DNA of 64,000 nucleotides from Patescibacteria group bacterium (lineage in GTDB: Bacteria > Patescibacteriota > Patescibacteriia > UBA10025 > JAHIVO01). Shown here piece after piece: positions 1 to 64,000 of the stretch (position 1 is its first letter; every line of letters starts with the position of its first letter). The notes below the pieces were generated by a model, which was not told the origin of the DNA, ran no database searches, and saw only the letters and a program-made list of their open reading frames with translations. The translations under genes were made by a program, and so were the position numbers. The stretch covers positions 85,226-149,225 of the forward strand of contig JBAZKE010000003.1 in assembly GCA_041650915.1 (NCBI GenBank), in the 5' to 3' direction.

Positions 1-573
1 GTTATCATGGTCGGTGAGATCCGTGACAGTGAAACGGCGGAACTGGCCGTGCATGCCTCGTTGACCGGGCACCTCGTGCTCTCGACGCTTCATACCAATG
101 ATTCGTTCGGTGCGATCCCGCGCATGATCGATATGAAGATTGAGCCGTTCCTCATTACGGCGTCACTCTCCACCGTTGCGGCACAGCGCCTTGTCCGCCG
201 GCTCTGCCCATACTGCCAGGAGGAAGTGCAACTTCCGTCCGAGCTGCTCGGGCGCGTCAAGCAAATGCTCAGCACTATTCCGAAAGAAGTGATTGAGAAG
301 CGGCTCGGCAAGCCCCTCGACGAGATGCACTTCTTTGAGGGCAAGGGGTGCGTGCGGTGCGAGAATACCGGGTACAAAGGCCGTATCTTGATCGATGAAA
401 TTCTTGAGGTCGACGAAACGCTCAAGAAGATAATCGTCAGCAATCCCACGATCGACGACATACGTGCGGCAGCCGCTGATCAGCACATGATTACCATGGT
501 GCAGGACGGCATGATCAAGGCACTCGAACGGAAGACGTCCATTTCAGAGGTGATTCGGGCAACGACGGATTAA
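1..573 (+). CDS. pilB: Type II/IV secretion ATPase PilB/GspE family, C-terminal fragment (5' end cut by the window edge)
   Basis: Translation has the GspE C-terminal motifs ([27 protein letters not shown] zinc motif). It reads in frame from position 1. Confidence 0.8.
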
Positions 574-602
574 GCAACTCTTTTCACTAAGGATTAAACA
601 TT

Positions 603-995
603 ATGGCAGGGGAGAAGCAAAAAAAGGTTAACGTTCTGCTCGTCGAGGATGATTCTTTCCTCGCGGGCATGTACGTCACGAAGCTGGAGCTGGAGGGATT
701 TGAGGTCCGGGTTGCAGCGGACGGCGAAAAAGCGCTCAAGCTCGCAGCAGAAGCAGTGCCGGATATCGTGCTGCTCGATATTATACTGCCGAAGATGAGC
801 GGGTTTGACGTCCTCGCAGATCTCAAGCAGTCTGCCGCAACGAAGAATACGCCGGTTATCCTGCTCACGAATCTCGGGCAGCGGGATGACGTGCAGAAGG
901 GCATTGAGCTCGGAGCTGCCGACTACCTCATTAAGGCGCATTTCATGCCCTCAGAGGTGATCGACAAGATCAAGAAGGTAACCAGTTCCGCGTAA
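603..995 (+). CDS. Single-domain response regulator receiver (CheY-like), sitting between pilB and pilC
   Basis: The 130-aa translation is a receiver domain: Asp in LLVEDD and LLDIILP, Thr in LLTNLG, Lys in YLIKA. It has no output domain. Its position is PilH/PilG-like. Confidence 0.75.
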   Translation: MAGEKQKKVNVLLVEDDSFLAGMYVTKLELEGFEVRVAADGEKALKLAAEAVPDIVLLDIILPKMSGFDVLADLKQSAATKNTPVILLTNLGQRDDVQKGIELGAADYLIKAHFMPSEVIDKIKKVTSSA

Positions 996-1040
996 CGTTG
1001 CCGGTGCGGAGGCGGCCCGGAAAAACAAATATAGAAACGC

Positions 1041-2246
1041 ATGGCAAATTATTTTTATAAAGCGCGCAACAACCAGGGCGAAATGATCAGCGGTGTTGTC
1101 GTGGCGCCGACGGAAAACATTGCGTACGGCATACTGCGCGACAAGAAGCTCTTCATCGTGTCGCTCAAGGAGCGCCGGCGTCCAGCATTTCTCGCGGGAC
1201 TCAACCTGCGGGGCCGCGTCAAGTCGAGCGAGATTGTCGTCTTTTCGCGCCAGCTGTCCGTTATGATATCATCGGACGTGCCAATCGTCCGGGCGCTTCG
1301 GGTGCTCGTCCGGCAGACGACCAATAAGGAGCTCAAGTCGGTTGTTGCTGAAATATCGGATGAGGTCGACGGCGGCGCCAAGCTCTCCCAGACGCTCTCG
1401 CGGTATCCGCACGTTTTCAACAATTTTTTTGTCCAGATGGTGCGTTCTGCAGAGACAACCGGCCGGCTCGATGAGATTTTGCAGTACCTCGCTGACCAGC
1501 TCGAGAAAGATTATGACCTCAAAGCAAAAGCCCGCGGTGCGATGATCTACCCCGCGTTCATCGTCAGCGCGCTGCTCCTTGTCGGTGTCGGCATGATGAT
1601 GTTCGTACTGCCGCAAATTACCGGCATCTTCGCCGAGAGCGACGTTCCGCTGCCGATAACCACGCGGGCATTCATGGCGCTCAGCGATTTTTTGATTGGA
1701 TACTGGTGGCTGCTGATCGTGCTTGGCATCGGCGCTTTTTTTGGATTCCGCTTCATGATCAGCTCGCCGCAGGGGCGTAAGTTTTATGATCTCGCGAAGA
1801 TCCGCACCCCGATCATCGGGCCGATCTTCAACCGGCTGTACCTGACCCGTTTTTCCCGCTCACTGTCGACGCTCGTCGCCTCCGGCGTTCCGCTGACGAA
1901 ATCGCTCACTATCGTGGCTGACGTGGTCGGCAATACCCTGTACCATGACCTGACAAAAGAAACGATCAACCGCGTCGAGGGCGGCGCTTCCATAACGACG
2001 GTTTTTGTCCAGAGTAAGGACATACCGCTTATGCTGTCGCAGATGATGAGCGTCGGTGAGCAGTCCGGACAGCTCGATAAAATTCTGGGAAAGGTCGCGG
2101 ATTTTTACTCTCGGGAGCTTGAAAATTCGCTTCAGAACCTGACCGCCCTTATCGAGCCCGTTATCATGGTCGTTATCGGCATTGCCGTCGGGCTGCTCGT
2201 ATCAGCGATTATTCTGCCAATCTACAATCTGTCGAGTACAATATAA
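1041..2246 (+). CDS. pilC: Type IV pilus inner-membrane platform protein PilC/GspF
   Basis: The 401-aa translation shows the duplicated GspF-type domain, three transmembrane segments and a length typical of PilC. Confidence 0.85.
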   Translation: MANYFYKARNNQGEMISGVVVAPTENIAYGILRDKKLFIVSLKERRRPAFLAGLNLRGRVKSSEIVVFSRQLSVMISSDVPIVRALRVLVRQTTNKELKSVVAEISDEVDGGAKLSQTLSRYPHVFNNFFVQMVRSAETTGRLDEILQYLADQLEKDYDLKAKARGAMIYPAFIVSALLLVGVGMMMFVLPQITGIFAESDVPLPITTRAFMALSDFLIGYWWLLIVLGIGAFFGFRFMISSPQGRKFYDLAKIRTPIIGPIFNRLYLTRFSRSLSTLVASGVPLTKSLTIVADVVGNTLYHDLTKETINRVEGGASITTVFVQSKDIPLMLSQMMSVGEQSGQLDKILGKVADFYSRELENSLQNLTALIEPVIMVVIGIAVGLLVSAIILPIYNLSSTI

Positions 2247-2288
2247 TAATATATCCCGTGACTGGAGCACTAGAGATTGATAATTACA

Positions 2289-2317
2289 TTGACATTTCGT
2301 TAAAAATGTGATACTAT
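2289..2317 (+). promoter_or_regulatory. Sigma70-like promoter (TTGACA, 17-nt spacer, TACTAT with a TG extension) ahead of a ~250-nt AT-rich 5' leader of the major pilin gene
   Basis: The hexamers were read directly from the sequence. A long untranslated leader is typical of pilA genes. Confidence 0.4.
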
Positions 2318-2567
2318 AGTAGTATATGGTACTGATTGAAAGCTGTTTTTATTGAAATTTAAGAAAAGTCGTGCTATTCTGTATTCATCATTACCCTGTT
2401 CGTTCTTTTTAAGTTAGTCGATATCATTAACTATCCACTGGGGAGTAAACAGCGTCCTGCGGATCGTATAGTATTAGCACGGGTCAGACGGATCCGTGAT
2501 CTGTGATACGCTATATGACAGTTTGGAGGTTGAACTGCTCTCTAGTATCAGAAAGGGGGTGGAAACT

Positions 2568-3014
2568 ATGCAGAAAAAAGGTTTTACTCTTATTGAGTTA
2601 TTGGTGGTTATCGCAATTATCGGTATCTTGGCCACCATCGGTCTCGTCGCTCTGAACGGTGCGCGTGAAAAAGCGCGTGACGCAACCCGCAAGTCTGACC
2701 TTGGCCAGATCCGGACCGGACTCGTCCTGTACTCGGATGACAACGGTGGTGCGTTCCCGAATGTAACGGGTGAAACGTACGCGGTGCTTGACAGCTACCT
2801 CGTACCGACGTACATTTCGAAGGTTCCGTCTGATCCGCAGGCAACAGGCCAGTATACGTACGTAGAGTGCAATAGTGGGCTCACAACGCCGTACTACTAC
2901 CTGTATACTGAGCTCGAATCACCAGGCACTGGCGAGATTTACTGGCTCATGGGTGATGGCACAAATGATGAGCAGTATACCGGCACACTCGGCTGTACAA
3001 TGCAACCAGACTAG
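2568..3014 (+). CDS. pilA: Type IV major pilin (PilA-like) with an N-terminal prepilin cleavage/methylation motif
   Basis: Translation begins MQKKGFTLIELLVVIAIIGIL (G-1, F+1, E+5). An RBS AAAGGGGGTGG lies upstream of the ATG at 2568. The ORF-track start at 2496 is an in-frame upstream artefact. Confidence 0.85.
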   Translation: MQKKGFTLIELLVVIAIIGILATIGLVALNGAREKARDATRKSDLGQIRTGLVLYSDDNGGAFPNVTGETYAVLDSYLVPTYISKVPSDPQATGQYTYVECNSGLTTPYYYLYTELESPGTGEIYWLMGDGTNDEQYTGTLGCTMQPD

Positions 3015-3132
3015 TCAACTACCATCAGTTGAAATAAATGCAGAAAGCGCTCGATACTATTTCCGGGCGCTTTTTGTAATGTGCTGCTTCTGGTATACTT
3101 ACATGCAGATCGTAAGGCAGGATCGGGTTCTT

Positions 3133-4110
3133 ATGGAATCAGCGGATACGTGTGTCATTATACTCAATTGGAACGGGCTCAGGCACCTTGAGACCTGCTT
3201 GCGTGCGCTGGAACGGCAGAGCTACAAACGGTTTCGGACGATTCTCGTTGACAACGGTTCAAAGGACGGGTCACGAGAGTACGTCCAGAAGTGCTTCCCC
3301 GGCGTCGAGATAATCTCACTGCTCCGGAACCGAGGATTTGCGGAGGGCAACAACGTCGGCATCCGCGAAGCGCTCGCCGACAAAGGAGTCGCGTATATCG
3401 CGGTGCTCAATAATGATACGGAAGCCGACGCGCAGTGGCTGTATGAGCTCCGCGCCACTGCCAGTAAAGACGAACGCATCGGAGCCGTGAGCAGCAAGAT
3501 GCTCCGATTCGATGAGCGCACGGTGCTCGATTCAGCAGGGGACTTTTTCAAGGCGGGGACGCTCAAGGTCGTCACGAGAGGTTTCGGCAGGGAAGATAAG
3601 GGCCAGTACGACCGCGAGGAAGAGTGCTTCAGCGCGCGCGCTGGAGCCGCACTCTACCGCCGAAGCATGCTCGAGGATGTCGAGCTTGATGGAGATTTTT
3701 TCGACAGCCATTTTTTTGCATACGTCGAGGACACCGACCTGTCAGTCCGCGCTCGGCTGAAAGGCTGGAAAATAATGTATGCGCCAAAAGCTATCGTCTA
3801 CCACAAGGTGGCCGCAACGACGAGCACTATCTCATATGCTTTCAGGCGCTACCGTTCGGGCCGCAACAGGCTATTCCTGGCAATAAAAAATTATCCCCTC
3901 TCCTTGTGGCTGGGCGTTTTCCGCGGCACCGCATCGGTTGAAAAAGGCTATACCCTTGGCATTATTGGGAGCATTGCCACGTACATTCGCATCGCGTGCT
4001 CGCTTGTTTGCTCGCTGCCGCGGCTCGTACGGCAGCGGCGCGCGATCCAGCAATCCCGGGCCGTTTCAGCGGCAGCCATCGGCTCATGGCGCGAACGGTT
4101 TTCGATATAA
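3133..4110 (+). CDS. Family 2 glycosyltransferase (GT2)
   Basis: Translation contains CVIILNWNG...LVDNGSKDGS...AVLNNDTEAD, i.e. the DXD and GT-A fold motifs. The start was moved to ATG 3133 (alternative 3103) to avoid overlapping the pilin. Confidence 0.8.
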   Translation: MESADTCVIILNWNGLRHLETCLRALERQSYKRFRTILVDNGSKDGSREYVQKCFPGVEIISLLRNRGFAEGNNVGIREALADKGVAYIAVLNNDTEADAQWLYELRATASKDERIGAVSSKMLRFDERTVLDSAGDFFKAGTLKVVTRGFGREDKGQYDREEECFSARAGAALYRRSMLEDVELDGDFFDSHFFAYVEDTDLSVRARLKGWKIMYAPKAIVYHKVAATTSTISYAFRRYRSGRNRLFLAIKNYPLSLWLGVFRGTASVEKGYTLGIIGSIATYIRIACSLVCSLPRLVRQRRAIQQSRAVSAAAIGSWRERFSI

Positions 4111-4151
4111 GAATGCTACACAGCCGCCCGGCGATTTGATATACTGTACGC

Positions 4152-6146
4152 ATGCAACCCGTCGTCTTCACCGAGAGCAGCATCCGGTTCCGCCAGTATG
4201 TCGTACTGGGGATTTTTTTATTTCTCATCGTGCTCTCGTCCTTCTTCTCCGGAGAGTGGAATCGCTGGCTTCACGGCATCTTCATGGTCGTCAGCTTTCC
4301 GCTCGCCTTCTTTACCATGATGCTGCTGCGGGGAGAGCCCGATCGCAGGACGGCTGTTTCCGCTTGGAGGTCTCCTTTTTTTTATTTTTTCCTGTTCATG
4401 GCCATCGTCGCGGCCACTTCAGTTGTGTCCGTGCAGCTCTACGAGAGCATGCATCAGGCTACGCTGCTGCTGTGTTACGGTATTTTTTTCTGGGTTGCGG
4501 CGACGGTCCTTGGCAAACCGCTGTTCCTCAAGCTCACCTCAATCGTCATTTACTGTACGGGCATCATCGCAGCAATCGTCAGCTTGGTGCTGCTCATTAT
4601 CGATCCGGCACTGAGGGCGGGAGGCCTCCTCTACAATGCGAATGCGCTCGGCAGCTACCTGCTCTTCAGCCTGCTGCTTGGGATCGTTCTTGCGCTTTCA
4701 GCTGAGAAAAGGCGGAACAGGGCGCTGTTTTGGTTCGGCACGCTCGTATTACTCGGCAGCTTTTTACTGACGTTTTCTTTTACAGCCTGGGTGAGCATCG
4801 CCGTTCCGCTGGGCATTCTGGCATGGTTACAGCGAAAAAAAATTTTTACAAAAAAAGGGCTGCTCTTTTTCCTCATTGCTTTTACGGCACTCTTTACCGT
4901 TGCGGTCGGCGTACGGTACTTGAGATCAGGGAATTTTTTACACGCGCTCAAGATACATACGACAATCCCGGCCGAAGGCATTGCCGAGAGTTTTAACCAG
5001 CGCTTGAAGTTCATATCTTCGGCCGCTGAGATTTTTTATGACCACCCACTCACCGGCAGCGGGCTCGCTACGTACCAGGATGTGTATCCGCGGTACGCGG
5101 CGTCAGTTCTCGAGCAGCCGCGGTACGCGCACAACTACTACATCCAGCTCGCTGCCGAGGTCGGGTTTTTTGGGGTGCTCGCGTTTGTTGCGCTCATTAG
5201 TACGCTCCTGATCCGGTGCCGTGCGGCTGTCCGGCGCCTCGCCGGCGATTCCGCACGCTATCCCTACGCGCTCGGATTATCACTGGGGGTGCTCGCCTCG
5301 GCAATTCACGCCCTATTCGATTTTGGATGGCATTTTCCCGGCGTATTCGTACTTTTCTGGATTGCGGGCGGCATTGTGATTGCGCAGGGGGGGCAGGCCG
5401 ACGAGGGCAGGGCGCGGCATCCAGGCTCGAATCGTACTGCGGTCATTCTCTGCGTTTCCGTCGGCCTACTGCTCATGGCGCGGGGCATTACGTTAATTGC
5501 ATCAGAAGCATACTATGACAAAGCTGAGCGGCAGCGGTCGCTGGGGGGCATCAGTTATCCGCTCGAGCTGTATGCGCGCGCAGTGGCGTTTGATCCTTCG
5601 CCGACAAAGATGAAACGCCAAGCCGGCCTGCTGTATGAACAGGCAAACACGATTCCAGATTACAATCCCGGGAGTTTCTACGAGGCCGAGCGGGTGACGT
5701 TAGACGCGATGCAGTGGAGTGAGATTGATTGCTTCGGGTATAATCTTCTCGGCAGGATTTATTTTATACTCGAGGACTATGGAAGCGCTGAACGCGCTTA
5801 TCAGAAAGCGATCGAAATAAACCCGGTTTTCGAACCTGATTTTTACTATGATCTGGCCGCTCTCTACGGCAAGCAAGAAGATTATGTGGGCGCCGTAGCT
5901 ACTATTGAGAGCATACTCTCGCGGTACGGCGAAACGGTGAAGACGGCTAATCCAAAGCTGAAAACCGAGCTGTCTTTTCTCAATCTGCTCCTTGGGCAAT
6001 CCTACCGGGAACTCGGGGAGTACGACTCAGCAGAGCGTGCATTACAGCGGGCGCTCGAAATCGATTCCGCGTTTGAATTGGCAGCGCTGGAGCTCGCTGG
6101 CGTCCGGCAGGACCGGGCACGTCTAAACGGCGCCACTGATGAGTAG
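4152..6146 (+). CDS. Wzy_C / O-antigen-ligase-like polytopic membrane protein with a C-terminal TPR domain; candidate pilin O-oligosaccharyltransferase (TfpO/PglL-like)
   Basis: About 12 transmembrane helices. The Wzy_C signature RYAHNYYIQLAAEVGFFGVL is present. The C-terminal ~230 aa carry TPR-like repeats (AYQKAIEINP.., ALQRALEID). Location between two pilin genes. Confidence 0.65.
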   Translation: MQPVVFTESSIRFRQYVVLGIFLFLIVLSSFFSGEWNRWLHGIFMVVSFPLAFFTMMLLRGEPDRRTAVSAWRSPFFYFFLFMAIVAATSVVSVQLYESMHQATLLLCYGIFFWVAATVLGKPLFLKLTSIVIYCTGIIAAIVSLVLLIIDPALRAGGLLYNANALGSYLLFSLLLGIVLALSAEKRRNRALFWFGTLVLLGSFLLTFSFTAWVSIAVPLGILAWLQRKKIFTKKGLLFFLIAFTALFTVAVGVRYLRSGNFLHALKIHTTIPAEGIAESFNQRLKFISSAAEIFYDHPLTGSGLATYQDVYPRYAASVLEQPRYAHNYYIQLAAEVGFFGVLAFVALISTLLIRCRAAVRRLAGDSARYPYALGLSLGVLASAIHALFDFGWHFPGVFVLFWIAGGIVIAQGGQADEGRARHPGSNRTAVILCVSVGLLLMARGITLIASEAYYDKAERQRSLGGISYPLELYARAVAFDPSPTKMKRQAGLLYEQANTIPDYNPGSFYEAERVTLDAMQWSEIDCFGYNLLGRIYFILEDYGSAERAYQKAIEINPVFEPDFYYDLAALYGKQEDYVGAVATIESILSRYGETVKTANPKLKTELSFLNLLLGQSYRELGEYDSAERALQRALEIDSAFELAALELAGVRQDRARLNGATDE

Positions 6147-6206
6147 GGGCCTGCGGCGGTCGAATTGACTCATTGCGGGCGTGATATATACTGTACCTAT
6201 ACAGCC

Positions 6207-6710
6207 ATGGAAAACAAGCAACAGAGCGCGGTAAAATACAGGGGGTATACGCTCATTGAGCTGCTGGTAGTACTCGCGATTATTGGCATCCTCGTAACGA
6301 TCGGCCTCGTCAGCTTGCAAGGCACGCGCGAGAAAGCGCGCGACGCGCAGCGCGCAGCAGACCTGTCTCAGATGCGTCTCGGGCTCGCGCTGTACTTCCA
6401 TGACCACGAGCAGTATCCTACGCCCGCGAGCAGCAGCGGAGGCGGCCCTGATATCGGTTCCGAGCCCGCCGATGGCTCGATTTTTTCTCAGAACGGCAAT
6501 CCGCTGTACCCCGGATACGTGAGCAAAGTTTTCACCGATCCGATCAATAGCACCCAAACGGCGCTGTACTACGCGTACGATACGAATGAGAATATCAGGC
6601 ATGCAAACTACGTGCTCTGCTACCATCGAGAGGGCACTGACAAGCTCTGGTTCTATTACTACTCGACCGGCATTTACGGTGAGGGTGTCAGCTGCCCCAC
6701 GTTGCCATAA
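6207..6710 (+). CDS. Type IV pilin, second PilA paralog
   Basis: Translation MENKQQSAVKYRGYTLIELLVVLAIIGILVTIGL has the prepilin motif G|YTLIE. After it, REKARDAQRAADLSQ parallels pilin 1. Confidence 0.8.
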   Translation: MENKQQSAVKYRGYTLIELLVVLAIIGILVTIGLVSLQGTREKARDAQRAADLSQMRLGLALYFHDHEQYPTPASSSGGGPDIGSEPADGSIFSQNGNPLYPGYVSKVFTDPINSTQTALYYAYDTNENIRHANYVLCYHREGTDKLWFYYYSTGIYGEGVSCPTLP

Positions 6711-6723
6711 GAAAGAACTGCGT

Positions 6724-7146
6724 ATGCTACAAAAAAACAGGGCAGGGGTATCGATTCTCATTATTCTTATCTTTGTAGTTATTTTTGGTTTGCTCATCGG
6801 CGGGGGTTTCCTCCTCATCAACAGCGAGAAAGCAAAGACGCGTGATGCGAAGCGGCTGTCTGATATGACGAGGATTCAGGCTGCGTTTGAGTTTTTGTAT
6901 AATGATACGGCAAGCTATGAGGGGGCGGCTCTCGGGGGATGCGGCCAGCCGGGCATGCTCGTATCGCAGTGCAACCTAACCCAGTACCTTCCGACGCTGG
7001 CTGAGTTTATCGATCCGGGAACATACAGCTACACCGTCCAAAAGGCGCCCGACAGTGAGGGCTATGCTGTTTCATTTATGCTCGAAAAGAATTACGGCAG
7101 CCTCCGCGCAGGACCCCATACGCTCTCCCCGGAAGGGATCTTTTGA
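6724..7146 (+). CDS. Pilin-like small secreted protein with a hydrophobic N-terminus but no canonical G/F-x-x-x-E prepilin motif
   Basis: Translation MLQKNRAGVSILIILIFVVIFGLLIGGG..SEKAKTRDAKRLSDMTRIQAAFEFLYND mirrors the region after the N-terminus of the neighbouring pilins. There is no Glu at +5. Confidence 0.5.
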   Translation: MLQKNRAGVSILIILIFVVIFGLLIGGGFLLINSEKAKTRDAKRLSDMTRIQAAFEFLYNDTASYEGAALGGCGQPGMLVSQCNLTQYLPTLAEFIDPGTYSYTVQKAPDSEGYAVSFMLEKNYGSLRAGPHTLSPEGIF

Positions 7147-7257
7147 GCACAGGTAATTCGTGCGTTCGGTTATGCATGCAGTGGCGCACGCTTTTTTATC
7201 ATGCATGCTGCGTTTTTAAATACGGCCTCGTTCTGGTATACTATAAAATAGGTACGT

Positions 7258-8040
7258 ATGGATTTCACCTCTACACTTATTGTTTATATCGACGTATTCC
7301 TCATAGTATTGCTCGGCTTTGCCGTCGGCAGTTTTTTAAACGCCGTCATCTACCGTCTCCATGCGGGGGTGAGCTTTATGCGGGGGAGGTCGTACTGTCC
7401 CCGGTGCAAGCACGATCTCGCTGCGAAGGATTTGGTGCCGGTTGTCAGCTTTGTGCTGCTGCGCGGGAAGTGCCGGTACTGCCATAAGCCGATTTCATGG
7501 CAGTACCCCCTTGTTGAATTCAGTACGGCCGTGCTCTTCGTGCTCCTCTACGCACAGTTTGGGATCGGTGCCACTTTTTTTGTATACCTCGTCTATACCT
7601 GCTTCCTGATCGTTATTTTCGTTTACGACCTCAGGTACTACCTCATACTCGATAAGGTCAGCATTCCAGCGCTCGCGCTCGCGCTCATGCTTTCTTTAAC
7701 CGTATTGGACATCAGCATCCTGTCGGTCGTAATCGGCATGCTCATCGGAGGCGGTTTTTTCTTTTTGCAGCACGCGGTTTCGCGGGGGAAGTGGATCGGC
7801 GGCGGGGACATACGGCTCGGCATCGTCATGGGGGCCATGCTCGGGTGGGAGCACCTCCTCGTTGCGCTCTTCGGGGCGTACATCTTCGGATCCATCATCG
7901 GGATCGGGCTCGTCCTGTTCGGCAACAAGCGGTGGCGGAGCCAGGTGCCCTTCGGAACGTTTCTCACCGTAGCGACTTTCCTGACATTCCTCTGCGCCGA
8001 TCCGGTTGTGAGCATGTATAAGGATCTTTTTTTACTATGA
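7258..8040 (+). CDS. pilD: Prepilin peptidase / N-methyltransferase PilD (A24 family)
   Basis: N-terminal CPRC..CRYC zinc motif, a catalytic Asp in DLRYY, and the GGGDIRLG motif. Confidence 0.85.
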   Translation: MDFTSTLIVYIDVFLIVLLGFAVGSFLNAVIYRLHAGVSFMRGRSYCPRCKHDLAAKDLVPVVSFVLLRGKCRYCHKPISWQYPLVEFSTAVLFVLLYAQFGIGATFFVYLVYTCFLIVIFVYDLRYYLILDKVSIPALALALMLSLTVLDISILSVVIGMLIGGGFFFLQHAVSRGKWIGGGDIRLGIVMGAMLGWEHLLVALFGAYIFGSIIGIGLVLFGNKRWRSQVPFGTFLTVATFLTFLCADPVVSMYKDLFLL

Positions 8041-8744
8041 ACCTGCCCGACAAGAGAGGTTTCACGTTAACGGAATTGCTGATCGTTATTTCGATTATCG
8101 GACTGTTTAGTGCGATCGTGATGGTGAACTTCCGGCATGGCAGGGAGTCCGATGAATTCCGGCGCGTGTCGACCGAGCTGCACCAAAATTTCCGGCTTGC
8201 TCAGAATTACAGCATCGGCGGAAACAGCATCAAGTATTGTGAGCGCAGCTCGACCGACCATGAGTTCTACCCTTGCGAGGACAACTCTTACTGCAACCTC
8301 GGCGTCGGTCCGTGGGATCCCGAATATGAGTGCAAGGCAGCGGTTCCGCTCGGCGGGTACGGGATTAATGTTAGATCTACTGAGCGGTACACGCTCTTTG
8401 GAGATACGACGGCGGACCACCTGCTGACCGACAGCACGGAGGATTTCATCATCGTTGAAAATAACGTATTCACGAAGGGAGTGCACATAGAGAGTTTTCG
8501 GTTCGGTACGGCCGATCCGGCAACGCCTTCGTCCGAGAATACCCTCGATGTTACGTTTACGCCGCCCACCGGTACGATGAATTTTTACCTCAACGGGGCG
8601 GAGGCGATCGACGACGATGCAGAGCCGTACTTTACGCTCGAACTGCTCCTCGGCAGCGACTTCATTGAGGGGAGCTGCAGGAAGGTAAGTTTGCACAGGA
8701 TCTCAGGGCAGATCAGTGAAGACATGAGTTCATGCAACTGGTAA
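8037..8744 (+). CDS. Minor pilin / pseudopilin (prepilin-type N-terminus)
   Basis: Translation begins MNLPDKRGFTLTELLIVISIIGLF. The start overlaps the pilD stop (ATGA), which suggests translational coupling. Confidence 0.75.
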   Translation: MNLPDKRGFTLTELLIVISIIGLFSAIVMVNFRHGRESDEFRRVSTELHQNFRLAQNYSIGGNSIKYCERSSTDHEFYPCEDNSYCNLGVGPWDPEYECKAAVPLGGYGINVRSTERYTLFGDTTADHLLTDSTEDFIIVENNVFTKGVHIESFRFGTADPATPSSENTLDVTFTPPTGTMNFYLNGAEAIDDDAEPYFTLELLLGSDFIEGSCRKVSLHRISGQISEDMSSCNW

Positions 8745-8746
8745 CT

Positions 8747-9454
8747 ATGCACACGGCGCACCATAATCAAAGCGGGCAGACATTACTGGAGCTCATTATT
8801 GCGATTACCGTGCTCGTTGTCGCGCTCGTAGCCACGATCGTCCTGATCGTCACGAGCATCAATGCGAGCAGGGAAGCCCGCAATAAGCTCATTGCCACCA
8901 ACCTCGCACGCGAAGGCGTTGAAACCGTCCGAAACGTGCGGGATAGCAACTGGATCGATCCGACGATGCAGTGTGATGACCCGAACTGCGATAATCAAGC
9001 TGACTGCACTGACTCTGCCCAGTGCGATTCGACGTGGGGCATCAGTCAGTGGGATCGGGAGCTGCGGACTGACGACGCGGCTGCCACAATCAAGACGACC
9101 GCCATACCGGTCGTTGGCGATCCGAGCATTCATTCGCCACTCTCATTTTTACCCGATGATTTTAGCGAGACCGAATATTCGCGCTTACGGCGCACCGATG
9201 AAGGATTCTTGCAGGGAGGCGCGTCTATCGTCGGCAATTCTGAGTTCTACCGGATGCTCTACCTGTATCCGATTTGCCAGAATGCTGCCGGTGACCAGGA
9301 ATACGGCACCGATAATACGTCCGCAAACGATTGTCCCACCGCGGGGTATGCCGAGGTGGGCATACAGGTGGTCTGTGAAGTGCGATGGGGGCAGCACGAT
9401 TCGAATAAAAAGGTGATTATTGAGGATCAGCTGTACAATTGGCAAACGCTCTAA
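8747..9454 (+). CDS. Minor pilin, Cys-rich (prepilin-type N-terminus GQTLLELIIAI)
   Basis: Translation MHTAHHNQSGQTLLELIIAITVLVV. The C-terminal half is Cys-rich (QCDDPNCDNQADCTDSAQCDSTW). Confidence 0.65.
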   Translation: MHTAHHNQSGQTLLELIIAITVLVVALVATIVLIVTSINASREARNKLIATNLAREGVETVRNVRDSNWIDPTMQCDDPNCDNQADCTDSAQCDSTWGISQWDRELRTDDAAATIKTTAIPVVGDPSIHSPLSFLPDDFSETEYSRLRRTDEGFLQGGASIVGNSEFYRMLYLYPICQNAAGDQEYGTDNTSANDCPTAGYAEVGIQVVCEVRWGQHDSNKKVIIEDQLYNWQTL

Positions 9455-9475
9455 CAAGTTACTGATAAAAAGCAG

Positions 9476-10228
9476 GTGCATCAGGCAATCAAAAACAGCA
9501 AGCAGGGAGGATTTACGCTCATCGAGATGATCGTTGCGCTGTCGATTTTTGTCATGATCATCTTGATCGTCGTGAACGTTTTTGTCGTCATCAACAACAC
9601 ACAGCGGAAGACCGTCGCGATGCAACGCGTGCAGGATGACGTACGGTACCTGCTCGAAGCTGTTGCGCAGGAGATTAGGCTCGGCACGATCAACTATGCG
9701 CACTACGGTGACATGGAGTACGATTTGCACGAACTCGATACTGAAGGGGAGTTTGTACTCGCACTCACGAATCAGGCGGATGAACAGATTTTTTTCAGGC
9801 GGAGCCCCGGCGCTCTCGGGCCGGGAACCGGCACGAAAGTTCAGTACTGTTCAGAAGCCGGCACAGGCGTGTGCGATGAGGAGGCCGGTACCGGCTGGTA
9901 CGATATAACGCCCGAGTCGGTTGAAATCACGAATCTGCGTTTTATCATCACGCCGAGCGCTGATCCGATGGCCGAGGCGGCAGAAACGGCGTGCGCCGAT
10001 GACGGCGACTGTGACGATGCAGGCCTATTCTCATACCGCTGCGATAGTGGCGGGGACGATACGTGCCACTATTCCACGGACGGGGGAAATTTCCAGCCCA
10101 AGGTGCGCATTGTATTCCAGGCGCAGACTGATGATGCCAGGATTTCCGAATCGCAGCGGCAGATTTCCATCCAGACGACGATTTCTTCACGGATCATGTC
10201 GGGCAGGGCGATAAACATGAATTACTAA
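9476..10228 (+). CDS. Minor pilin / pseudopilin (GGFTLIEMIVAL)
   Basis: Prepilin motif G|FTLIE followed by a hydrophobic helix. The C-terminus is acidic and Cys-containing. Confidence 0.7.
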   Translation: MHQAIKNSKQGGFTLIEMIVALSIFVMIILIVVNVFVVINNTQRKTVAMQRVQDDVRYLLEAVAQEIRLGTINYAHYGDMEYDLHELDTEGEFVLALTNQADEQIFFRRSPGALGPGTGTKVQYCSEAGTGVCDEEAGTGWYDITPESVEITNLRFIITPSADPMAEAAETACADDGDCDDAGLFSYRCDSGGDDTCHYSTDGGNFQPKVRIVFQAQTDDARISESQRQISIQTTISSRIMSGRAINMNY

Positions 10229-10231
10229 CGT

Positions 10232-11695
10232 ATGGAGACCAGGACACATCAGCATGGCATCGCGCTCCTCTATTCGCTCCTCGTGATTTCACTCTTTACG
10301 GCTATCGCGATTACCATCTCAATCATCGTCATCAATGAGCTCAAGCTCACCGCCAGCTCGACCGATGCGACGGTCGCATACTATGCGGCGGAGTCCGGCA
10401 TTGAACGGGGTCTCCATACCGTGCAGCTCGCGCGCGCTGATTCCACGAAGACGCTCCAGGATGCGGTTGATGAGGTTGGGCAGCTCAGCGCAGACCTCGA
10501 CTGGAGCAAAGCCAGCTATACCGATGAGGACAGCCAGAAGGCGACGTCGCGCATTGAGCACGTTGAGGTCAAGGAGTATGAGTACATACAGGCTGACTAC
10601 TATGACGTAAGCAGCCCGCTGGATCCAACAGACGGCGTGGTCGTCAGGACGCTCATGGTCGTCAATGGCGATGGAATAACCAATCCCGACGCGGCTTCGT
10701 ACGCAGAGGTTTCGTGGACGGCGTGGAACAGCAACGGCTTGCTCGAGTCGTCAGCGAGCGCCCGCAAGGTCATCGGGCCGTCTGATCTCGAGGAGGGGTG
10801 GACGCTCGATTTGCAGGCGCCATACTCGGACACCTTTATTCCCGTCGGGTACCGCGTCAGGGTCAAGGCCCTCCTCGGCGATTTGTCGGACGTAACGCTG
10901 ACTCCCCGGAAGGCTGACGGCAATGAGCTGTCGGATGATGAGCTCCCGTCCCAGCTGCAGATCAAATCAATCGGGACGTACAGGAATTTCAAGCAGTCGC
11001 TCACCGCTACCGTTCCGTGGAAGGTGCCGCTCTTCGGGCTGTATGACTACGTGCTGTTCAGCGAGAGCACTATTTTGAAAGATATCGTCCTGAGCGCGCC
11101 GACATACTCGTCCGGCGTTATCCATCCGGAAGCAAACATACCGACCAATCAGATGTGCAATCTATCGCCCTGCGACGGCAGCTGTGAATCGACTTGGGAT
11201 TGGCAGGGGTGGTGCCCGTCCGGGTCAACGCGGATGGCATGCTACGGTTCGGCGCAGGGAGCATACCCGCCGTTTCCTCCCGGGACGTGCGCGATGGGGG
11301 CAGAGTTAGAAATGTACGGTTTTGTCCTGCCGATGCCCGATACCGTGCCCCAGGGTGATGAGTACTACGTTTCGCTGAGAATGCACTACCACTATAACAA
11401 TGCCCTGAGCGATGGCCAGGATCGCGACCTCTCGGTGAGCATCAGCGGCCAGTCAATCATCGTCAATGACCAGAAACCTGGAGAGACCGAGGTATGGCAT
11501 ACGTGCACGATTCCGGAAACGTTTTCGCTTGGCGACCCCGCGCTTCCGGAAACGGATCAGTCGCGCACGATCGAGTTTGCGGTACACCCGTATGGAGACG
11601 AGACGGTACCCGGGACCGGGTGGGAAGCGGAGGATTTTATTACGGTAGATTGGTACCAGCTGAGCACGTACAAGGTATTCCCCGACTGTGAATAG
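10232..11695 (+). CDS. Large PilX-N-domain minor pilin (tip or adhesin candidate)
   Basis: The N-terminus QHGIALLYSLLVISLFTAIAITIS resembles a PilX_N-type pseudopilin helix. 487 aa, with a Cys-rich C-terminal region containing CESTWDWQGW. Confidence 0.55.
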   Translation: METRTHQHGIALLYSLLVISLFTAIAITISIIVINELKLTASSTDATVAYYAAESGIERGLHTVQLARADSTKTLQDAVDEVGQLSADLDWSKASYTDEDSQKATSRIEHVEVKEYEYIQADYYDVSSPLDPTDGVVVRTLMVVNGDGITNPDAASYAEVSWTAWNSNGLLESSASARKVIGPSDLEEGWTLDLQAPYSDTFIPVGYRVRVKALLGDLSDVTLTPRKADGNELSDDELPSQLQIKSIGTYRNFKQSLTATVPWKVPLFGLYDYVLFSESTILKDIVLSAPTYSSGVIHPEANIPTNQMCNLSPCDGSCESTWDWQGWCPSGSTRMACYGSAQGAYPPFPPGTCAMGAELEMYGFVLPMPDTVPQGDEYYVSLRMHYHYNNALSDGQDRDLSVSISGQSIIVNDQKPGETEVWHTCTIPETFSLGDPALPETDQSRTIEFAVHPYGDETVPGTGWEAEDFITVDWYQLSTYKVFPDCE

Positions 11696-11707
11696 TTATA
11701 ATCTATT

Positions 11708-13735
11708 ATGAATAAAGAGGAGGCTAAACTTCGCATTCAGAAGCTGCGGAAAGAAATACAGCACCACCGGTACCTGTATCACGTACTGGACCGACAGGAG
11801 ATTTCTGATGCTGCGCTGGATTCTCTCAAGCACGAGCTCGTACGGCTCGAGCAGAGTTACCCTGATTTGATTACGGCTGAATCTCCGACCCAGCGCGTCG
11901 GCGGAAAACCGCTCGGAAAATTTGAAAAAGTCGACCATGCAACCCGCATGCTGTCGCTCAACGACGTATTCAGCGCCGAGGAGGTGGCTGAGTGGGAGGC
12001 GAGGATTATGAAGCTCATCGGCAAGAAGCCCGCCTACTATGCGGAGCTCAAGGTCGACGGACTCGCACTGAGCCTCGTCTACATGGACGGCCTCCTCACG
12101 AGGGCTGCTACCCGCGGTGACGGCAGGGTCGGCGAGAACGTAACGGTAAACGCGAGGACGATTGAAGCGATCCCGCTGCGCCTCAGGCGGTCAGAACGCA
12201 TCAAGCACGCCGGCGTTATCGAGGTCCGCGGTGAGGTGTACATGCTGAAAAAGCACTTCGACGAGCTCAACCGGAAGCAGAAGGAAAGAGGTGAACAGCT
12301 CTTTGCGAATCCCCGCAATGCTGCTGCCGGGAGCGTGCGCCAGCTCGATTCTGCCGTTACGGCATCCAGGAAGCTCTCATTTATTGCATACGATCTCATT
12401 ACTGAATCTGGTTTTTCGAAGCATAGCCAAGAGCACGAAGTGCTCGCTGATCTGGGTTTCAACAGCGGCATACGGTACAATAAGATATGCCGGACGCTCG
12501 ATGAGGTCGGCGTTTACCATCAGCAGACCATGAAGCAGCGGAATGCGCTCGCTTTTTGGGTCGATGGCATCGTTGTTTCGGTCGATGACAACGAGCTGTA
12601 TAAACAACTTGGCACGGTAGGAAAGGCGCCGCGCGGCGCGATCGCGTATAAATATCCCGCTGAGCAGGCAACGACGATCGTGGAGGACATACAGGTCCAG
12701 GTCGGCCGAACCGGGGCGCTGACGCCAGTCGCTCACCTGAAACCGGTGTCAATCGCCGGCTCTACCGTCTCACGTGCAACACTGCACAATATCGATGAGA
12801 TTGAACGGCTCGGCGTCCGCATTGGCGACACGGTCATTCTGGAAAAAGCGGGCGATATCATTCCGGATATTGTCGAAGTGCTCCCTAAGCTCCGTAACGG
12901 CAAGGAGAAAAAGTTTTCCATGCCAAAGAAATGCCCGGTTTGCGGATCTGCCGTGCAGAGGAAGCAGGGCGAGGTTGCGTCTTACTGTTCGAATAAAAAC
13001 TGCTATGCACAGCAGCATGAGGGGTTGCGCCACTTTATTTCGAAGAAAGCGTTTGATATCGACGGGCTCGGCCCGAAGGTGCTCGAGCAGCTGTTTAAGG
13101 CGGATCTCGTCAAGAGCGCGCCCGATCTATTCGACCTGACTGAAAACGACCTGCGGCCGCTCGAGCGGTTTGCGGACAAGTCAGCTGAGAACCTGGTTGC
13201 CGCGATCCGCCATTCCAAAAAAGTTTCACTGTCAAGATTTATTTTCGCGCTCGGCATCAGGCACGTCGGGGAGGAAACCGCTCTTGCCCTCGCCACGGCG
13301 TACAAAAGCATTGGCGCCCTATCGCGCGCAAGTAAAATTCAACTGGAAAAAATACCTGATATCGGCGCCACGGTCGCACAGAGTATTGTCGATTTTTTCA
13401 ATGATAACGAAAAGCTGAAGTTTATCCGGGAGTTAACGGAGAGGGTGAGGATAATCCACGCTCCACCCGTTAGTCTGGTTTCAGGTCACGTGCTGTCCGG
13501 CAAGAGAGTCGTGATTTCCGGTACCTTCCAGTTCGCAGGCAGGGAGGAGATAAAAGAAAAGCTACGTTCGGCCGGTGCAAAAGTGTCGAGTAGCTTGTCC
13601 CAGAATACGGATTATTTTTTCGTTGGCAAAGATCCGGGAGAATCAAAAATTAAAAAAGCAAAAGAGTTGGGAATACATGAGAGCACTGAATCGGAACTGC
13701 GGAGATTAGTTGGAGAAACATCATCAATACAATAA
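11708..13735 (+). CDS. ligA: NAD-dependent DNA ligase LigA
   Basis: Adenylation motif KVDG (KLDG-type), OB fold, Zn finger CPVCGS..C, HhH repeats and a C-terminal BRCT domain. Confidence 0.9.
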   Translation: MNKEEAKLRIQKLRKEIQHHRYLYHVLDRQEISDAALDSLKHELVRLEQSYPDLITAESPTQRVGGKPLGKFEKVDHATRMLSLNDVFSAEEVAEWEARIMKLIGKKPAYYAELKVDGLALSLVYMDGLLTRAATRGDGRVGENVTVNARTIEAIPLRLRRSERIKHAGVIEVRGEVYMLKKHFDELNRKQKERGEQLFANPRNAAAGSVRQLDSAVTASRKLSFIAYDLITESGFSKHSQEHEVLADLGFNSGIRYNKICRTLDEVGVYHQQTMKQRNALAFWVDGIVVSVDDNELYKQLGTVGKAPRGAIAYKYPAEQATTIVEDIQVQVGRTGALTPVAHLKPVSIAGSTVSRATLHNIDEIERLGVRIGDTVILEKAGDIIPDIVEVLPKLRNGKEKKFSMPKKCPVCGSAVQRKQGEVASYCSNKNCYAQQHEGLRHFISKKAFDIDGLGPKVLEQLFKADLVKSAPDLFDLTENDLRPLERFADKSAENLVAAIRHSKKVSLSRFIFALGIRHVGEETALALATAYKSIGALSRASKIQLEKIPDIGATVAQSIVDFFNDNEKLKFIRELTERVRIIHAPPVSLVSGHVLSGKRVVISGTFQFAGREEIKEKLRSAGAKVSSSLSQNTDYFFVGKDPGESKIKKAKELGIHESTESELRRLVGETSSIQ

Positions 13736-13769
13736 AAGGAACCCCGGCATTGTCGCGCTGTTCCTTTTT
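13735..13769 (+). terminator. Intrinsic terminator after ligA
   Basis: Stem AAAGGAAC...GTTCCTTT followed by TTT. Confidence 0.5.
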
Positions 13770-14053
13770 ATGGTTGAACTGCCTGGACTAACACCGGGGT
13801 TTATTTGCACTGTGGTTTGAGAAGCGTGCTGCATGCCAGCGGAGGGGGGGGATCCGAAGATAACTTCGGACGCCAGACAGAGTCCGGCACGCTAGCGGTG
13901 CCACATACTCCTCTCCCCACAGTTTTTCTGATCAAAAGGACATAGAGCATATACTAGCTGATTGGCCGCAGCTGTCAATTCCGCAGATTTCGGGTATTGT
14001 GGATAACTGCGGCGGCATTTGTTTTTGGATATTCGCGGTGCTATACTTTGAGT

Positions 14054-14341
14054 ATGGAATTTACAGAGCACGACGTAGAAAAGCTCGCTGGCCTGGCAAG
14101 AATTGAGCTGACAGAACAGCAGAAGCGCACCTTCAGCAAACAGATCGCTTCAATTTTAGATTACGTGCGCCAGGTGCAAGAGGTCGATACAAGCGGGGCA
14201 AGAACGAGTGAAGGCAACTACCGCAAGATCGAATCGCTCCGTACGGATGCGGTATCCCAAACAAAGGAGCAGGAAGAAATCGTAAGGCAGTTCCCCGATC
14301 GGCTCGGCAACCTAAATAAAGTAAGGCGCGTTTTCGATTAG
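14054..14341 (+). CDS. gatC: Glu-tRNA(Gln)/Asp-tRNA(Asn) amidotransferase subunit C
   Basis: The translation MEFTEHDVEKLAGLARIELTEQQ... is GatC-like, with gatA immediately downstream. Confidence 0.8.
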   Translation: MEFTEHDVEKLAGLARIELTEQQKRTFSKQIASILDYVRQVQEVDTSGARTSEGNYRKIESLRTDAVSQTKEQEEIVRQFPDRLGNLNKVRRVFD

Positions 14342-14344
14342 CGT

Positions 14345-15814
14345 ATGGAACTCAATGAGTTGAGCATTGCCGCAGCGCACGACGGCCTCGCCAAAAGAAA
14401 ATTTTCTTCAAAAGAAATAACCCAGTCGTGCTTAGACCAGATTGCACAGCACGATAAAAAAGTTGCGGCATTCCTCAACGTCGATGCGGAAGGCGCGCTT
14501 GCGCAAGCAGCGGACGCTGATGGGCGCATCGCTGCAGGCACGCCTGGCGCGCTGTGTGGCATACCGATCGCACTGAAGGACCTCATTCTGCAGAAGGGAA
14601 CCGTTACGACCGGCGGTTCAAAAATACTTGAAAAGTATACCGCAACGTACGATGCGACCGTGGTGAGCAAGCTCGCCGAAACCCGCGCAGTTTTTATCGG
14701 CAAGACAAACCTCGACGAGTTCGCGATGGGCTCTTCGACCGAGAATTCGGCATTTCAGAAGACAAAAAATCCATGGAACCTCGAGCGGGTGCCGGGCGGG
14801 TCTTCGGGCGGCTCGGCTGCTGCCGTTGCGGCGGATATGTGCCTCGGTGCGCTCGGAACGGATACGGGTGGGTCCGTGCGCCAGCCCGCATCGCTCTGCG
14901 GCATCGTCGGCCTCAAGCCGACGTACGGCAGTGTATCACGGTACGGCATCATCGCGATGGCGTCTTCCCTCGATCAGGTCGGGCCGATGGCCAAGACAGT
15001 CAGGGATGCAGCGCTCCTCTTTAACGTGATCGCAGGCAAGGATGCGCACGACAGTACGACCGTAAAGCTAAAGCCTGTCGACCTGGAGGCGCTCGAGCGG
15101 GGCATAAACGGTATCGCGATTGGGATTCCCGATGAGTACTTTATCGAAGGAATGGATGCGGGCGTGCAGGAGAGCGTTGAGCGTGCTATCGAAAAACTCA
15201 GAGAGCTCGGCGCGCGCGTCAGTACCGTCAGCCTGCCGCTGACCAGGTACGCCCTCGCCGTCTACCAGCTGACGATGACCTCTGAGGTGTCTACGAATCT
15301 CGCGCGGTACGACGGGATCCGGTACGGGCACTCGGCGGTGTCTGGCGCCGGAACGCCACCGGCGGATCTCATTGAAGTGTATCGGAAGTCGAAGGCCGCC
15401 GGTTTCGGGGACGAGGCAAAGCGCCGGATTATCCTCGGAACATTCGCGCTCTCAGCCGGGTACCACGACCAGTACTACGTCAAGGCGCAGCAGGTGCGGA
15501 AGATGATCGAAAGGGAATTTACGGACGTTTTTAAGAGTGTTGACTGCCTCATCACGCCGACTTCGCCGAGCGTCGCGTTTAAGGTCGGAGAGCGGTACGC
15601 AGATCCGCTCACGATGTACCTGTCCGATATTTATACGGTGCCGGCGAATATGGGTAACATTTGCGGCATTTCAGTTCCGTGCGGCTTTGTTGGCGGGTTG
15701 CCGGTGGGCCTGCAGGTGCTGGCGAAACCATTCGATGAAGCGACGCTCTTCCGTGTAGCGCGCGCCTACGAGCAGGCAACTGAGTGGCATGCGCGGCGCC
15801 CCCAGCTCAATTGA
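14345..15814 (+). CDS. gatA: Glu-tRNA(Gln) amidotransferase subunit A (amidase)
   Basis: Amidase signature GGSSGGSAAAVAA and a Ser-cisSer-Lys triad context. 489 aa. Confidence 0.9.
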   Translation: MELNELSIAAAHDGLAKRKFSSKEITQSCLDQIAQHDKKVAAFLNVDAEGALAQAADADGRIAAGTPGALCGIPIALKDLILQKGTVTTGGSKILEKYTATYDATVVSKLAETRAVFIGKTNLDEFAMGSSTENSAFQKTKNPWNLERVPGGSSGGSAAAVAADMCLGALGTDTGGSVRQPASLCGIVGLKPTYGSVSRYGIIAMASSLDQVGPMAKTVRDAALLFNVIAGKDAHDSTTVKLKPVDLEALERGINGIAIGIPDEYFIEGMDAGVQESVERAIEKLRELGARVSTVSLPLTRYALAVYQLTMTSEVSTNLARYDGIRYGHSAVSGAGTPPADLIEVYRKSKAAGFGDEAKRRIILGTFALSAGYHDQYYVKAQQVRKMIEREFTDVFKSVDCLITPTSPSVAFKVGERYADPLTMYLSDIYTVPANMGNICGISVPCGFVGGLPVGLQVLAKPFDEATLFRVARAYEQATEWHARRPQLN

Positions 15815-15868
15815 CAAATCCGCCGATATTTTATACGATGTACCTAACACAACTAATAAAAAATCATT

Positions 15869-16300
15869 ATGGCAAAGGATAAGAGCAAGGAAACGATAAA
15901 AGATTTGAACGGTAAGTTTAATTCAAAGATTCTGCTTGTCGAGGACGACAAGATGCTCGCTGACATGTATATCACGAAGTTTACGAAAGAAGGACTCAAG
16001 GTGATGCGCGCGGAAGATGGCGCACAGGGCCTCGCGATGGCCAAGAAAGAAAAGCCTGATCTCGTGTTGCTCGATATCATCATGCCGAAACTGGACGGTT
16101 TTGCGGTGCTTAAAGAGCTGAAGCAGGATCCGAATACCCAGAATACCCACGTGCTGCTGCTCACCAACCTCGGCCAGTCGGAAGACGTCGAGAAGGGCAA
16201 AGAACTTGGCGCTGATGACTACTTTATCAAGGCAAACCACACGCCGGCGGAAATCGTTGAGAAGGTGCGGTACATGCTCACTAAAAAAATGCAGGAATAA
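15869..16300 (+). CDS. Single-domain response regulator receiver, paralog of 603-995
   Basis: 143-aa receiver domain, ~55 % identical by eye to the pilB-adjacent regulator (ILLVEDD..LLDIIMPK..LLLTNLGQ..YFIKA). Confidence 0.75.
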   Translation: MAKDKSKETIKDLNGKFNSKILLVEDDKMLADMYITKFTKEGLKVMRAEDGAQGLAMAKKEKPDLVLLDIIMPKLDGFAVLKELKQDPNTQNTHVLLLTNLGQSEDVEKGKELGADDYFIKANHTPAEIVEKVRYMLTKKMQE

Positions 16301-16303
16301 ATT

Positions 16304-16906
16304 ATGAAGATGAAAGCAGACCCGCGGAAAGAACGCACGGTTGTTTTACTGAAGCCAGACGCAATCAAGCGCGGCCTGGCAGGAGAGATACTCACTCGCT
16401 TTGAAAAAGCGGGCTTTAAGATCGCTGCCCTCAAGATGGTTCACGTCAATGCCGACCTTGTCGCCAAGCACTACCCCGATAACAGGGAGTACCTTGCGCT
16501 CGTCGGCGGAAAGACGCTCAAGACGTACGAGGAGTACGGCATGGATCCCGGTGAGGAGCTCGGAACGAAGGACGCATACGAAATCGGAAAGATGGTGCGC
16601 ACGTGGAACATGGAATTTTTAAGCTCGGGGCCCGTCATCGCAATCCTGCTCCAGGGCATCCACGCGGTCGATGCCGTCCGCATGATGGTAGGCAATACGC
16701 TTCCCCGGTTTGCCCAGCCTGGCACGATCCGCGGTGATTACTCGCTCGATTCACCTATCCTCGCGAATATGCAGAAGCGGACGGTCAAGAACATGATTCA
16801 CGCATCGGGTACGGTTGAGGAGGCACAGTTCGAGGCTGAACTCTGGTTTCGCAAGAATGAGATTCATGAGTACAAGCGGGCTGACGAAGAGATTATGTTT
16901 GAATAG
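16304..16906 (+). CDS. ndk: Nucleoside diphosphate kinase with a ~50-aa internal insertion
   Basis: NDK motifs VVLLKPDA, the NMIHASG active-site His and RGD. 200 aa against the usual ~140. Confidence 0.8.
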   Translation: MKMKADPRKERTVVLLKPDAIKRGLAGEILTRFEKAGFKIAALKMVHVNADLVAKHYPDNREYLALVGGKTLKTYEEYGMDPGEELGTKDAYEIGKMVRTWNMEFLSSGPVIAILLQGIHAVDAVRMMVGNTLPRFAQPGTIRGDYSLDSPILANMQKRTVKNMIHASGTVEEAQFEAELWFRKNEIHEYKRADEEIMFE

Positions 16907-16909
16907 GGC

Positions 16910-16937
16910 TTGACGCCGTTGCCGGTTTTAGTATACT
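16910..16937 (+). promoter_or_regulatory. Sigma70-like promoter (TTGACG, 16 nt, TATACT) for the small-ORF cluster
   Basis: Hexamers read directly from the sequence. Confidence 0.4.
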
Positions 16938-16947
16938 TGTATACATT

Positions 16948-17064
16948 ATGGAAGCTGTAAATTGCCTGAAAGCGCATCTGGGCAGTAAAACATACACCGT
17001 AATCGGTGCCTTCTTTGTGATTAGCATTATCGTTATTATTAGCGGCTTACTGGTTAGCTTGTAG
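16948..17064 (+). CDS. Small hydrophobic peptide (38 aa, MEAVNCLKAHLGSKTYTVIGAFFVISIIVIISGLLVSL)
   Basis: Read by hand; below the 60-aa cutoff of the ORF track. It has an upstream promoter and a downstream hairpin plus T-run. Confidence 0.3.
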   Translation: MEAVNCLKAHLGSKTYTVIGAFFVISIIVIISGLLVSL

Positions 17065-17261
17065 TTCAACTCTCAGGAAGAAGTACAGACTAGCCGGTAA
17101 GCGGCTCGTTTTTTTAATATGAGGCACAACCAGAGGTTTTTCTTTATGAGCCCCTTTTTCATTAAGGATCGCCTTGTCCAGACGTGAAGTCGAAGATTCG
17201 ATGTTTCTTGAAAAATACAAAAAGTGCAACAGAAATAAAAACAGCAGATTGGAGGTTATGT

Positions 17262-17480
17262 ATGCTCGGAATGGGTTTGGATAACTGCGGTTCGTTTGCA
17301 CCGCTGCCGGTTGAAGAACGCATTGTTGCCGATTCTCCTGCTCAGCTCAAGCAGACACTCGTTGGGCGGAATGAATTTCATGAAGCCAGCTTGCGCGTTT
17401 CCCCTGAGACACTCCTCAGGTTAATCGAGCTCTTGCCGGCTGATGGTCCCGTAGACGTATGTTTGATTACGAGGCGTTAA
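17262..17480 (+). CDS. Small hypothetical protein (72 aa)
   Basis: An RBS GGAGG lies 7 nt before the ATG. The leader sequence is shared with the next small gene. Confidence 0.4.
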   Translation: MLGMGLDNCGSFAPLPVEERIVADSPAQLKQTLVGRNEFHEASLRVSPETLLRLIELLPADGPVDVCLITRR

Positions 17481-17813
17481 CCGTGCCAGGCATCTCCGTA
17501 CCCATCATGGCAAAGTCCCAGCGGCGCCGTCCTGCTGCTGGGGCTTTTCTTTTTCTCCCGGTATGCTATACTCATTGCCAGTATGCAACCGCACAGTGAT
17601 GCACAGCCAATCCAGAAAAAGAACCTGAAAGCACAGGCTGCATTTATCGTTGCCCGGAAGGATGGCAAGAAGCGAACGGCGAGCCCGCTGGTGGTTGGTT
17701 TGTAGATAGTACAGTCGAGAGCATTTACAGACGAGCCATCAGTAGGCTCGTTTTTTTGCATTGAAAAACATACTGAAAATAAAAACAGAATCAACTTTTT
17801 GGAGGATTCAAAC

Positions 17814-18077
17814 ATGGCACGTTTTATCATCGATTCGATCGGCTTTGAAGGTGAGGGCTTCGGCAGCGAGTGCGTGATAGCGTTCGGCAGCGGTTCAGGT
17901 TCGTTCCGATTCGGCGGCGGACGGGTTATTTCGCAGATCGTCCAACTGGTCGTCGGCACGGAGGGCGGTTCAATCGAGCTCGAGGGTGAGTACGGCGCGG
18001 TCATATGCGTCAGTGAAGCCCAAAAAGCTGAGATCGAGCGCTGGGCGAACCGGTACGGCACCTGCTGCGGTTACTGA
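17814..18077 (+). CDS. Gly-rich small protein (87 aa, ends ...GTCCGY)
   Basis: An RBS GGAGG precedes the ATG. A strong intrinsic terminator follows. Confidence 0.45.
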   Translation: MARFIIDSIGFEGEGFGSECVIAFGSGSGSFRFGGGRVISQIVQLVVGTEGGSIELEGEYGAVICVSEAQKAEIERWANRYGTCCGY

Positions 18078-18098
18078 TATTTTCACTTCAAAGCTCTG

Positions 18099-18127
18099 AG
18101 GCTCCCTTTCGGGGGAGCCTTTTTTAT
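18099..18127 (+). terminator. Rho-independent terminator
   Basis: AGGCTCCC-TTTC-GGGAGCCT followed by TTTTT. Confidence 0.65.
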
Positions 18128-18254
18128 TGCAAATGGCGCCATAAAAGCTATAATGAGTGTAAGTAATAACACAACGGGGTGTGGCCCCGCATCATTCACT
18201 CTGTTCAGATGCGGGGTAAAGGTGCTTTATCTGTTACGTTATTATGAGCTTAAT

Positions 18255-18328
18255 CGGGGATTAGCGCAGTTGGCTAGCGCGCATGCATGGGGTGCATGAG
18301 GTCACCGGTTCAAGTCCGGTATCCCCGA
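18255..18328 (+). tRNA. tRNA-Pro (anticodon GGG)
   Basis: A cloverleaf was folded by hand: acceptor CGGGGAT/ATCCCCG, anticodon stem CATGC/GCATG, loop ATGGGGT, T-loop TTCAAGT. No encoded CCA. Confidence 0.8.
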
Positions 18329-18666
18329 TTAAGCTCATAATGGAGTGCGTGCCTGTCCCGTACCCGGACGAAGTGGGCGGTGTAGGGAGGTTGTAGGTTT
18401 CCCGCTGCTTGGATCGCGTCGAGACTTGAAGGTCGAGCGGTGCGGAAACCGCCGCGAGACTAGGGCCGCAGGGAAGCACATAGCCTGGGCCAAGCCGCAG
18501 GGTGACGCCACTCCCGTATCCCTACCGTACGGAGGTTGTTTTTGTAGTGGGATTGCATCAGATGCAGGAATATGCTATAGTAATCAATTCCTTGTGTATC
18601 CTGTTGTTCTTTGACAGGGAAATCGGCTAACACATGAGGAGAGGGCTCTTTTTTTAAGGAGGCACT

Positions 18667-19092
18667 ATGCCAATGTCAGGTCGTTTCAAGACCCGCCAGG
18701 AAGAACTGGATTATCTGCAGCACCTGAGTGATATTGGTTTTTATCGCGAAGAAGGCCGCAACGGCGAGATTATTTATTGGTTGCGTTTTTATTTGGAGCC
18801 GCCTGAAAACAAGCCTGTCTGCGAAGTGCGAATAGCAATGGAATGGAGGTTCATTAGCCGTGACGATTGTCCGGAAAAGGAAGGCTTTTTTGGGGTGAAG
18901 CTCGCGGTTGGAGACGCCGAACACGACTGCCAGTATGTGGCGCGTTACGATACGCTGTATGAGTATTCGCCGCCATCCCCGTACCACCAGTTAGTGCTCG
19001 GCCAGAGGGTGTATGCCTTGTTCATGAGATGGGTCCGCGGCGAGATCGTTGAGTTCGTCTGGCGGCGAGGCGATGAACTGCCGGAGCGGTAG
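18667..19092 (+). CDS. Hypothetical protein (141 aa)
   Basis: An RBS AAGGAGG precedes the start. A terminator-like hairpin GCCCCCG...CGGGGGC with TTTTTT lies downstream. Confidence 0.5.
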   Translation: MPMSGRFKTRQEELDYLQHLSDIGFYREEGRNGEIIYWLRFYLEPPENKPVCEVRIAMEWRFISRDDCPEKEGFFGVKLAVGDAEHDCQYVARYDTLYEYSPPSPYHQLVLGQRVYALFMRWVRGEIVEFVWRRGDELPER

Positions 19093-19279
19093 CATCCAAA
19101 AGGTGTTTATGTGTCTGGTCGATTTCTATTGTTTCAAACCGGGAGAAATCCCGCAAGCCCCCGCGCTGAACTTTAACGGGGGCTTTTTTATTTGTGCATA
19201 CTTTTTTTAATCGGTATACTGTATATAATTTAGCATAATAGAGTTTCGGGCCGGGGCATCCTCGGTTGAATTTATTGGC

Positions 19280-20353
19280 ATGATAATTAAAAATATGCAA
19301 CAAGTACGATTTCCGCGGGATGAGCAGCAGCACAACCACATTATCGAGTGGTGGTACTGGAACGGGCACCTTGTCGACGGAAGAGGAAACCGCTATAGCT
19401 ACATGAATTGCCTGTTCAGGGCGGACATTAAGCGGGTCAATTTTCCCTTTTTAAAGGGGGTGCAGCGGCTGCCTTTCCGGACGGTATTTTTTTCTCATTC
19501 GCTCCTGACTGACATCGGGAAAAAGAAATTCTACCCGCGCATCGAGTACGTCGCGACAGTATCGAAAGACAGCTTCACGAGGCCGCTGCTCTACGTTAAC
19601 TACGCCGACCCGATTATCGTCGACGGGTACGTCAATAAGGTCATGGAGGAACCCGAACTTTTTACCTACCGCATCAAGAACGAGGATATCGACCTCAATC
19701 TCACCTCGAAGAAGCCGCCGCTCCTTGAGGGGGGCAAGGGCTACGTCAATCTGGTCGGCGATCGGAGCACGTACTACTATTCGCTTACGGACTTGAGGAC
19801 AGCGGGGCACATCCGCGTAGGCAAAAAGCTGATTCCGGTCATCGGCAAGTCGTGGATGGACCATCAGTGGGCGAATATCCCGTACGAAAAAAATAAGTGG
19901 AACTGGTTTTCGTTCCAGCTCGATAATAATATTGAGGTCATGGCGGTCGAGTACGGGCGGCATGGCAAGAAAACAAAGCTCGCGAGCGTTTGTTATAAAA
20001 GCGGCAAGCAGTTGCACAGCGATGCGGTCCGCATCACGCCGGTCGGCAGGGCCTGGGTCAGCCCGAAGACAAAAGCCCGGTACCCGCTCGAATGGCGCGT
20101 TGAGTTGCCGGCGATCGGCATAGAGCTCACTGCCAAAGCGCCCGTTAAGCAGCAGGAGATGCTGTACGGCACGCTCAACTACTGGGAAGGCCCGCTCGAT
20201 GTCACCGGAACGGTGGAGGGAACTTCGGTTTCCGGACTCGGCTTCTGCGAGCTCGTCGGGTACGAATCGGAGTTCGATAACATGAAGTTCATACGGACTT
20301 CGCTTACGGAGCTGATCCGGAGCGGGTACGATTATCTCGTCCACATGCGGTAA
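19280..20353 (+). CDS. AttH/CrtC-like lipocalin-fold protein (COG5621-like)
   Basis: The motif HNHIIEWWYWNGHL is characteristic of the AttH / hydroxyneurosporene-synthase-like family. 357 aa. Confidence 0.55.
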   Translation: MIIKNMQQVRFPRDEQQHNHIIEWWYWNGHLVDGRGNRYSYMNCLFRADIKRVNFPFLKGVQRLPFRTVFFSHSLLTDIGKKKFYPRIEYVATVSKDSFTRPLLYVNYADPIIVDGYVNKVMEEPELFTYRIKNEDIDLNLTSKKPPLLEGGKGYVNLVGDRSTYYYSLTDLRTAGHIRVGKKLIPVIGKSWMDHQWANIPYEKNKWNWFSFQLDNNIEVMAVEYGRHGKKTKLASVCYKSGKQLHSDAVRITPVGRAWVSPKTKARYPLEWRVELPAIGIELTAKAPVKQQEMLYGTLNYWEGPLDVTGTVEGTSVSGLGFCELVGYESEFDNMKFIRTSLTELIRSGYDYLVHMR

Positions 20354-21033
20354 TGAAGTCATTTCCAGAACAGCAGCGTGAGCTATTCGACAAGCTTGAG
20401 CAGGGCAGCGTGCGTGCTACGTCTATTGCAATGATCAGGGACTACACGCGGGAAACCCGGATGTGCCTGACCGGCATTGCGTTCGTGCCCCAGAGCATGC
20501 GGCCGGAGATCAGCGCCCGCGTGATTGAGCCTCTCAGGGAGCGTGATGCCCGGCAGCACTACTATCCTCCGGAGTCACTGCACGTGACCATTCAGAATGT
20601 ACGCCGTTCCAGCGATCCGCCGCGATTTACTCCTGATACTGTCGCACGGGCACGGGAGGTTTTTCGGAGCGTGGTACCGCGGCACCGGCGGTTCTCATTC
20701 GAGCTCCGCGGGCTGTTCGAGATGCCGGCGAGCCTTTCGGTCCGCGCGTACTCCGATGAAGCGCTTGGGGACCTGGTTTTTGACCTGCGTGATTCGCTGC
20801 GGGCGGCGGGCATTCCCGATGATAAGCAATACGCTCCGGGCGGTGCGGTATTCGGCAACTGCACGGTATGCCGGTTTACGCGGAAGCCGAACGCCGGCTT
20901 TGCCGCGGTGGTGCGCGAGCTGAAGCAGGCGCCCGTCGGTACGTTTGAAGTCGCTGACGTTTCGCTCAAAACGACCAATGCCGTATGCGATTCGAGCGTG
21001 ACCGCGGTGATCGGGCGGTTTCCGCTCCAGTAG
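20353..21033 (+). CDS. Hypothetical protein (single H-x-T motif; weak 2H-phosphoesterase-like)
   Basis: The start overlaps the upstream stop (TAATG). Only one HVTI motif is present, so assignment to the LigT family is not supported. Confidence 0.4.
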   Translation: MKSFPEQQRELFDKLEQGSVRATSIAMIRDYTRETRMCLTGIAFVPQSMRPEISARVIEPLRERDARQHYYPPESLHVTIQNVRRSSDPPRFTPDTVARAREVFRSVVPRHRRFSFELRGLFEMPASLSVRAYSDEALGDLVFDLRDSLRAAGIPDDKQYAPGGAVFGNCTVCRFTRKPNAGFAAVVRELKQAPVGTFEVADVSLKTTNAVCDSSVTAVIGRFPLQ

Positions 21034-21119
21034 GTTTGTGTACGCGCAGCCTGCCTTGCGTGAAACGGGATATTGTTTTACACTGAACTGGAATAATTTA
21101 ATACGTTAATAAAAATACC

Positions 21120-22439
21120 ATGGACAGGACCAAGGTAATCATTATGGGAGCCGCTGGGCGGGACTTCCATGATTTTAACGTGTACTTCCGCTCCAAGTCT
21201 GCGTACGAGGTGGTGGCCTTTACCGCTACGCAGATTCCGAACATTGAAGGCCGTTTGTACCCTCCGAGCTTGAGCGGGAAGCGCTATCCACAGGGGATTC
21301 CGATTGAGCCTGAGAGCAAGCTCACCGAGCTTATCAAAAAGCACGGCGTCGAGCAGGTTTTTCTGTCGTACTCCGATCTGCCGCACCAGGTCGTGATGAA
21401 TAAGGCGTCGGAGGTGCTGGCGGCGGGCGCAGATTTCCGGCTCCTCGGGCCGAACCACACGTTCGTAAAATCGAAGAAGCCGCTCGTGTCGGTCTGCGCA
21501 GTCCGGACGGGCTGCGGCAAGAGCCAGACGTCGCGTCGTGTCGTTGAGTACTTTAAGGAGAAGGGGAAGAAGGTCGTCGCTATCCGGCATCCGATGCCGT
21601 ACGGCGATCTCGCCAAGCAGGCAGTGCAGCGCTTCGCGAAGTATGAGGATTTTGAGAAGCATGAGTGTACGATTGAAGAGCGCGAGGAGTACGAGCCGTA
21701 TGTGGAACAGGGGCTCGTCATCTATGCGGGCGTTGACTATGAGAAAATCCTGCGAAAGGCCGAGAAGGAGGCGGATGTGATTATCTGGGACGGCGGCAAC
21801 AACGACCTGCCGTTCTACAAGCCCGACGTGCACATCGTCGTCGCGGATCCGCACCGTGCGGGCCATGAATATGGGTACCATCCCGGAGAGACGAATTTCA
21901 GGATGGCAGACGTGATCGTCATCAACAAGATTGATTCGGCCGATCCGGCGAAGGTCAAGGCGGTCGAGGAGAGCGCGAAGCGGCTCAATCCGAAAGCGGT
22001 CCTGATCAAGGCGAATGCCCCCTATACGGTTTCTGATGAATCGTTGATTCGCGGCAAGCGCGTGTTGGTCGTCGAGGACGGCCCCACGCTGACGCACGGC
22101 GAGATGCGGTACGGCGTCGGTGTGGTCGCGGCAAAAAAATTCGGGGCGAAAGAGCTTGTTGATCCGCGGCCGTTCGCCGTCGGGTCGATACAGGCGACAT
22201 TTAAGAAATTCGGCCACTTGACGGACCTTCTCCCGGCGATGGGGTACAGCGACCGGCAGGTGAAAGAGCTCGAGGAGACGATCAATGCGAGCGACGCGGA
22301 CTCCGTCGTGGTCGGCACGCCGATCGACCTCACGAGACTGCTCAAGATCAATAAGCCTGCGACCAGGATCAGCTACACCATGAAAGAAATCGGCAGCCCG
22401 ACGCTTGCCGAAGTGCTGGACAAGGCCGCGCTTGTTTAA
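21120..22439 (+). CDS. P-loop NTPase-like protein (Rossmann-like N-terminus plus a GCGKSQT Walker-A-like motif; cyclic-2,3-diphosphoglycerate-synthetase/DUF1611-like)
   Basis: The sense-strand translation has coherent motifs. The longer antisense ORF is Arg-rich junk. Confidence 0.4.
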   Translation: MDRTKVIIMGAAGRDFHDFNVYFRSKSAYEVVAFTATQIPNIEGRLYPPSLSGKRYPQGIPIEPESKLTELIKKHGVEQVFLSYSDLPHQVVMNKASEVLAAGADFRLLGPNHTFVKSKKPLVSVCAVRTGCGKSQTSRRVVEYFKEKGKKVVAIRHPMPYGDLAKQAVQRFAKYEDFEKHECTIEEREEYEPYVEQGLVIYAGVDYEKILRKAEKEADVIIWDGGNNDLPFYKPDVHIVVADPHRAGHEYGYHPGETNFRMADVIVINKIDSADPAKVKAVEESAKRLNPKAVLIKANAPYTVSDESLIRGKRVLVVEDGPTLTHGEMRYGVGVVAAKKFGAKELVDPRPFAVGSIQATFKKFGHLTDLLPAMGYSDRQVKELEETINASDADSVVVGTPIDLTRLLKINKPATRISYTMKEIGSPTLAEVLDKAALV

Positions 22440-22458
22440 ATCAAATACGTACGTTTCG

Positions 22459-22488
22459 ATGCCCCCGCCACGCAGGTGGCGGGGGCAT
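22459..22488 (+). terminator. Strong 13-bp hairpin (ATGCCCCCGCCAC-GCAG-GTGGCGGGGGCAT)
   Basis: A perfect inverted repeat directly after the stop at 22439. It has no clean T-run. Confidence 0.5.
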
Positions 22489-22492
22489 GTTA

Positions 22493-22520
22493 TTGACGTG
22501 TTTTTCCAACGGGGTACAAT
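22493..22520 (+). promoter_or_regulatory. Sigma70-like promoter (TTGACG, 16 nt, TACAAT)
   Basis: Read directly; upstream of the ArsR-type regulator. Confidence 0.4.
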
Positions 22521-22792
22521 AGAGAAGGACGACTTCCCTATAGATGCTTTGTTGGATACGCGTAGGACGCGGAAGGAGTCCACAGTCATTGTTCATTTCT
22601 GATTGGGATGATGGTATTAGGAAGTTCCGGAAAGCGCAACGCGGTCTTGTTGCCCGCAGTTCGATTTCCGTGAGGGCGGTGTCTTGCACACACTGCCCTC
22701 ATATTTTTTTTGGAATGCACGTTTTGACAGTTTTGCAAATCCGCCGTACCGTTCCAGTACTTGCTCAAGAACTCAATTTTTCATCCATCCAT

Positions 22793-23125
22793 ATGTTACT
22801 CAATAAAAAGGTTCAGGCAGAGAAGCGATGGCTGCATTCCCGCCGCGCCGATATCACGAAGCACAGCGAACTCTGCCATGTTATTTCTGACCCGACGAGG
22901 GTGAAGATTCTCATGCTGCTCAACAGGCATGGCAAACTGTGCGTCACCGATTTGGCGAACATCGTCGGTGTCAGCATCAGCGCCATTTCGCACCAGCTCG
23001 ATTTGCTCGAGCATGCGGGCGTCGTGTCGAACAAGAGAATGGGCCGGGTCGTACGCTACTATCCGCAACTGGGTGATAACGTTTTTTTGAAGATAGTTCG
23101 TTTGACTTTGGGCAAAAGTTTTTAA
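22793..23125 (+). CDS. ArsR/SmtB family transcriptional regulator
   Basis: wHTH: VISDPTRVKILMLLNRHGKLCVTDLANIVGVSISAISHQLDLLEHAGVV. The start was moved to the in-frame ATG at 22793. Confidence 0.75.
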   Translation: MLLNKKVQAEKRWLHSRRADITKHSELCHVISDPTRVKILMLLNRHGKLCVTDLANIVGVSISAISHQLDLLEHAGVVSNKRMGRVVRYYPQLGDNVFLKIVRLTLGKSF

Positions 23126-23217
23126 AATACGTCCGAATGTAAGCAGCAAGGAATAACACATATGGCACGTAATGGACCCGGATGCGAAACCTGCTAATAA
23201 CGCCATGTCCGGCCTCT

Positions 23218-23252
23218 GCATCTCGCCCCTGAAGGGGCGAGATGCATTTTTT
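23218..23252 (+). terminator. Rho-independent terminator
   Basis: GCATCTCGCCCC-TGAA-GGGGCGAGATGC followed by ATTTTTT. Confidence 0.75.
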
Positions 23253-23414
23253 CTAATAGAAGCCGTGCAGGAACATGCCGGCACAGCCATGCGCCGTTTG
23301 TACCGTGCGGGCGGGCGCCTGTTTTCGCTTGATGCCGCAGTGGCACAAAGCGGGAGAATCTGATATAATTCCATCAACAAGCAAAGCAGTGAATTCGTAA
23401 CCAACGCTGTACGA

Positions 23415-23867
23415 ATGAAAGTTTTTTTAGGCGCAGATCACGCAGGTTTCGCCCTCAAAGAGGCGCTCGAAACGTACCTCCGGCGGCATAAGTATGATGT
23501 CGTTGATCTCGGTAATACGCAATTCGAAAAAAATGACGACTACCCTGATTTTGCGTTCAAGGTCGGGGAAGCGGTAGCCCGCACGAGAGGATCGCGCGGG
23601 GTTTTGGTGTGCGGGAGCGGCGTAGGAATGGGGATCGTCGCGAATAAGGTCAGGGGCATTCGCGCAACGCACGCCAGCTCGCCGAAAATCGCGCTCGTTG
23701 CACGCAGGGACGATGACGCGAACGTCATTTCGCTCGGCGGCCGTTTCATGAGCCCGCGGGAGGCGCAGAAGGTTGTCCGGGTTTTTCTCACGGCGCCCGC
23801 GAGCACCGCGTCGAGGCACCGACGGAGATTGGACAAGGTCAAGCGGTATGAACGGAAAAAAATATGA
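23415..23867 (+). CDS. rpiB: Ribose-5-phosphate isomerase B
   Basis: RpiB/LacAB motifs GADHAGF and VLVCGSGVGM. Confidence 0.85.
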   Translation: MKVFLGADHAGFALKEALETYLRRHKYDVVDLGNTQFEKNDDYPDFAFKVGEAVARTRGSRGVLVCGSGVGMGIVANKVRGIRATHASSPKIALVARRDDDANVISLGGRFMSPREAQKVVRVFLTAPASTASRHRRRLDKVKRYERKKI

Positions 23868-24499
23868 GCGAGATCATGCCGGCGATCCTGACGGCCAGCG
23901 TGGAGGATTTGCGCAAGAAAATCAGCCAGGCGAAACCGTACGTCGGCTGGGCGCAGATTGACATCGCCGACGGTGCGTTCGTGAACAATAAAACAATCGC
24001 GGTCAAGGACATCCCGGCCGGCCTCCCCAAGATGCAGCTCGAAGCGCACCTGATGGTCATCGACCCCGCGGCAGAGCTCAGCGCGTGCAAGGCGGCCGGC
24101 ATCAAGCGGGCCATCGTTCATGTTGAGACCGTGGCGGATCCGGAAAAGATATTAGACGCAATGGAGCGGCTCGGGCTGCAGACCGGCGTCGCGATCAATC
24201 CGGAAACCCCGGTCAAGCAGCTCACGCCGTACGGTAAGCGCGTCAGCCTCATCCTCCTCATGTCAGTCCACCCGGGGTTCCAGGCGCAGTCGTTCATTCC
24301 CGCCACCCTCGGACGGATCAAGCAGGCGCGCTCGCTCGCACCGGACGCGCTGATCGAAGTGGACGGAGGCGTCAAGCGGGACAATATCGGCAGCATCGCG
24401 CGGGCCGGCGCGGATATCGCCGCCGTGGGAAGCGCACTGTATGCAAACGATGCTTTTAAAGAAAACTACGAAGCGCTCGTTGCGAGCATGACTATCTGA
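23864..24499 (+). CDS. rpe: Ribulose-phosphate 3-epimerase
   Basis: Rpe motifs (DIADG, HLMV, VDGGV). The start overlaps the rpiB stop. Confidence 0.85.
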   Translation: MSEIMPAILTASVEDLRKKISQAKPYVGWAQIDIADGAFVNNKTIAVKDIPAGLPKMQLEAHLMVIDPAAELSACKAAGIKRAIVHVETVADPEKILDAMERLGLQTGVAINPETPVKQLTPYGKRVSLILLMSVHPGFQAQSFIPATLGRIKQARSLAPDALIEVDGGVKRDNIGSIARAGADIAAVGSALYANDAFKENYEALVASMTI

Positions 24500-24504
24500 C
24501 CCAC

Positions 24505-26355
24505 ATGCAAAAAGACACGAAAACATTAGAGAAAATCGCGCGGCTCGTCCGCCGGTGGATACTCCAGTCGACGACCGAGGCAGGGTCAGGGCACCCGACG
24601 TCATCCCTGTCGGCGACTGATTTGATGGTTGCGCTCATGTTCGGCGGTGTTTTTCGGTTCGATGCCGCCAATCCCCAGCACCCCAATAACGACCGGCTTA
24701 TTTTTTCCAAGGGGCACGCTTCCCCGCTTTTTTACGCGCTCTGGGCCGCAACCGGCGCATTCCCGGCCGATGAGCTCATGACGCTCCGGAAATTCGGGAG
24801 CAGGCTCGAGGGGCACCCGACCATGGAATTCCCCTTTACGGAGGCTCCGACCGGTTCGCTCGGGCAGGGGCTGTCTGTCGGCGTCGGCATCGCGCTCAAC
24901 GGGAAGTACGTCGACAAGCTGCCGTACCGCACGTACGTGCTGCTCGGGGACAGCGAAATGGCAGAGGGGCAGGTATGGGAGGCGATACAGTCGGCCGCGC
25001 ACTACGAGCTCGATAACCTCGTCGGCATTATCGACGTCAACCGGCTCGGCCAGCGTGGCGAGACGATGTACGGCCACGACGTGAAGGCGTACGAAAAGCG
25101 CATCGCAGCGTTCGGCTGGCAGACCATCGCCATCGACGGCCACTCGGTCTCGCAGGCAGCCGAGGCGTTCAGCATGGCTTCCAAGGTGCGCAAGAAGCCG
25201 ACCATGATTATCGCGAAGACCGTGAAGGGCAAGGGGGTCCCATCCCTCGAGGATAAGGATGGCTGGCACGGCAAAGCCTTGAAGCCCGAAGAGCTCGAGC
25301 AGGCGCTTGCGGAGATCGGCAGCGTAGACGAGTCGGTCCGCGGCGCGGTCGCGGTTCCGGAGGAGGCAGAGCTCGCCAGCGCCGAGGCTGGACCGCAGCC
25401 CGCCCCAGCGTTTGATAAGCCGATCAGCACGAGAAAGGCGTACGGCAACGCGATCGTCCGAATTTTCCCGATGTTTCCGGACATGGTCGTGCTCGATGCG
25501 GAGACGGGCAACTCGACGTACGCAGAGTTGTTTAAAGAGGCGCACCCCGGCCGTTTTTTCGAAATGTACATCGCGGAGCAGAACATGGTGGGAGCCGGCA
25601 TCGGTTTCTCATCGCGCGGCAAGATTCCGTTCATTTCGACCTTCGCCGCGTTCCTCGCGCGCAGTTATGACCAGGCGCGGATGGCAAGCTATTCGCAGGC
25701 GAATATCAAAATCGTGGGGTCGCACGCGGGCGTATCCATCGGGCAGGACGGCGTGTCGCAGATGGGATTGGAGGATTTGGCGATGTTCCGGGCGCTTCAT
25801 GGCAGCGTGGTGCTGTACCCGTGCGACGGCGTTTCGACCGACAAGCTCGTCGAACAGGCGGCGAAGCATAAGGGCTTGGTGTATATCCGCACGACCAGGG
25901 CAGACACGCCGATCATTTATGACAGCAATGAGCAGTTCCCGATCGGCGGGAGCAAGACGCTGCGCTCGAGCGCACATGATGCCGTTACCGTCGTCTCCGC
26001 GGGCATCACGCTCCACGAAGCGCTGAAAGCGCATGATGAGCTGAAAAAGCAAGGCATTTCAATTCGAGTAATAGATTTGTACAGCATTAAGCCTATTGAT
26101 GAAGCAATCCTCCAAAAAGCAGGGAAAGAAACAAAAGCAATCATTACCGTGGAAGACCATTATCCGCAGGGCGGGTTGGGTGAAGCAGTGCTGAGCGCGT
26201 TAAGGCATGCGAAAGTGCATGTTGTTAAACTGGCAGTAACAAAAATGCCGAAGAGTGGGAAACCGAATGAATTGCTGGATTTTGAAAGCATTTCACAGAG
26301 TGCTATCGTGAAGGCAGTAAATGGTATCATAAATCCCCAGTATAAGAGTAATTAA
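24505..26355 (+). CDS. tkt: Transketolase (single polypeptide)
   Basis: TPP-binding GDSEMAEGQVWEA, and a pyrimidine-binding domain plus a C-terminal domain. The 3' ~300 nt are markedly AT-rich. Confidence 0.9.
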   Translation: MQKDTKTLEKIARLVRRWILQSTTEAGSGHPTSSLSATDLMVALMFGGVFRFDAANPQHPNNDRLIFSKGHASPLFYALWAATGAFPADELMTLRKFGSRLEGHPTMEFPFTEAPTGSLGQGLSVGVGIALNGKYVDKLPYRTYVLLGDSEMAEGQVWEAIQSAAHYELDNLVGIIDVNRLGQRGETMYGHDVKAYEKRIAAFGWQTIAIDGHSVSQAAEAFSMASKVRKKPTMIIAKTVKGKGVPSLEDKDGWHGKALKPEELEQALAEIGSVDESVRGAVAVPEEAELASAEAGPQPAPAFDKPISTRKAYGNAIVRIFPMFPDMVVLDAETGNSTYAELFKEAHPGRFFEMYIAEQNMVGAGIGFSSRGKIPFISTFAAFLARSYDQARMASYSQANIKIVGSHAGVSIGQDGVSQMGLEDLAMFRALHGSVVLYPCDGVSTDKLVEQAAKHKGLVYIRTTRADTPIIYDSNEQFPIGGSKTLRSSAHDAVTVVSAGITLHEALKAHDELKKQGISIRVIDLYSIKPIDEAILQKAGKETKAIITVEDHYPQGGLGEAVLSALRHAKVHVVKLAVTKMPKSGKPNELLDFESISQSAIVKAVNGIINPQYKSN

Positions 26356-26477
26356 AGAACATTACTTTTATTGCCTATATTAGTGAAGTTTAATACAAGC
26401 TATATAGGGTGATATCTATTAAGATATCACATATATAGGAATCTTGACTTTTCTATATACATAGGTATAATAGGTAT

Positions 26478-27563
26478 ATGAATAAGAACATTCAACCAAG
26501 CAGACCACCAAAGCTTCCTGCTATTCTAAATCCAAAGATTTTTTTTAATGAATTAGCAGATGCAGAAAATACTTTAGGATTGCTTGAGGGGTTACAAAAT
26601 TCATTACAAAATCCTGGGTTACTTATTGCACCACTGTCAGCTAAAGAGGCAACTGTAAGTTCAAAGATAGAGGGAACGCAAAGTACTGCTTCCGATGTAT
26701 TTATTTATGAAGCTAGTGGGGTAGAACGGAAAGTTGATACCGCAGAAGTTGCTAACTATCGGAAGGCAATCCTTTATGCTATTGAAGAGTTATCTTCTAA
26801 GAAGCCATTCTCTCTCCATCTCATTAAAAGACTTCATCAACAATTATTAACTGGTGTTCGACATAAGGGGGCGATTGGGCAATTTAGAAATAAACAGGTA
26901 TATATCGCAGAGAAGCAAAGTGATCCGATCGAGAAAGCCATTTATATCCCACCGATTCATTTATTACTGGTAGATTACATGGAGAATTACCTAAATTATT
27001 TAAATACAAGCTCTGACCGGACATTAGTACAAATGGCCGTCTCTCATTATCAGTTCGAGGCAGTTCATCCATTTGAAGATGGCAATGGGCGTATTGGACG
27101 ATTATTAATTCCATTGTTGCTTTTTCACAAATCAAAACTGACGTTGCCGATTATTTATATGAGCGGTTATTTTGAAGAAAACCGTGACCAGTATATAAGT
27201 GCTCTACATTTGGTTGATACACAAGGAGCTTATGATAAATGGATCGCTTTCTTTTGCCGGGCCGTTGCCTCACAAACTAAAGAAACGATTCAACTAATTA
27301 ATCGGATAAATAAATTACATGAAGAAGTGATGCAAAAGGTTGGAAATTTGAAGTCGCCATATATTTATAAGGTGGTCGATGCGATTTTTAAATATCCTGT
27401 CTTTACTAAGAGCAGGATTGTTCAAGAAACTAAGGCGACATATTTAACTGCAAGCAAGCTAATTGATGTATTAAAGTCACATGGGTATGTTAATGAGTTG
27501 AGTTATCGAGACGGGCGGAATAAGTTATTTGTATTTGGTCATTTACTTTCAATTATTCGTTAA
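26478..27563 (+). CDS. Fic family protein (AMPylase-type Fic domain)
   Basis: Canonical Fic motif HPFEDGNGRIGR. The gene lies in a ~1.5 kb low-GC segment with its own strong promoter (TTGACT, 16 nt, TATAAT) and an operator-like palindrome GTGATATC-N6-GATATCAC. Confidence 0.85.
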   Translation: MNKNIQPSRPPKLPAILNPKIFFNELADAENTLGLLEGLQNSLQNPGLLIAPLSAKEATVSSKIEGTQSTASDVFIYEASGVERKVDTAEVANYRKAILYAIEELSSKKPFSLHLIKRLHQQLLTGVRHKGAIGQFRNKQVYIAEKQSDPIEKAIYIPPIHLLLVDYMENYLNYLNTSSDRTLVQMAVSHYQFEAVHPFEDGNGRIGRLLIPLLLFHKSKLTLPIIYMSGYFEENRDQYISALHLVDTQGAYDKWIAFFCRAVASQTKETIQLINRINKLHEEVMQKVGNLKSPYIYKVVDAIFKYPVFTKSRIVQETKATYLTASKLIDVLKSHGYVNELSYRDGRNKLFVFGHLLSIIR

Positions 27564-27575
27564 TTTAATATTTAA

Positions 27576-28781
27576 ATGAAAACAATCGGAATTATAACCA
27601 GCGGAGGGGATTGCGGTGGACTGAATGCGGTGGTGAAGGGCGTGGCGCAGATGGCGCACCGCATGGGCGTGAAAACGTTTGCCATCCCCAACGGGTACGC
27701 GGGGTTGTATAACCTCGTCAATTTAAAAACGCTCGTTGAGCTCACGCCACAGCGCATGGATACGTTCAGCATCAACCTTGCGGGTTCAGAGGCAGGGCAT
27801 TCGCGCGTGAAGATTTCGAAAATCGAGGACCCGAAAAAGTATGAGCGCATTAAAAAAGGTTTAGAGAAATTTAAAATTGAGGGCCTCGTTATCAGCGGCG
27901 GCGATGACACGGGGAGTGTCATTATTGACCTTGAGAAGCACGGCATCAAGTGCGTGCACGCGCCCAAGACCATGGACCTTGATTTGGTGCCGTATTCGGT
28001 GGGCGGCGATTCGGCGATTGAGCGCATTGCCGAATTCGTGCGCGACCTGAAGACCACGGGCAGGACGCACAACCGCATTATGATTATCGAGGCGTTCGGC
28101 AGGTACGCAGGGCACGTGGCGTTCCGCGGCGGCATTGCCGGAGAATGCGACGCGATACTTATTCCGGAAATCCCCGTTGATTTCGCAGAACTGTACCGGC
28201 ACATGAAAAAAGTGTACACAAAGCGCATTATTGAGAGCGATATCAACGCCGGCACGTACACCATCGTTGTTGCAGAAGGCATTAAAAGCGCGTCCGGCGC
28301 TGAGCTGTTTGACGAGTCTGCGGGAGCTGATTCATTCGGGCACAAGAAGCTTGCGGGCGCGGGCAAGTACGTTGCACAGGAACTGAAGAAAATGCTCAAA
28401 GCCGATAAGGAGATCAAGGACTTCATGGTTTCGCAGGGAATGTACGTTGACGGGCAGTATGATTTGCCGGAGGTGCGCGTTATCGTGCCGTCGCATCTGG
28501 CGCGGTGCGGGTTCACCACAGCCAATGACGCGAATTTCGGCATGGAGGTCGGCGCGGGAGCGGCGTATTTGCTGCTCACCGGCGTGTCAGGCGTGACCGT
28601 GACCGGATACCGCAATGGCACGTTCTCGTACATGGATATTGCCGAGGCGATCAAGCGGCGCCTGGTTGATCTAGACCAGGTAGGGATATTCGAACAGCTC
28701 GGGTTCTGCTTTGGCCGCGTGCGCACGGAATTCAAGGCACAGCACAAAAAAGTGAGCGGCATGATTGACCGGATTTATTAA
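27576..28781 (+). CDS. pfkA: 6-phosphofructokinase (ATP- or PPi-dependent, PfkA family)
   Basis: Motifs GIITSGGDCGGLNAVVKG, GGDDTG and MIIEAFGR. Confidence 0.85.
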   Translation: MKTIGIITSGGDCGGLNAVVKGVAQMAHRMGVKTFAIPNGYAGLYNLVNLKTLVELTPQRMDTFSINLAGSEAGHSRVKISKIEDPKKYERIKKGLEKFKIEGLVISGGDDTGSVIIDLEKHGIKCVHAPKTMDLDLVPYSVGGDSAIERIAEFVRDLKTTGRTHNRIMIIEAFGRYAGHVAFRGGIAGECDAILIPEIPVDFAELYRHMKKVYTKRIIESDINAGTYTIVVAEGIKSASGAELFDESAGADSFGHKKLAGAGKYVAQELKKMLKADKEIKDFMVSQGMYVDGQYDLPEVRVIVPSHLARCGFTTANDANFGMEVGAGAAYLLLTGVSGVTVTGYRNGTFSYMDIAEAIKRRLVDLDQVGIFEQLGFCFGRVRTEFKAQHKKVSGMIDRIY

Positions 28782-28846
28782 TTATCCCGTTATAATAGCT
28801 TTATATAAAAAAATAGCAGAAAGCTAATTATTTAATCAAACTGAAT

Positions 28847-29857
28847 ATGCCAGAAAACGAACTTCACGCTATCGCGCAACAGATGGTCGCCGATTACAAA
28901 GGACTGCTTGCCGCGGACGAAAGCGCTCCCACGGCGGCAAAACGCCTGTCGTCAGTCGGTATGGAATCGACCGAGGAAAACCGCCGGCAGTACCGGAACC
29001 TTTTCCTGACCACGGAGGGAATCGAGCAGTACCTGTCCGGCGTTATATTTTTTGAAGAGACGCTCGCGCAAAAATCTGATGGCGGGGTGCTGTTTCCGGA
29101 GCTGCTCCAGCAGAAGGGGATCATCCCGGGGATCAAGGTTGATAAGGGCGCGAAAGACCTCGCGCTGTTTTCCGGCGAGAAGATCACCGAAGGGCTCGAC
29201 GGCCTCCGCGAGCGCCTGAAGGGGTACTACGAAGCGGGGTGCCGGTTCGCCAAATGGCGGTCGGTCATCAAGATCGAAGGCACGAAGCTCCCCTCCGAGA
29301 CGTGCCTGAGCGCGAATGCGTACGGGCTCGCGCAGTACGCCGCGCTCGTCCAAGAGGCGGGCATGGTGCCGGTCGTTGAGCCGGAGGTCCTGTATGACAA
29401 AGGCGGCCACGATATCAAGCGCGCCGAGCAGGTTACGGCCGAGACGCTGAAGGTAACGTTCGACGCGCTCGAACGCTTCCGGGTCGACCTCAAGGGCGTT
29501 ATCCTCAAATCGAGCATGGTGCTCACGAGCAAGGAGTATGAGCCCCAATCGGCTCCCGACGAGGTCGCGGCAGCCACCATACGCTGCTTCCAGCAGTCAA
29601 TACCGTCAGAGCTTCCCGGCATCGTTTTTCTGTCGGGCGGGCAGTCTTCCGAGCAGGCGACGGTAAACCTCAATGCGGTAAATACGATCAACCCAGGCCC
29701 ATGGAAAATCAGCTTTTCGTACGGCCGGGCGCTGCAGGGCGATTCACTGAAGGTATGGGCGGGCAAGCCGGAGAACGTCGCGGCTGCGCAGGCTGAGTTT
29801 GTGAAGCGCATGAAAGCGGTTACCGCGGCAAATCGCGGCGAGTATCGGGCTGCGTAG
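28847..29857 (+). CDS. fba: Fructose-bisphosphate aldolase, class I
   Basis: Class I aldolase N-terminus KGLLAADESAPTAAKR, and a Schiff-base Lys region. Confidence 0.8.
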   Translation: MPENELHAIAQQMVADYKGLLAADESAPTAAKRLSSVGMESTEENRRQYRNLFLTTEGIEQYLSGVIFFEETLAQKSDGGVLFPELLQQKGIIPGIKVDKGAKDLALFSGEKITEGLDGLRERLKGYYEAGCRFAKWRSVIKIEGTKLPSETCLSANAYGLAQYAALVQEAGMVPVVEPEVLYDKGGHDIKRAEQVTAETLKVTFDALERFRVDLKGVILKSSMVLTSKEYEPQSAPDEVAAATIRCFQQSIPSELPGIVFLSGGQSSEQATVNLNAVNTINPGPWKISFSYGRALQGDSLKVWAGKPENVAAAQAEFVKRMKAVTAANRGEYRAA

Positions 29858-29886
29858 TTTCGGTTTTCGTTCAAAAAGCGTGTATC

Positions 29887-29918
29887 CAGGCGCCCGCCTG
29901 ACGGCGGGCGCCTGTTTG
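29887..29918. terminator. Bidirectional terminator between convergent genes
   Basis: 12-bp perfect stem CAGGCGCCCGCC-TGAC-GGCGGGCGCCTG followed by TTTGG. Confidence 0.65.
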
Positions 29919-29951
29919 GCGCTGTTTGTTATAAGCGCACCTTTTTGGATA

Positions 29952-30425
29952 TTATGCGAAAAACAGCGAAAAAATCAGCTCATCGGTGCCATTGTGGTAA
30001 TGGTTCCTGAGGATTGCTTCCTGCTGCATGCCCTTATTGAGGAAGAATTCCTTGATTTCGCGGTTATCCGCGTGGATCATCGAAAAAATTTTACGCAGCC
30101 GAAAACCGCGCTGCTTATAAAAATAGTCAGCTTCGGCAATGACCTGGTCAAACAGCATTTCCTTGACGTACTCCGTGTCAGCCGGTGCGGCATCGAGGGC
30201 CAGCCGGCATAGTTCCGCAACGCCGTGCGAAAGCAATCCCTCGGTTTTCCAGCTGACTAAGCCTACCACCCGGCCATGTTCTTCCGCGATGCGGTAGTGC
30301 TGGTATGCGCACTCGTTCCTGAACGTTTTCTCCGCGATTGCGAGTGACGGGAAGGAAAATTTTTTTGCTAAGAGATCCGAAACCTGCTGGCTATCCTGGC
30401 GCGAAGCCCTCCGTATTGTCGCCAT
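29952..30425 (-). CDS. GNAT family N-acetyltransferase
   Basis: 157 aa. GNAT fold motifs (RVVGLVSW..., and C-terminal NREIKEFFLNKGMQQEAIL.. HYHNG). Confidence 0.65.
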   Translation of the reverse strand: MATIRRASRQDSQQVSDLLAKKFSFPSLAIAEKTFRNECAYQHYRIAEEHGRVVGLVSWKTEGLLSHGVAELCRLALDAAPADTEYVKEMLFDQVIAEADYFYKQRGFRLRKIFSMIHADNREIKEFFLNKGMQQEAILRNHYHNGTDELIFSLFFA

Positions 30426-30581
30426 GTAAAATGATTTCTGTTATTTTTTTTGAATGTAGTATCAATTATAGCAGATCGGCAGAAAAAATCAAGAGCAGGG
30501 CATGAGCAGAATCATTTTTTTGCTTGCCGCTTGCAGAAAATTCCATCAAGAATAAAAAAAAGAGGCGGCACGTGGACCGTA

Positions 30582-30631
30582 CGCCAAGAAAAACGGCACT
30601 CCTGGAGTTGGCGGAGTGCCGTCTGTTTTTT
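30582..30631 (-). terminator. Hairpin terminator downstream of the minus-strand OMP-like gene
   Basis: CGGCACTCC..GGAGTGCCG stem with T-runs on both strands. Confidence 0.55.
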
Positions 30632-30648
30632 TGTGGGAGCTCTCATCC

Positions 30649-31968
30649 CTAGAACCATGCGGTCGTAGTGATTGCGCCTCCCTCGAATCCTGTTGTGCCG
30701 AATGCCCCCGTCGCTTCAAACCGGACGTTTCCGAGCCGTCCGCCGCAGCTGAGCATATGCTGCTCGTGCCCGGGGCTCTCGAGCTTTCGCTCCATGAAAT
30801 CGAACGTGACCTCTTCCTGGTAGCTGTAGGCGTATCCCAGGAATGGCTGGGATCTGAATCGGGTCCAGGTGTAGTACACCGCGCCTTTGAAGCTCTTACT
30901 CACGAGATAGTCCGTGGGCTCGAACTCGAAGTACGCTGCGTACCAGCCGATCTTTCCGTGCTCCTGGGTATGGATATCCTGCACCCTGATGTCGAACGAC
31001 TGGTTGTTTACCACCCTCGTCGGCATGAGCATCGAACGGAAACCGGCCCGGAACAGCATGTTGAGCACGGCATCGGGCATGTCATGTCCGTAGAACGAGC
31101 CCATTGCGTAGATGTTCTTGCTCCCCGGTTTAATCGTCGCCTTGGCGTACAGCGACGGCGACCACGAGGTTGAGTCGTCCGATGACGGCAACCCGATGGC
31201 GATTGTCCACGCCCTCGTCTCCCCGCTCCACTCGAGCGAGTCAATGCGGTGGGCGAAGCCAGCGCCGATGCGCCACGGCCCGGCGGGCACGAGGCAGCTC
31301 ACCATGAGTTTGTCTCTGAAGCGGTGCTCTTGGCCGGGCTCCTGGGCGTAGTGCCGCGAGAATCCCGCGTACAAGTACCGGTTCGTTTCGATCGGCTTCT
31401 GGACCGGCGTGCCGTCCGGGGCGAAACCAGTGCAGTATGCCGTGTTCGTCATCGTCCGCTCCGCCATGGCAAAGTAGATTTCCGGCGATTGCCCGTAGAA
31501 GAGCTCCTCGCCGTATTCGATGCGCCAGGTTCGCGACGGCCGGTACTCGAGGTACATGCCGAGAGCCTGTGTCGCCGCGCCGTTGTCACTGTCGACCCAC
31601 GAGTTGTACACGAGCCGGAGCTTCACTTTTCGCGACATGATCGCGGTGCCTCCGAATGAATTCTCGGATTTGTTCGTGCCGAGGCCGGTGAGCTCTACGT
31701 TCCGGTAGTCGAACCCCGTCGTACGAAACGTGAAGAGGGTATATGGCCCCGACGAGAGGGAAAGGTTGGTGCCGTACGTACCGTACGTACCGCGGTTGTC
31801 GTTACCGAGGAATTTATCGAGCCAGCCGAACTCGCCGGTCAGGCGAAAATCAGTAATGGCCCGATAGCTCGCTTCAGCGCTTCCCTGGCCATGCGGCTGG
31901 GCGCACACTGCCGATGCTGATGCAACAAGCAGAACGCACAGCACTGCGATTGTTTTCTGTCTGTACAT
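30649..31968 (-). CDS. Secreted beta-rich protein with a signal peptide and C-terminal ...TAWF (outer-membrane beta-barrel-like)
   Basis: RBS AGGAGGG, then a signal peptide MYRQKTIAVLCVLLVASASAVCAQ. The mature part is full of alternating aromatic/polar beta-strand patterns and Gly/Tyr. The C-terminal residue is Phe. Confidence 0.5.
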   Translation of the reverse strand: MYRQKTIAVLCVLLVASASAVCAQPHGQGSAEASYRAITDFRLTGEFGWLDKFLGNDNRGTYGTYGTNLSLSSGPYTLFTFRTTGFDYRNVELTGLGTNKSENSFGGTAIMSRKVKLRLVYNSWVDSDNGAATQALGMYLEYRPSRTWRIEYGEELFYGQSPEIYFAMAERTMTNTAYCTGFAPDGTPVQKPIETNRYLYAGFSRHYAQEPGQEHRFRDKLMVSCLVPAGPWRIGAGFAHRIDSLEWSGETRAWTIAIGLPSSDDSTSWSPSLYAKATIKPGSKNIYAMGSFYGHDMPDAVLNMLFRAGFRSMLMPTRVVNNQSFDIRVQDIHTQEHGKIGWYAAYFEFEPTDYLVSKSFKGAVYYTWTRFRSQPFLGYAYSYQEEVTFDFMERKLESPGHEQHMLSCGGRLGNVRFEATGAFGTTGFEGGAITTTAWF

Positions 31969-32140
31969 TGTTTCCCTCCTGGGGTTTTTGGTTGTTATTG
32001 GTTCAGTTTCTATTTTCTGGTTGGCCGTTAACCTTACCAGCGGTTCTGGCGTGCTGTCAAGCGGGCGTATTGCATACTGTGCCACGGCGCGGTACTATGG
32101 ATACGGAAAAAATATCGGCCTTTTCATGAGGAGGAGCAGC

Positions 32141-32608
32141 ATGGATATATCGCGTTCCCTACAGTGCTTCATGTGCCGCGGCGCGTGCAGCTGCATCATT
32201 GGTTTCAGCGACGGCAAGGGCCACTCCTGGACCTTCTGGCGCTGCCCGGCCTGCAGCCGCAACCTCATCGAGGTCGGTGAGGGTATCCGCGTTGAAATCG
32301 TGGTAACGGACGTCGAGGTAGGCGAGTTTCTCAGGCGAACCCTTAGCGGCACGTTTGACCACGCCGCTCTGGAACAGCTCTTTACCGACAGCCGGATATT
32401 CCACTGTCCCCGGTGCGGGGGCCAGCTCAGCGAAGCGGGTAAGCACCGGGTCTACATTACGAAGCAGTCGGAGATCGAGGGTCGCATACGTTCGGTAACG
32501 GTGCAGGCGGAGCTACAGTGTACGCGGCGTTTCTGCGGACCGCGCACGTTCACGGCTACCTATCGCCGCGGCAACCAACATTACACGCTCGAGGAGCGTG
32601 CGGGGTGA
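32141..32608 (+). CDS. Cys-rich zinc-ribbon protein (hypothetical)
   Basis: RBS GAGGAGGAG. Several CxxC pairs (CFMC, CPAC, CPRC). Confidence 0.45.
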   Translation: MDISRSLQCFMCRGACSCIIGFSDGKGHSWTFWRCPACSRNLIEVGEGIRVEIVVTDVEVGEFLRRTLSGTFDHAALEQLFTDSRIFHCPRCGGQLSEAGKHRVYITKQSEIEGRIRSVTVQAELQCTRRFCGPRTFTATYRRGNQHYTLEERAG

Positions 32609-32673
32609 CCTCTCTCATTACGGGAGAGGTCGCGTTTTTTGTCCGGCACGCCGACTTGGAGTATACTGACTGC

Positions 32674-33189
32674 ATGGGACAGAAGAAGCTTATCGTTTTT
32701 TTTGGGAAACCGGGCGCCGGCAAATCGACGATCATTCGAGAGACGTTTGCCCAGGAAAGGATTGTTGATGTTAAGGATTATGTTCTTCGCTACCGGGCGG
32801 GAGACGACGTTCCGGAGGAGAAAACAATCGACGGGTACCGTGATATGTACCGCTTTGTTATCTCACTGAAGGATCCCGTAGTCGTGCTCGAGCTCGGCAC
32901 GAACCATCCCGTGTACAACGTTGAACAGCTGAAGGCGCTGGGAGCATCGAGGGTGGTCGTGATTTTTCTATGTACCGCGTCGGTTGATACGCTCGATGAG
33001 CGGCTCCGGAACCGGTCAGCCCGCTTCATCGGCGACCTGGCCAGGATACGCGAGCGGCTGCAGCGCCCGTTTCCGAACGAACTTATTCCGCTCCTTGAGT
33101 TGGCGGGTTTGTCCTATACAGTACTCGATATGGAACAGCCCTGGACAGATAACGTGATTTTAATCAACCAGCGGCTGCGTGATGCATAG
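32674..33189 (+). CDS. P-loop kinase (AAA_33/zeta-toxin-like nucleotide kinase fold)
   Basis: Walker A FFGKPGAGKST at the N-terminus, and a Walker-B-like VVIFLCTASVD. 171 aa. Confidence 0.55.
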   Translation: MGQKKLIVFFGKPGAGKSTIIRETFAQERIVDVKDYVLRYRAGDDVPEEKTIDGYRDMYRFVISLKDPVVVLELGTNHPVYNVEQLKALGASRVVVIFLCTASVDTLDERLRNRSARFIGDLARIRERLQRPFPNELIPLLELAGLSYTVLDMEQPWTDNVILINQRLRDA

Positions 33190-33997
33190 TATGCGGGTGC
33201 AACGGGCACAATTTCAACGGACTGTTCTGAATTACTACCGGCAGTGCAGGCGCGATCTGCCGTGGCGGCATGCGATAACGCCCTATAAGGTTTTTGTTTC
33301 AGAAATCATGCTGCAGCAGACGCAGGTGAAGCGCGTTATCGAGCGGTACCCCGTATTTATCAGGGAGTTCCCCGGTTTTGCTGCGCTTGCCCGGGCGCCG
33401 CTGAGAAGAATACTCGCGGCCTGGAGCGGGCTCGGGTACAACCGCCGGTCCCTCGCACTCAAGCGCTCCGCCGAAATTATCGTCCGAAGCTACCGCGGAC
33501 GGCTGCCGCGCACGCTCGCAGAACTCGTGGCGCTTCCCGGCGTCGGTCACGCGACGGCGTGCGCTGTTCTTGCGTACGCATTCAACGAGCCGGTCGCGTT
33601 CATCGAAACGAATATCCGTACGGTGTACATCCACCACTTCTTCCGTGATCAGGGAAAAGTCTCTGACCAGGACATCCTGCGGCTCGTTGAAGCAACGGCC
33701 GACCGCCGTAATCCGCGGCAGTGGTACTGGGCGCTCATGGACTACGGCACGCACATCAAAAAACGGTACGGCAATCCCGGCAGGAAGAGCGCGCACTATG
33801 TCCAACAGCCGCCGTTTGGGGGGTCGCACCGGCAGGTGAGGGGCAGGGTGCTCGCCACGCTTGCGAAACGGGCATGCAGCGTACGCGAGCTCGGGCAAGG
33901 ACTGCAGATGCCCCTCCGCCCGATTCAGGAAGCGGTGAACGAGCTGCAGCAGGAAGGTTTTATCGCCGCTGGCAGGGGGCGATACCGGATCGCCTGA
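33182..33997 (+). CDS. HhH-GPD family DNA glycosylase (MutY/Nth-like) without the C-terminal 4Cys Fe-S motif
   Basis: The helix-hairpin-helix LVALPGVGHATACAVLAYAF plus catalytic-Asp context. No CX6CX2CX5C cluster. The alternative start at 33191 is just after the upstream stop. Confidence 0.7.
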   Translation: MHSMRVQRAQFQRTVLNYYRQCRRDLPWRHAITPYKVFVSEIMLQQTQVKRVIERYPVFIREFPGFAALARAPLRRILAAWSGLGYNRRSLALKRSAEIIVRSYRGRLPRTLAELVALPGVGHATACAVLAYAFNEPVAFIETNIRTVYIHHFFRDQGKVSDQDILRLVEATADRRNPRQWYWALMDYGTHIKKRYGNPGRKSAHYVQQPPFGGSHRQVRGRVLATLAKRACSVRELGQGLQMPLRPIQEAVNELQQEGFIAAGRGRYRIA

Positions 33998-34025
33998 AGG
34001 CACACAAGTGGTGTATACTTACGGT

Positions 34026-34616
34026 ATGGCAACGGAGAAGCGGATAAACAGAATCCAGGAAGTGGTTGAAAAGCGGCAGTCAGGGATGACTGTTGTTTTG
34101 GAAGATATTCATGACCCCCACAATATTGAAGCCATTTTCCGCAGCTGTGATGCCTTCGGCATCCAGCGGGTGTGCGTCATTTTTGAGCGTGAGCAGTATT
34201 TCAATCCCAAGCGGATCGGCAAGTCCACCTCCTCATCAGCAAATAAGTGGCTCGATTTTTCGGTCTACCGGTCTACGGGCGAGTGCCTCGACGCGCTGGC
34301 CGCAAGCCGGCACTCGATCGTGGCGACGTCGCTGCGGCCGACGGCGGCCAGCATCTACACGGCGGATTTCAGTGCCGAGCGGATCGCGCTGTTCGTGGGC
34401 AATGAGCACCGCGGCCTGTCACAGAGCGTATACGAACGCGCCGACACGGTCGTGAGGATCCCGATGCTCGGCATGGTCGAGAGTTTGAATGTTTCGGTGA
34501 CTGCCGCGGTTTTTCTCTACGAGATTAGCCGCCAGCGCGCCGCTGCCGGCAAAACGTTTCTCCTGAGCGGCCCCGATCGGGACGGGCTCGCACGCGATTT
34601 ATTACAACGACAGTAG
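34026..34616 (+). CDS. trmH: SpoU/TrmH family RNA 2'-O-methyltransferase
   Basis: SPOUT motifs VVLEDIHDPHNIEAIFRSCDAFG, LFVGNEHRGLS and ESLNVSVTAAVFLYE. An alternative GTG start lies at 34008. Confidence 0.8.
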   Translation: MATEKRINRIQEVVEKRQSGMTVVLEDIHDPHNIEAIFRSCDAFGIQRVCVIFEREQYFNPKRIGKSTSSSANKWLDFSVYRSTGECLDALAASRHSIVATSLRPTAASIYTADFSAERIALFVGNEHRGLSQSVYERADTVVRIPMLGMVESLNVSVTAAVFLYEISRQRAAAGKTFLLSGPDRDGLARDLLQRQ

Positions 34617-34619
34617 GAT

Positions 34620-35576
34620 ATGATAAACCGATGGTTAAAATTTGTGCTGCTCTTCCTCGGGCTCTGCGTGGTTGTCGTCTGCGCTTCGTACCTCGTTCCG
34701 CTGCCGGAGCAGGAGTATACTGATCTGAGCGACCTCGTTCCGAGCACCGGGCACCTGATAACCGTGCAGGGCATTAGGACGTTCGTTGAGGATGTCGGCC
34801 CCCGTGACGGAGAGGTTGTGCTGCTCATACACGGTTTCGGCGGGGGAACATTCAACTGGCGGTACACGATTCCGGCACTCAGCCGCGCAGGCTACCGCGC
34901 GATCGCATTCGACCTCAAAGGTTTCCATCTGAGCGATAAGTCGGGGGAAGAAAATTACTCGCTTCCGAGCCAGGCGGCTTTTGTCTCTGCGGTGCTCGAC
35001 GAGCTGGGCATAGAACGTTTCAATGTGGTCGGCCACAGCATGGGCGCGCATGTCGCCGCACTCTTTGCGCTGCAGAACCCGGACCGCGTCAAGAAGCTCA
35101 TCATTGTCGATGGCGCGATCATGACGGAAGACAGCTCGCTGCTCAATGCCGCCGGATCGCTCCTTTCGTTTCCGCCGATCGGGCGGTGGGCGCAGATTTA
35201 CCTCCGCTCATTCCTCACCAGGGAAGAGATCGGCGAGAGGCTCGGGAAATTTTATCACGATCGGGGATTCATAACTGACCAGCTCATCGGCGAATATGCC
35301 GCCGTGACCCGGCTGGAGAACTGGGATGCGGGCTTGATAAAATTCGTGAAAGATTCCAGGAAAAATACGCTCGAGCGCCCGCTCTCAGGCCTTGCCATGC
35401 CGGTGCTGATTATCTGGGGATCGGAAGATGAGGCGGTGCCGGTCGAGTCTGGCAACGAACTGCGCGCACAGATGCCTTCTGCCGAGTGGACCGTTTTTTC
35501 AAACGCTGGCCACGTGCCGATGGAAGAGCGTTCGGATGCGTTCAATGTTCGTTTGCTGGAGTTTTTACGGTTTTAA
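34620..35576 (+). CDS. Alpha/beta hydrolase fold protein with an N-terminal membrane anchor
   Basis: HGFGGG oxyanion region, nucleophile elbow GHSMG, and a C-terminal Asp/His. Confidence 0.8.
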   Translation: MINRWLKFVLLFLGLCVVVVCASYLVPLPEQEYTDLSDLVPSTGHLITVQGIRTFVEDVGPRDGEVVLLIHGFGGGTFNWRYTIPALSRAGYRAIAFDLKGFHLSDKSGEENYSLPSQAAFVSAVLDELGIERFNVVGHSMGAHVAALFALQNPDRVKKLIIVDGAIMTEDSSLLNAAGSLLSFPPIGRWAQIYLRSFLTREEIGERLGKFYHDRGFITDQLIGEYAAVTRLENWDAGLIKFVKDSRKNTLERPLSGLAMPVLIIWGSEDEAVPVESGNELRAQMPSAEWTVFSNAGHVPMEERSDAFNVRLLEFLRF

Positions 35577-35647
35577 GTAGCACTGCCTCTTGCCGGATTC
35601 CTGGCTTTTCCCCGCATGTCAGCGCAGCGGGGAGTTTTTTAGTCCCC

Positions 35648-35676
35648 TTGACCTGCCTGCCAGCTCGTTGTATGCT
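35648..35676 (+). promoter_or_regulatory. Sigma70-like promoter (TTGACC, 17 nt, TATGCT) at the start of an AT-rich islet
   Basis: Read directly. A second TTGACA/TAAAGT pair and a 9-bp inverted repeat CAGCCTATT..AATAGGCTG lie downstream in the leader. Confidence 0.35.
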
Positions 35677-35867
35677 GCCTTGGGTTTTGTGGAAAAAGAC
35701 ATTGACAATGATATAGGCTTATGTTAAAGTCCGTTAAATATCAACCGCACATTACCAATGTGAAATAGCAATTTAATACAGCCTATTTTAGGATAATAGG
35801 CTGAAGTAACGCAAACCTTTTCATAGGAAGCAGCTCTCGTAAGTAGAGTTGAAGGAGGTCAGTGTCC

Positions 35868-36461
35868 ATGTTGGACGAATTTGAAAGAAACGGGAGAGTA
35901 TATAAACCAGGGGATATGCTCCTGTTTGAAGAGTCTAATGGACCGGGATTCGCGAACTCACTCTGGCTCTCAAGGATAACGTCGATTGAGGATCGTGGAT
36001 CCGGGTTGGTTGTGGCTGATCTTGGCGTTGGCGGGGAATATTGCTTGACGGGGCATTTCTGTATCGCCCACAACTATGCAGAACATGAAACCTGGCGCTG
36101 CGGTGCAAGTCATTGCTGTCCACTCTACGTGACCATCGTTGATGACAATTTCAAGTGGGGGGTCTCACCTGAACAACTTGAGTACGGCATGCTCATAGTG
36201 TACAGAGCGGCGGAAGATTATTGGCCTACGCCGATCCGCATTGGGAAAATACAGCGATATGACCATCCTCATGAATTGAGCTATCGGACTCATGGGGAGA
36301 TCGAGTTTTCCCTTCTCAATACAGATCGTATCCTCCGGTATCTGCCTGAGGAGGAACATAAGTGGCAGTTGTGGCTGTCGGGTCGCGACGTTTTCCCAAG
36401 GAAGGAGATACAACTTGCGCTGTTGCACAAAAAGGAAAACAGTGCTCCAAAGAACAAATAG
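35868..36461 (+). CDS. Hypothetical protein (197 aa) in a low-GC islet
   Basis: An RBS AGGAGG precedes the start. A hairpin terminator GGGTGTCCA..TGGACACCC plus T-run lies downstream. Confidence 0.5.
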   Translation: MLDEFERNGRVYKPGDMLLFEESNGPGFANSLWLSRITSIEDRGSGLVVADLGVGGEYCLTGHFCIAHNYAEHETWRCGASHCCPLYVTIVDDNFKWGVSPEQLEYGMLIVYRAAEDYWPTPIRIGKIQRYDHPHELSYRTHGEIEFSLLNTDRILRYLPEEEHKWQLWLSGRDVFPRKEIQLALLHKKENSAPKNK

Positions 36462-36543
36462 CACTGTACATTTTCCGACATAGGGTGTCCAATTATTTAT
36501 CAACAATGATTTATGGACACCCTTTTCTTTTTCCAAAAAACTA

Positions 36544-36572
36544 TTGCGCGAATTTTTAAAATGTGCTATAAT
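36544..36572 (+). promoter_or_regulatory. Extended -10 promoter (TTGCGC, 17 nt, TGcTATAAT)
   Basis: Read directly; upstream of the basic peptide gene. Confidence 0.4.
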
Positions 36573-36667
36573 GCCATTAACGTAATAAAGGTTTTTATTT
36601 TTTCTCTTTTATATTTTTGGAGTGATACGCTAGCAAACTTTACACTTTTCGAAAGGGGGTGAAAGTC

Positions 36668-36796
36668 ATGGCGAAGAAAAAGAAAGCAGCAAAGAAGCGG
36701 AAGCCGGTGAGGAAAGTGGCAAAACGGAGGAAGCCGGCAAAAAGGAGAAAGGTTGCCAAGAAGAAAGTAGTTCGCAGAAAGAAACGGAGAAAGTAG
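36668..36796 (+). CDS. 42-aa extremely Lys/Arg-rich peptide (MAKKKKAAKKRKPVRKVAKRRKPAKRRKVAKKKVVRRKKRRK)
   Basis: An RBS AAAGGGGGTG lies 6 nt before the ATG. It is below the ORF-track cutoff and was translated by hand. Nucleic-acid-binding/histone-H1-like composition. Confidence 0.45.
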   Translation: MAKKKKAAKKRKPVRKVAKRRKPAKRRKVAKKKVVRRKKRRK

Positions 36797-36945
36797 CATC
36801 GGAGTTACTTTAGTATACGGGCACATTGCCTATATAACCTTAAGAGCGGCACACTATGGCCGCTTTTAAGGTTTATAAGGCTTGATACGTCGGCTGTAGT
36901 ATACTAAAGAGGCGGTGCATCGGGCGCCGCTATCGGTAAAAACGT

Positions 36946-37761
36946 ATGGAATATATCTACCTGGGGGTGCTTTTTATCTCAGCCGGCCTGCTCGCAATAG
37001 CGTATTATTCGAGCGTTCCCGGCAGGGCTGAGCTCCAGGACCGCCTTCCGAATAAACCAACGAAACGCGCAATCATTCCGTCAGCCATGCTCATCCTGCT
37101 CCTCGGTGCGGGAATATGGTACATGGGTGCGGTATCAGTCGGGGCATTCCATCCCTCGAAGGTGCTGCTCGTAATTTTTGCGCTCCTTGTTTTTGAATCA
37201 TTTTTTATTCTCTCCCTTCGCTGGTTTCGTTCGAACACGTTTGCCGTGCTGGCGTGCTCCGCGGCGACCTGCCTCCTGTTCTGGGCATACTTTACGGTGC
37301 AGGTGTTTTTTATTTTCAACGGCATCGTGATCATCGCAACACTCGGTGCGGCGACCCTGCTCGTGCGGCTCGGGTACCTCCGTACGCGCCTGCTGTTTAT
37401 CGTCACTGTCCTATGGGTTGCATACGACGTCATGCTCGTCCGGTACGTGCTTCCGAACGTTACCGTGCCAGCTGACTCGCCAAGCCCCTCATTTTTATTT
37501 CCTGCCGTCACAGTCGGGCACGTGAGCCTCGGGAGCGGCGATTTCATGTTTCTATCCCTGTTCACGCTCGTGCTCCTCCGGGATTTTGGCAGGCTCTCGG
37601 CAGCTGTCCACGTCATCCTGCAGGGTACCCTCTATTTCATCACGGGCCTTGCGGTTCCCGAAGCGGGGTTTTTGCTGCCGTTTTTAGTTATCATGGCTCC
37701 CGCTTTTTTCCTCGTGTACGGTACGTCATACTACAGTAGCAGGGCGAAGCGCATATCATAA
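36946..37761 (+). CDS. Polytopic membrane protein with presenilin/SPP-like motifs (YD ... GSGD ... APA); candidate A22-type intramembrane aspartyl protease
   Basis: About 8 transmembrane segments. VAYDVMLV, then ~38 aa later LGSGDFMFL, then ~55 aa later VIMAPAFFL. The spacing matches the YD/GxGD/PAL layout. Confidence 0.35.
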   Translation: MEYIYLGVLFISAGLLAIAYYSSVPGRAELQDRLPNKPTKRAIIPSAMLILLLGAGIWYMGAVSVGAFHPSKVLLVIFALLVFESFFILSLRWFRSNTFAVLACSAATCLLFWAYFTVQVFFIFNGIVIIATLGAATLLVRLGYLRTRLLFIVTVLWVAYDVMLVRYVLPNVTVPADSPSPSFLFPAVTVGHVSLGSGDFMFLSLFTLVLLRDFGRLSAAVHVILQGTLYFITGLAVPEAGFLLPFLVIMAPAFFLVYGTSYYSSRAKRIS

Positions 37762-37768
37762 TGGCGAA

Positions 37769-37804
37769 TAAAAAAACCGCACGCTTCGGGACGTGCGGTT
37801 TTTA
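37769..37804. terminator. Bidirectional terminator between the membrane protein (+) and rpmB (-)
   Basis: AAAAAA-CCGCACG-cttcggga-CGTGCGG-TTTTT. Confidence 0.65.
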
Positions 37805-37814
37805 TCGATAGTAT

Positions 37815-37991
37815 TTACGCTCCTTTTTTTGTGAAGCTCTTGATGCAGCGGGCGCAGGCACGCACTTTCTTCCCTTGGTAAATGGTTTGTTGGAGATTGA
37901 GCTGCCGTTTCCGCTTCGTTGCTATATGCGAGTGGCTCCGCGTATTGCCGGCCTGAGCGCCGCGTCCACAGATTTGACACCGTTTTGACAT
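37815..37991 (-). CDS. rpmB: 50S ribosomal protein L28
   Basis: Hand translation of the minus strand gives MSKRCQICGRGAQAGNTRSHSHIATKRKRQLNLQQ..., the bL28 signature. It is missing from the ORF track (58 aa). Confidence 0.8.
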   Translation of the reverse strand: MSKRCQICGRGAQAGNTRSHSHIATKRKRQLNLQQTIYQGKKVRACARCIKSFTKKGA

Positions 37992-38067
37992 AAGTTGCCT
38001 TCGCTAATTAAATTGGTATACTTAACGGTACCACAGCGTGGCAATCAGTCAAGTATTAACATGCCGT

Positions 38068-38715
38068 ATGATCATCAACCTCCTTTTCACCGAACCGATT
38101 TACTTCATAGCAATTTTTGTTGCTCTCATCATTTCAATCAGCCTGCATGAGTTTGCGCACGTATTTACCGCCCACCTGCTCGGCGACAGCACAGGCGAGC
38201 GGGCGGGCCGGCTGACGCTCAATCCGCTCGCGCACCTCGATATGTGGGGTACGATTTCGATACTGCTCATCGGTTTCGGCTGGGGCAAGCCGGCGCCGTT
38301 TAATCCCTACAATCTGCGCGCGAAGCGGTTCGGCCCGGCGCTCGTCGCGCTCGGCGGCCCGCTCTCGAATTTTTTACTCATCGTGGTGTTCGGCATCATG
38401 CTGAAGCTGCTCTATCCGGTCCTCGGGCCTGCGAACTACCTGACTCTGTTCCTGAGTATTCTCGTGACCTTCAACGGCGTCCTGATGATATTCAACCTCA
38501 TACCGATACCGCCGCTCGATGGGTCGCACATACTTGAAGGCATCTTGGGTTCCCGCTTCGCAAACGTATCGGCCCTCCTCAATCGCTACGGCCCCCAGCT
38601 GCTCTTTGGGCTCATTTTTTTATCGATTTTTTTCGGATTGCCGATTTTTAGCTCGATAATTTACCCGATTATTCGCCAAATCAGCAGGGCGCTTGGCGTA
38701 CCGATTCTAATATGA
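38068..38715 (+). CDS. M50 family site-2 protease-like metalloprotease (small S2P/SpoIVFB type)
   Basis: An intramembrane HEFAH (HExxH) and a downstream NLIPIPPLDGSHI (LDG motif). An alternative GTG start lies at 38038. Confidence 0.75.
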   Translation: MIINLLFTEPIYFIAIFVALIISISLHEFAHVFTAHLLGDSTGERAGRLTLNPLAHLDMWGTISILLIGFGWGKPAPFNPYNLRAKRFGPALVALGGPLSNFLLIVVFGIMLKLLYPVLGPANYLTLFLSILVTFNGVLMIFNLIPIPPLDGSHILEGILGSRFANVSALLNRYGPQLLFGLIFLSIFFGLPIFSSIIYPIIRQISRALGVPILI

Positions 38716-38834
38716 TATAGTATTTGACACCCGGGGCGCTGCGTGCTATGCTGCTTGCAGCAATCGGGTATCGTCACTAGATACCTTTTTATTTACCCTT
38801 CTTATATTTATATACACCAGTACAGAAAGCGCGT

Positions 38835-39251
38835 ATGGCAACGGTAAGCCAATTAGTGAGAAAAGGCCGGAAAAAAGCCGGTAAAAAGACAAAAACGCCG
38901 GCACTTGAGCCAGTTCTCAACACCATCCGGCGGAAACGAACAAACCTGAAGAAGAGTTCGCCTTTTAAACGGGGAGTCTGCGTAAAGGTAACCACGGTTA
39001 CCCCGAAGAAACCGAACTCAGCGCTCAGAAAAATCGCCAGGGTTCGCCTTTCGAACGGCATGGAGGTGACTGCATACATACCCGGTGTCGGGCACAATCT
39101 GCAGGAGCACTCGATCGTGCTGATCAGGGGAGGGCGCGTCAAAGACCTTCCGGGCGTCAGGTACCATATTGTGCGCGGCGTGTATGACACTCAGGGCGTT
39201 TCAGATCGGAAACAGAGCCGGAGTATGTACGGCACGAAGCGGGAAAAGTAG
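38835..39251 (+). CDS. rpsL: 30S ribosomal protein S12
   Basis: uS12 signature KPNSALRK...[14 protein letters not shown]. Confidence 0.95.
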
Positions 39252-39286
39252 CCGATTTATTGGATATACTTACGTAGGCACGATCT

Positions 39287-39751
39287 ATGAGAGGAAAGAA
39301 AAGATTGAAGCGAAAGGTTGCTCCGGATCCGAAGCACGGCAGCGATGTGATCGCAAAATTCATCAATCTCATCATGCATGGCGGAAAAAAGGGCGTTGCG
39401 CAGCAAGCTGTCTACGACGCATTGGATATTATTGCCGCGAAGACGAAGGGTGATGCGGTTGAGGTCTTCAACCAGGCAATGAAGAACGTTTCACCCATCC
39501 TCGAGGTGAAGTCGAGACGCATCGGCGGTGCAAACTACCAGGTTCCGATCGAGGTCAAAGGGGACCGGAAGCATGCGCTCGCGATGCGCTGGATAATCGG
39601 CGCTGCGAGGAAAAGAAAGGGCAAGCCGATGCGGGAAAAACTCGCGCTGGAGCTCATGGATGCTGCAAACAAGCAGGGTGATGCCGTGAAGAAGAAGGAA
39701 GATGTGCACCGGATGGCAGAGGCAAACAGGGCATTCGCCCACTTCGCGTAG
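39287..39751 (+). CDS. rpsG: 30S ribosomal protein S7
   Basis: The uS7 translation is recognisable. Confidence 0.95.
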   Translation: MRGKKRLKRKVAPDPKHGSDVIAKFINLIMHGGKKGVAQQAVYDALDIIAAKTKGDAVEVFNQAMKNVSPILEVKSRRIGGANYQVPIEVKGDRKHALAMRWIIGAARKRKGKPMREKLALELMDAANKQGDAVKKKEDVHRMAEANRAFAHFA

Positions 39752-39844
39752 GCATATGAAGATTCCTGCGTGCATTCTTGCTGTACGAGGGAATTTTTTC
39801 TTTAAAGAAGCGTACAACTAACCACTAAGAGGTTTATCGAGCAT

Positions 39845-41920
39845 ATGGCACGAGAGTACAGTTTGGAAAAGACTCGCAATATAGGAATAATCGCGCACAT
39901 TGACGCCGGGAAGACGACTGTTACCGAGCGGATTCTGTACTATACCGGCAAGAAGCATAAGATAGGCGAGGTACACGAGGGTGAAGCCGAGATGGACTGG
40001 ATGGAGCAAGAGCGTGAGCGCGGCATTACGATCACCTCAGCCGCGACAACCTGCTTTTGGAATCACCACCGCATTAACATCATCGATACGCCGGGGCACA
40101 TTGATTTTACCGTTGAGGTGCAGCGGAGCCTCCGCGTGCTCGACGGCGGTTTTATCGTTTTTGACGGCGTTGCCGGCGTTGAGCCGCAGTCCGAAACCGT
40201 ATTCCACCAGGCGGAAAAGTTTGAAGTTCCGCTCATGGGTTTCGTTAATAAGATGGATCGGACGGGAGCTGACTTTTATGCTGATATTGCGGCAATCAGG
40301 GAGCGCCTGACGCCAAACGCCGTTCCGCTGCAGCTTCCCATCGGCGCTGAGAGCAGCTTTATCGGCATCATTGATTTGCTCGAGCAGAAGGCGCGCGTGT
40401 ACAAGGATGAGATGGGCAAGGAGTGGGAAGACCGGGACATACCGGATGATATGAAAGAAAAAACAGCCCAGTTCCGCAATGAGCTCATTGAGAAAGTCGC
40501 AGAGCAGGATGATGGTTTACTGCAGCAGTTTCTGGACGGCAAGGAACTCGCGCTCGGTGATATCAAACGGGTGCTCCGGAAGGGCACGATCGCGCGGACG
40601 ATCATGCCGATCTTTGTCGGCAGCGCACTCAAGAACAAAGGCGTGCAATTTTTACTCGATGCAGTGGTCGACTATCTCCCGTCGCCGCTCGATGTGCCGA
40701 ATGTAACGGGAATGCTTCCCGGAAAGGACGGACAGGCTGTGGAAAGAAAAACTGCCGATGAGGAAAAATTTTCCGCACTCGCATTCAAAGTTGCTACGGA
40801 TCCGTACGTCGGCACTTTGACGTTTTTCAGGACTTACTCCGGGACGCTCAAGGCTGGCTCATACGTTCTCAATGCCCGGTCCGGAAAAAGTGAGCGCATT
40901 GGCCGGATTGTCCGTATGCACGCAAACCGCCGCGAAGAGGTAGATGAGGTGTTCGCGGGCGAAATTGCGGCAGCGGTCGGCCTCAAGGATTCTACGACCG
41001 GGGATACGCTCTGTGACAAGGAACATCCAATTATTCTCGAGTCGATAACGTTTCCCGACCCCGTTATCAGAGTGGCAATTGAGCCGAAGACAAAAGCGGA
41101 TCAGGAGAAAATGGGCACTGCGCTCGCGAAACTCATGGGGGAAGACCCGACTTTCAAAGTTAATACTGATGAGGACACGAATCAGACCATTATCGCCGGC
41201 ATGGGCGAGCTTCACCTCGAAATTATTGTTGATAGGATGAAGCGCGAATTTAAGGTTGACGCGAGCGTCGGCAAACCGCAGGTTGCTTACAAAGAGACCA
41301 TCACGAAAATCGCGGAAGCAGAAGGCAAGTACATCCGCCAGTCCGGCGGCCGTGGGCAGTATGGGCACTGTGTCGTCCGGGTCGAGCCGCAGGAGCGGGG
41401 AGCAGGCTTTGAGTTTGTGAATGAGGTGCGGGGTGGAAATATCCCGTCGGAATACATCCCTGCTATAGAAAAAGGGGCTCGAGAAGCGCTGGACCGCGGT
41501 GTCATTGCGCACTACCCGCTCGTTGACGTCAAGCTGACCGTTCTGGACGGCTCATACCACGATGTTGATTCTTCTGAGGCCGCTTTTAAAATAGCAGGTT
41601 CGATGGGGCTCCAGGCAGCGGCGAAGCAAGCCGGTCCCGTGCTGCTCGAACCGATCATGAAAGTTGAGGTCGTGACTCCCGAGCAGTACATGGGCGATGT
41701 GATCGGAGACCTCAATTCAAAGCGTGCAACCGTAAAGGAGATGACTGACCGCGGAAGGATAAAAGTCATCGACGCGGATGTGCCGCTCGCGCAGATGTTT
41801 GGCTACGCCACGCAGCTGCGGTCAATGTCTCAGGGGCGTGCTTCGTACTCGATGGAGTTCTCAAACTATGAGATCGTGCCCAAGAATGTGCTCGCTCAAA
41901 TAATCGGGGAAAAAGAGTAG
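39845..41920 (+). CDS. fusA: Elongation factor G
   Basis: G-domain motifs [17 protein letters not shown] and NKMD. 691 aa. Confidence 0.95.
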
Positions 41921-41982
41921 CTCCTGCACAGCACGGCGGCCGGCTGAGCGAATTGGTACTGTTCATACGTAATCTATATAGT

Positions 41983-42549
41983 ATGGCAATGCCCGAAGGC
42001 AGCAAGCGAATTCAAACAGTCAGCGGTATCGTCTTGCTTATTGTCGTTGTTATGCTCATCGGGGTTTACTATCTCTGGCTCGTCGCCCGTGAAGATGAAC
42101 CCGTGATGAATACGACGCTCGTGCAGGTGCCGCAGCGTGAGGCGGCGGATACAGGGGCGGAAGCCGAAGCAGCAGGGCAGGCGACGCTCTACAGCAGTTT
42201 GGAGCATGGATTTGGTGTCGAGTATCCCGTCGGCTGGGACATCGAAACCCTGCAAACGGGCGACGGCGATTCGAGCATTTCTACGGTCCGCTTTTCCGGT
42301 GGCGACGAAACGGTTGATATCATCATTACAGATCAGGGCATGGAGGGCATTATCGCAAATTCAATTTCGATTGATGCGGAGTCGGAAATAGCAGTCAGCG
42401 GCCAGCGTGCCCGTCTCCTCGAAGGGGGAAACATGAAGGATGGGTCCCCGCTTAATATGGTTTTGCTTGTCAATGGCGATACGCTGTATGCGATTACCGG
42501 ATTAGGAGATAGTTTCAATAGTATCGTGGAGCATTTTTCTTTGCAGTAA
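41983..42549 (+). CDS. Hypothetical membrane-anchored protein inserted between fusA and tuf
   Basis: One N-terminal transmembrane helix, then an acidic extracytoplasmic domain. No recognisable family. Confidence 0.5.
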   Translation: MAMPEGSKRIQTVSGIVLLIVVVMLIGVYYLWLVAREDEPVMNTTLVQVPQREAADTGAEAEAAGQATLYSSLEHGFGVEYPVGWDIETLQTGDGDSSISTVRFSGGDETVDIIITDQGMEGIIANSISIDAESEIAVSGQRARLLEGGNMKDGSPLNMVLLVNGDTLYAITGLGDSFNSIVEHFSLQ

Positions 42550-42831
42550 ATATCCACATTTCTGGGGATAATCAAGTTGATTATAGAGGGCTGGTAGTTA
42601 TTTTTTGCTAATATTAGCTGAAAGTATACTAGTGAATAGATCTGACGGAATATGCATCCGACCCTCGGCTTGCTAAAAAATGCCATCGCTGCTATAATGC
42701 ACATTGCTATTTTAAAAGAAGGGTCTATACGTATTGACAACCGATAGCCCTTCGCGTATCCTTACGGGATACTACATGCTTTTATCAATTATTTAAGACT
42801 TATTTAAGACTATTAAGTACGAGTCACTACT

Positions 42832-44016
42832 ATGACTGCTAAATTTGAAAGAACAAAGACACACGTAAATGTTGGTACCATTGGCCACGTTGACCACGGT
42901 AAAACAACCCTTACCGCAGCAATACTCAAGGTGCTGAAAGATAAAGGTTTCTCTGCCCAGGATAAAACAGTGGATCAGATCGACAATGCCCCAGAGGAAA
43001 AAGCGCGTGGCATTACCATTGCGACCGCGCACGTCGAATACGAAACTGAAAAGCGGCACTACGCGCACATCGACTGCCCGGGGCACGCTGATTACGTTAA
43101 AAATATGATTACCGGCGCAGCTCAGATGGACGGCGCCATTCTTGTCGTTTCGGCCGCTGACGGCCCGATGCCGCAGACACGCGAGCATATCCTGCTCGCA
43201 AACCAGGTTGGCGTGAAGAATATCATCGTATTCCTCAATAAAGTTGATATGGTTGATGACAAGGAGTTGATTGACCTCGTTGAAGTTGAGGTGCGCGACT
43301 TGCTTAAGAAGTACGAGTACCCGGGCGATACCACCCCCGTTATCAAGGGTTCTGCATTGCGGGCGATTGAGGGTGACGAGAAGGCGGTTGCGTCAATCAT
43401 GGAGCTCATGAAAGCGATTGATGAGAATATCCCCGAGCCGGAGCGCGATGTTACGAAGCCTTTCCTCATGCCGGTGGAAGATATTTTTTCGATTGAAGGC
43501 AGGGGTACCGTCGTGACCGGAAAAATCGAGCGCGGCGTCATCAAGATTAATGAGGAAGTTGAAATTGTCGGCATTAAAGATACTTCCAAGACCGTCGTGA
43601 CTGGAATAGAAATGTTTAACAAGCAGCTTGATGAAGGGCGCGCGGGCGATAATGCAGGACTGCTCATTCGCGGCACCAAAAAGGAAGAGGTAGAGCGGGG
43701 GCAGGTTATTGCAAAGCCAGGCACTGTTACGCCGCATACTGAGTTTGAAGCGCAGATATACATTCTCAATAAAGAAGAGGGCGGCCGCCATACCCCGTTT
43801 TTTAAGGGGTACAAGCCGCAATTCTATATCCGTACGACTGACGTAACCGGCGAGGTGCAGCTTCCAGAAAATACCGAGATGATCATGCCGGGAGACGAGG
43901 TGACGCTCAAGGTCAAGCTGATTGTGCCGATTGCGCTCGAAGAGCAGCAGCGTTTCGCTATCCGGGAAGGCGGGCATACCGTCGGGGCAGGCGTTATTAC
44001 TAAAATAATTAAATAG
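42832..44016 (+). CDS. tuf: Elongation factor Tu
   Basis: [18 protein letters not shown] and NKVD. Confidence 0.95.
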
Positions 44017-44111
44017 ACAATGGTTTTTGAGGATTCCAGGCGATAACCTGGGATCTTCTTACAGCCGGCGTTAACAAAATTGTTAGTTTCCAATCGAGCA
44101 CGTGATATCCT

Positions 44112-44486
44112 ATGGCAGACGAGAAACCAAAGAAGCAGGCGGAAGCTGCCGATGATGCAGCAGTAGAAGGCACTGATGAAGTTCAGCAGCGGGTCCGTAT
44201 TCGTATCCGCGCTTACGACCACAAAATTATTGACCAGTCAACCCATACGATACTCGAGACTGCAGCCCGAAGCGGCGCCCAGACAAAGGGCCCCATTCCG
44301 CTCCCGACGGAGAAGAAGAAGTATACAGTCAATAAATCAACTTTCGTCCATAAGGATTCACGTGAGCAGTACGAGATGCGCATACATAAGCGTCTTATAG
44401 ATATCATCAACCCAACCGCGAAGACGATCGATTCGATGATGAGCTTGAACCTGCCGGCGGGCGTAGATATCGAGATTAAAATGTAG
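44112..44486 (+). CDS. rpsJ: 30S ribosomal protein S10 with a ~25-aa acidic N-terminal extension
   Basis: [15 protein letters not shown]...IPLPTEKK... The true start may be internal. Confidence 0.85.
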
Positions 44487-44597
44487 GGCGCTCCTGTGGA
44501 CCATTCTTAGTTCAATACGTACGGTGAATAGGTTCTAGAGATGATAATTCGGTTTTCGCTCGGTTAATCTCTAGATAACGATTTTCCAGAAACATGA

Positions 44598-44649
44598 AAC
44601 CGGTTTGTGCCGGATTCCTGAAATCTGGCACTCGTAGTCCGGTTTTTTT
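44598..44649 (+). terminator. Terminator/attenuator-like hairpin plus T-run inside the S10 operon, between rpsJ and rplC
   Basis: AAACCGG..GTGCC..GGCAC..CCGGTTTTTTT nested stems. Confidence 0.35.
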
Positions 44650-44696
44650 AGTAGCTACATCCGCCGTACGGTACGGTTACATCAATACACCCAACA

Positions 44697-45473
44697 ATGA
44701 AATTCATCATCGGAAAAAAAATTGAAATGACCCAGCGTTTTGCCGAGGACGGAAGTGTCGTGCCGGTTACTATTGTCGAGGCGGGCCCATGTATCGTTTC
44801 GCAGGTTAAGACGGCCGAGCGCGACGGGTATAGTGCAGTCCAGGTTGGTTTCGGTACCGCAAAGAAGCTCTCGAAAGCAGAGCGGGGCCACATGAAAAAC
44901 CTCGGTGCGGTCAAACACCTCCGTGAATTCAGGATGGCGCAGATGCCAGAGCTCAAGCGCGGCGACACGATCACCGCTGCGGTGTTTGTACCGGGAGATT
45001 TGGTTACCGTCCGGGGCATTTCGAAAGGCAAAGGCTTCCAGGGCGTTGTAAGGCGGCACGGTTTCAGCGGCAGCCTGGCTACGCACGGGCACAAAGACCA
45101 GCTGCGCATGCCGGGCTCAATCGGTTCGACTGATTCAGGCCGTGTATTCAAGGGCACCCGAATGGGCGGCCACATGGGATCAAACAGCATCACGCTTAAA
45201 AACTTGGCTGTTGTGGAGGTCAATGCAGAAAAGAATCTGCTGTACATCCGTGGGGCGGTGCCGGGGTCACGCGGAGGGCTGCTGGTTATCAGCACAGATG
45301 GCGTAATGAATTTGAGCGTACCTCCGTCTGCTGGAAATGCAGTAAAAAAAGGCGATGCGGACGGCAAACAAGCCGCGCCTCAAAAAGGGCAGGGTGAGAT
45401 TCCAGCAAAACCGCAGCCAAAGGGACCATCGGATAGCGCAGAGAAACAAAAAGGAGGAAAGAGCAAGAAGTAG
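44697..45473 (+). CDS. rplC: 50S ribosomal protein L3 with a Lys-rich C-terminal extension
   Basis: uL3 core, plus a ~50-aa extra tail (..KGDADGKQAAPQKGQGE..KGGKSKK). Confidence 0.9.
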   Translation: MKFIIGKKIEMTQRFAEDGSVVPVTIVEAGPCIVSQVKTAERDGYSAVQVGFGTAKKLSKAERGHMKNLGAVKHLREFRMAQMPELKRGDTITAAVFVPGDLVTVRGISKGKGFQGVVRRHGFSGSLATHGHKDQLRMPGSIGSTDSGRVFKGTRMGGHMGSNSITLKNLAVVEVNAEKNLLYIRGAVPGSRGGLLVISTDGVMNLSVPPSAGNAVKKGDADGKQAAPQKGQGEIPAKPQPKGPSDSAEKQKGGKSKK

Positions 45474-45479
45474 TATTCT

Positions 45480-46109
45480 ATGGCAAAGGTAACGGTATAC
45501 AATTCAGAAGGAAAGAGCGCGGGCGAGGTGGTACTCGATCAGAAGGTATTTGGCGTCGATATCAAGCCTGAGCTCGTCCAGCAAGCCGTGCGTACGCAGA
45601 TGGCTAATCGCAGGATTGTTCTCGCCCATACGAAGGATCGATCGGAAGTGCGCGGCGGGGGCAAGAAACCGTGGCGCCAGAAAGGCACCGGCAGGTCACG
45701 GCATGGCTCTATACGGTCCCCGCTGTGGAAGGGAGGCGGCGTTACGTTCGGCCCCCTGAGCAACCGTAATTTCGAGCTCAAGATGAATAAGAAGGCACGC
45801 CGAAAGGCGCTCTTGATGTGCCTCACCGCGCGTGCAGCAGCGAAAGAGCTCATCGTTATTGACACCATTGATATGAAGGGCGGGAAAACAAAAGCTGCCA
45901 TGGGGTTCTTCAAGAAACTGCCGGTGAAGGGGAGCGTTCTCCTGGTCGTACCGAAGCTTGAACAGCAGATAGTCCGTGCAACCCGTAATATTCCGAGCGT
46001 TAAGGTCATACGGGCAGACAGCATTAATGTCGTCGATCTCCTTTCGTTCCACTTCATCGTGGCTGCCAAGGGCAGCTTGGATATTATCAAGAAGACGTAT
46101 CTCGCATAG
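45480..46109 (+). CDS. rplD: 50S ribosomal protein L4
   Basis: uL4 translation. Confidence 0.9.
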   Translation: MAKVTVYNSEGKSAGEVVLDQKVFGVDIKPELVQQAVRTQMANRRIVLAHTKDRSEVRGGGKKPWRQKGTGRSRHGSIRSPLWKGGGVTFGPLSNRNFELKMNKKARRKALLMCLTARAAAKELIVIDTIDMKGGKTKAAMGFFKKLPVKGSVLLVVPKLEQQIVRATRNIPSVKVIRADSINVVDLLSFHFIVAAKGSLDIIKKTYLA

Positions 46110-46113
46110 CGTT

Positions 46114-46581
46114 ATGGGATTATTTGATAAATTTAAATTTAAGAAAAAGCCTGAGCGGAAGCTCGAGCGCAAACCGGGGCCGCCGCAGCACAGTGCACCG
46201 AAGCAGCCAGTCGTGACTCCGGATGGGAAGCTCGTCAATGCTCCGAAGAAAGAGGGCGCAAAGCCGAAGAAAGCGAAGGCGAAGAAGCTCGATACCGGTG
46301 ATGCATACCGCGTTCTCTTACGCCCGCTTATCACGGAGAAGGGGTCTATGCTCGGCGTGAACAACCAGTACGCCTTTGAGGTTGCCCCAAGCAGCAATAA
46401 GGTAGAGGTCCGAAAAGCAATTCGGAAGGTATATGGCATTGATCCGATTAAGGTGAACGTGCTCAACGTATCGGGCAAGCAGGTTCGCTACGGACGCGCG
46501 GAGGGGGTCACGAAGCATTGGAAAAAGGCTATCGTGACGCTGCCCGAAGGCCAAAAAATTGATATTCAAGAGGGGCTCTAG
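46114..46581 (+). CDS. rplW: 50S ribosomal protein L23 with a Lys-rich N-terminal extension
   Basis: uL23 core YRVLLRPLITEKG... preceded by ~55 aa of K/P/A-rich sequence. Confidence 0.85.
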   Translation: MGLFDKFKFKKKPERKLERKPGPPQHSAPKQPVVTPDGKLVNAPKKEGAKPKKAKAKKLDTGDAYRVLLRPLITEKGSMLGVNNQYAFEVAPSSNKVEVRKAIRKVYGIDPIKVNVLNVSGKQVRYGRAEGVTKHWKKAIVTLPEGQKIDIQEGL

Positions 46582-46590
46582 TATACTCCT

Positions 46591-47433
46591 ATGGCAATAA
46601 AGAAATACAAACCAACTACGCCGGGACGAAGGGGAGCTTCAGTGGTGAATCATGCTGAGCTCACGAAAAAACGGCCGGAGAGAAAGCTGATTGTGATCAG
46701 GAAGCAAGCTGCAGGCCGGAATAGCGGCGGAAAAATTACCGTTCGGCACCGAGGCGGCGGGCATAAACGTTTTCTGAGGGTTATTGACAGCCAGCATGAC
46801 CGGCTCGATCAGCCCGCAACTGTCAAGGCGATAGAGTACGATCCGAACCGATCAGCCTGGCTCGCACTCGTTGAGTATACGGACGGAGAAAAACGGTATA
46901 TTATTGCGCCGGCGGAACTGAAGGTCGGTGCGGTCATCGTAAATTCGACAAAAGAAGCGCCAATCAGGGTCGGCAACCGGTTGCCACTCGGGAAAATACC
47001 GGTCGGCATTACCGTGCATGATTTGGAGCTGCATCCGGGCACCAAGGCGTCGATCGTCCGTTCCGCAGGTTCGGGCGCGATCATCCAGTCAGTTGAAGGC
47101 GATGCAGCCCAGCTTCGCCTCCCATCCGGTGAAATCAGGATATTCCATATTGATTGCATGGCGACGATAGGGCAAGTCTCGAATATTGACCACAATAAAA
47201 TACGCCTAGGTAAAGCCGGCAAGAAACGGTGGCTCGGAAAGCGCCCGGCTGTCCGGGGCAAAGCGATGAATCCAGTAGATCATCCGCACGGCGGCGGCGA
47301 GGGCAGCAATCCGATCGGGCTCAAGCACCCGAAGACTCCGTGGGGCAAGCCGGCGCTGGGGGTACGGACGAGGCGGAAAGATAAAAGCTCAGACAGGTAC
47401 ATCGTACGCCGGAGGAGCAAGAAACGGCGCTAG
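46591..47433 (+). CDS. rplB: 50S ribosomal protein L2
   Basis: uL2 signature (..[12 protein letters not shown].., ..PHGGGEG). Confidence 0.95.
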
Positions 47434-47456
47434 AAGAGAATAATACTCATAACTTT

Positions 47457-47843
47457 ATGTCACGAAGTTTAAAAAAAGGCCCATTCACGGATCCGAAGCT
47501 TCTCAAAAAAGTTTCGAACTTGAAGCAGGGCGATAAGACCATTATCAAGACCTGGTCCCGCTCCTCGGTAATCACTCCGGAAATGGTCGGTTTCTCGTTC
47601 GGCGTGCACAACGGCAAGGAACATATTACTGTGTATGTTATTGAGAATATGGTCGGCCACCGGCTCGGTGAGTTTGCGCAAACGCGCAGGTTCGTGCGGC
47701 ACGGCGGCAAGATGCAGCGCGAACAGGCTGCAGCTGCAGCGGCAACTCAGCAGAATGAAGCCGTCGCCCTGCAGAAGGGTGCCCCGAGTGCCGGAGCAGG
47801 CAAAGAAGCTACGAAATCCGCTGAAGATAAGAAAGATTCATAA
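47457..47843 (+). CDS. rpsS: 30S ribosomal protein S19 with a C-terminal extension
   Basis: uS19 core, plus a ~35-aa Ala/Lys tail. Confidence 0.9.
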
Positions 47844-47846
47844 CGT

Positions 47847-48377
47847 ATGGAAGTACTCGCAAAGCTACGATTTTTAAAAATATCGCCTCCCAAGGTTCGG
47901 CTCGTCATTGATATTGTACGGGGGTTGTCCGTGAAAGACGCTGAAGCACAGCTACAATTCATGAACAAGCGGGCTGCGCTGCCCGTCCTTAAACTCATCC
48001 GTTCAGCCGTAGCTAATGCTGAGCATAATGATAAACTCAAGAAAGAAGATTTGCGCATCAAGCGGATTATGGTAGACCAAGGCCCGACGCTCCATCGCTG
48101 GAGGCCGAGAGCGTACGGTCGCGCAGCGCCAATCCAAAAGCGGTCATCCCACGTAACAGTTGTTTTGGAAAATATGCCGGGGACCGGCCCGAAAGCAGCA
48201 AAAGGCAATAAAGAAAAGGTTGTACCGGCAGTAAAAACGGACTCGAAGGCGGGCACCGTAAAGAAAGCATCCCCGAAATCCGGTAAAAAGCAGCCTATTA
48301 AACAGGCAGTCAAGCCACCGGTAAAAAAGCAGAGCCTCGCAAAGCCCGATTCGGTAAAGAAGTCCAAGAAGAAATAA
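47847..48377 (+). CDS. rplV: 50S ribosomal protein L22 with a Lys-rich C-terminal extension
   Basis: uL22 core, plus a ~60-aa basic tail. Confidence 0.9.
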   Translation: MEVLAKLRFLKISPPKVRLVIDIVRGLSVKDAEAQLQFMNKRAALPVLKLIRSAVANAEHNDKLKKEDLRIKRIMVDQGPTLHRWRPRAYGRAAPIQKRSSHVTVVLENMPGTGPKAAKGNKEKVVPAVKTDSKAGTVKKASPKSGKKQPIKQAVKPPVKKQSLAKPDSVKKSKKK

Positions 48378-48386
48378 TTGATACCT

Positions 48387-49064
48387 ATGGGACATAAAGT
48401 ACATCCAAGAGTTTTCAGAATAGGAACGATCGGCAGTTGGAAGTCGAAGTGGTTTTCTGACAAGACGTACGCTGAGCTGCTCGAACAAGATATCAAAATC
48501 CGCCGCTACATCAGCAAGAAGTTTAAGGAAGCCGGCGTTGCTTCGATTGAGATCGTACGTTCCGGGGGTGCCGTGGAGGTAAACCTCCACACCTCCAAGC
48601 CAGGCCTCATTATCGGGAGGGGCGGAGCTGGTGCAGATGAGCTCAAGAAGGAAATCAAGAAGCAGTTTTTGCCGAAAAAGGCGAACCTCAATTTAAATAT
48701 CCACGAAGTCTCAAAGCCGTATCTCTCAGGCCAGCTCGTATGCCAAAATATTATCGAGCAGCTCGAGAAGAGAATTCCTTTCCGCCGGGTGGCTAAGCGT
48801 GCGATAGATCAGGTCATGCAGGCTGGCGCTAAAGGCGTAAAGATCATCATCGGCGGGCGCTTGAACGGTGCGGAAATCGCGCGGAGCGAAAAGTTTTCAC
48901 AGGGTTCCGTTCCGCTCCATACGCTCCGGGCAGACATCGATTATGCGCGGGGCGCGGCGCGTACGACGTACGGGGCGGTGGGTGTGAAAGTTTGGATATA
49001 CCGCGGTGAAATTTTTAAGAGATCGCAGTCAGATACAAAAGCCCAATCGAACGAAATGAAGTAA
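48387..49064 (+). CDS. rpsC: 30S ribosomal protein S3
   Basis: MGHKVHPRVFRIG..., with a KH domain. Confidence 0.9.
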   Translation: MGHKVHPRVFRIGTIGSWKSKWFSDKTYAELLEQDIKIRRYISKKFKEAGVASIEIVRSGGAVEVNLHTSKPGLIIGRGGAGADELKKEIKKQFLPKKANLNLNIHEVSKPYLSGQLVCQNIIEQLEKRIPFRRVAKRAIDQVMQAGAKGVKIIIGGRLNGAEIARSEKFSQGSVPLHTLRADIDYARGAARTTYGAVGVKVWIYRGEIFKRSQSDTKAQSNEMK

Positions 49065-49070
49065 AAATGT

Positions 49071-49481
49071 ATGCTCGTACCGAAGAAAGTAAAACATAGA
49101 AAGTGGCACAAGGGCAGGTTGACCGGCCGTGCATCCTCAAAGGTAAAGCTCAGCTTTGGCAGCTGCGGATTGAAGTCCCTCGGTGCCGGGTGGATTTCTT
49201 CGCGCCAGATCGAGGCTGCGCGCCGTGCGATGACGCGCTTTATCCAGAAGGGCGGCAAGGTATGGATTCGTATCTTTCCTGACAAGCCGATTACGCTCCA
49301 CGGGTCTGAGGTGCGGATGGGCGGCGGCAAAGGTTCGGTTGACCACTATGTTGCCGTCGTGAAGCCCGGTACGGTACTGTTTGAGATGGATGGCGTTGAC
49401 AATGAGAAGGCGAAGGAAGCTTTTCGGCTCGCCTCGCATAAGCTGTCAGTTAAAACAAAGTTTATCACGAAGGAGGCATAG
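49071..49481 (+). CDS. rplP: 50S ribosomal protein L16
   Basis: uL16 translation. Confidence 0.9.
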
Positions 49482-49484
49482 ACT

Positions 49485-49721
49485 ATGGACATGAAAGAAC
49501 TCCGCAGTAAACCGGCAGCAGAATTGCAGAAGCTCATCAAAGCCCAGCGTGAGCAGCTGCGCGACCTTCGGTTTAAGGTTGCAGCAAAACAGCATAAAGA
49601 CGTGAGGGACCTGCGCGATACGCGCACGTCTATCGCACAGATCCTTACCGTTTTAAAGGAGAAAGAGTACGTTAAGTCTACCACACGTACCCATGCAGCA
49701 AGCACTAAACCAAAGGCGTAA
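49485..49721 (+). CDS. rpmC: 50S ribosomal protein L29
   Basis: uL29 translation. Confidence 0.85.
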   Translation: MDMKELRSKPAAELQKLIKAQREQLRDLRFKVAAKQHKDVRDLRDTRTSIAQILTVLKEKEYVKSTTRTHAASTKPKA

Positions 49722-49728
49722 TACTACT

Positions 49729-49980
49729 ATGGCACAGGTCATCAAAAAGCAATTCAGCGGAGTCGTCGTATCGGACAAGATGGACAAGACGATTGTCGTT
49801 ACCATCGAACGGACCAAGACGCACCCGAAGTACCACAAACAGTACAAGACCGAGAAGCGGTATAAAGTCCACGATCCCAAGAACGAGTACCATGTCGGCG
49901 ATGCCGTTACCTTTATTGAGACGCGCCCGTTGAGCAAAGACAAACGGTGGATCGTAGCAGGCAAGGAGCAGAAGGCATAG
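49729..49980 (+). CDS. rpsQ: 30S ribosomal protein S17
   Basis: uS17 translation from the ATG at 49729. Confidence 0.85.
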
Positions 49981-49990
49981 CGGAAATCAT

Positions 49991-50362
49991 ATGATTCAAC
50001 AGCGAACACGACTCGCAGTAGCAGATAATACAGGCGCCAGGAAGGTGCAGGTGATTAAAGTCCTCGGCGGAACGAAACGGCGCTACGCGGGCATTGGGGA
50101 CATCGTCGTGGTGGCGATCAAGGAGGCGGTACCGCACGCGATGGTGAAGAAGGGGGAGGTTACCCGTATGGTTATTGTCAGGCAGCATAAGGAGATGCGC
50201 CGTCCCGACGGTTCGTATATCCGATTCGATGATAACGCCGGCGTCATCCTCAATGCAAAAACCAAGGAACCGCAGGGTACCCGCATCTTCGGGCCGGTCG
50301 CACGGGAATTGCGAGCCCAGGGTTTCGCAAAAATTATTTCACTCGCGCCTGAGGTGCTATAA
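49991..50362 (+). CDS. rplN: 50S ribosomal protein L14
   Basis: uL14 translation. Confidence 0.95.
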
Positions 50363-50376
50363 GAGATCGTATTGCT

Positions 50377-50688
50377 ATGATGAATATCCATAAAAATGAT
50401 ACCGTACAGGTAATTTCAGGGAAAGACCGCGGCAAGAAGGGCAAGGTGCTCCAGGTGCTGCCGAAATCGGGCAAGATTATTGTTGAGGGCGCCAATATGG
50501 CTGCCAAGACGGTTCGTGCCAAGCGTGCCGGTGAAAAGGGGCAGGTAGTGCGGTACAACGCTCCGATCAATGCGTCCAATGCGATGCTCTTTTGCCAGAA
50601 ATGCAGCAAGCCGACGCGCCCCGGATTCGTCATTTCAAAAGAAGGCAAGAAGACGAGAGTGTGCCGGAAGTGCGCGCAACCATTATAG
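50377..50688 (+). CDS. rplX: 50S ribosomal protein L24 with a C-terminal CxxC...CxxC zinc-ribbon-like extension
   Basis: uL24 KOW core, then FCQKCSKPTRPGFVISKEGKKTRVCRKCAQPL. Confidence 0.85.
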   Translation: MMNIHKNDTVQVISGKDRGKKGKVLQVLPKSGKIIVEGANMAAKTVRAKRAGEKGQVVRYNAPINASNAMLFCQKCSKPTRPGFVISKEGKKTRVCRKCAQPL

Positions 50689-50697
50689 TATTACCAT

Positions 50698-51237
50698 ATG
50701 AGACTCAAGGAAAAATATGAAACGGAAGTAGTGCCGGCGATGATCAAACGGTTCGGCTACAGCACGGCGCTTGCGGTGCCGAAAATGGTTAAAGTTTCTA
50801 TTAATAGCGGTACCGGAAAAGCCCTCAAGGATGAAAAGCTGCTCGAGGCGGTACAGGCGACACTTACCAGAATCAGCGGCCAGCGGCCTGCGCTGACCAA
50901 GGCCCGAAAATCGATATCTGCGTTTAAAATTAGGGCTGGCATGACCGTTGGCGTGCGTGTTACGCTGCGGGGCTCGAGGATGTACGACTTTGTGGAAAAG
51001 CTGATTCATGTTTCCTTGCCGCGCGTTCGCGATTTCCAGGGGCTCGATCCGAAGAGCATTGACCAGTATGGCAACCTTTCAATCGGATTTAAAGAGCACG
51101 TCGTTTTCCCCGAGATACGGTCAGATGAGGTCGAACGCACTATCGGACTCGAGGTGACCATCACCACTAATTCTAAAACAAGAGAAGAGGGCACCGAACT
51201 GCTCACCATGCTCGGATTCCCATTTAAGAAAGACTAG
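50698..51237 (+). CDS. rplE: 50S ribosomal protein L5
   Basis: uL5 translation. Confidence 0.9.
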   Translation: MRLKEKYETEVVPAMIKRFGYSTALAVPKMVKVSINSGTGKALKDEKLLEAVQATLTRISGQRPALTKARKSISAFKIRAGMTVGVRVTLRGSRMYDFVEKLIHVSLPRVRDFQGLDPKSIDQYGNLSIGFKEHVVFPEIRSDEVERTIGLEVTITTNSKTREEGTELLTMLGFPFKKD

Positions 51238-51246
51238 GAACGCCGT

Positions 51247-51432
51247 ATGGCAAAAAAGTCACAAATCGCTAAGTCGAATAAGAAACCGAAGTATTCAACC
51301 CGCATCGTCCGGCGCTGCTGGCGCTGCGGCAGAAAGCGCGGGTACATGAGGAAATTCAACCTCTGCAGAATTTGCTTCCGCGAACTTGCCAACAATGGTG
51401 AAATACCGGGGATTCAAAAGTCAAGCTGGTAG
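51247..51432 (+). CDS. rpsZ: 30S ribosomal protein S14 type Z (zinc-binding)
   Basis: 61 aa with [16 protein letters not shown]. Confidence 0.9.
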
Positions 51433-51477
51433 TTACTAATAGGTTTAAGTAATACAATAGGTAGATAGTATACGTGT

Positions 51478-51873
51478 ATGACCGATCCAATTGCTGATTT
51501 ATTAACGAGAATGCGCAACGCAACGCTGATCCGGCAGAAAGCCGTGCTCGTTCCGTATTCCAATGTTAAGTTCGAGCTTGCGAAGGTTTTTGAGCGTGAG
51601 GGCTTCATCGAGAAATATGAACGGGTTGGGGACGAGACGAGCAAACAGCCGATGATGCGGATTACGCTGCGCTACAACAAGGGAGAGTCTGTCATGAGAG
51701 GCTTAAAGCGCATCAGCACACCGGGCAGGCGGGTGTATAAGAGTTACCGCGAGATTCCAAAAAAATTACCGTCTCTCGGCTTGCTAGTCCTGTCGACGTC
51801 AGGCGGCATCCTGACGAACCTGGAAGCCAAGCAGAAGAAGTTGGGTGGGGAGATTCTCTGTGAAATTTATTAA
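51478..51873 (+). CDS. rpsH: 30S ribosomal protein S8
   Basis: uS8 translation. Confidence 0.9.
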   Translation: MTDPIADLLTRMRNATLIRQKAVLVPYSNVKFELAKVFEREGFIEKYERVGDETSKQPMMRITLRYNKGESVMRGLKRISTPGRRVYKSYREIPKKLPSLGLLVLSTSGGILTNLEAKQKKLGGEILCEIY

Positions 51874-51888
51874 TCCCGATTATTTCGT

Positions 51889-52440
51889 ATGCCACGCATA
51901 GGCAAACAACCAGTAGCAATTCCCGATGGAGTCGATGTCCAGATCGATGGTTCGAAGGTAACCGTCAAGGGTCCCAAGGGGACTTTAACGCAAACGTTCC
52001 ACCGTCGTGTTGAGTTTGAACAACAGGGGAAGGAAGTGCTCGTTACCGTTAAAAAGTCTGATGAAAAACGTTCACGGGAGCTCTGGGGTTTATCTCGCGT
52101 TCTCCTCAACAACATGGTCAAGGGCGTCGTCAAGGGATTCGAAAAGAAACTCGAGGTGAACGGCGTTGGATACCGGGCTTTGGTGAGCGGCAAGACACTC
52201 GAGCTCATCGTTGGCTTCTCGCACCCGGTCAAGTATGAGGTCCCCGAAGGCATCACTGCGGGAGTTGAAAAAAATATTATAACCATTGCGGGCATCGACA
52301 AGCAGCTCGTCGGCCAGGTCGCCGCGCAGATACGCGACGTACGCCGCCCGGAACCGTACAAGGGAAAAGGCATTAAGTATATCGAAGAGGTAATCCGCCG
52401 TAAGGCAGGCAAGGTCGTCAAGAGCGCCGGAGCAGGATAA
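51889..52440 (+). CDS. rplF: 50S ribosomal protein L6
   Basis: uL6 translation. Confidence 0.9.
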
Positions 52441-52444
52441 TACT

Positions 52445-52810
52445 ATGAGAAAAAATAATCAAAAAATTAAACTGCGGAAGCGCACCGGAAGGGCGCGCCG
52501 GACGCGTGCAAAAATATACGGTACCGCAGAGCGCCCGCGCGCTTCAGTATTCAGGAGCTTGCAGAATATCTATGTGCAGGTCATCAATGATGAGAAGAGC
52601 GGGACAATTGTATCTGCCTCGAGCGCGGAAATTAAAAACAGAGCCAAGATGAATAAAACCGATGAAGCGCGGGAAGTCGGCAAGCTCATCGCGGAGCGCG
52701 CACTGAAGGCAAGCGTCAGGCAAGTGGTATTCGATCGTCGCGGGTACCAGTACCACGGGCGGGTGCGGGCGCTCGCCGAGAGCATGCGCGAGCACGGTCT
52801 CAGCTTTTAA
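52445..52810 (+). CDS. rplR: 50S ribosomal protein L18
   Basis: uL18 translation. Confidence 0.9.
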
Positions 52811-52828
52811 TATTGGAACCGGACTACT

Positions 52829-53353
52829 ATGAATGCGAATCCCATGGGCAATCAAGGAAGAAGGAAAAGCGGCCATCGCCGGCCAGAGCGCAAGGATGAC
52901 GAGTTTGATCAGAAGATGATCGATATTGCGCGGGTGACCCGCGTCATGGCGGGCGGCAAGCGCATGTCATTCCGCGCGTGCGTCGTCATCGGCGACCGCA
53001 AGGGCAGGGTTGGTGTCGGCATCAGAAAGGGAGCCGACGTTGCCGTTGCGATTAATAAAGCAGTTACCGCAGCAAAGAAAGAGCTCATTAAGGTTGTTAC
53101 CATTAACGATACGGTGCCGGCGGAGATTGTGTATAAGTATAAAGCGGCCAGGCTGTTTATAAAACCGGCAAAGCCGGGCACCGGCGTTATCGCCGGCGGT
53201 GCGATTCGGGCGGTATTTGAGCTCGCAGGCGTAAAAAATGTCGTTGCAAAGATGCTCGGATCAAAGAGCAAGATTAATAATGTGAGGGCTGCGATTATGG
53301 CGCTCGATCGGATGAAAGGCGAGGAGCAGCTGAAAGCATTACGTTCAAAGTAA
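52829..53353 (+). CDS. rpsE: 30S ribosomal protein S5
   Basis: uS5 translation. Confidence 0.9.
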   Translation: MNANPMGNQGRRKSGHRRPERKDDEFDQKMIDIARVTRVMAGGKRMSFRACVVIGDRKGRVGVGIRKGADVAVAINKAVTAAKKELIKVVTINDTVPAEIVYKYKAARLFIKPAKPGTGVIAGGAIRAVFELAGVKNVVAKMLGSKSKINNVRAAIMALDRMKGEEQLKALRSK

Positions 53354-53354
53354 T

Positions 53355-53855
53355 ATGATCGTATCACTATCACAGTTAAAAGCGGCGAGAAGCCGCAAGC
53401 GGAAACGCGTTGGCCGCGGATCGGGTTCCGGCCGCGGGACATACTCGGGACGCGGCATGAAAGGCCAGCGGTCACGTTCTGGCGGAACGAATAAGCTCAA
53501 GCGGCGCGGCCTCAAGCAGGTGCTCCAGCAGATACCGAAGTCTCGCGGATTCAAGAGCATGTACAGCGGCTTCGAGCCGGTGAATATTGAAGCGCTTGAG
53601 AAGAAGTACGAAACGGGAGCGACGGTAACGCTGAAAAATTTAAAGATCAATAGGCTCATAGAAGGCATCGGCAGCGGGGTGAAAATACTCGGGCAAGGCG
53701 CGCTCAGCAAGAAACTGACGGTGTATGCCCATGGGTTTTCAAAATCAGCTGAAGCGGCAATAATCAAGGCTGGCGGAACGGTGCACGTGATTGCGGTGCG
53801 GCAGGCCGCTCCCGCAGAGAAGAAAGAAAAAGCTGGCAAGCGGAAGAAGCAGTAA
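53355..53855 (+). CDS. rplO: 50S ribosomal protein L15 (directly after rpsE; no rpmD/L30 gene in between)
   Basis: uL15 Gly/Arg-rich N-terminus. There is only a 1-nt gap from the rpsE stop. Confidence 0.9.
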   Translation: MIVSLSQLKAARSRKRKRVGRGSGSGRGTYSGRGMKGQRSRSGGTNKLKRRGLKQVLQQIPKSRGFKSMYSGFEPVNIEALEKKYETGATVTLKNLKINRLIEGIGSGVKILGQGALSKKLTVYAHGFSKSAEAAIIKAGGTVHVIAVRQAAPAEKKEKAGKRKKQ

Positions 53856-53868
53856 AGAACAAAATTGT

Positions 53869-55143
53869 ATGTGGGAAAAAATCAGGCAGATATTCAAAGT
53901 TCCTGATCTGCGGAATAAAATTCTGTTCGTGTTTGGCATGCTCGTCATTTTTCGCATCGCAGCCCACGTACCTATTCCCGGCGTGAATATCGAGAATTTA
54001 AAAAATCTTTTCCAATCAAACGAGCTTCTCGGCTTGCTCAACCTCTTTTCGGGCGGCGGCATGGAGAATTTTTCGGTCGTCATGCTCGGCGTCGGCCCCT
54101 ACATCACCGCATCGATTATTTTTCAGCTGCTGCAGATGGTAATCCCGAAGCTCGAAGAAATGCAGAAGGAAGGCGAGGCCGGGCGGGCAAAGCTCAACCA
54201 ATACCAGCGCATTGCGACCGTGCCGTTTGCAGCTCTCGCAGGGTACGGCATGATCACCTTTCTCAAGCAGTCGGGGTACGGAATCATCGGTGATATGAGC
54301 GTCTTCCAACTCGCGACGACGATCATCACAATTACCGGGGGCACCGTGTTTTTGATGTGGCTCGGAGAGCTGATATCGGAGAAAAAGATCGGCAATGGCA
54401 TTTCGCTGCTTATCTTTGCGGGAATCATCGCGAGCGTTCCGACGCAGGTGCAGCAGACGGTCGCTACGTTCGATGCAACCCAGATCGGCGCAATTCTCGC
54501 GTTCATCGTAATCGGGATCATTACCGTCGCTGCCATTGTCATCATAACAGAGGGGCAGCGGAATATTCCCGTATCGTACGCGAAGCGTATTCGGGGCATG
54601 CGCATGTACGGCGGCGTCGACACACACCTTCCGCTCCGGGTGAACCAGGCAGGCGTTATTCCGATCATCTTCGCGATTTCTATCGTGCTTATCCCCCCGA
54701 TGATCGCCCAATTTTTTGAGGGGTCGTCTATAACGTGGCTTGCTTCTGCTGCAACTTTCATCGTCGATATTTTCCAGAATGACCTATTCTACGCTACGGC
54801 GTACTTTGTTATGGTTGTTGCGTTCACTTACTTCTATACCGCGGTCATTTTCCATCCGATGCAGATCGCGGAGAACTTGCAGAAGCAGGGCGGTTTCATA
54901 CCCGGCATCCGGCCTGGTAAGCCGACGTCAGATTTCCTAAGCTACGTCAGCAATAGGATTATCCTGGGCGGCGCGCTTTTCCTCGGCACGGTGGCAATCC
55001 TGCCGAACATAGTCCAGTCCGTGACAAACATTACAACTCTCGTCATCGGCGGCACGAGCTTGCTCATCGTCGTTTCGGTCGTCATCGAAATCGTTAAGCA
55101 GGTCGAGGCCCAGCTCGTTATGCGCAACTACGAGGGCTTCTAA
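53869..55143 (+). CDS. secY: Preprotein translocase subunit SecY
   Basis: 10 transmembrane segments and SecY motifs. The start was set at MWEKIRQIFKVPDLRNKI. Confidence 0.9.
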   Translation: MWEKIRQIFKVPDLRNKILFVFGMLVIFRIAAHVPIPGVNIENLKNLFQSNELLGLLNLFSGGGMENFSVVMLGVGPYITASIIFQLLQMVIPKLEEMQKEGEAGRAKLNQYQRIATVPFAALAGYGMITFLKQSGYGIIGDMSVFQLATTIITITGGTVFLMWLGELISEKKIGNGISLLIFAGIIASVPTQVQQTVATFDATQIGAILAFIVIGIITVAAIVIITEGQRNIPVSYAKRIRGMRMYGGVDTHLPLRVNQAGVIPIIFAISIVLIPPMIAQFFEGSSITWLASAATFIVDIFQNDLFYATAYFVMVVAFTYFYTAVIFHPMQIAENLQKQGGFIPGIRPGKPTSDFLSYVSNRIILGGALFLGTVAILPNIVQSVTNITTLVIGGTSLLIVVSVVIEIVKQVEAQLVMRNYEGF

Positions 55144-55229
55144 GCTCCAGCGCCTGCATTCCAATCAGGGGCGCCGCTCAAGCGTGTGCGGTGGTTTTTA
55201 ATGCCGTTCTACGCTATACTGAATGCACT

Positions 55230-56468
55230 ATGCGCAATAATAATCTGTATATCGGTATCGTCGGACGGTCAGCTTCCGGAAAGGATACCCTCGCTGCATA
55301 TCTGCGGCGGAAAGGTTTTTTGCATATCTCACTGTCTGATTTGATACGGGAGCTTGCGCGGAAACAGCGCTCGTACCGGGGGCGCGATGACCTGATACGG
55401 ATCGGCAACGAGCAACGTAAAAAGTACGGGCCGGGCATCTTTGCACGGCGTGCGCTCGAACGTGCGCAGCAGCGCGGAGCCCTGAAAGTGGTTTTTTCCA
55501 GCGTACGGAATCCTTCGGAAATTAGAGAGCTTGAGAAGGGAGGCAATTTTATCACCATCGAGGTACAGGCGCCCCTTAGGGTCCGTTTTTCACGGATGCA
55601 AAAACGGGGAAAGATAGACGATCAGGTGACTTTCTCGCAATTTATGGAGCAGGAGAAGCGTGAGAGCCGTGGCGGACGGCATCAACAGCAGCTCGATACA
55701 GTCATCGCCATGTCTGACTACGCGGTTAGAAATACGGGGACAAAGGAGGAATTTTATAAAAAGATTGATACGCTCCTCGAGACGGTACACCGCGATCGTG
55801 AAGCCTCCCAGATCATTAATATCGTGCTGCTTGGGCCCCAGGGGTCGGGAAAAGGAACTCAGGCTGAGGCCCTCGTACAGCGGTACGGTTTGTACCACGT
55901 GGAAATGGGTAAAATTTTACGGGGCATTGCGAAACGGAACACGCCGCTCGGCAGGAAGATCGATCGGTTCATCAATAAGGAAGGCAAGCTTGTACCCGAC
56001 CAGATCGTGCTCAAGGCGCTTGAACAGCAGCTGAATAGGCTGCCGGCTAAGCGGGGATTGCTCTTTGACGGATACCCCCGTAACGTGAGCCAGGCACAAG
56101 CCCTTGATATGCTGCTTGGGAGGCTTTGTCGTGAGCTGACGCACGTCATATACCTTCCGATATCCCGCACGACGACGGTCAGGCGGCTCGAGCTCAGGCG
56201 GACCTGCGAACGCTGCAATAAAATTTTTATACTCGGCGTTAACTTAAAACGCGGCGCTGCCCGCTGCCCATCGTGCGGCGGCAGGGTCTACCAGCGCGAG
56301 GACGACAAACCAAGAGCGATAGCACAGCGGCTGCGCGCTTACCGGCAGCAGACGATGCCCGTGGTACGCTATTACCGGAAGAAGCGAGTGCTTATTAGCG
56401 TCAACGGTGAGCCAAAAATTCCACAGGTTACGAGAAGTGTGCTTAAGCATTTACCAAAAGCACAATGA
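55230..56468 (+). CDS. adk: Fusion protein: N-terminal dNMP/NMP-kinase-like P-loop domain (GRSASGKDT) plus C-terminal adenylate kinase with a Zn-LID
   Basis: Residues ~1-190 carry an SGKDT-type P-loop kinase domain. Residues ~200-412 are canonical Adk (GPQGSGKGTQA, LFDGYPRN, CxxC..CxxC LID). One continuous reading frame. Confidence 0.7.
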   Translation: MRNNNLYIGIVGRSASGKDTLAAYLRRKGFLHISLSDLIRELARKQRSYRGRDDLIRIGNEQRKKYGPGIFARRALERAQQRGALKVVFSSVRNPSEIRELEKGGNFITIEVQAPLRVRFSRMQKRGKIDDQVTFSQFMEQEKRESRGGRHQQQLDTVIAMSDYAVRNTGTKEEFYKKIDTLLETVHRDREASQIINIVLLGPQGSGKGTQAEALVQRYGLYHVEMGKILRGIAKRNTPLGRKIDRFINKEGKLVPDQIVLKALEQQLNRLPAKRGLLFDGYPRNVSQAQALDMLLGRLCRELTHVIYLPISRTTTVRRLELRRTCERCNKIFILGVNLKRGAARCPSCGGRVYQREDDKPRAIAQRLRAYRQQTMPVVRYYRKKRVLISVNGEPKIPQVTRSVLKHLPKAQ

Positions 56469-57211
56469 AGTTGAAATCGCCAGAAGACATCCGGAAGCTG
56501 CGCGAAGGCGGCAAGATCCTCAATCGTATCGTTCGGCAAGTTGCTGACCGCGCAAAACCGGGCGTATCGCCGTATGAGCTTGAAGAGCTCGCGAATCAGC
56601 TGATTAAGGAATCTGGCGGAGTGCCCTCTTTCAAGGGTTTCAATGGTTACCCCGCTGCTACGTGCATCTCAGTCAACGAGGTGGTCGTGCATGGCATACC
56701 CGATCCGGACGTTACGCTCGTTAAGGGTGATATCGTCGGCATTGACATCGGATTGAAGTACAGAGGCTTGTTCACGGACCATGCCATAACGGTGCCAGTC
56801 GGAACCGTAAGCCCGCAGGCGCGCAAACTGCTCAGCGTCACCGCGCAGGCGCTCAGTGAGGGAGTCGGCGCGGTCAAGCCTGGTTGCACGGTTGGGGATA
56901 TCGGGAATGCTATTCAGTCGTATGTGGAGGGGTACAAGTTCGGGGTCGTCCGCAGCCTCGTTGGGCACGGCGTCGGTTTTGAGGTGCACGAGGAACCTCG
57001 CGTACCGAATTTTGGAGACAGGGGTACGGGACCGAAGCTGCAGCCGGGTGCCGTCATCGCAATCGAACCGATGGTAACGTTGGGCAGCTATGAGGTTACT
57101 ACGAAAGATGACGGCTGGACAATTGTAACGGCGGACGGATCGCTGTCTGCGCACTTCGAGCATACCATTGCCGTTACCCACGATGGGTGCATAATCATTA
57201 CTGCCCCCTAA
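56465..57211 (+). CDS. map: Methionine aminopeptidase, type I
   Basis: Pita-bread fold motifs (VHGIPD, DIGL..., HxxE). Confidence 0.9.
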   Translation: MKLKSPEDIRKLREGGKILNRIVRQVADRAKPGVSPYELEELANQLIKESGGVPSFKGFNGYPAATCISVNEVVVHGIPDPDVTLVKGDIVGIDIGLKYRGLFTDHAITVPVGTVSPQARKLLSVTAQALSEGVGAVKPGCTVGDIGNAIQSYVEGYKFGVVRSLVGHGVGFEVHEEPRVPNFGDRGTGPKLQPGAVIAIEPMVTLGSYEVTTKDDGWTIVTADGSLSAHFEHTIAVTHDGCIIITAP

Positions 57212-57222
57212 GTTCGCTGCGT

Positions 57223-57648
57223 ATGGGAAAAGTACTCGGCATTGATTACGGAGAGCGGCGCATCGGCATCGCACTATCGGATGAAGACCAGCGGTACGCT
57301 TTTCATCTGCGGACGCTCGATCAGGCCGATCCTGCGGCACTCTCGGGCGAACTCCGGGCACTTTGCCGTGACGAGGGTATTGAAACTATTGTGATCGGGC
57401 TGCCGCTCCAGCCGGACGGCCGCAAGGGCAAGAATGCGCTCGACGTGGAACGTTTTGGCGCACAGCTCTCACGCACGCTCGGGGTCGGGATCGTGTATGA
57501 GGATGAGCGCCTATCGAGCGTGATGGCGCAAAAGCTCATGACGGATGCCGGCAGGAGTGAACGTGCGATGCGGGGTTCGCTCGACGAGCGCGCCGCCCAA
57601 CTGATCTTACAAGCTTACCTCGACCGAAAGCATGGAAAAGTATCTTAA
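57223..57648 (+). CDS. ruvX: Holliday-junction resolvase-like RNase RuvX/YqgF
   Basis: MGKVLGIDYGERRIGIALSD...LDERLSS. Confidence 0.8.
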   Translation: MGKVLGIDYGERRIGIALSDEDQRYAFHLRTLDQADPAALSGELRALCRDEGIETIVIGLPLQPDGRKGKNALDVERFGAQLSRTLGVGIVYEDERLSSVMAQKLMTDAGRSERAMRGSLDERAAQLILQAYLDRKHGKVS

Positions 57649-58753
57649 CTACAGCCAGTATATCGTACCATTCGTGCTTGCAGTTGCGTTGAGCGCGTTT
57701 TTAACATACCTGGTACGGAAGCTCGCGATTCGCAGAGGTATTGTCGACAACCCGGCTCAATCGCCCGAAAGGAAAATACACGCCCAGTCCGTACCGCTAC
57801 TCGGAGGGATCGCGATTTTTTTAACGCTCGTTCTTATAACAGCCGGGTATGCGTTTTTTTCAGACAGGATCATCGGCGGGTACCTCCTGCCAAAGCACCT
57901 CATCGGGATTGCGCTCGGGGGGCTGCTCATCATGGTCGGCGGATACTTGGATGACCGGCACAACCTTTCTCCGGCGCGGCAGATCGCCTGGCCGATCCTC
58001 GCGTGCCTCGTGGTGATCGGCTCGGGTATCGGCATTGAATATATTTCGAATCCCTTCGGCGGTACCATTGCGCTCGATTCCGTCGAGCTCAAGCTCTTTA
58101 CCATGGGCGGCATACCGTACTATTTTACGCTCTTTGCTGACCTATTCGCGTTCTGCTGGCTTATGGGCATGATGTACACCACGAAGTTTCTTGACGGGCT
58201 TGACGGGCTCGTATCGGGCGTCACGACGATCGGCGCCAGCGTACTCTTTTTTCTCAGCCTCAATAAAGACGTCGCGCAGCCTGAGACCGCCCTCCTCGCC
58301 GCGATTCTCGTCGGAGCATCGCTCGGATTCCTCGTGTTCAATTTTCATCCCGCAAAAATTTTCCTGGGAGAGGGCGGAAGCCTCTTCACCGGGTTCATGC
58401 TCGGCGTCCTCTCTATCATATCGGGTGCAAAGATCGCGACCGCGCTGCTTATTATGAGCATACCGATTCTGGATGTGCTGTGGGTCATCTTACGGCGGTG
58501 GTTCCTCGAGCGGAAGTCACCGTTTAAAACTGCCGATAAAAAACATATCCATTTCCGGCTCCTCGAGAGCGGACTCTCGCACCGGCAGGCCGTGCTGCTC
58601 CTATACGGCGTGAGTGCGCTCTTTGGCGCACTTGGCCTGTTCTTGCATGGGGTACAGAAGATTTTTGCGCTCAGCGCTGCCTTCGTGGTGATGATCATGC
58701 TGAGCGTTGTACTTGTCAGGCGGCAGCGGCGCCGCACCGGCAGCGCTCATTGA
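57632..58753 (+). CDS. Glycosyltransferase family 4, MraY/WecA-like polyprenyl-phosphate sugar-1-phosphate transferase
   Basis: DDxxN motif YLDDRHNLS, KFLDGLDGL, and about 10 transmembrane segments. 373 aa. Confidence 0.8.
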   Translation: MEKYLNYSQYIVPFVLAVALSAFLTYLVRKLAIRRGIVDNPAQSPERKIHAQSVPLLGGIAIFLTLVLITAGYAFFSDRIIGGYLLPKHLIGIALGGLLIMVGGYLDDRHNLSPARQIAWPILACLVVIGSGIGIEYISNPFGGTIALDSVELKLFTMGGIPYYFTLFADLFAFCWLMGMMYTTKFLDGLDGLVSGVTTIGASVLFFLSLNKDVAQPETALLAAILVGASLGFLVFNFHPAKIFLGEGGSLFTGFMLGVLSIISGAKIATALLIMSIPILDVLWVILRRWFLERKSPFKTADKKHIHFRLLESGLSHRQAVLLLYGVSALFGALGLFLHGVQKIFALSAAFVVMIMLSVVLVRRQRRRTGSAH

Positions 58754-58803
58754 TCGTATGCAGGCATGCGCTATACTGGATAGGTACGCGATAACAGCAG
58801 AGT

Positions 58804-59286
58804 ATGCACAGTAAGGCAATATGGGTACTGGTATTTGTCGCAGCTGTCAGCGCGATAATGTTTTGGTCGGCTGCCGGCCAGTCGATACAGGAAGAGATGC
58901 CGTACTACCTCAAAAAGGCAATCAACGAAACGGGTTCGGTTACAATTCGCCAGGAGACGCTTGAGGTAGAGGTTGCCCGGACTGCGGGCGCACGCGCAAA
59001 GGGGCTGTCTGGCCGGGACTCTATGCCGTACGGGCGCGGCATGCTGTTTGTTTTTGATGCGCAGGGAGTGTACGGCTTTACAATGCGCGATACCCGCATG
59101 CCGCTCGATATCATTTGGATTGCCGACGGCAGCATCGTCCATATCGCCCACGAAGCACAGCCTGAGGAAGAGCATATCAATCCGGGCGTCGCTGCGGAAT
59201 ACGTCCTTGAGGTCAATGGAGGCTTCGCCAGGAGGGCAGGCTGGGATGACGGGGACAGCGTCTTGATTACGTTTGACAAGAAGTAG
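58804..59286 (+). CDS. DUF192 domain protein with an N-terminal membrane anchor
   Basis: GMLFVFDAQG...MPLDIIWI, a DUF192-like motif. Confidence 0.65.
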   Translation: MHSKAIWVLVFVAAVSAIMFWSAAGQSIQEEMPYYLKKAINETGSVTIRQETLEVEVARTAGARAKGLSGRDSMPYGRGMLFVFDAQGVYGFTMRDTRMPLDIIWIADGSIVHIAHEAQPEEEHINPGVAAEYVLEVNGGFARRAGWDDGDSVLITFDKK

Positions 59287-59350
59287 CGAATTTGGTATGC
59301 TCTATGTGCCCCACGTACGGGGTTTTTCTAACCATTAGAGTTTTTTATCT

Positions 59351-59674
59351 ATGAAATTCGCAATCATCGCCGATGGAGGCAAGCAGTACCGGGTAAAAGA
59401 AGGCGGCTCGCTTGCTCTTGAGAAAATAGACAAGAAGGAAGGCTCAAAGGTCGCCTTCAAGGACGTATTGCTGTACAGTGACGGCAAGCAGACGGTAATT
59501 GGAACGCCGCGCTGTGCGGGAGCTGCGGTGACTGGCAGTATTGTAGGCCAGGGCAGGGACAAGAAGGTTACCGTAATCAAGTATAAGCGGAAAACGCGGT
59601 ACAAGCGTACGATCGGGCACCGTCAGATGCGCACGCGGGTGAAGATTGATACCATCTCAGTCCCGGTACAGTAA
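59351..59674 (+). CDS. rplU: 50S ribosomal protein L21 (no rpmA follows)
   Basis: bL21 translation MKFAIIADGGKQYRVKEG. Confidence 0.9.
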   Translation: MKFAIIADGGKQYRVKEGGSLALEKIDKKEGSKVAFKDVLLYSDGKQTVIGTPRCAGAAVTGSIVGQGRDKKVTVIKYKRKTRYKRTIGHRQMRTRVKIDTISVPVQ

Positions 59675-59684
59675 ATAAAAAAGT

Positions 59685-59717
59685 ACAGCTTACAGTAAAT
59701 GAGGAGCTGTGTTTTTG
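59685..59717 (+). terminator. Terminator after rplU
   Basis: ACAGCT..AGCTGT stem followed by GTTTTT. Confidence 0.5.
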
Positions 59718-59720
59718 GTC

Positions 59721-60326
59721 CTACATCACCTGCCTGCCCTTGAGTGCGCTCGATACCGTTACCTCATCGGCATACTCAATTGCGGAGCCCATCGGCAGCC
59801 CGCGCGCCAGCCGCGTGGTTTTTACCCCGAGCTCCTTGAGCTTGCGGGCAAGGTACATCGCGGTCGATTCGCCTTCGAGGTCCGGATTGGTTGCGATGAT
59901 CACTTCGCTGGCTTTCGGCCGTGCACTGCGTACTCGCTCCAAGAGCGCGCCGATCGTAAGCTTGTCCGGTGATATGTCTCTGACGGGATTCAGTACGCCG
60001 CCGAGCACGTGGTACAAACCCGAGTACTCACCGGTTTTTTCGATGACGAGAAGGTCTTGTGGCTCGGCGACGACGCAGATCATTCCCCGGTTGCGCTTCC
60101 GGTCACGGCAGATGTCACACGGGTTGCCAGTTGATACATTGAAACAGGTACTGCAAATTTTAATTTGGTCTTTGAGCGCCTGGATCGTCCCCGACAAATT
60201 TCGGATATACTCCCTATCTTGCTTGAGCAGGTGGAATACAATCCGTTCAGCGCTCTTTGGCCCGAGGTTAGGGAGATTGCTGAGCGTATCGATGAGCCGC
60301 TGTATGGATTCCGGGTACTTTGCCAT
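59721..60326 (-). CDS. recR: Recombination protein RecR
   Basis: HhH, a C4 Zn finger CSTCFNVSTGNPCDIC and a Toprim domain. Confidence 0.9.
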   Translation of the reverse strand: MAKYPESIQRLIDTLSNLPNLGPKSAERIVFHLLKQDREYIRNLSGTIQALKDQIKICSTCFNVSTGNPCDICRDRKRNRGMICVVAEPQDLLVIEKTGEYSGLYHVLGGVLNPVRDISPDKLTIGALLERVRSARPKASEVIIATNPDLEGESTAMYLARKLKELGVKTTRLARGLPMGSAIEYADEVTVSSALKGRQVM

Positions 60327-60329
60327 AGA

Positions 60330-60626
60330 TTATGTGCCTGGGATTCCGAGTCCGCTCATGCCCTGCATTTTTTGGGCCATGACCCGCTGTGCTTTTTTAA
60401 TCGCATCGTTCGCCGCTTCGGCTATGTGTTTTTGGAGGTCTTCTTTCGACCCTTCATTCAGGAGCGTTGGCTCAACTTCGACGGCGAGCACTTCCTGGTT
60501 GCCATTCATGACGATCGTGACCTTGCCGTGCCCTCCTTCGCCCGATACCGACTCTTGTGCGAGCACCGCCCTGATCTGCTGCGCTTGGTCCCGCAGCTCT
60601 TTGAGCTGCTTTATTTTATCGAACAT
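60330..60626 (-). CDS. ybaB: Nucleoid-associated protein YbaB/EbfC
   Basis: 98-aa YbaB-like translation, immediately upstream of recR. Confidence 0.85.
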   Translation of the reverse strand: MFDKIKQLKELRDQAQQIRAVLAQESVSGEGGHGKVTIVMNGNQEVLAVEVEPTLLNEGSKEDLQKHIAEAANDAIKKAQRVMAQKMQGMSGLGIPGT

Positions 60627-60638
60627 ACATTGAATGCA

Positions 60639-62012
60639 TTATGCCGTATTAAACTCAGTCGAATGTTCCTGTATGCGGCGTTCGAGGTTGCGGAAGCTTA
60701 CCTTGTTTTCGTCGAAGTAGAGCTGAATGACGCCGGTAGGGCCGTTCCTGTGCTTGGCGACATGTATTTCAGTGACGTTTTTCTGTTCCGGATCGAGGTC
60801 TTTTTTATAAATCGATTCACGGTAAATGAACATGACAACGTCGGCGTCCTGTTCGATCGAACCGGATTCGCGCAGGTCTGCGAGCTTCGGGATCGGCGGG
60901 GTCCGCGATTCGACGGCGCGTGAGAGCTGCGACAGTGCGAGAACGGGTATGTTGAGTTCACGCGCTATGCCCTTGAGGGAGCGGGTGATCTGGCTGATTT
61001 CCTGCACGCGGTTTTCGGTCCGCATGTCGCCCTGCATGAGCTGAAGGTAGTCGAGGACGATGAGCCCGAGGTTGTGCTCGGACTGGAGGCGCCGAGCCTT
61101 GGTGCGTATCTGCATGATGTTGACGAGGGGGGAATCGTCGATGTAGATCGGGGCTTCCGAGAGGATTCCCATCGCGTGGCCGATATTCGTAAAGTCGGTA
61201 TCTTCCGAAAGCTTGCCCGTCTTCATTTTCCAGAGGTCAACGTTCGCCTGGCCGCAGAGGAGCCGGTCGACGAGCTGTTCTTTGGACATTTCGAGGCTGA
61301 AGAGGCCGACGGGAATTTTATTTTCGACCGCCACCTGGCGGACGATGTCGAGTGCGAGCGACGTCTTGCCGACGGACGGGCGCGCAGCAAGGATAATGAG
61401 GTCTGATTTTTGGAGTCCCGCAAGCAAGTGGTCGATTTCGGTAAATCCGGTCGGTATGCCGCGGAGCTTGCCTGAATCGCGGTGCAGCTCATCGATACGG
61501 TCGAACGCTTCCGTGAGGATTGACCGTATCGGGATGAAGTTCTGCTTGAGGTATTTCTGCGATACGCCGAAGAGGCTCTGTTCGGCCTGGTCGAGGAGCT
61601 CTTCCACGTTGTCCGTTTCCTGGTAGCCGAGGCTCGTGATTTCAGAAGCTACTTCGAGCATTCTGCGGAGAGTCGCTTTTTTCTGTACGATTTCTGCGTA
61701 GCTTACCACGTGTGAGGATGTGGGGACCGCATTGGCGAGGTTTGCGAGTTGGCTCCTCCCGCCAATTGTTTCGAGCTGGCCCTTTTCGGCGAGGCGGTTT
61801 GACAGCGAGACGACGTCGATCGGTTCGCGGTGCTCATACAGCTCGACCATCGCCTCAAAGATCATGCCGTTCGTATCCTTGTAGAAATCGTCCGGCTGTA
61901 TGATATCCGCGATTTTCGTAATCGCATCTTTGTCAATGAGAAGAGAGCCGAGTACGGACTGCTCAGCCTCGAGGTTCTGTGGCGGTAATTTCGTTACGTC
62001 GTCTGCTACCAC
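60639..62012 (-). CDS. dnaB: Replicative DNA helicase DnaB
   Basis: The N-terminal domain (PPQNLEAEQSVLGSLL), Walker A GARPSVGKTS and RecA-like fold motifs. Confidence 0.9.
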   Translation of the reverse strand: MVADDVTKLPPQNLEAEQSVLGSLLIDKDAITKIADIIQPDDFYKDTNGMIFEAMVELYEHREPIDVVSLSNRLAEKGQLETIGGRSQLANLANAVPTSSHVVSYAEIVQKKATLRRMLEVASEITSLGYQETDNVEELLDQAEQSLFGVSQKYLKQNFIPIRSILTEAFDRIDELHRDSGKLRGIPTGFTEIDHLLAGLQKSDLIILAARPSVGKTSLALDIVRQVAVENKIPVGLFSLEMSKEQLVDRLLCGQANVDLWKMKTGKLSEDTDFTNIGHAMGILSEAPIYIDDSPLVNIMQIRTKARRLQSEHNLGLIVLDYLQLMQGDMRTENRVQEISQITRSLKGIARELNIPVLALSQLSRAVESRTPPIPKLADLRESGSIEQDADVVMFIYRESIYKKDLDPEQKNVTEIHVAKHRNGPTGVIQLYFDENKVSFRNLERRIQEHSTEFNTA

Positions 62013-62230
62013 GGGTGTTGCCGTTCGAATAAAGTGTATACATCTTAACGCTCACATAGGATAAAAGCAAGCCTCCGGCTGTGCAGGTTCTATGCACATA
62101 TTTTCCACGTTTTTTTACTCATCACCCGCGCTTCCGCGCCTTGACAAATGCCCCCAATCGTACTACGATGACCTGCCAAACGTGCAAGTATGCAGATTAA
62201 AATAAACACTGAAACTGGAGGTAAAGCAGA

Positions 62231-62497
62231 ATGGCAATGAATCGTACGGGTATCGCTGTGACAGGCGAAGTGCTGAAGATTACGGACGAGAATCCATACT
62301 ACTATGTTATTAAAGGAGGGTGGAGCGTCTGGACAGCTCTTCACAAACGCGATACCGCTGGTTTGTGCGCTATGGGCACAGCGGCTCAAAAAGGCAGGTA
62401 CTATTTGTACTTCACTCTCGGAAAGCCTAGTATAGAGGCTTTCGAAGAGTTGCTGCGCGACCTCATGGCAAAGGTTGAAGAGGTCAGCGCGAGATAG
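62231..62497 (+). CDS. Hypothetical small protein (88 aa)
   Basis: An RBS GGAGG, an upstream promoter TTGACA-17-TACGAT, and a terminator hairpin after the stop. Confidence 0.45.
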   Translation: MAMNRTGIAVTGEVLKITDENPYYYVIKGGWSVWTALHKRDTAGLCAMGTAAQKGRYYLYFTLGKPSIEAFEELLRDLMAKVEEVSAR

Positions 62498-62590
62498 TAC
62501 GCACTGCGTACCTGTTTCCAGGCCTGCTCGTTATTCAGACACTATGCTGAATTTTGAGCAGGCTTTTCTTTTTTATGAGAGGCACATAGC

Positions 62591-62618
62591 TTGACAACAG
62601 ACTGATATTTGGTAGTAT
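62591..62618 (+). promoter_or_regulatory. Sigma70-like promoter (TTGACA, 16 nt, TAGTAT) driving the tRNA-like/GIY-YIG/tRNA-Lys array
   Basis: Read directly. Confidence 0.45.
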
Positions 62619-62648
62619 GCAATGTAGTTTCGTTATATGTTTGTGCGC

Positions 62649-62708
62649 GGGTCGTTAGCTCAGTTGGTAGAGCACTCCGCTCTCAGAAGAGCGGAGGTGT
62701 CACAGGTT
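62649..62708 (+). pseudogene. tRNA-like element, copy 1: acceptor and D arm identical to the downstream tRNA-Lys, anticodon arm replaced by a 9-bp stem with a 4-nt loop, no T arm or 3' acceptor strand
   Basis: GGGTCGTTAGCTCAGTTGGTAGAGCAC then TCCGCTCT-CAGA-AGAGCGGA then GGTGTCACAGGTT; after that it diverges into the GIY-YIG ORF. Confidence 0.5.
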
Positions 62709-62717
62709 TCAGAGTAT

Positions 62718-62972
62718 ATGTACTGGGTATACATACTAGAGAGTTTGAAAGATTACGGTTATTATACGGGTAGTACGAGCAACCTTGATGACCGCTTAGA
62801 GCGCCATTACAGTGGCAGGTCAAAAGCCACGAAAGCTAGATTACCTCTCGAACTCGTCTATAAGAAAGGTTTTCAGAAGAAGAGTGAAGCCTTAAGATTC
62901 GAGCGTTACATTAAGAGGCGTAAGAGTAAGCAGTATATTGCACATTTGATAAGAGACCACGCGGGTCGTTAG
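62718..62972 (+). CDS. GIY-YIG nuclease domain protein (small free-standing homing-endonuclease-like ORF)
   Basis: MYWVYILESLKDYGYYTGSTSNLDDRLERHYSG matches the GIY...YIG motif pattern. The ORF starts inside tRNA-like copy 1, and its stop codon lies within copy 2. Confidence 0.7.
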   Translation: MYWVYILESLKDYGYYTGSTSNLDDRLERHYSGRSKATKARLPLELVYKKGFQKKSEALRFERYIKRRKSKQYIAHLIRDHAGR

Positions 62973-63022
62973 CTCAGTTGGTAGAGCACTCCGCTCTCAG
63001 AAGAGCGGAGGTGTCACAGGTT
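62963..63022 (+). pseudogene. tRNA-like element, copy 2 (identical to copy 1), followed by a 9-codon remnant of the GIY-YIG ORF (MYWVYILNV*)
   Basis: Direct repeat of 62649-62740. The flanking ATAAGAGACCACGC is also repeated ahead of the intact tRNA. Confidence 0.5.
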
Positions 63023-63074
63023 TCAGAGTATATGTACTGGGTATATATATTGAACGTTTAATAAGAGACCACGC

Positions 63075-63147
63075 GGGTCGTTAGCTCAGTTGGTAGAGCA
63101 CCTGCCTTTTAAGCAGGGTGTCACAGGTTCGAGACCTGTACGACCCA
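63075..63147 (+). tRNA. tRNA-Lys (anticodon TTT)
   Basis: Full cloverleaf: acceptor GGGTCGT/ACGACCC, anticodon stem CCTGC/GCAGG, loop CTTTTAA, T-loop TTCGAGA. Confidence 0.85.
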
Positions 63148-63155
63148 ATGCAAAG

Positions 63156-63186
63156 ACGCTTTATTATCCAATAAGGCGTTTTTGTT
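63156..63186 (+). terminator. Terminator after tRNA-Lys
   Basis: ACGCTTTA..TAAGGCGT stem (one G-U pair) followed by TTTTTG. Confidence 0.5.
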
Positions 63187-63280
63187 GTTATATGTTTTTT
63201 TGAGCAGTCTCGAAGGGCAGGAGCGACCCTGAGCGAAGCCGAAGGAGAGCGCCGACGGATGCGACCGAGGCAATCGTATG

Positions 63281-63309
63281 AAAAAAAAGGGACTGCCTCA
63301 GGGCAGTCC
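63281..63309 (-). terminator. Terminator downstream of the minus-strand small gene
   Basis: GGACTGCC-TCAG-GGCAGTCC with an A8 run on the + strand, i.e. a T8 run on the - strand. Confidence 0.65.
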
Positions 63310-63334
63310 ATTGTCGGGTGGAGCGCAGTGCGGA

Positions 63335-63538
63335 TTAGCATTGCACTCCGAATCCGTCGACTCTCGGCGGAATATGATTGCCGTTACCAATATTCCTGGC
63401 AATACTGCTAACCCCTTTGCCGCGACGGGTCGGCCAGCCACCGTTCGGATCTTTGTCCGGGTTGACATCAGGTTCCGGGTACTGACCTGCCCTGAAGCGG
63501 TTGAGCGCTTCCTGGTGAGCCTTGGTTTTAGGATCCAT
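63335..63538 (-). CDS. Hypothetical small protein (67 aa)
   Basis: An RBS GAGGT lies 7 nt before the ATG, and a terminator follows. Confidence 0.45.
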   Translation of the reverse strand: MDPKTKAHQEALNRFRAGQYPEPDVNPDKDPNGGWPTRRGKGVSSIARNIGNGNHIPPRVDGFGVQC

Positions 63539-63630
63539 TTTGTATACCTCTTCGTAAAAAAGGGTTTATTGTCTGTTTTTCATACCATATCATACGGAAA
63601 AAACACGGTCAAGCGCATTTTTTAATGTTG

Positions 63631-63659
63631 TTTGGCAACAATGCTTTTTTTTGGTATAC
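63631..63659 (+). promoter_or_regulatory. Sigma70-like promoter (TTGGCA, 17 nt, TATACT)
   Basis: Read directly. Confidence 0.4.
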
Positions 63660-63691
63660 TGCAGGAGAATTATTCATTACCTAATTAAACG

Positions 63692-63781
63692 TATGGACAT
63701 GAACGGCGGCCAATTTCTCGTGCTCCTTCTCTTGCTGATTTTTGGTGCGTTTTTTTACTTCTATACTAAAAAACAGTTTTG
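63692..63781 (+). CDS. Candidate 29-aa membrane peptide (MDMNGGQFLVLLLLLIFGAFFYFYTKKQF)
   Basis: Hand-translated. A promoter lies ~30 nt upstream. The coordinates may be off by 1. Confidence 0.25.
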
Positions 63782-63885
63782 AGATGCTGTTAAGCCTCCA
63801 CCGTTGACACATGGCGGCAGGGGTGCTACGATTGGGTAATTCATCAATAATTTAAAATAATTAAAAAAGCATTTTATCTCCGCGT

Positions 63886-64000
63886 ATGAACAAAAAATTT
63901 TTCGTTGCGGTTTTAGTAATCGGCATGATCGCCCTGCCGCTCTCTGCCGCTGCGCAGGTAGAGGTAGGCGAGTACGGGACATCATTTGGGCTCGGTACTG
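63886..64000 (+). CDS. Secreted protein, N-terminal fragment (signal peptide MNKKFFVAVLVIGMIALPLSAAAQ), truncated by the window end
   Basis: A signal-peptide-like N-terminus. It continues beyond the window. Confidence 0.4.
   Translation, partial: MNKKFFVAVLVIGMIALPLSAAAQVEVGEYGTSFGLGT

Follow-up and report, generated by a model that had tools for sequence, protein, structure and literature searches.

A tRNA-Lys locus that looks like a member of an undescribed family of tRNA-gene-invading selfish elements

Results

Organization of the tRNA-Lys locus

Positions 62591–63195 of the window, the whole stretch of 64,000 nucleotides that we analyzed, carry in order a promoter, a pseudo-tRNA-Lys, an 84-aa GIY-YIG open reading frame (ORF), a second pseudo-tRNA, a 9-codon remnant of the ORF, an intact tRNA-Lys(UUU), and a terminator (Table 1). 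An earlier note on this DNA had described four elements here: two tRNA-like copies, the second carrying the remnant, with the nuclease ORF between them and an intact tRNA-Lys at the end. All four lie where it had placed them, with small corrections. The tRNA that it had taken as intact was called by ARAGORN, and because this downstream copy is intact the host retains tRNA-Lys; the tRNA-Lys at the end of the unit is a functional gene kept by the host. The upstream promoter-like site and the tRNA-Lys promoter of the relatives L160 and L156 are orthologs. That it is the single promoter of the unit, as first proposed, is likely but not exclusive, because a second, weaker promoter-like site (9/12 match) lies at 63022–63051, just 5′ of the intact tRNA.

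Table 1. Features of the tRNA-Lys locus, in window coordinates.
Feature	Coordinates	Strand	Basis or remark
Sigma-70-type promoter-like site TTGACA-16-TAGTAT, TG-extended −10	62591–62618	+	10/12 match
Pseudo-tRNA-Lys copy 1 (T0a)	62649–62711	+	Positions 1–27, palindrome, positions 43–55; 3′ half absent
Palindrome H copy 1, CTCCGCTCT-CAGA-AGAGCGGAG, 9-bp stem, 4-nt loop	62675–62696	.	Replaces anticodon arm
Free-standing GIY-YIG nuclease gene (predicted), 84 aa, catalytic domain only	62718–62972	+	Pfam PF01541
Junction ATAAGAGACCACGC copy 1, ORF 3′ end abutting tRNA 5′ end	62949–62962	+	Sequence repeat
Pseudo-tRNA-Lys copy 2 (T0b), layout as copy 1	62963–63025	+	Repeat alignment
Palindrome H copy 2	62989–63010		Within pseudo-tRNA copy 2
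Nuclease ORF remnant MYWVYILNV*	63032–63061	+	202-bp internal deletion; orthologous to L156 remnant
Junction ATAAGAGACCACGC copy 2	63061–63074	+	Sequence repeat
Intact tRNA-Lys(UUU), anticodon TTT	63075–63147	+	ARAGORN call; Rfam 72.6 bits, E = 9e-16
Terminator-like hairpin (63150–63185) and T-rich tail, end of transcription unit	63150–63195	+

In pseudo-tRNA copy 1, nucleotides 62649–62675 are identical at 27/27 positions to tRNA-Lys positions 1–27 (acceptor 5′ strand and D arm), and nucleotides 62696–62708 at 13/13 positions to tRNA-Lys positions 43–55 (variable region, 5′ T-stem strand, and two T-loop bases). These identities and the 9-bp/4-nt hairpin stand as first described, but the T arm is half present rather than absent, because positions 43–55 include its 5′ stem strand and two loop bases. 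Both pseudo-copies break in the T-loop, and the 3′ strands of their T stem and acceptor stem are missing. The second copy had been called identical to the first and is near-identical, with 89/90 matching positions over a 90-nt repeat (62960–63049 versus 62646–62735). ARAGORN called neither pseudo-copy as a tRNA, and each scored 16.0 bits (E = 3.6) on the Rfam tRNA model RF00005, whose gathering threshold is 29; by this covariance-model check of all three copies, which the earlier note had proposed, the two pseudo-copies are not canonical tRNAs and the third copy, at 72.6 bits, is. No partner complementary to GGGTCGT was found before the 3′ end of the real tRNA.

The repeated junction and the 9-codon remnant are both present as reported. 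The unit spacing is 314 versus 112, unit 2 being 202 bp shorter than unit 1, and the units differ by this 202-bp deletion, which has a 3–4-nt (T)ATA overlap at its junction, and by four substitutions. No terminal inverted repeats were found around the window ORF, the gene table lists no recombinase gene within ±6 kb of the locus, and Rfam, even at E ≤ 10, gave no intron family and no match other than tRNA at the locus. An intron-containing tRNA or group I intron was rejected, as no tRNA 3′ half lies between the ORF and the next complete tRNA.

The GIY-YIG protein

The ORF is a member of the GIY-YIG superfamily and a predicted nuclease. It matched the PF01541 profile at 60.1 bits (cut-off 22.6; E = 2.7e-16) over residues 28–98 of a 111-aa reading, which starts in the pseudo-tRNA and is the form in which the gene has been called, the exact 84-aa product not being on record. 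The catalytic motif set that we tested (Tyr of GIY, Tyr-x-Gly of YIG, Arg, His, and Glu) corresponds to Y5, Y16, G18, R26, H30, and E62, all invariant in an alignment of 8 homologues. Among proteins of solved structure, sequence matches were to 1zg2 (E = 6.6e-11) and 1ywl (E = 2.9e-4), with a weak match to SLX1; the model of intron/seg-type endonucleases, TIGR01453, scored 16.8 bits, below its cut-off of 56, and no meaningful family for the ORF was found in PHROGs, PADLOC, or NCBIfam. The GIY-YIG domain alone covers the 84 aa, and there is no separate DNA-binding domain. The earlier note had the ORF running from within the first tRNA-like element into the second; it does stop there, its TAG being tRNA positions 8–10 of pseudo-tRNA copy 2, but its ATG lies 10 nt beyond the tRNA homology of copy 1, yet within the 90-nt repeat.

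The protein shares its fold and a single-domain size of 80–110 aa with UPF0213/COG2827 (BH0048, 1zg2; EF2693, 1ywl; YhbQ/YazA; and the SLX1 nuclease domain), and YhbQ and YazA have been placed in the Slx1 family (PMC7017083). We filed it as a subfamily related to UPF0213, because the tRNA-linked sequences cluster apart and have another motif, R-S-x-x-T-K, instead of the G-x-G-A-K-Y-T that follows the His of classic UPF0213 members. Within this separate clade, sister ORFs differ in the isotype of their tRNA and in the side on which they flank it, whereas classic members lie beside tRNAs in just 3/87 of the sample. The dN/dS of family ORFs is 0.08–0.20, which corresponds to purifying selection; ORFs with in-frame stops and deleted ORFs also occur in the family.

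Empty, decayed, and occupied sites in relatives

We anchored the synteny of relatives on DnaB; the 88-aa ORF upstream, an orphan, was of no use as an anchor. One relative (L160, DnaB 83%) shares the DnaB-YbaB-RecR synteny and has an empty site, in which promoter and leader are followed directly by tRNA-Lys. Another (L156, DnaB 94%), an independent assembly of a close relative, has a decayed unit only, behind the same promoter and with an ORF-deletion remnant in common with the window. This is the comparison of empty with occupied sites that the earlier note had suggested. Among Lys-type relatives, L159 and L001 are the closest and share the layout of the window locus, and in L159 the TAG stop likewise lies inside the tRNA. 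Presence and absence beside a conserved target gene, a mark of free-standing homing endonucleases of the SegB type, is observed here: the site is empty in L160, decayed in L156, and occupied in the window, in genomes that are 6–17% apart in DnaB protein and are not one population. Two further loci, L130 and L133, are one whole unit apart; this unit contains a diverged ORF and lies beside the intact tRNA.

A recurrent design at tRNA genes

The earlier note had called the arrangement unusual; it is not a one-off, and the same layout occurs at many tRNA genes in many phyla. At 59 of the 155 homologous loci a tRNA lies no more than 400 bp away, versus ~2–3 expected from tRNA density by our own estimate, and tRNA and ORF are co-oriented in 59/59. 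These tRNA-linked loci represent 14 amino-acid isotypes and many bacterial phyla, and their recurrent design is an intact tRNA, a co-oriented ORF, and a palindrome-interrupted partial tRNA copy, often in tandem arrays (tandem units in L008, L010, L011, L014, and L020). Nearly all 59 loci have partial tRNA copies into which GC-rich near-perfect palindromes are inserted; the copies are usually 100% identical to the neighboring tRNA, with breakpoints that cluster in the D-loop, the anticodon arm or loop, and the T-loop, and in every case one side of the acceptor stem is missing or arms are disrupted. Only intact tRNAs pass Rfam, except for one of two hairpin-bearing full-length tRNA-Pro copies in L023, and a search of 20 related loci at the Rfam gathering threshold returned nothing but tRNA, save an unrelated DUF3800-IX match in L087. 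The element is not typically phage- or plasmid-borne, since the phage collection and the plasmid collection gave 4 weak matches each. Thus, the tRNA-Lys locus looks like a member of an undescribed family of tRNA-gene-invading selfish elements; in a limited literature collection, where silence is absence of evidence only, no paper reported a link of bacterial tRNA genes, or of palindromes like these, with UPF0213 or with small GIY-YIG genes.

Palindromes in the partial tRNA copies

Palindrome H forms a perfect hairpin with a DNA fold of −10.8 kcal/mol (z = −4.9), versus −4.4 for the real anticodon arm, and is a variant of the family hallmark TCCCG...CGGGA; its TCCGC/GCGGA base is common to this locus and to the 61%-identical Lys-type relative L159. 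Across 46 loci, TCCCG-N2-16-CGGGA was observed 85 times versus 6 in shuffles. The 53 unique versions of this type have 6–10 Watson-Crick pairs, covarying interiors, and formal loops of 0–4 nt, and the stems are almost purely Watson-Crick, nearly without G-U pairs. GC-rich perfect hairpins occur at 4.4/kb beside the ORF or tRNA versus 0.8/kb elsewhere in the same loci, and in 52/59 loci. TCCCG...CGGGA is the commonest type, but the palindrome sequence is not universal, as TCCGC, CCTGCC, and GGCCG types are found too. The non-canonical anticodon hairpin of the earlier note is thus a near-perfect DNA palindrome, which is a family-wide hallmark and no peculiarity of the tRNA-Lys locus. The 64-kb window contains only two palindromes of family type, both at this locus; its other perfect hairpins were rejected as family members and are ordinary terminators.

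Three explanations of the palindromes were rejected. Snap-back copying of the adjacent tRNA does not fit arms that mismatch the flanks or palindromes that are GC-rich even in the AT-rich L159. An addiction device, in which deletion is lethal, fails for the Asn type, because long 3′ homology gives viable deletions there. Simple target-site immunity cannot account for the palindromes, because Asn- and Asp-type pseudo-copies retain an intact T arm; no single tRNA region is disrupted in every pseudo-copy.

Discussion

We propose, with a probability of roughly 0.6, that a small, free-standing selfish element, homing-endonuclease-like and inserting through recombination, has invaded the tRNA-Lys(UUU) transcription unit at this locus. 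The element sits between the tRNA promoter and the tRNA, and its insertion was accompanied by duplication of tRNA positions 1–55; such an insertion would duplicate part of the tRNA gene and regenerate one intact copy. The ORF probably has no promoter of its own and would be expressed weakly, as part of the tRNA precursor transcript, and its product would break tRNA-gene DNA, like phage SegB at the T-psi-C box. Repair by recombination against an element-bearing copy would then spread the element to naive tRNA alleles, which would amount to homing. In cis, the same breaks together with the direct tRNA repeats may have led through unequal recombination to the tandem second unit, whose ORF presumably then lost 202 bp, and the element would be prone to tandem amplification and decay, as SegB is. 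The palindrome may have the character of a small insertion, mobile or produced by gene conversion, by which the redundant tRNA copy is marked and inactivated, and may also serve as a structural substrate for the Slx1-like nuclease. A homing-type element with tandem duplication, the first suggestion of the earlier note, fits the empty, decayed, and occupied relatives, the 14 isotypes, the arrays, the unit polymorphism, and the purifying selection; for two steps, a duplication brought about by the nuclease itself and cleavage of the tRNA-Lys gene by it, we argue by analogy with SegB.

The tRNA cluster of phage T4 encodes SegB, a free-standing GIY-YIG homing endonuclease that recognizes the T-psi-C box of tRNA genes (PMC2330249), and SegB drives recombination-dependent segmental amplification of tRNA genes and segB (PMC13096335). 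In both systems a free-standing GIY-YIG gene is embedded among tRNA genes of many isotypes, the window pseudo-copies break exactly in the box that SegB recognizes, and SegB cleavage with homologous recombination both spreads segB and yields tandem amplifications, which later collapse and which match the two units here and the arrays elsewhere. SegB, however, has a catalytic domain and a C-terminal region and is phage-borne, whereas the window protein is a UPF0213-like catalytic domain alone, encoded on a bacterial chromosome. Palindrome-disrupted pseudo-tRNA copies are a feature of the window element and, to our knowledge, have not been described for SegB loci.

Against the homing model, the 84-aa protein has no site-specificity domain of the SegB or I-TevI kind and scores below the TIGR01453 cut-off, no single tRNA region is disrupted in every pseudo-copy, the empty and occupied alleles come from genomes 6–17% apart in DnaB protein, and direct-repeat recombination could build arrays without any nuclease. 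A target inside the tRNA gene would also mean that the element regenerates its own target, a situation that SegB tolerates.

A bolder reading, which we regard as possible rather than probable, is that a new class of mobile element is made up of the tRNA-linked mini GIY-YIG proteins together with their GC-rich palindromes, in which the Slx1-like nuclease, a catalytic domain alone, would recognize DNA structure (tRNA-gene stem-loops and its own palindromes) and not sequence. If so, one tiny family could colonize any tRNA gene, seed loop palindromes, and drive local duplication, and a nuclease with structural recognition could be a useful tool.

As a variant of the homing model, it is also conceivable, but in our judgment unlikely, that the GC-rich palindromes themselves are mobile cis-elements and the minimal Slx1-like GIY-YIG protein a structure-specific nickase at stem-loops or cruciforms; tRNA genes would be struck because single-stranded tRNA DNA folds into stem-loops, and the partial tRNA duplications and the arrays would be by-products. 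Palindrome insertions into D, anticodon, and T loops, and into the loops of other palindromes, are clean and have no target duplication (L093, L097, L112, and L103); palindromes of one locus share extended stems and differ in their loops (L052, L112, and L036). In L157, which has no ORF, one and the same 64-nt structured insert occupies the D-loop in one pseudo-tRNA and the T-loop in a second, and TCCCG...CGGGA palindromes also occur beside non-tRNA homologues (L036 and L066). The near-pure Watson-Crick stems, the loops too short for selected RNA hairpins, and a SLX1-related protein without a DNA-binding domain point in the same direction. A GIY-YIG hairpin transposase has no known precedent, however, and genome-wide palindrome spread is absent here, because the 64-kb window has just two. 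Against hairpin-directed mobility there are also the TCCGC, CCTGCC, and GGCCG types, and conservation of the palindrome in the Asn and Asp clades could partly reflect overlap with C-terminal codons of the ORF.

Ordinary tRNA duplication followed by decay, with a housekeeping UPF0213 repair nuclease co-transcribed by chance and no mobility, is improbable. Slippage can create direct repeats, and the UPF0213 proteins YhbQ and YazA are products of chromosomal genes, but the co-oriented tRNA adjacency extends over 59/155 loci and 14 isotypes and is specific to one clade. The empty, decayed, and occupied alleles in synteny, the whole-unit difference between L130 and L133, and the in-frame-stop and deleted ORFs likewise argue against this explanation, and neutral decay would not repeatedly yield GC-rich perfect palindromes, even in AT-rich genomes such as that of L159.

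The second suggestion of the earlier note, RNase P/Z punctuation, was not borne out. It seems to us very improbable that the tRNA-like copies serve RNase P/Z as processing signals, or act on stability or translation, and thereby release the nuclease mRNA from the tRNA precursor or regulate it. Co-transcription of the ORF with the tRNA would allow such a role, RNase P will certainly cut the real tRNA at the 3′ end and so set the 3′ end of the upstream RNA, and the ORF start codon lies within a predicted hairpin (z only −1.9). The pseudo-copies, however, are without the 3′ strands of acceptor and T stem on which RNase P/Z depend, score 16 bits against a threshold of 29, and have no complement for GGGTCGT before the 3′ end of the real tRNA. 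Elsewhere in the family, partial copies miss one half or have disrupted arms, Rfam passes intact tRNAs only, bar the one L023 tRNA-Pro copy, and the palindromes are nearly without G-U pairs and have loops of 0–4 nt.

A repeat-induced false tandem from the metagenome assembler is hardly credible: the region is repetitive and contigs of two relatives end at or in the tRNA-Lys locus, but the tandem is not a graph loop, because unit 2 lacks 202 bp that unit 1 has and differs from it by four substitutions, and the ORF is recorded on two contigs from two sources (JGI and ENA), the remnant unit recurs in the independent assembly L156, and the same design is present in dozens of unrelated assemblies.

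A homing-type invader of tRNA genes would carry the SegB paradigm, tRNA-associated GIY-YIG homing with segmental amplification, beyond T-even phages and into the chromosomes of bacteria from many phyla. This reading gives a biological context and a testable function, that of selfish nucleases in tRNA gene duplications, to a subfamily related to the uncharacterized UPF0213, and raises the question of how an 84-aa nuclease without a DNA-binding domain finds tRNA genes of 14 isotypes. Palindrome-replaced arms are a searchable signature that could improve pseudo-tRNA annotation, account for breaks of metagenome assemblies at tRNA loci, and point to a cause of instability of these loci in streamlined genomes, in which such tRNAs may be single-copy.

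GC-rich palindromic mini-elements are known elsewhere as yeast mitochondrial GC clusters, Neurospora PstI palindromes flanking mitochondrial tRNA genes, Allomyces double-hairpin elements, and bacterial REP/RAYT. They resemble the window palindromes in their shortness, conserved ends, variable centers, nested insertions at variable positions, association with tRNA genes, and local spread; we know of no established GIY-YIG partner for them. REPs are mobilized by HUH (RAYT) transposases and spread genome-wide, whereas the window-family palindromes are confined to the nuclease/tRNA locus. A REP/RAYT or IS200/IS605 hairpin element was rejected, as there is no HUH (Y1) transposase and the GIY-YIG gene is the unit's only gene.

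Integrase-type islands and prophages at tRNA genes also part-duplicate the gene and regenerate an intact tRNA. The window element differs in that it is ~300 bp long, has no integrase nearby, duplicates the 5′ 55 nt rather than the tRNA 3′ end, and has a duplicate copy that is actively disrupted by a palindrome. An integrase-mediated island was rejected, there being no tyrosine or serine recombinase and no att duplication of the tRNA 3′ end. In rRNA genes of CPR bacteria, non-intron insertions with GIY-YIG ORFs, belonging to neither group I nor group II, lie at the tops or bases of stem-loops (PMC11270868). These insertions share with the window element the bacterial group and the placing of GIY-YIG ORFs in structured-RNA genes, but they interrupt the rRNA genes, from whose transcripts they are presumably removed, whereas the tRNA in the window is uninterrupted and the duplicate alone is disrupted.

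Anatomy of the tRNA-Lys locus

An earlier note on this Patescibacteria MAG had described a promoter, two tRNA-like copies, an ORF, and an intact tRNA gene in region 62591-63190, and this layout was borne out when we re-read the sequence. The ORF does end inside the second tRNA-like copy, with its TAG stop codon forming tRNA positions 8-10, and a non-canonical hairpin does occupy the anticodon-arm position. Over its first 27 nt, pseudo-copy 1 matches positions 1-27 of the true tRNA-Lys without a mismatch, and window bases 62696-62708 are identical to positions 43-55. Where the 17-nt anticodon arm would be, pseudo-copy 1 has a perfect 22-nt hairpin, CTCCGCTCT-CAGA-AGAGCGGAG, with a DNA folding energy of -10.8 kcal/mol (z = -4.9) compared to -4.4 for the real arm. 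The T arm, previously described as absent, is in fact truncated: homology runs on into the T-loop, ending after ACAGGTT, but the 3' strands of the T and acceptor stems are missing. Both pseudo-copies scored 16 bits on the Rfam tRNA model, below the gathering score of 29, and the real tRNA was the sole ARAGORN call at the locus. The proposal that the pseudo-copies serve as RNase P/Z punctuation is not supported, because both lack half of the acceptor and T stems.

Features of the tRNA-Lys locus
Feature	Position	Detail
Promoter-like TTGACA-16-TAGTAT	62591-62618	TG extension
Pseudo-tRNA-Lys copy 1 (tRNA-like segment)	62649-62711	
GIY-YIG ORF	62718-62972	84 aa; domain match 60 bits
Repeat with pseudo-copy 2	62960-63049	89/90 identical to first copy
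Intact tRNA-Lys	63075-63147	
Terminator-like hairpin		3' of intact tRNA-Lys

The second of the two tandem pseudo-tRNA and ORF units matched the earlier description: a nine-codon ORF remnant (MYWVYILNV, then a stop) follows pseudo-copy 2, and ATAAGAGACCACGC occurs directly before this copy and again before the real tRNA. Unit 2 is 202 bp shorter than unit 1 (spacing 112 vs 314), and the sequences joined by the deletion overlap by 3-4 nt. A TATATT -10-like box ~24 nt before the intact tRNA-Lys (window 63022-63051; 9/12 promoter-like match) arises from a single C-to-T difference between the units plus the deletion, and could give this gene its own promoter.

Between dnaB and the tRNA promoter lies an 88-aa ORF (window 62231-62497, +) that has no Pfam domain. 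A search of 5.8 billion proteins recovered no homologue beyond the ORF itself, and relatives L156 and L160 lack it. Elsewhere in the window, tRNA-Pro(GGG) (18254-18329) lies between a leader and a trailer of 13 nt that are complementary to each other, TTATGAGCTTAAT / ATTAAGCTCATAA (span 18241-18342). Pairing between them would lengthen the precursor's acceptor stem.

Empty, decayed, and occupied alleles in relatives

Using DnaB, whose gene adjoins the locus, we found syntenic relatives in which the empty and occupied states could be compared. L160 (83% DnaB identity) is an empty site, because the same divergent promoter is followed directly by intact tRNA-Lys, with no pseudo-copy or ORF between them. 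L156 (94%) is decayed: the same promoter and leader precede a 13-nt tRNA 5' fragment, a decayed stretch of ~70 nt, the short ORF remnant also seen in window unit 2, and an intact tRNA. Units 1 and 2 differ at three positions in the ORF 3' end, and unit 2 agrees with L156 at all three, so the remnant unit is old; the intact-ORF unit of the window was either kept or acquired anew. In L157 (82%), the tRNA is inverted, three pseudo-fragments are broken up by hairpins, and the locus has no nuclease ORF; a 64-nt structured insert (GGGCAG...CTGCCC) interrupts one pseudo-tRNA-Lys in its D-loop and a second in its T-loop (2655-2718 and 2914-2977; 4 mismatches between copies). Elsewhere, L130 and L133 are versions of one locus with and without an entire additional unit, which carries a diverged ORF adjoining the intact tRNA, and tandem units are common (L008, L010, L011, L014, L020). 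This pattern of invasion, amplification, and decay is that expected of a selfish nuclease gene.

In L009 (1501-1755), the unit is complete except that its Asp-type ORF has an in-frame stop, so this copy of the ORF is decaying. Contigs end inside the tRNA-Lys gene in L156 and ~66 nt past it in L160, which suggests that repeats commonly break metagenome assemblies at this locus.

Recurrence at other tRNA genes

All five of the nearest homologues with retrievable context adjoin a tRNA gene (Lys, Gln, or Asp) and partial copies of that tRNA, with a palindrome substituting for a tRNA arm in each. We gathered 148 further loci from genomes and metagenomes. ARAGORN placed a tRNA ≤400 bp from the ORF in 59 of 155 loci, compared to ~2-3 that we estimate from ordinary tRNA density. 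The tRNA and ORF shared a strand in 59/59 cases, covering 14 amino-acid isotypes, and short-word BLAST of each tRNA against its flanks detected partial copies, mostly 100% identical, in nearly all 59. Denoting the acceptor 5' strand and D arm as A, the anticodon arm as B, the variable region, T arm, and acceptor 3' strand as C, and the palindrome as H, two layouts predominate: A-H-C'-ORF-ABC (window, L001, L087, L159) and ABC-(terminator)-ORF-A'-H-C (Asn and Asp types). In both, the ORF terminates against or within the 5' portion of a tRNA or pseudo-tRNA, and tRNA breakpoints and insertions concentrate in the D-loop, anticodon arm/loop, and T-loop. Explanations by ordinary tRNA-gene duplication or by an assembly artefact run counter to the pattern seen across the family, to the series of syntenic loci, and to independent assemblies; the window ORF itself is on record on two contigs, in two sources (JGI, ENA).

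In L023, two full-length tRNA-Pro(GGG) copies (1385-1481, 1746-1842) flank the ORF, and in each an identical 21-nt hairpin separates the D arm from the anticodon arm; the copy at 1746-1841 still scored 44.6 bits on the Rfam tRNA model. L087 contains an above-threshold Rfam DUF3800-IX RNA match (1993-2058, -; 41.8 bits) ~180 nt downstream of its Glu-type element.

Properties of the nuclease

The 84-aa protein resembles two UPF0213 proteins of solved structure, BH0048 (E = 7e-11) and EF2693, and shows a weak match to SLX1. Catalytic residues are invariant among aligned homologues and dN/dS between related ORFs is 0.08-0.20, demonstrating purifying selection. A tree of the collected homologues places the tRNA-linked ORFs in a separate group that lacks the G-A-K-Y-T motif, and classic UPF0213 proteins and a large Bacteroidota group lie away from tRNAs (3/87 at tRNAs). 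Sister ORFs differ in the isotype they adjoin and in the side of the intact tRNA on which they lie. It follows that retargeting is easy and that an 84-aa protein without a DNA-binding domain is unlikely to encode specificity.

Proposed mechanism and precedents

The anatomy, its recurrence across loci, and the empty, decayed, and occupied alleles are established, and we propose the following route to them. The ORF, apparently without its own promoter or a good Shine-Dalgarno sequence, would be expressed at low levels from the tRNA precursor transcript; at other loci, a terminator directly precedes the ORF ATG. The nuclease would then break tRNA-gene DNA, and recombinational repair would spread the unit and, in cis, amplify or delete units. 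SegB, a free-standing GIY-YIG homing endonuclease of T-even phages, recognises tRNA genes at their T-psi-C box and takes its flanking tRNAs along when it homes (PMC2330249), and drives nuclease-dependent, recA/uvsX-type segmental amplification of tRNA and segB that later collapses (PMC13096335). The window pseudo-copies are broken exactly in the T-psi-C box, SegB's recognition site. The homing-driven tandem duplication proposed earlier agrees with the alleles and tandem units observed; that the nuclease makes the breaks is presumed by analogy to SegB.

We class the window element with free-standing GIY-YIG elements of the homing type that reside at tRNA genes. Our literature search found no paper that places small UPF0213-like GIY-YIG genes beside bacterial tRNA genes or that describes palindrome-replaced tRNA arms; the nearest published cases are SegB in phages and non-intron GIY-YIG insertions in CPR rRNA genes, which sit at stem-loops (PMC11270868). 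A realistic possibility is that the minimal nuclease and palindrome act through structure recognition, which would make the system more novel.

Palindromes at tRNA-linked loci

A palindrome is a hallmark of the family of tRNA-linked loci. TCCCG-N(2-16)-CGGGA occurs 85 times in the surveyed loci (46 loci) compared to 6 times in shuffles. In its 53 unique versions, the five fixed pairs are lengthened to 6-10 Watson-Crick pairs with covarying interiors and formal loops of 0-4 nt. Five of the versions are perfectly palindromic, and hardly any G-T pairs occur. Other GC-rich types are TCCGC...GCGGA (window, L159, L135), CCTGCC..., and CCCCGAT.... GC-rich perfect hairpins, found in 52/59 loci, are 5.5-fold denser beside the ORF or tRNA than in the rest of the same loci. 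Some palindromes are clean insertions without target duplication (L093, L097, L112), some are nested within others (L103, L112, L015), and one locus can hold several related copies; a single pseudo-tRNA-Lys in AT-rich L159 is split by three GC-rich hairpins. These pairing, loop, density, insertion, nesting, and copy-number properties point to a DNA-level palindrome, spreading or copied locally, rather than a selected RNA hairpin. The data fit best if the palindrome is a small insertion, mobile or gene-converted, by which the redundant tRNA copy is inactivated, and it may also be a structural substrate of an Slx1-like nuclease. An immunity device, an addiction device, and a snap-back origin were also considered and judged inadequate.

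In Flavobacteriia (L044, 1440-1500 and 1860-1900; L058 alike), homologous small GIY-YIG ORFs away from tRNAs are bracketed by ~25-nt inverted repeats, GGTGGCTGAGCGTAGTCGAAGYCAC, in a transposon- or MITE-like layout, and L066 and L036 carry TCCCG...CGGGA palindromes within related repeats.
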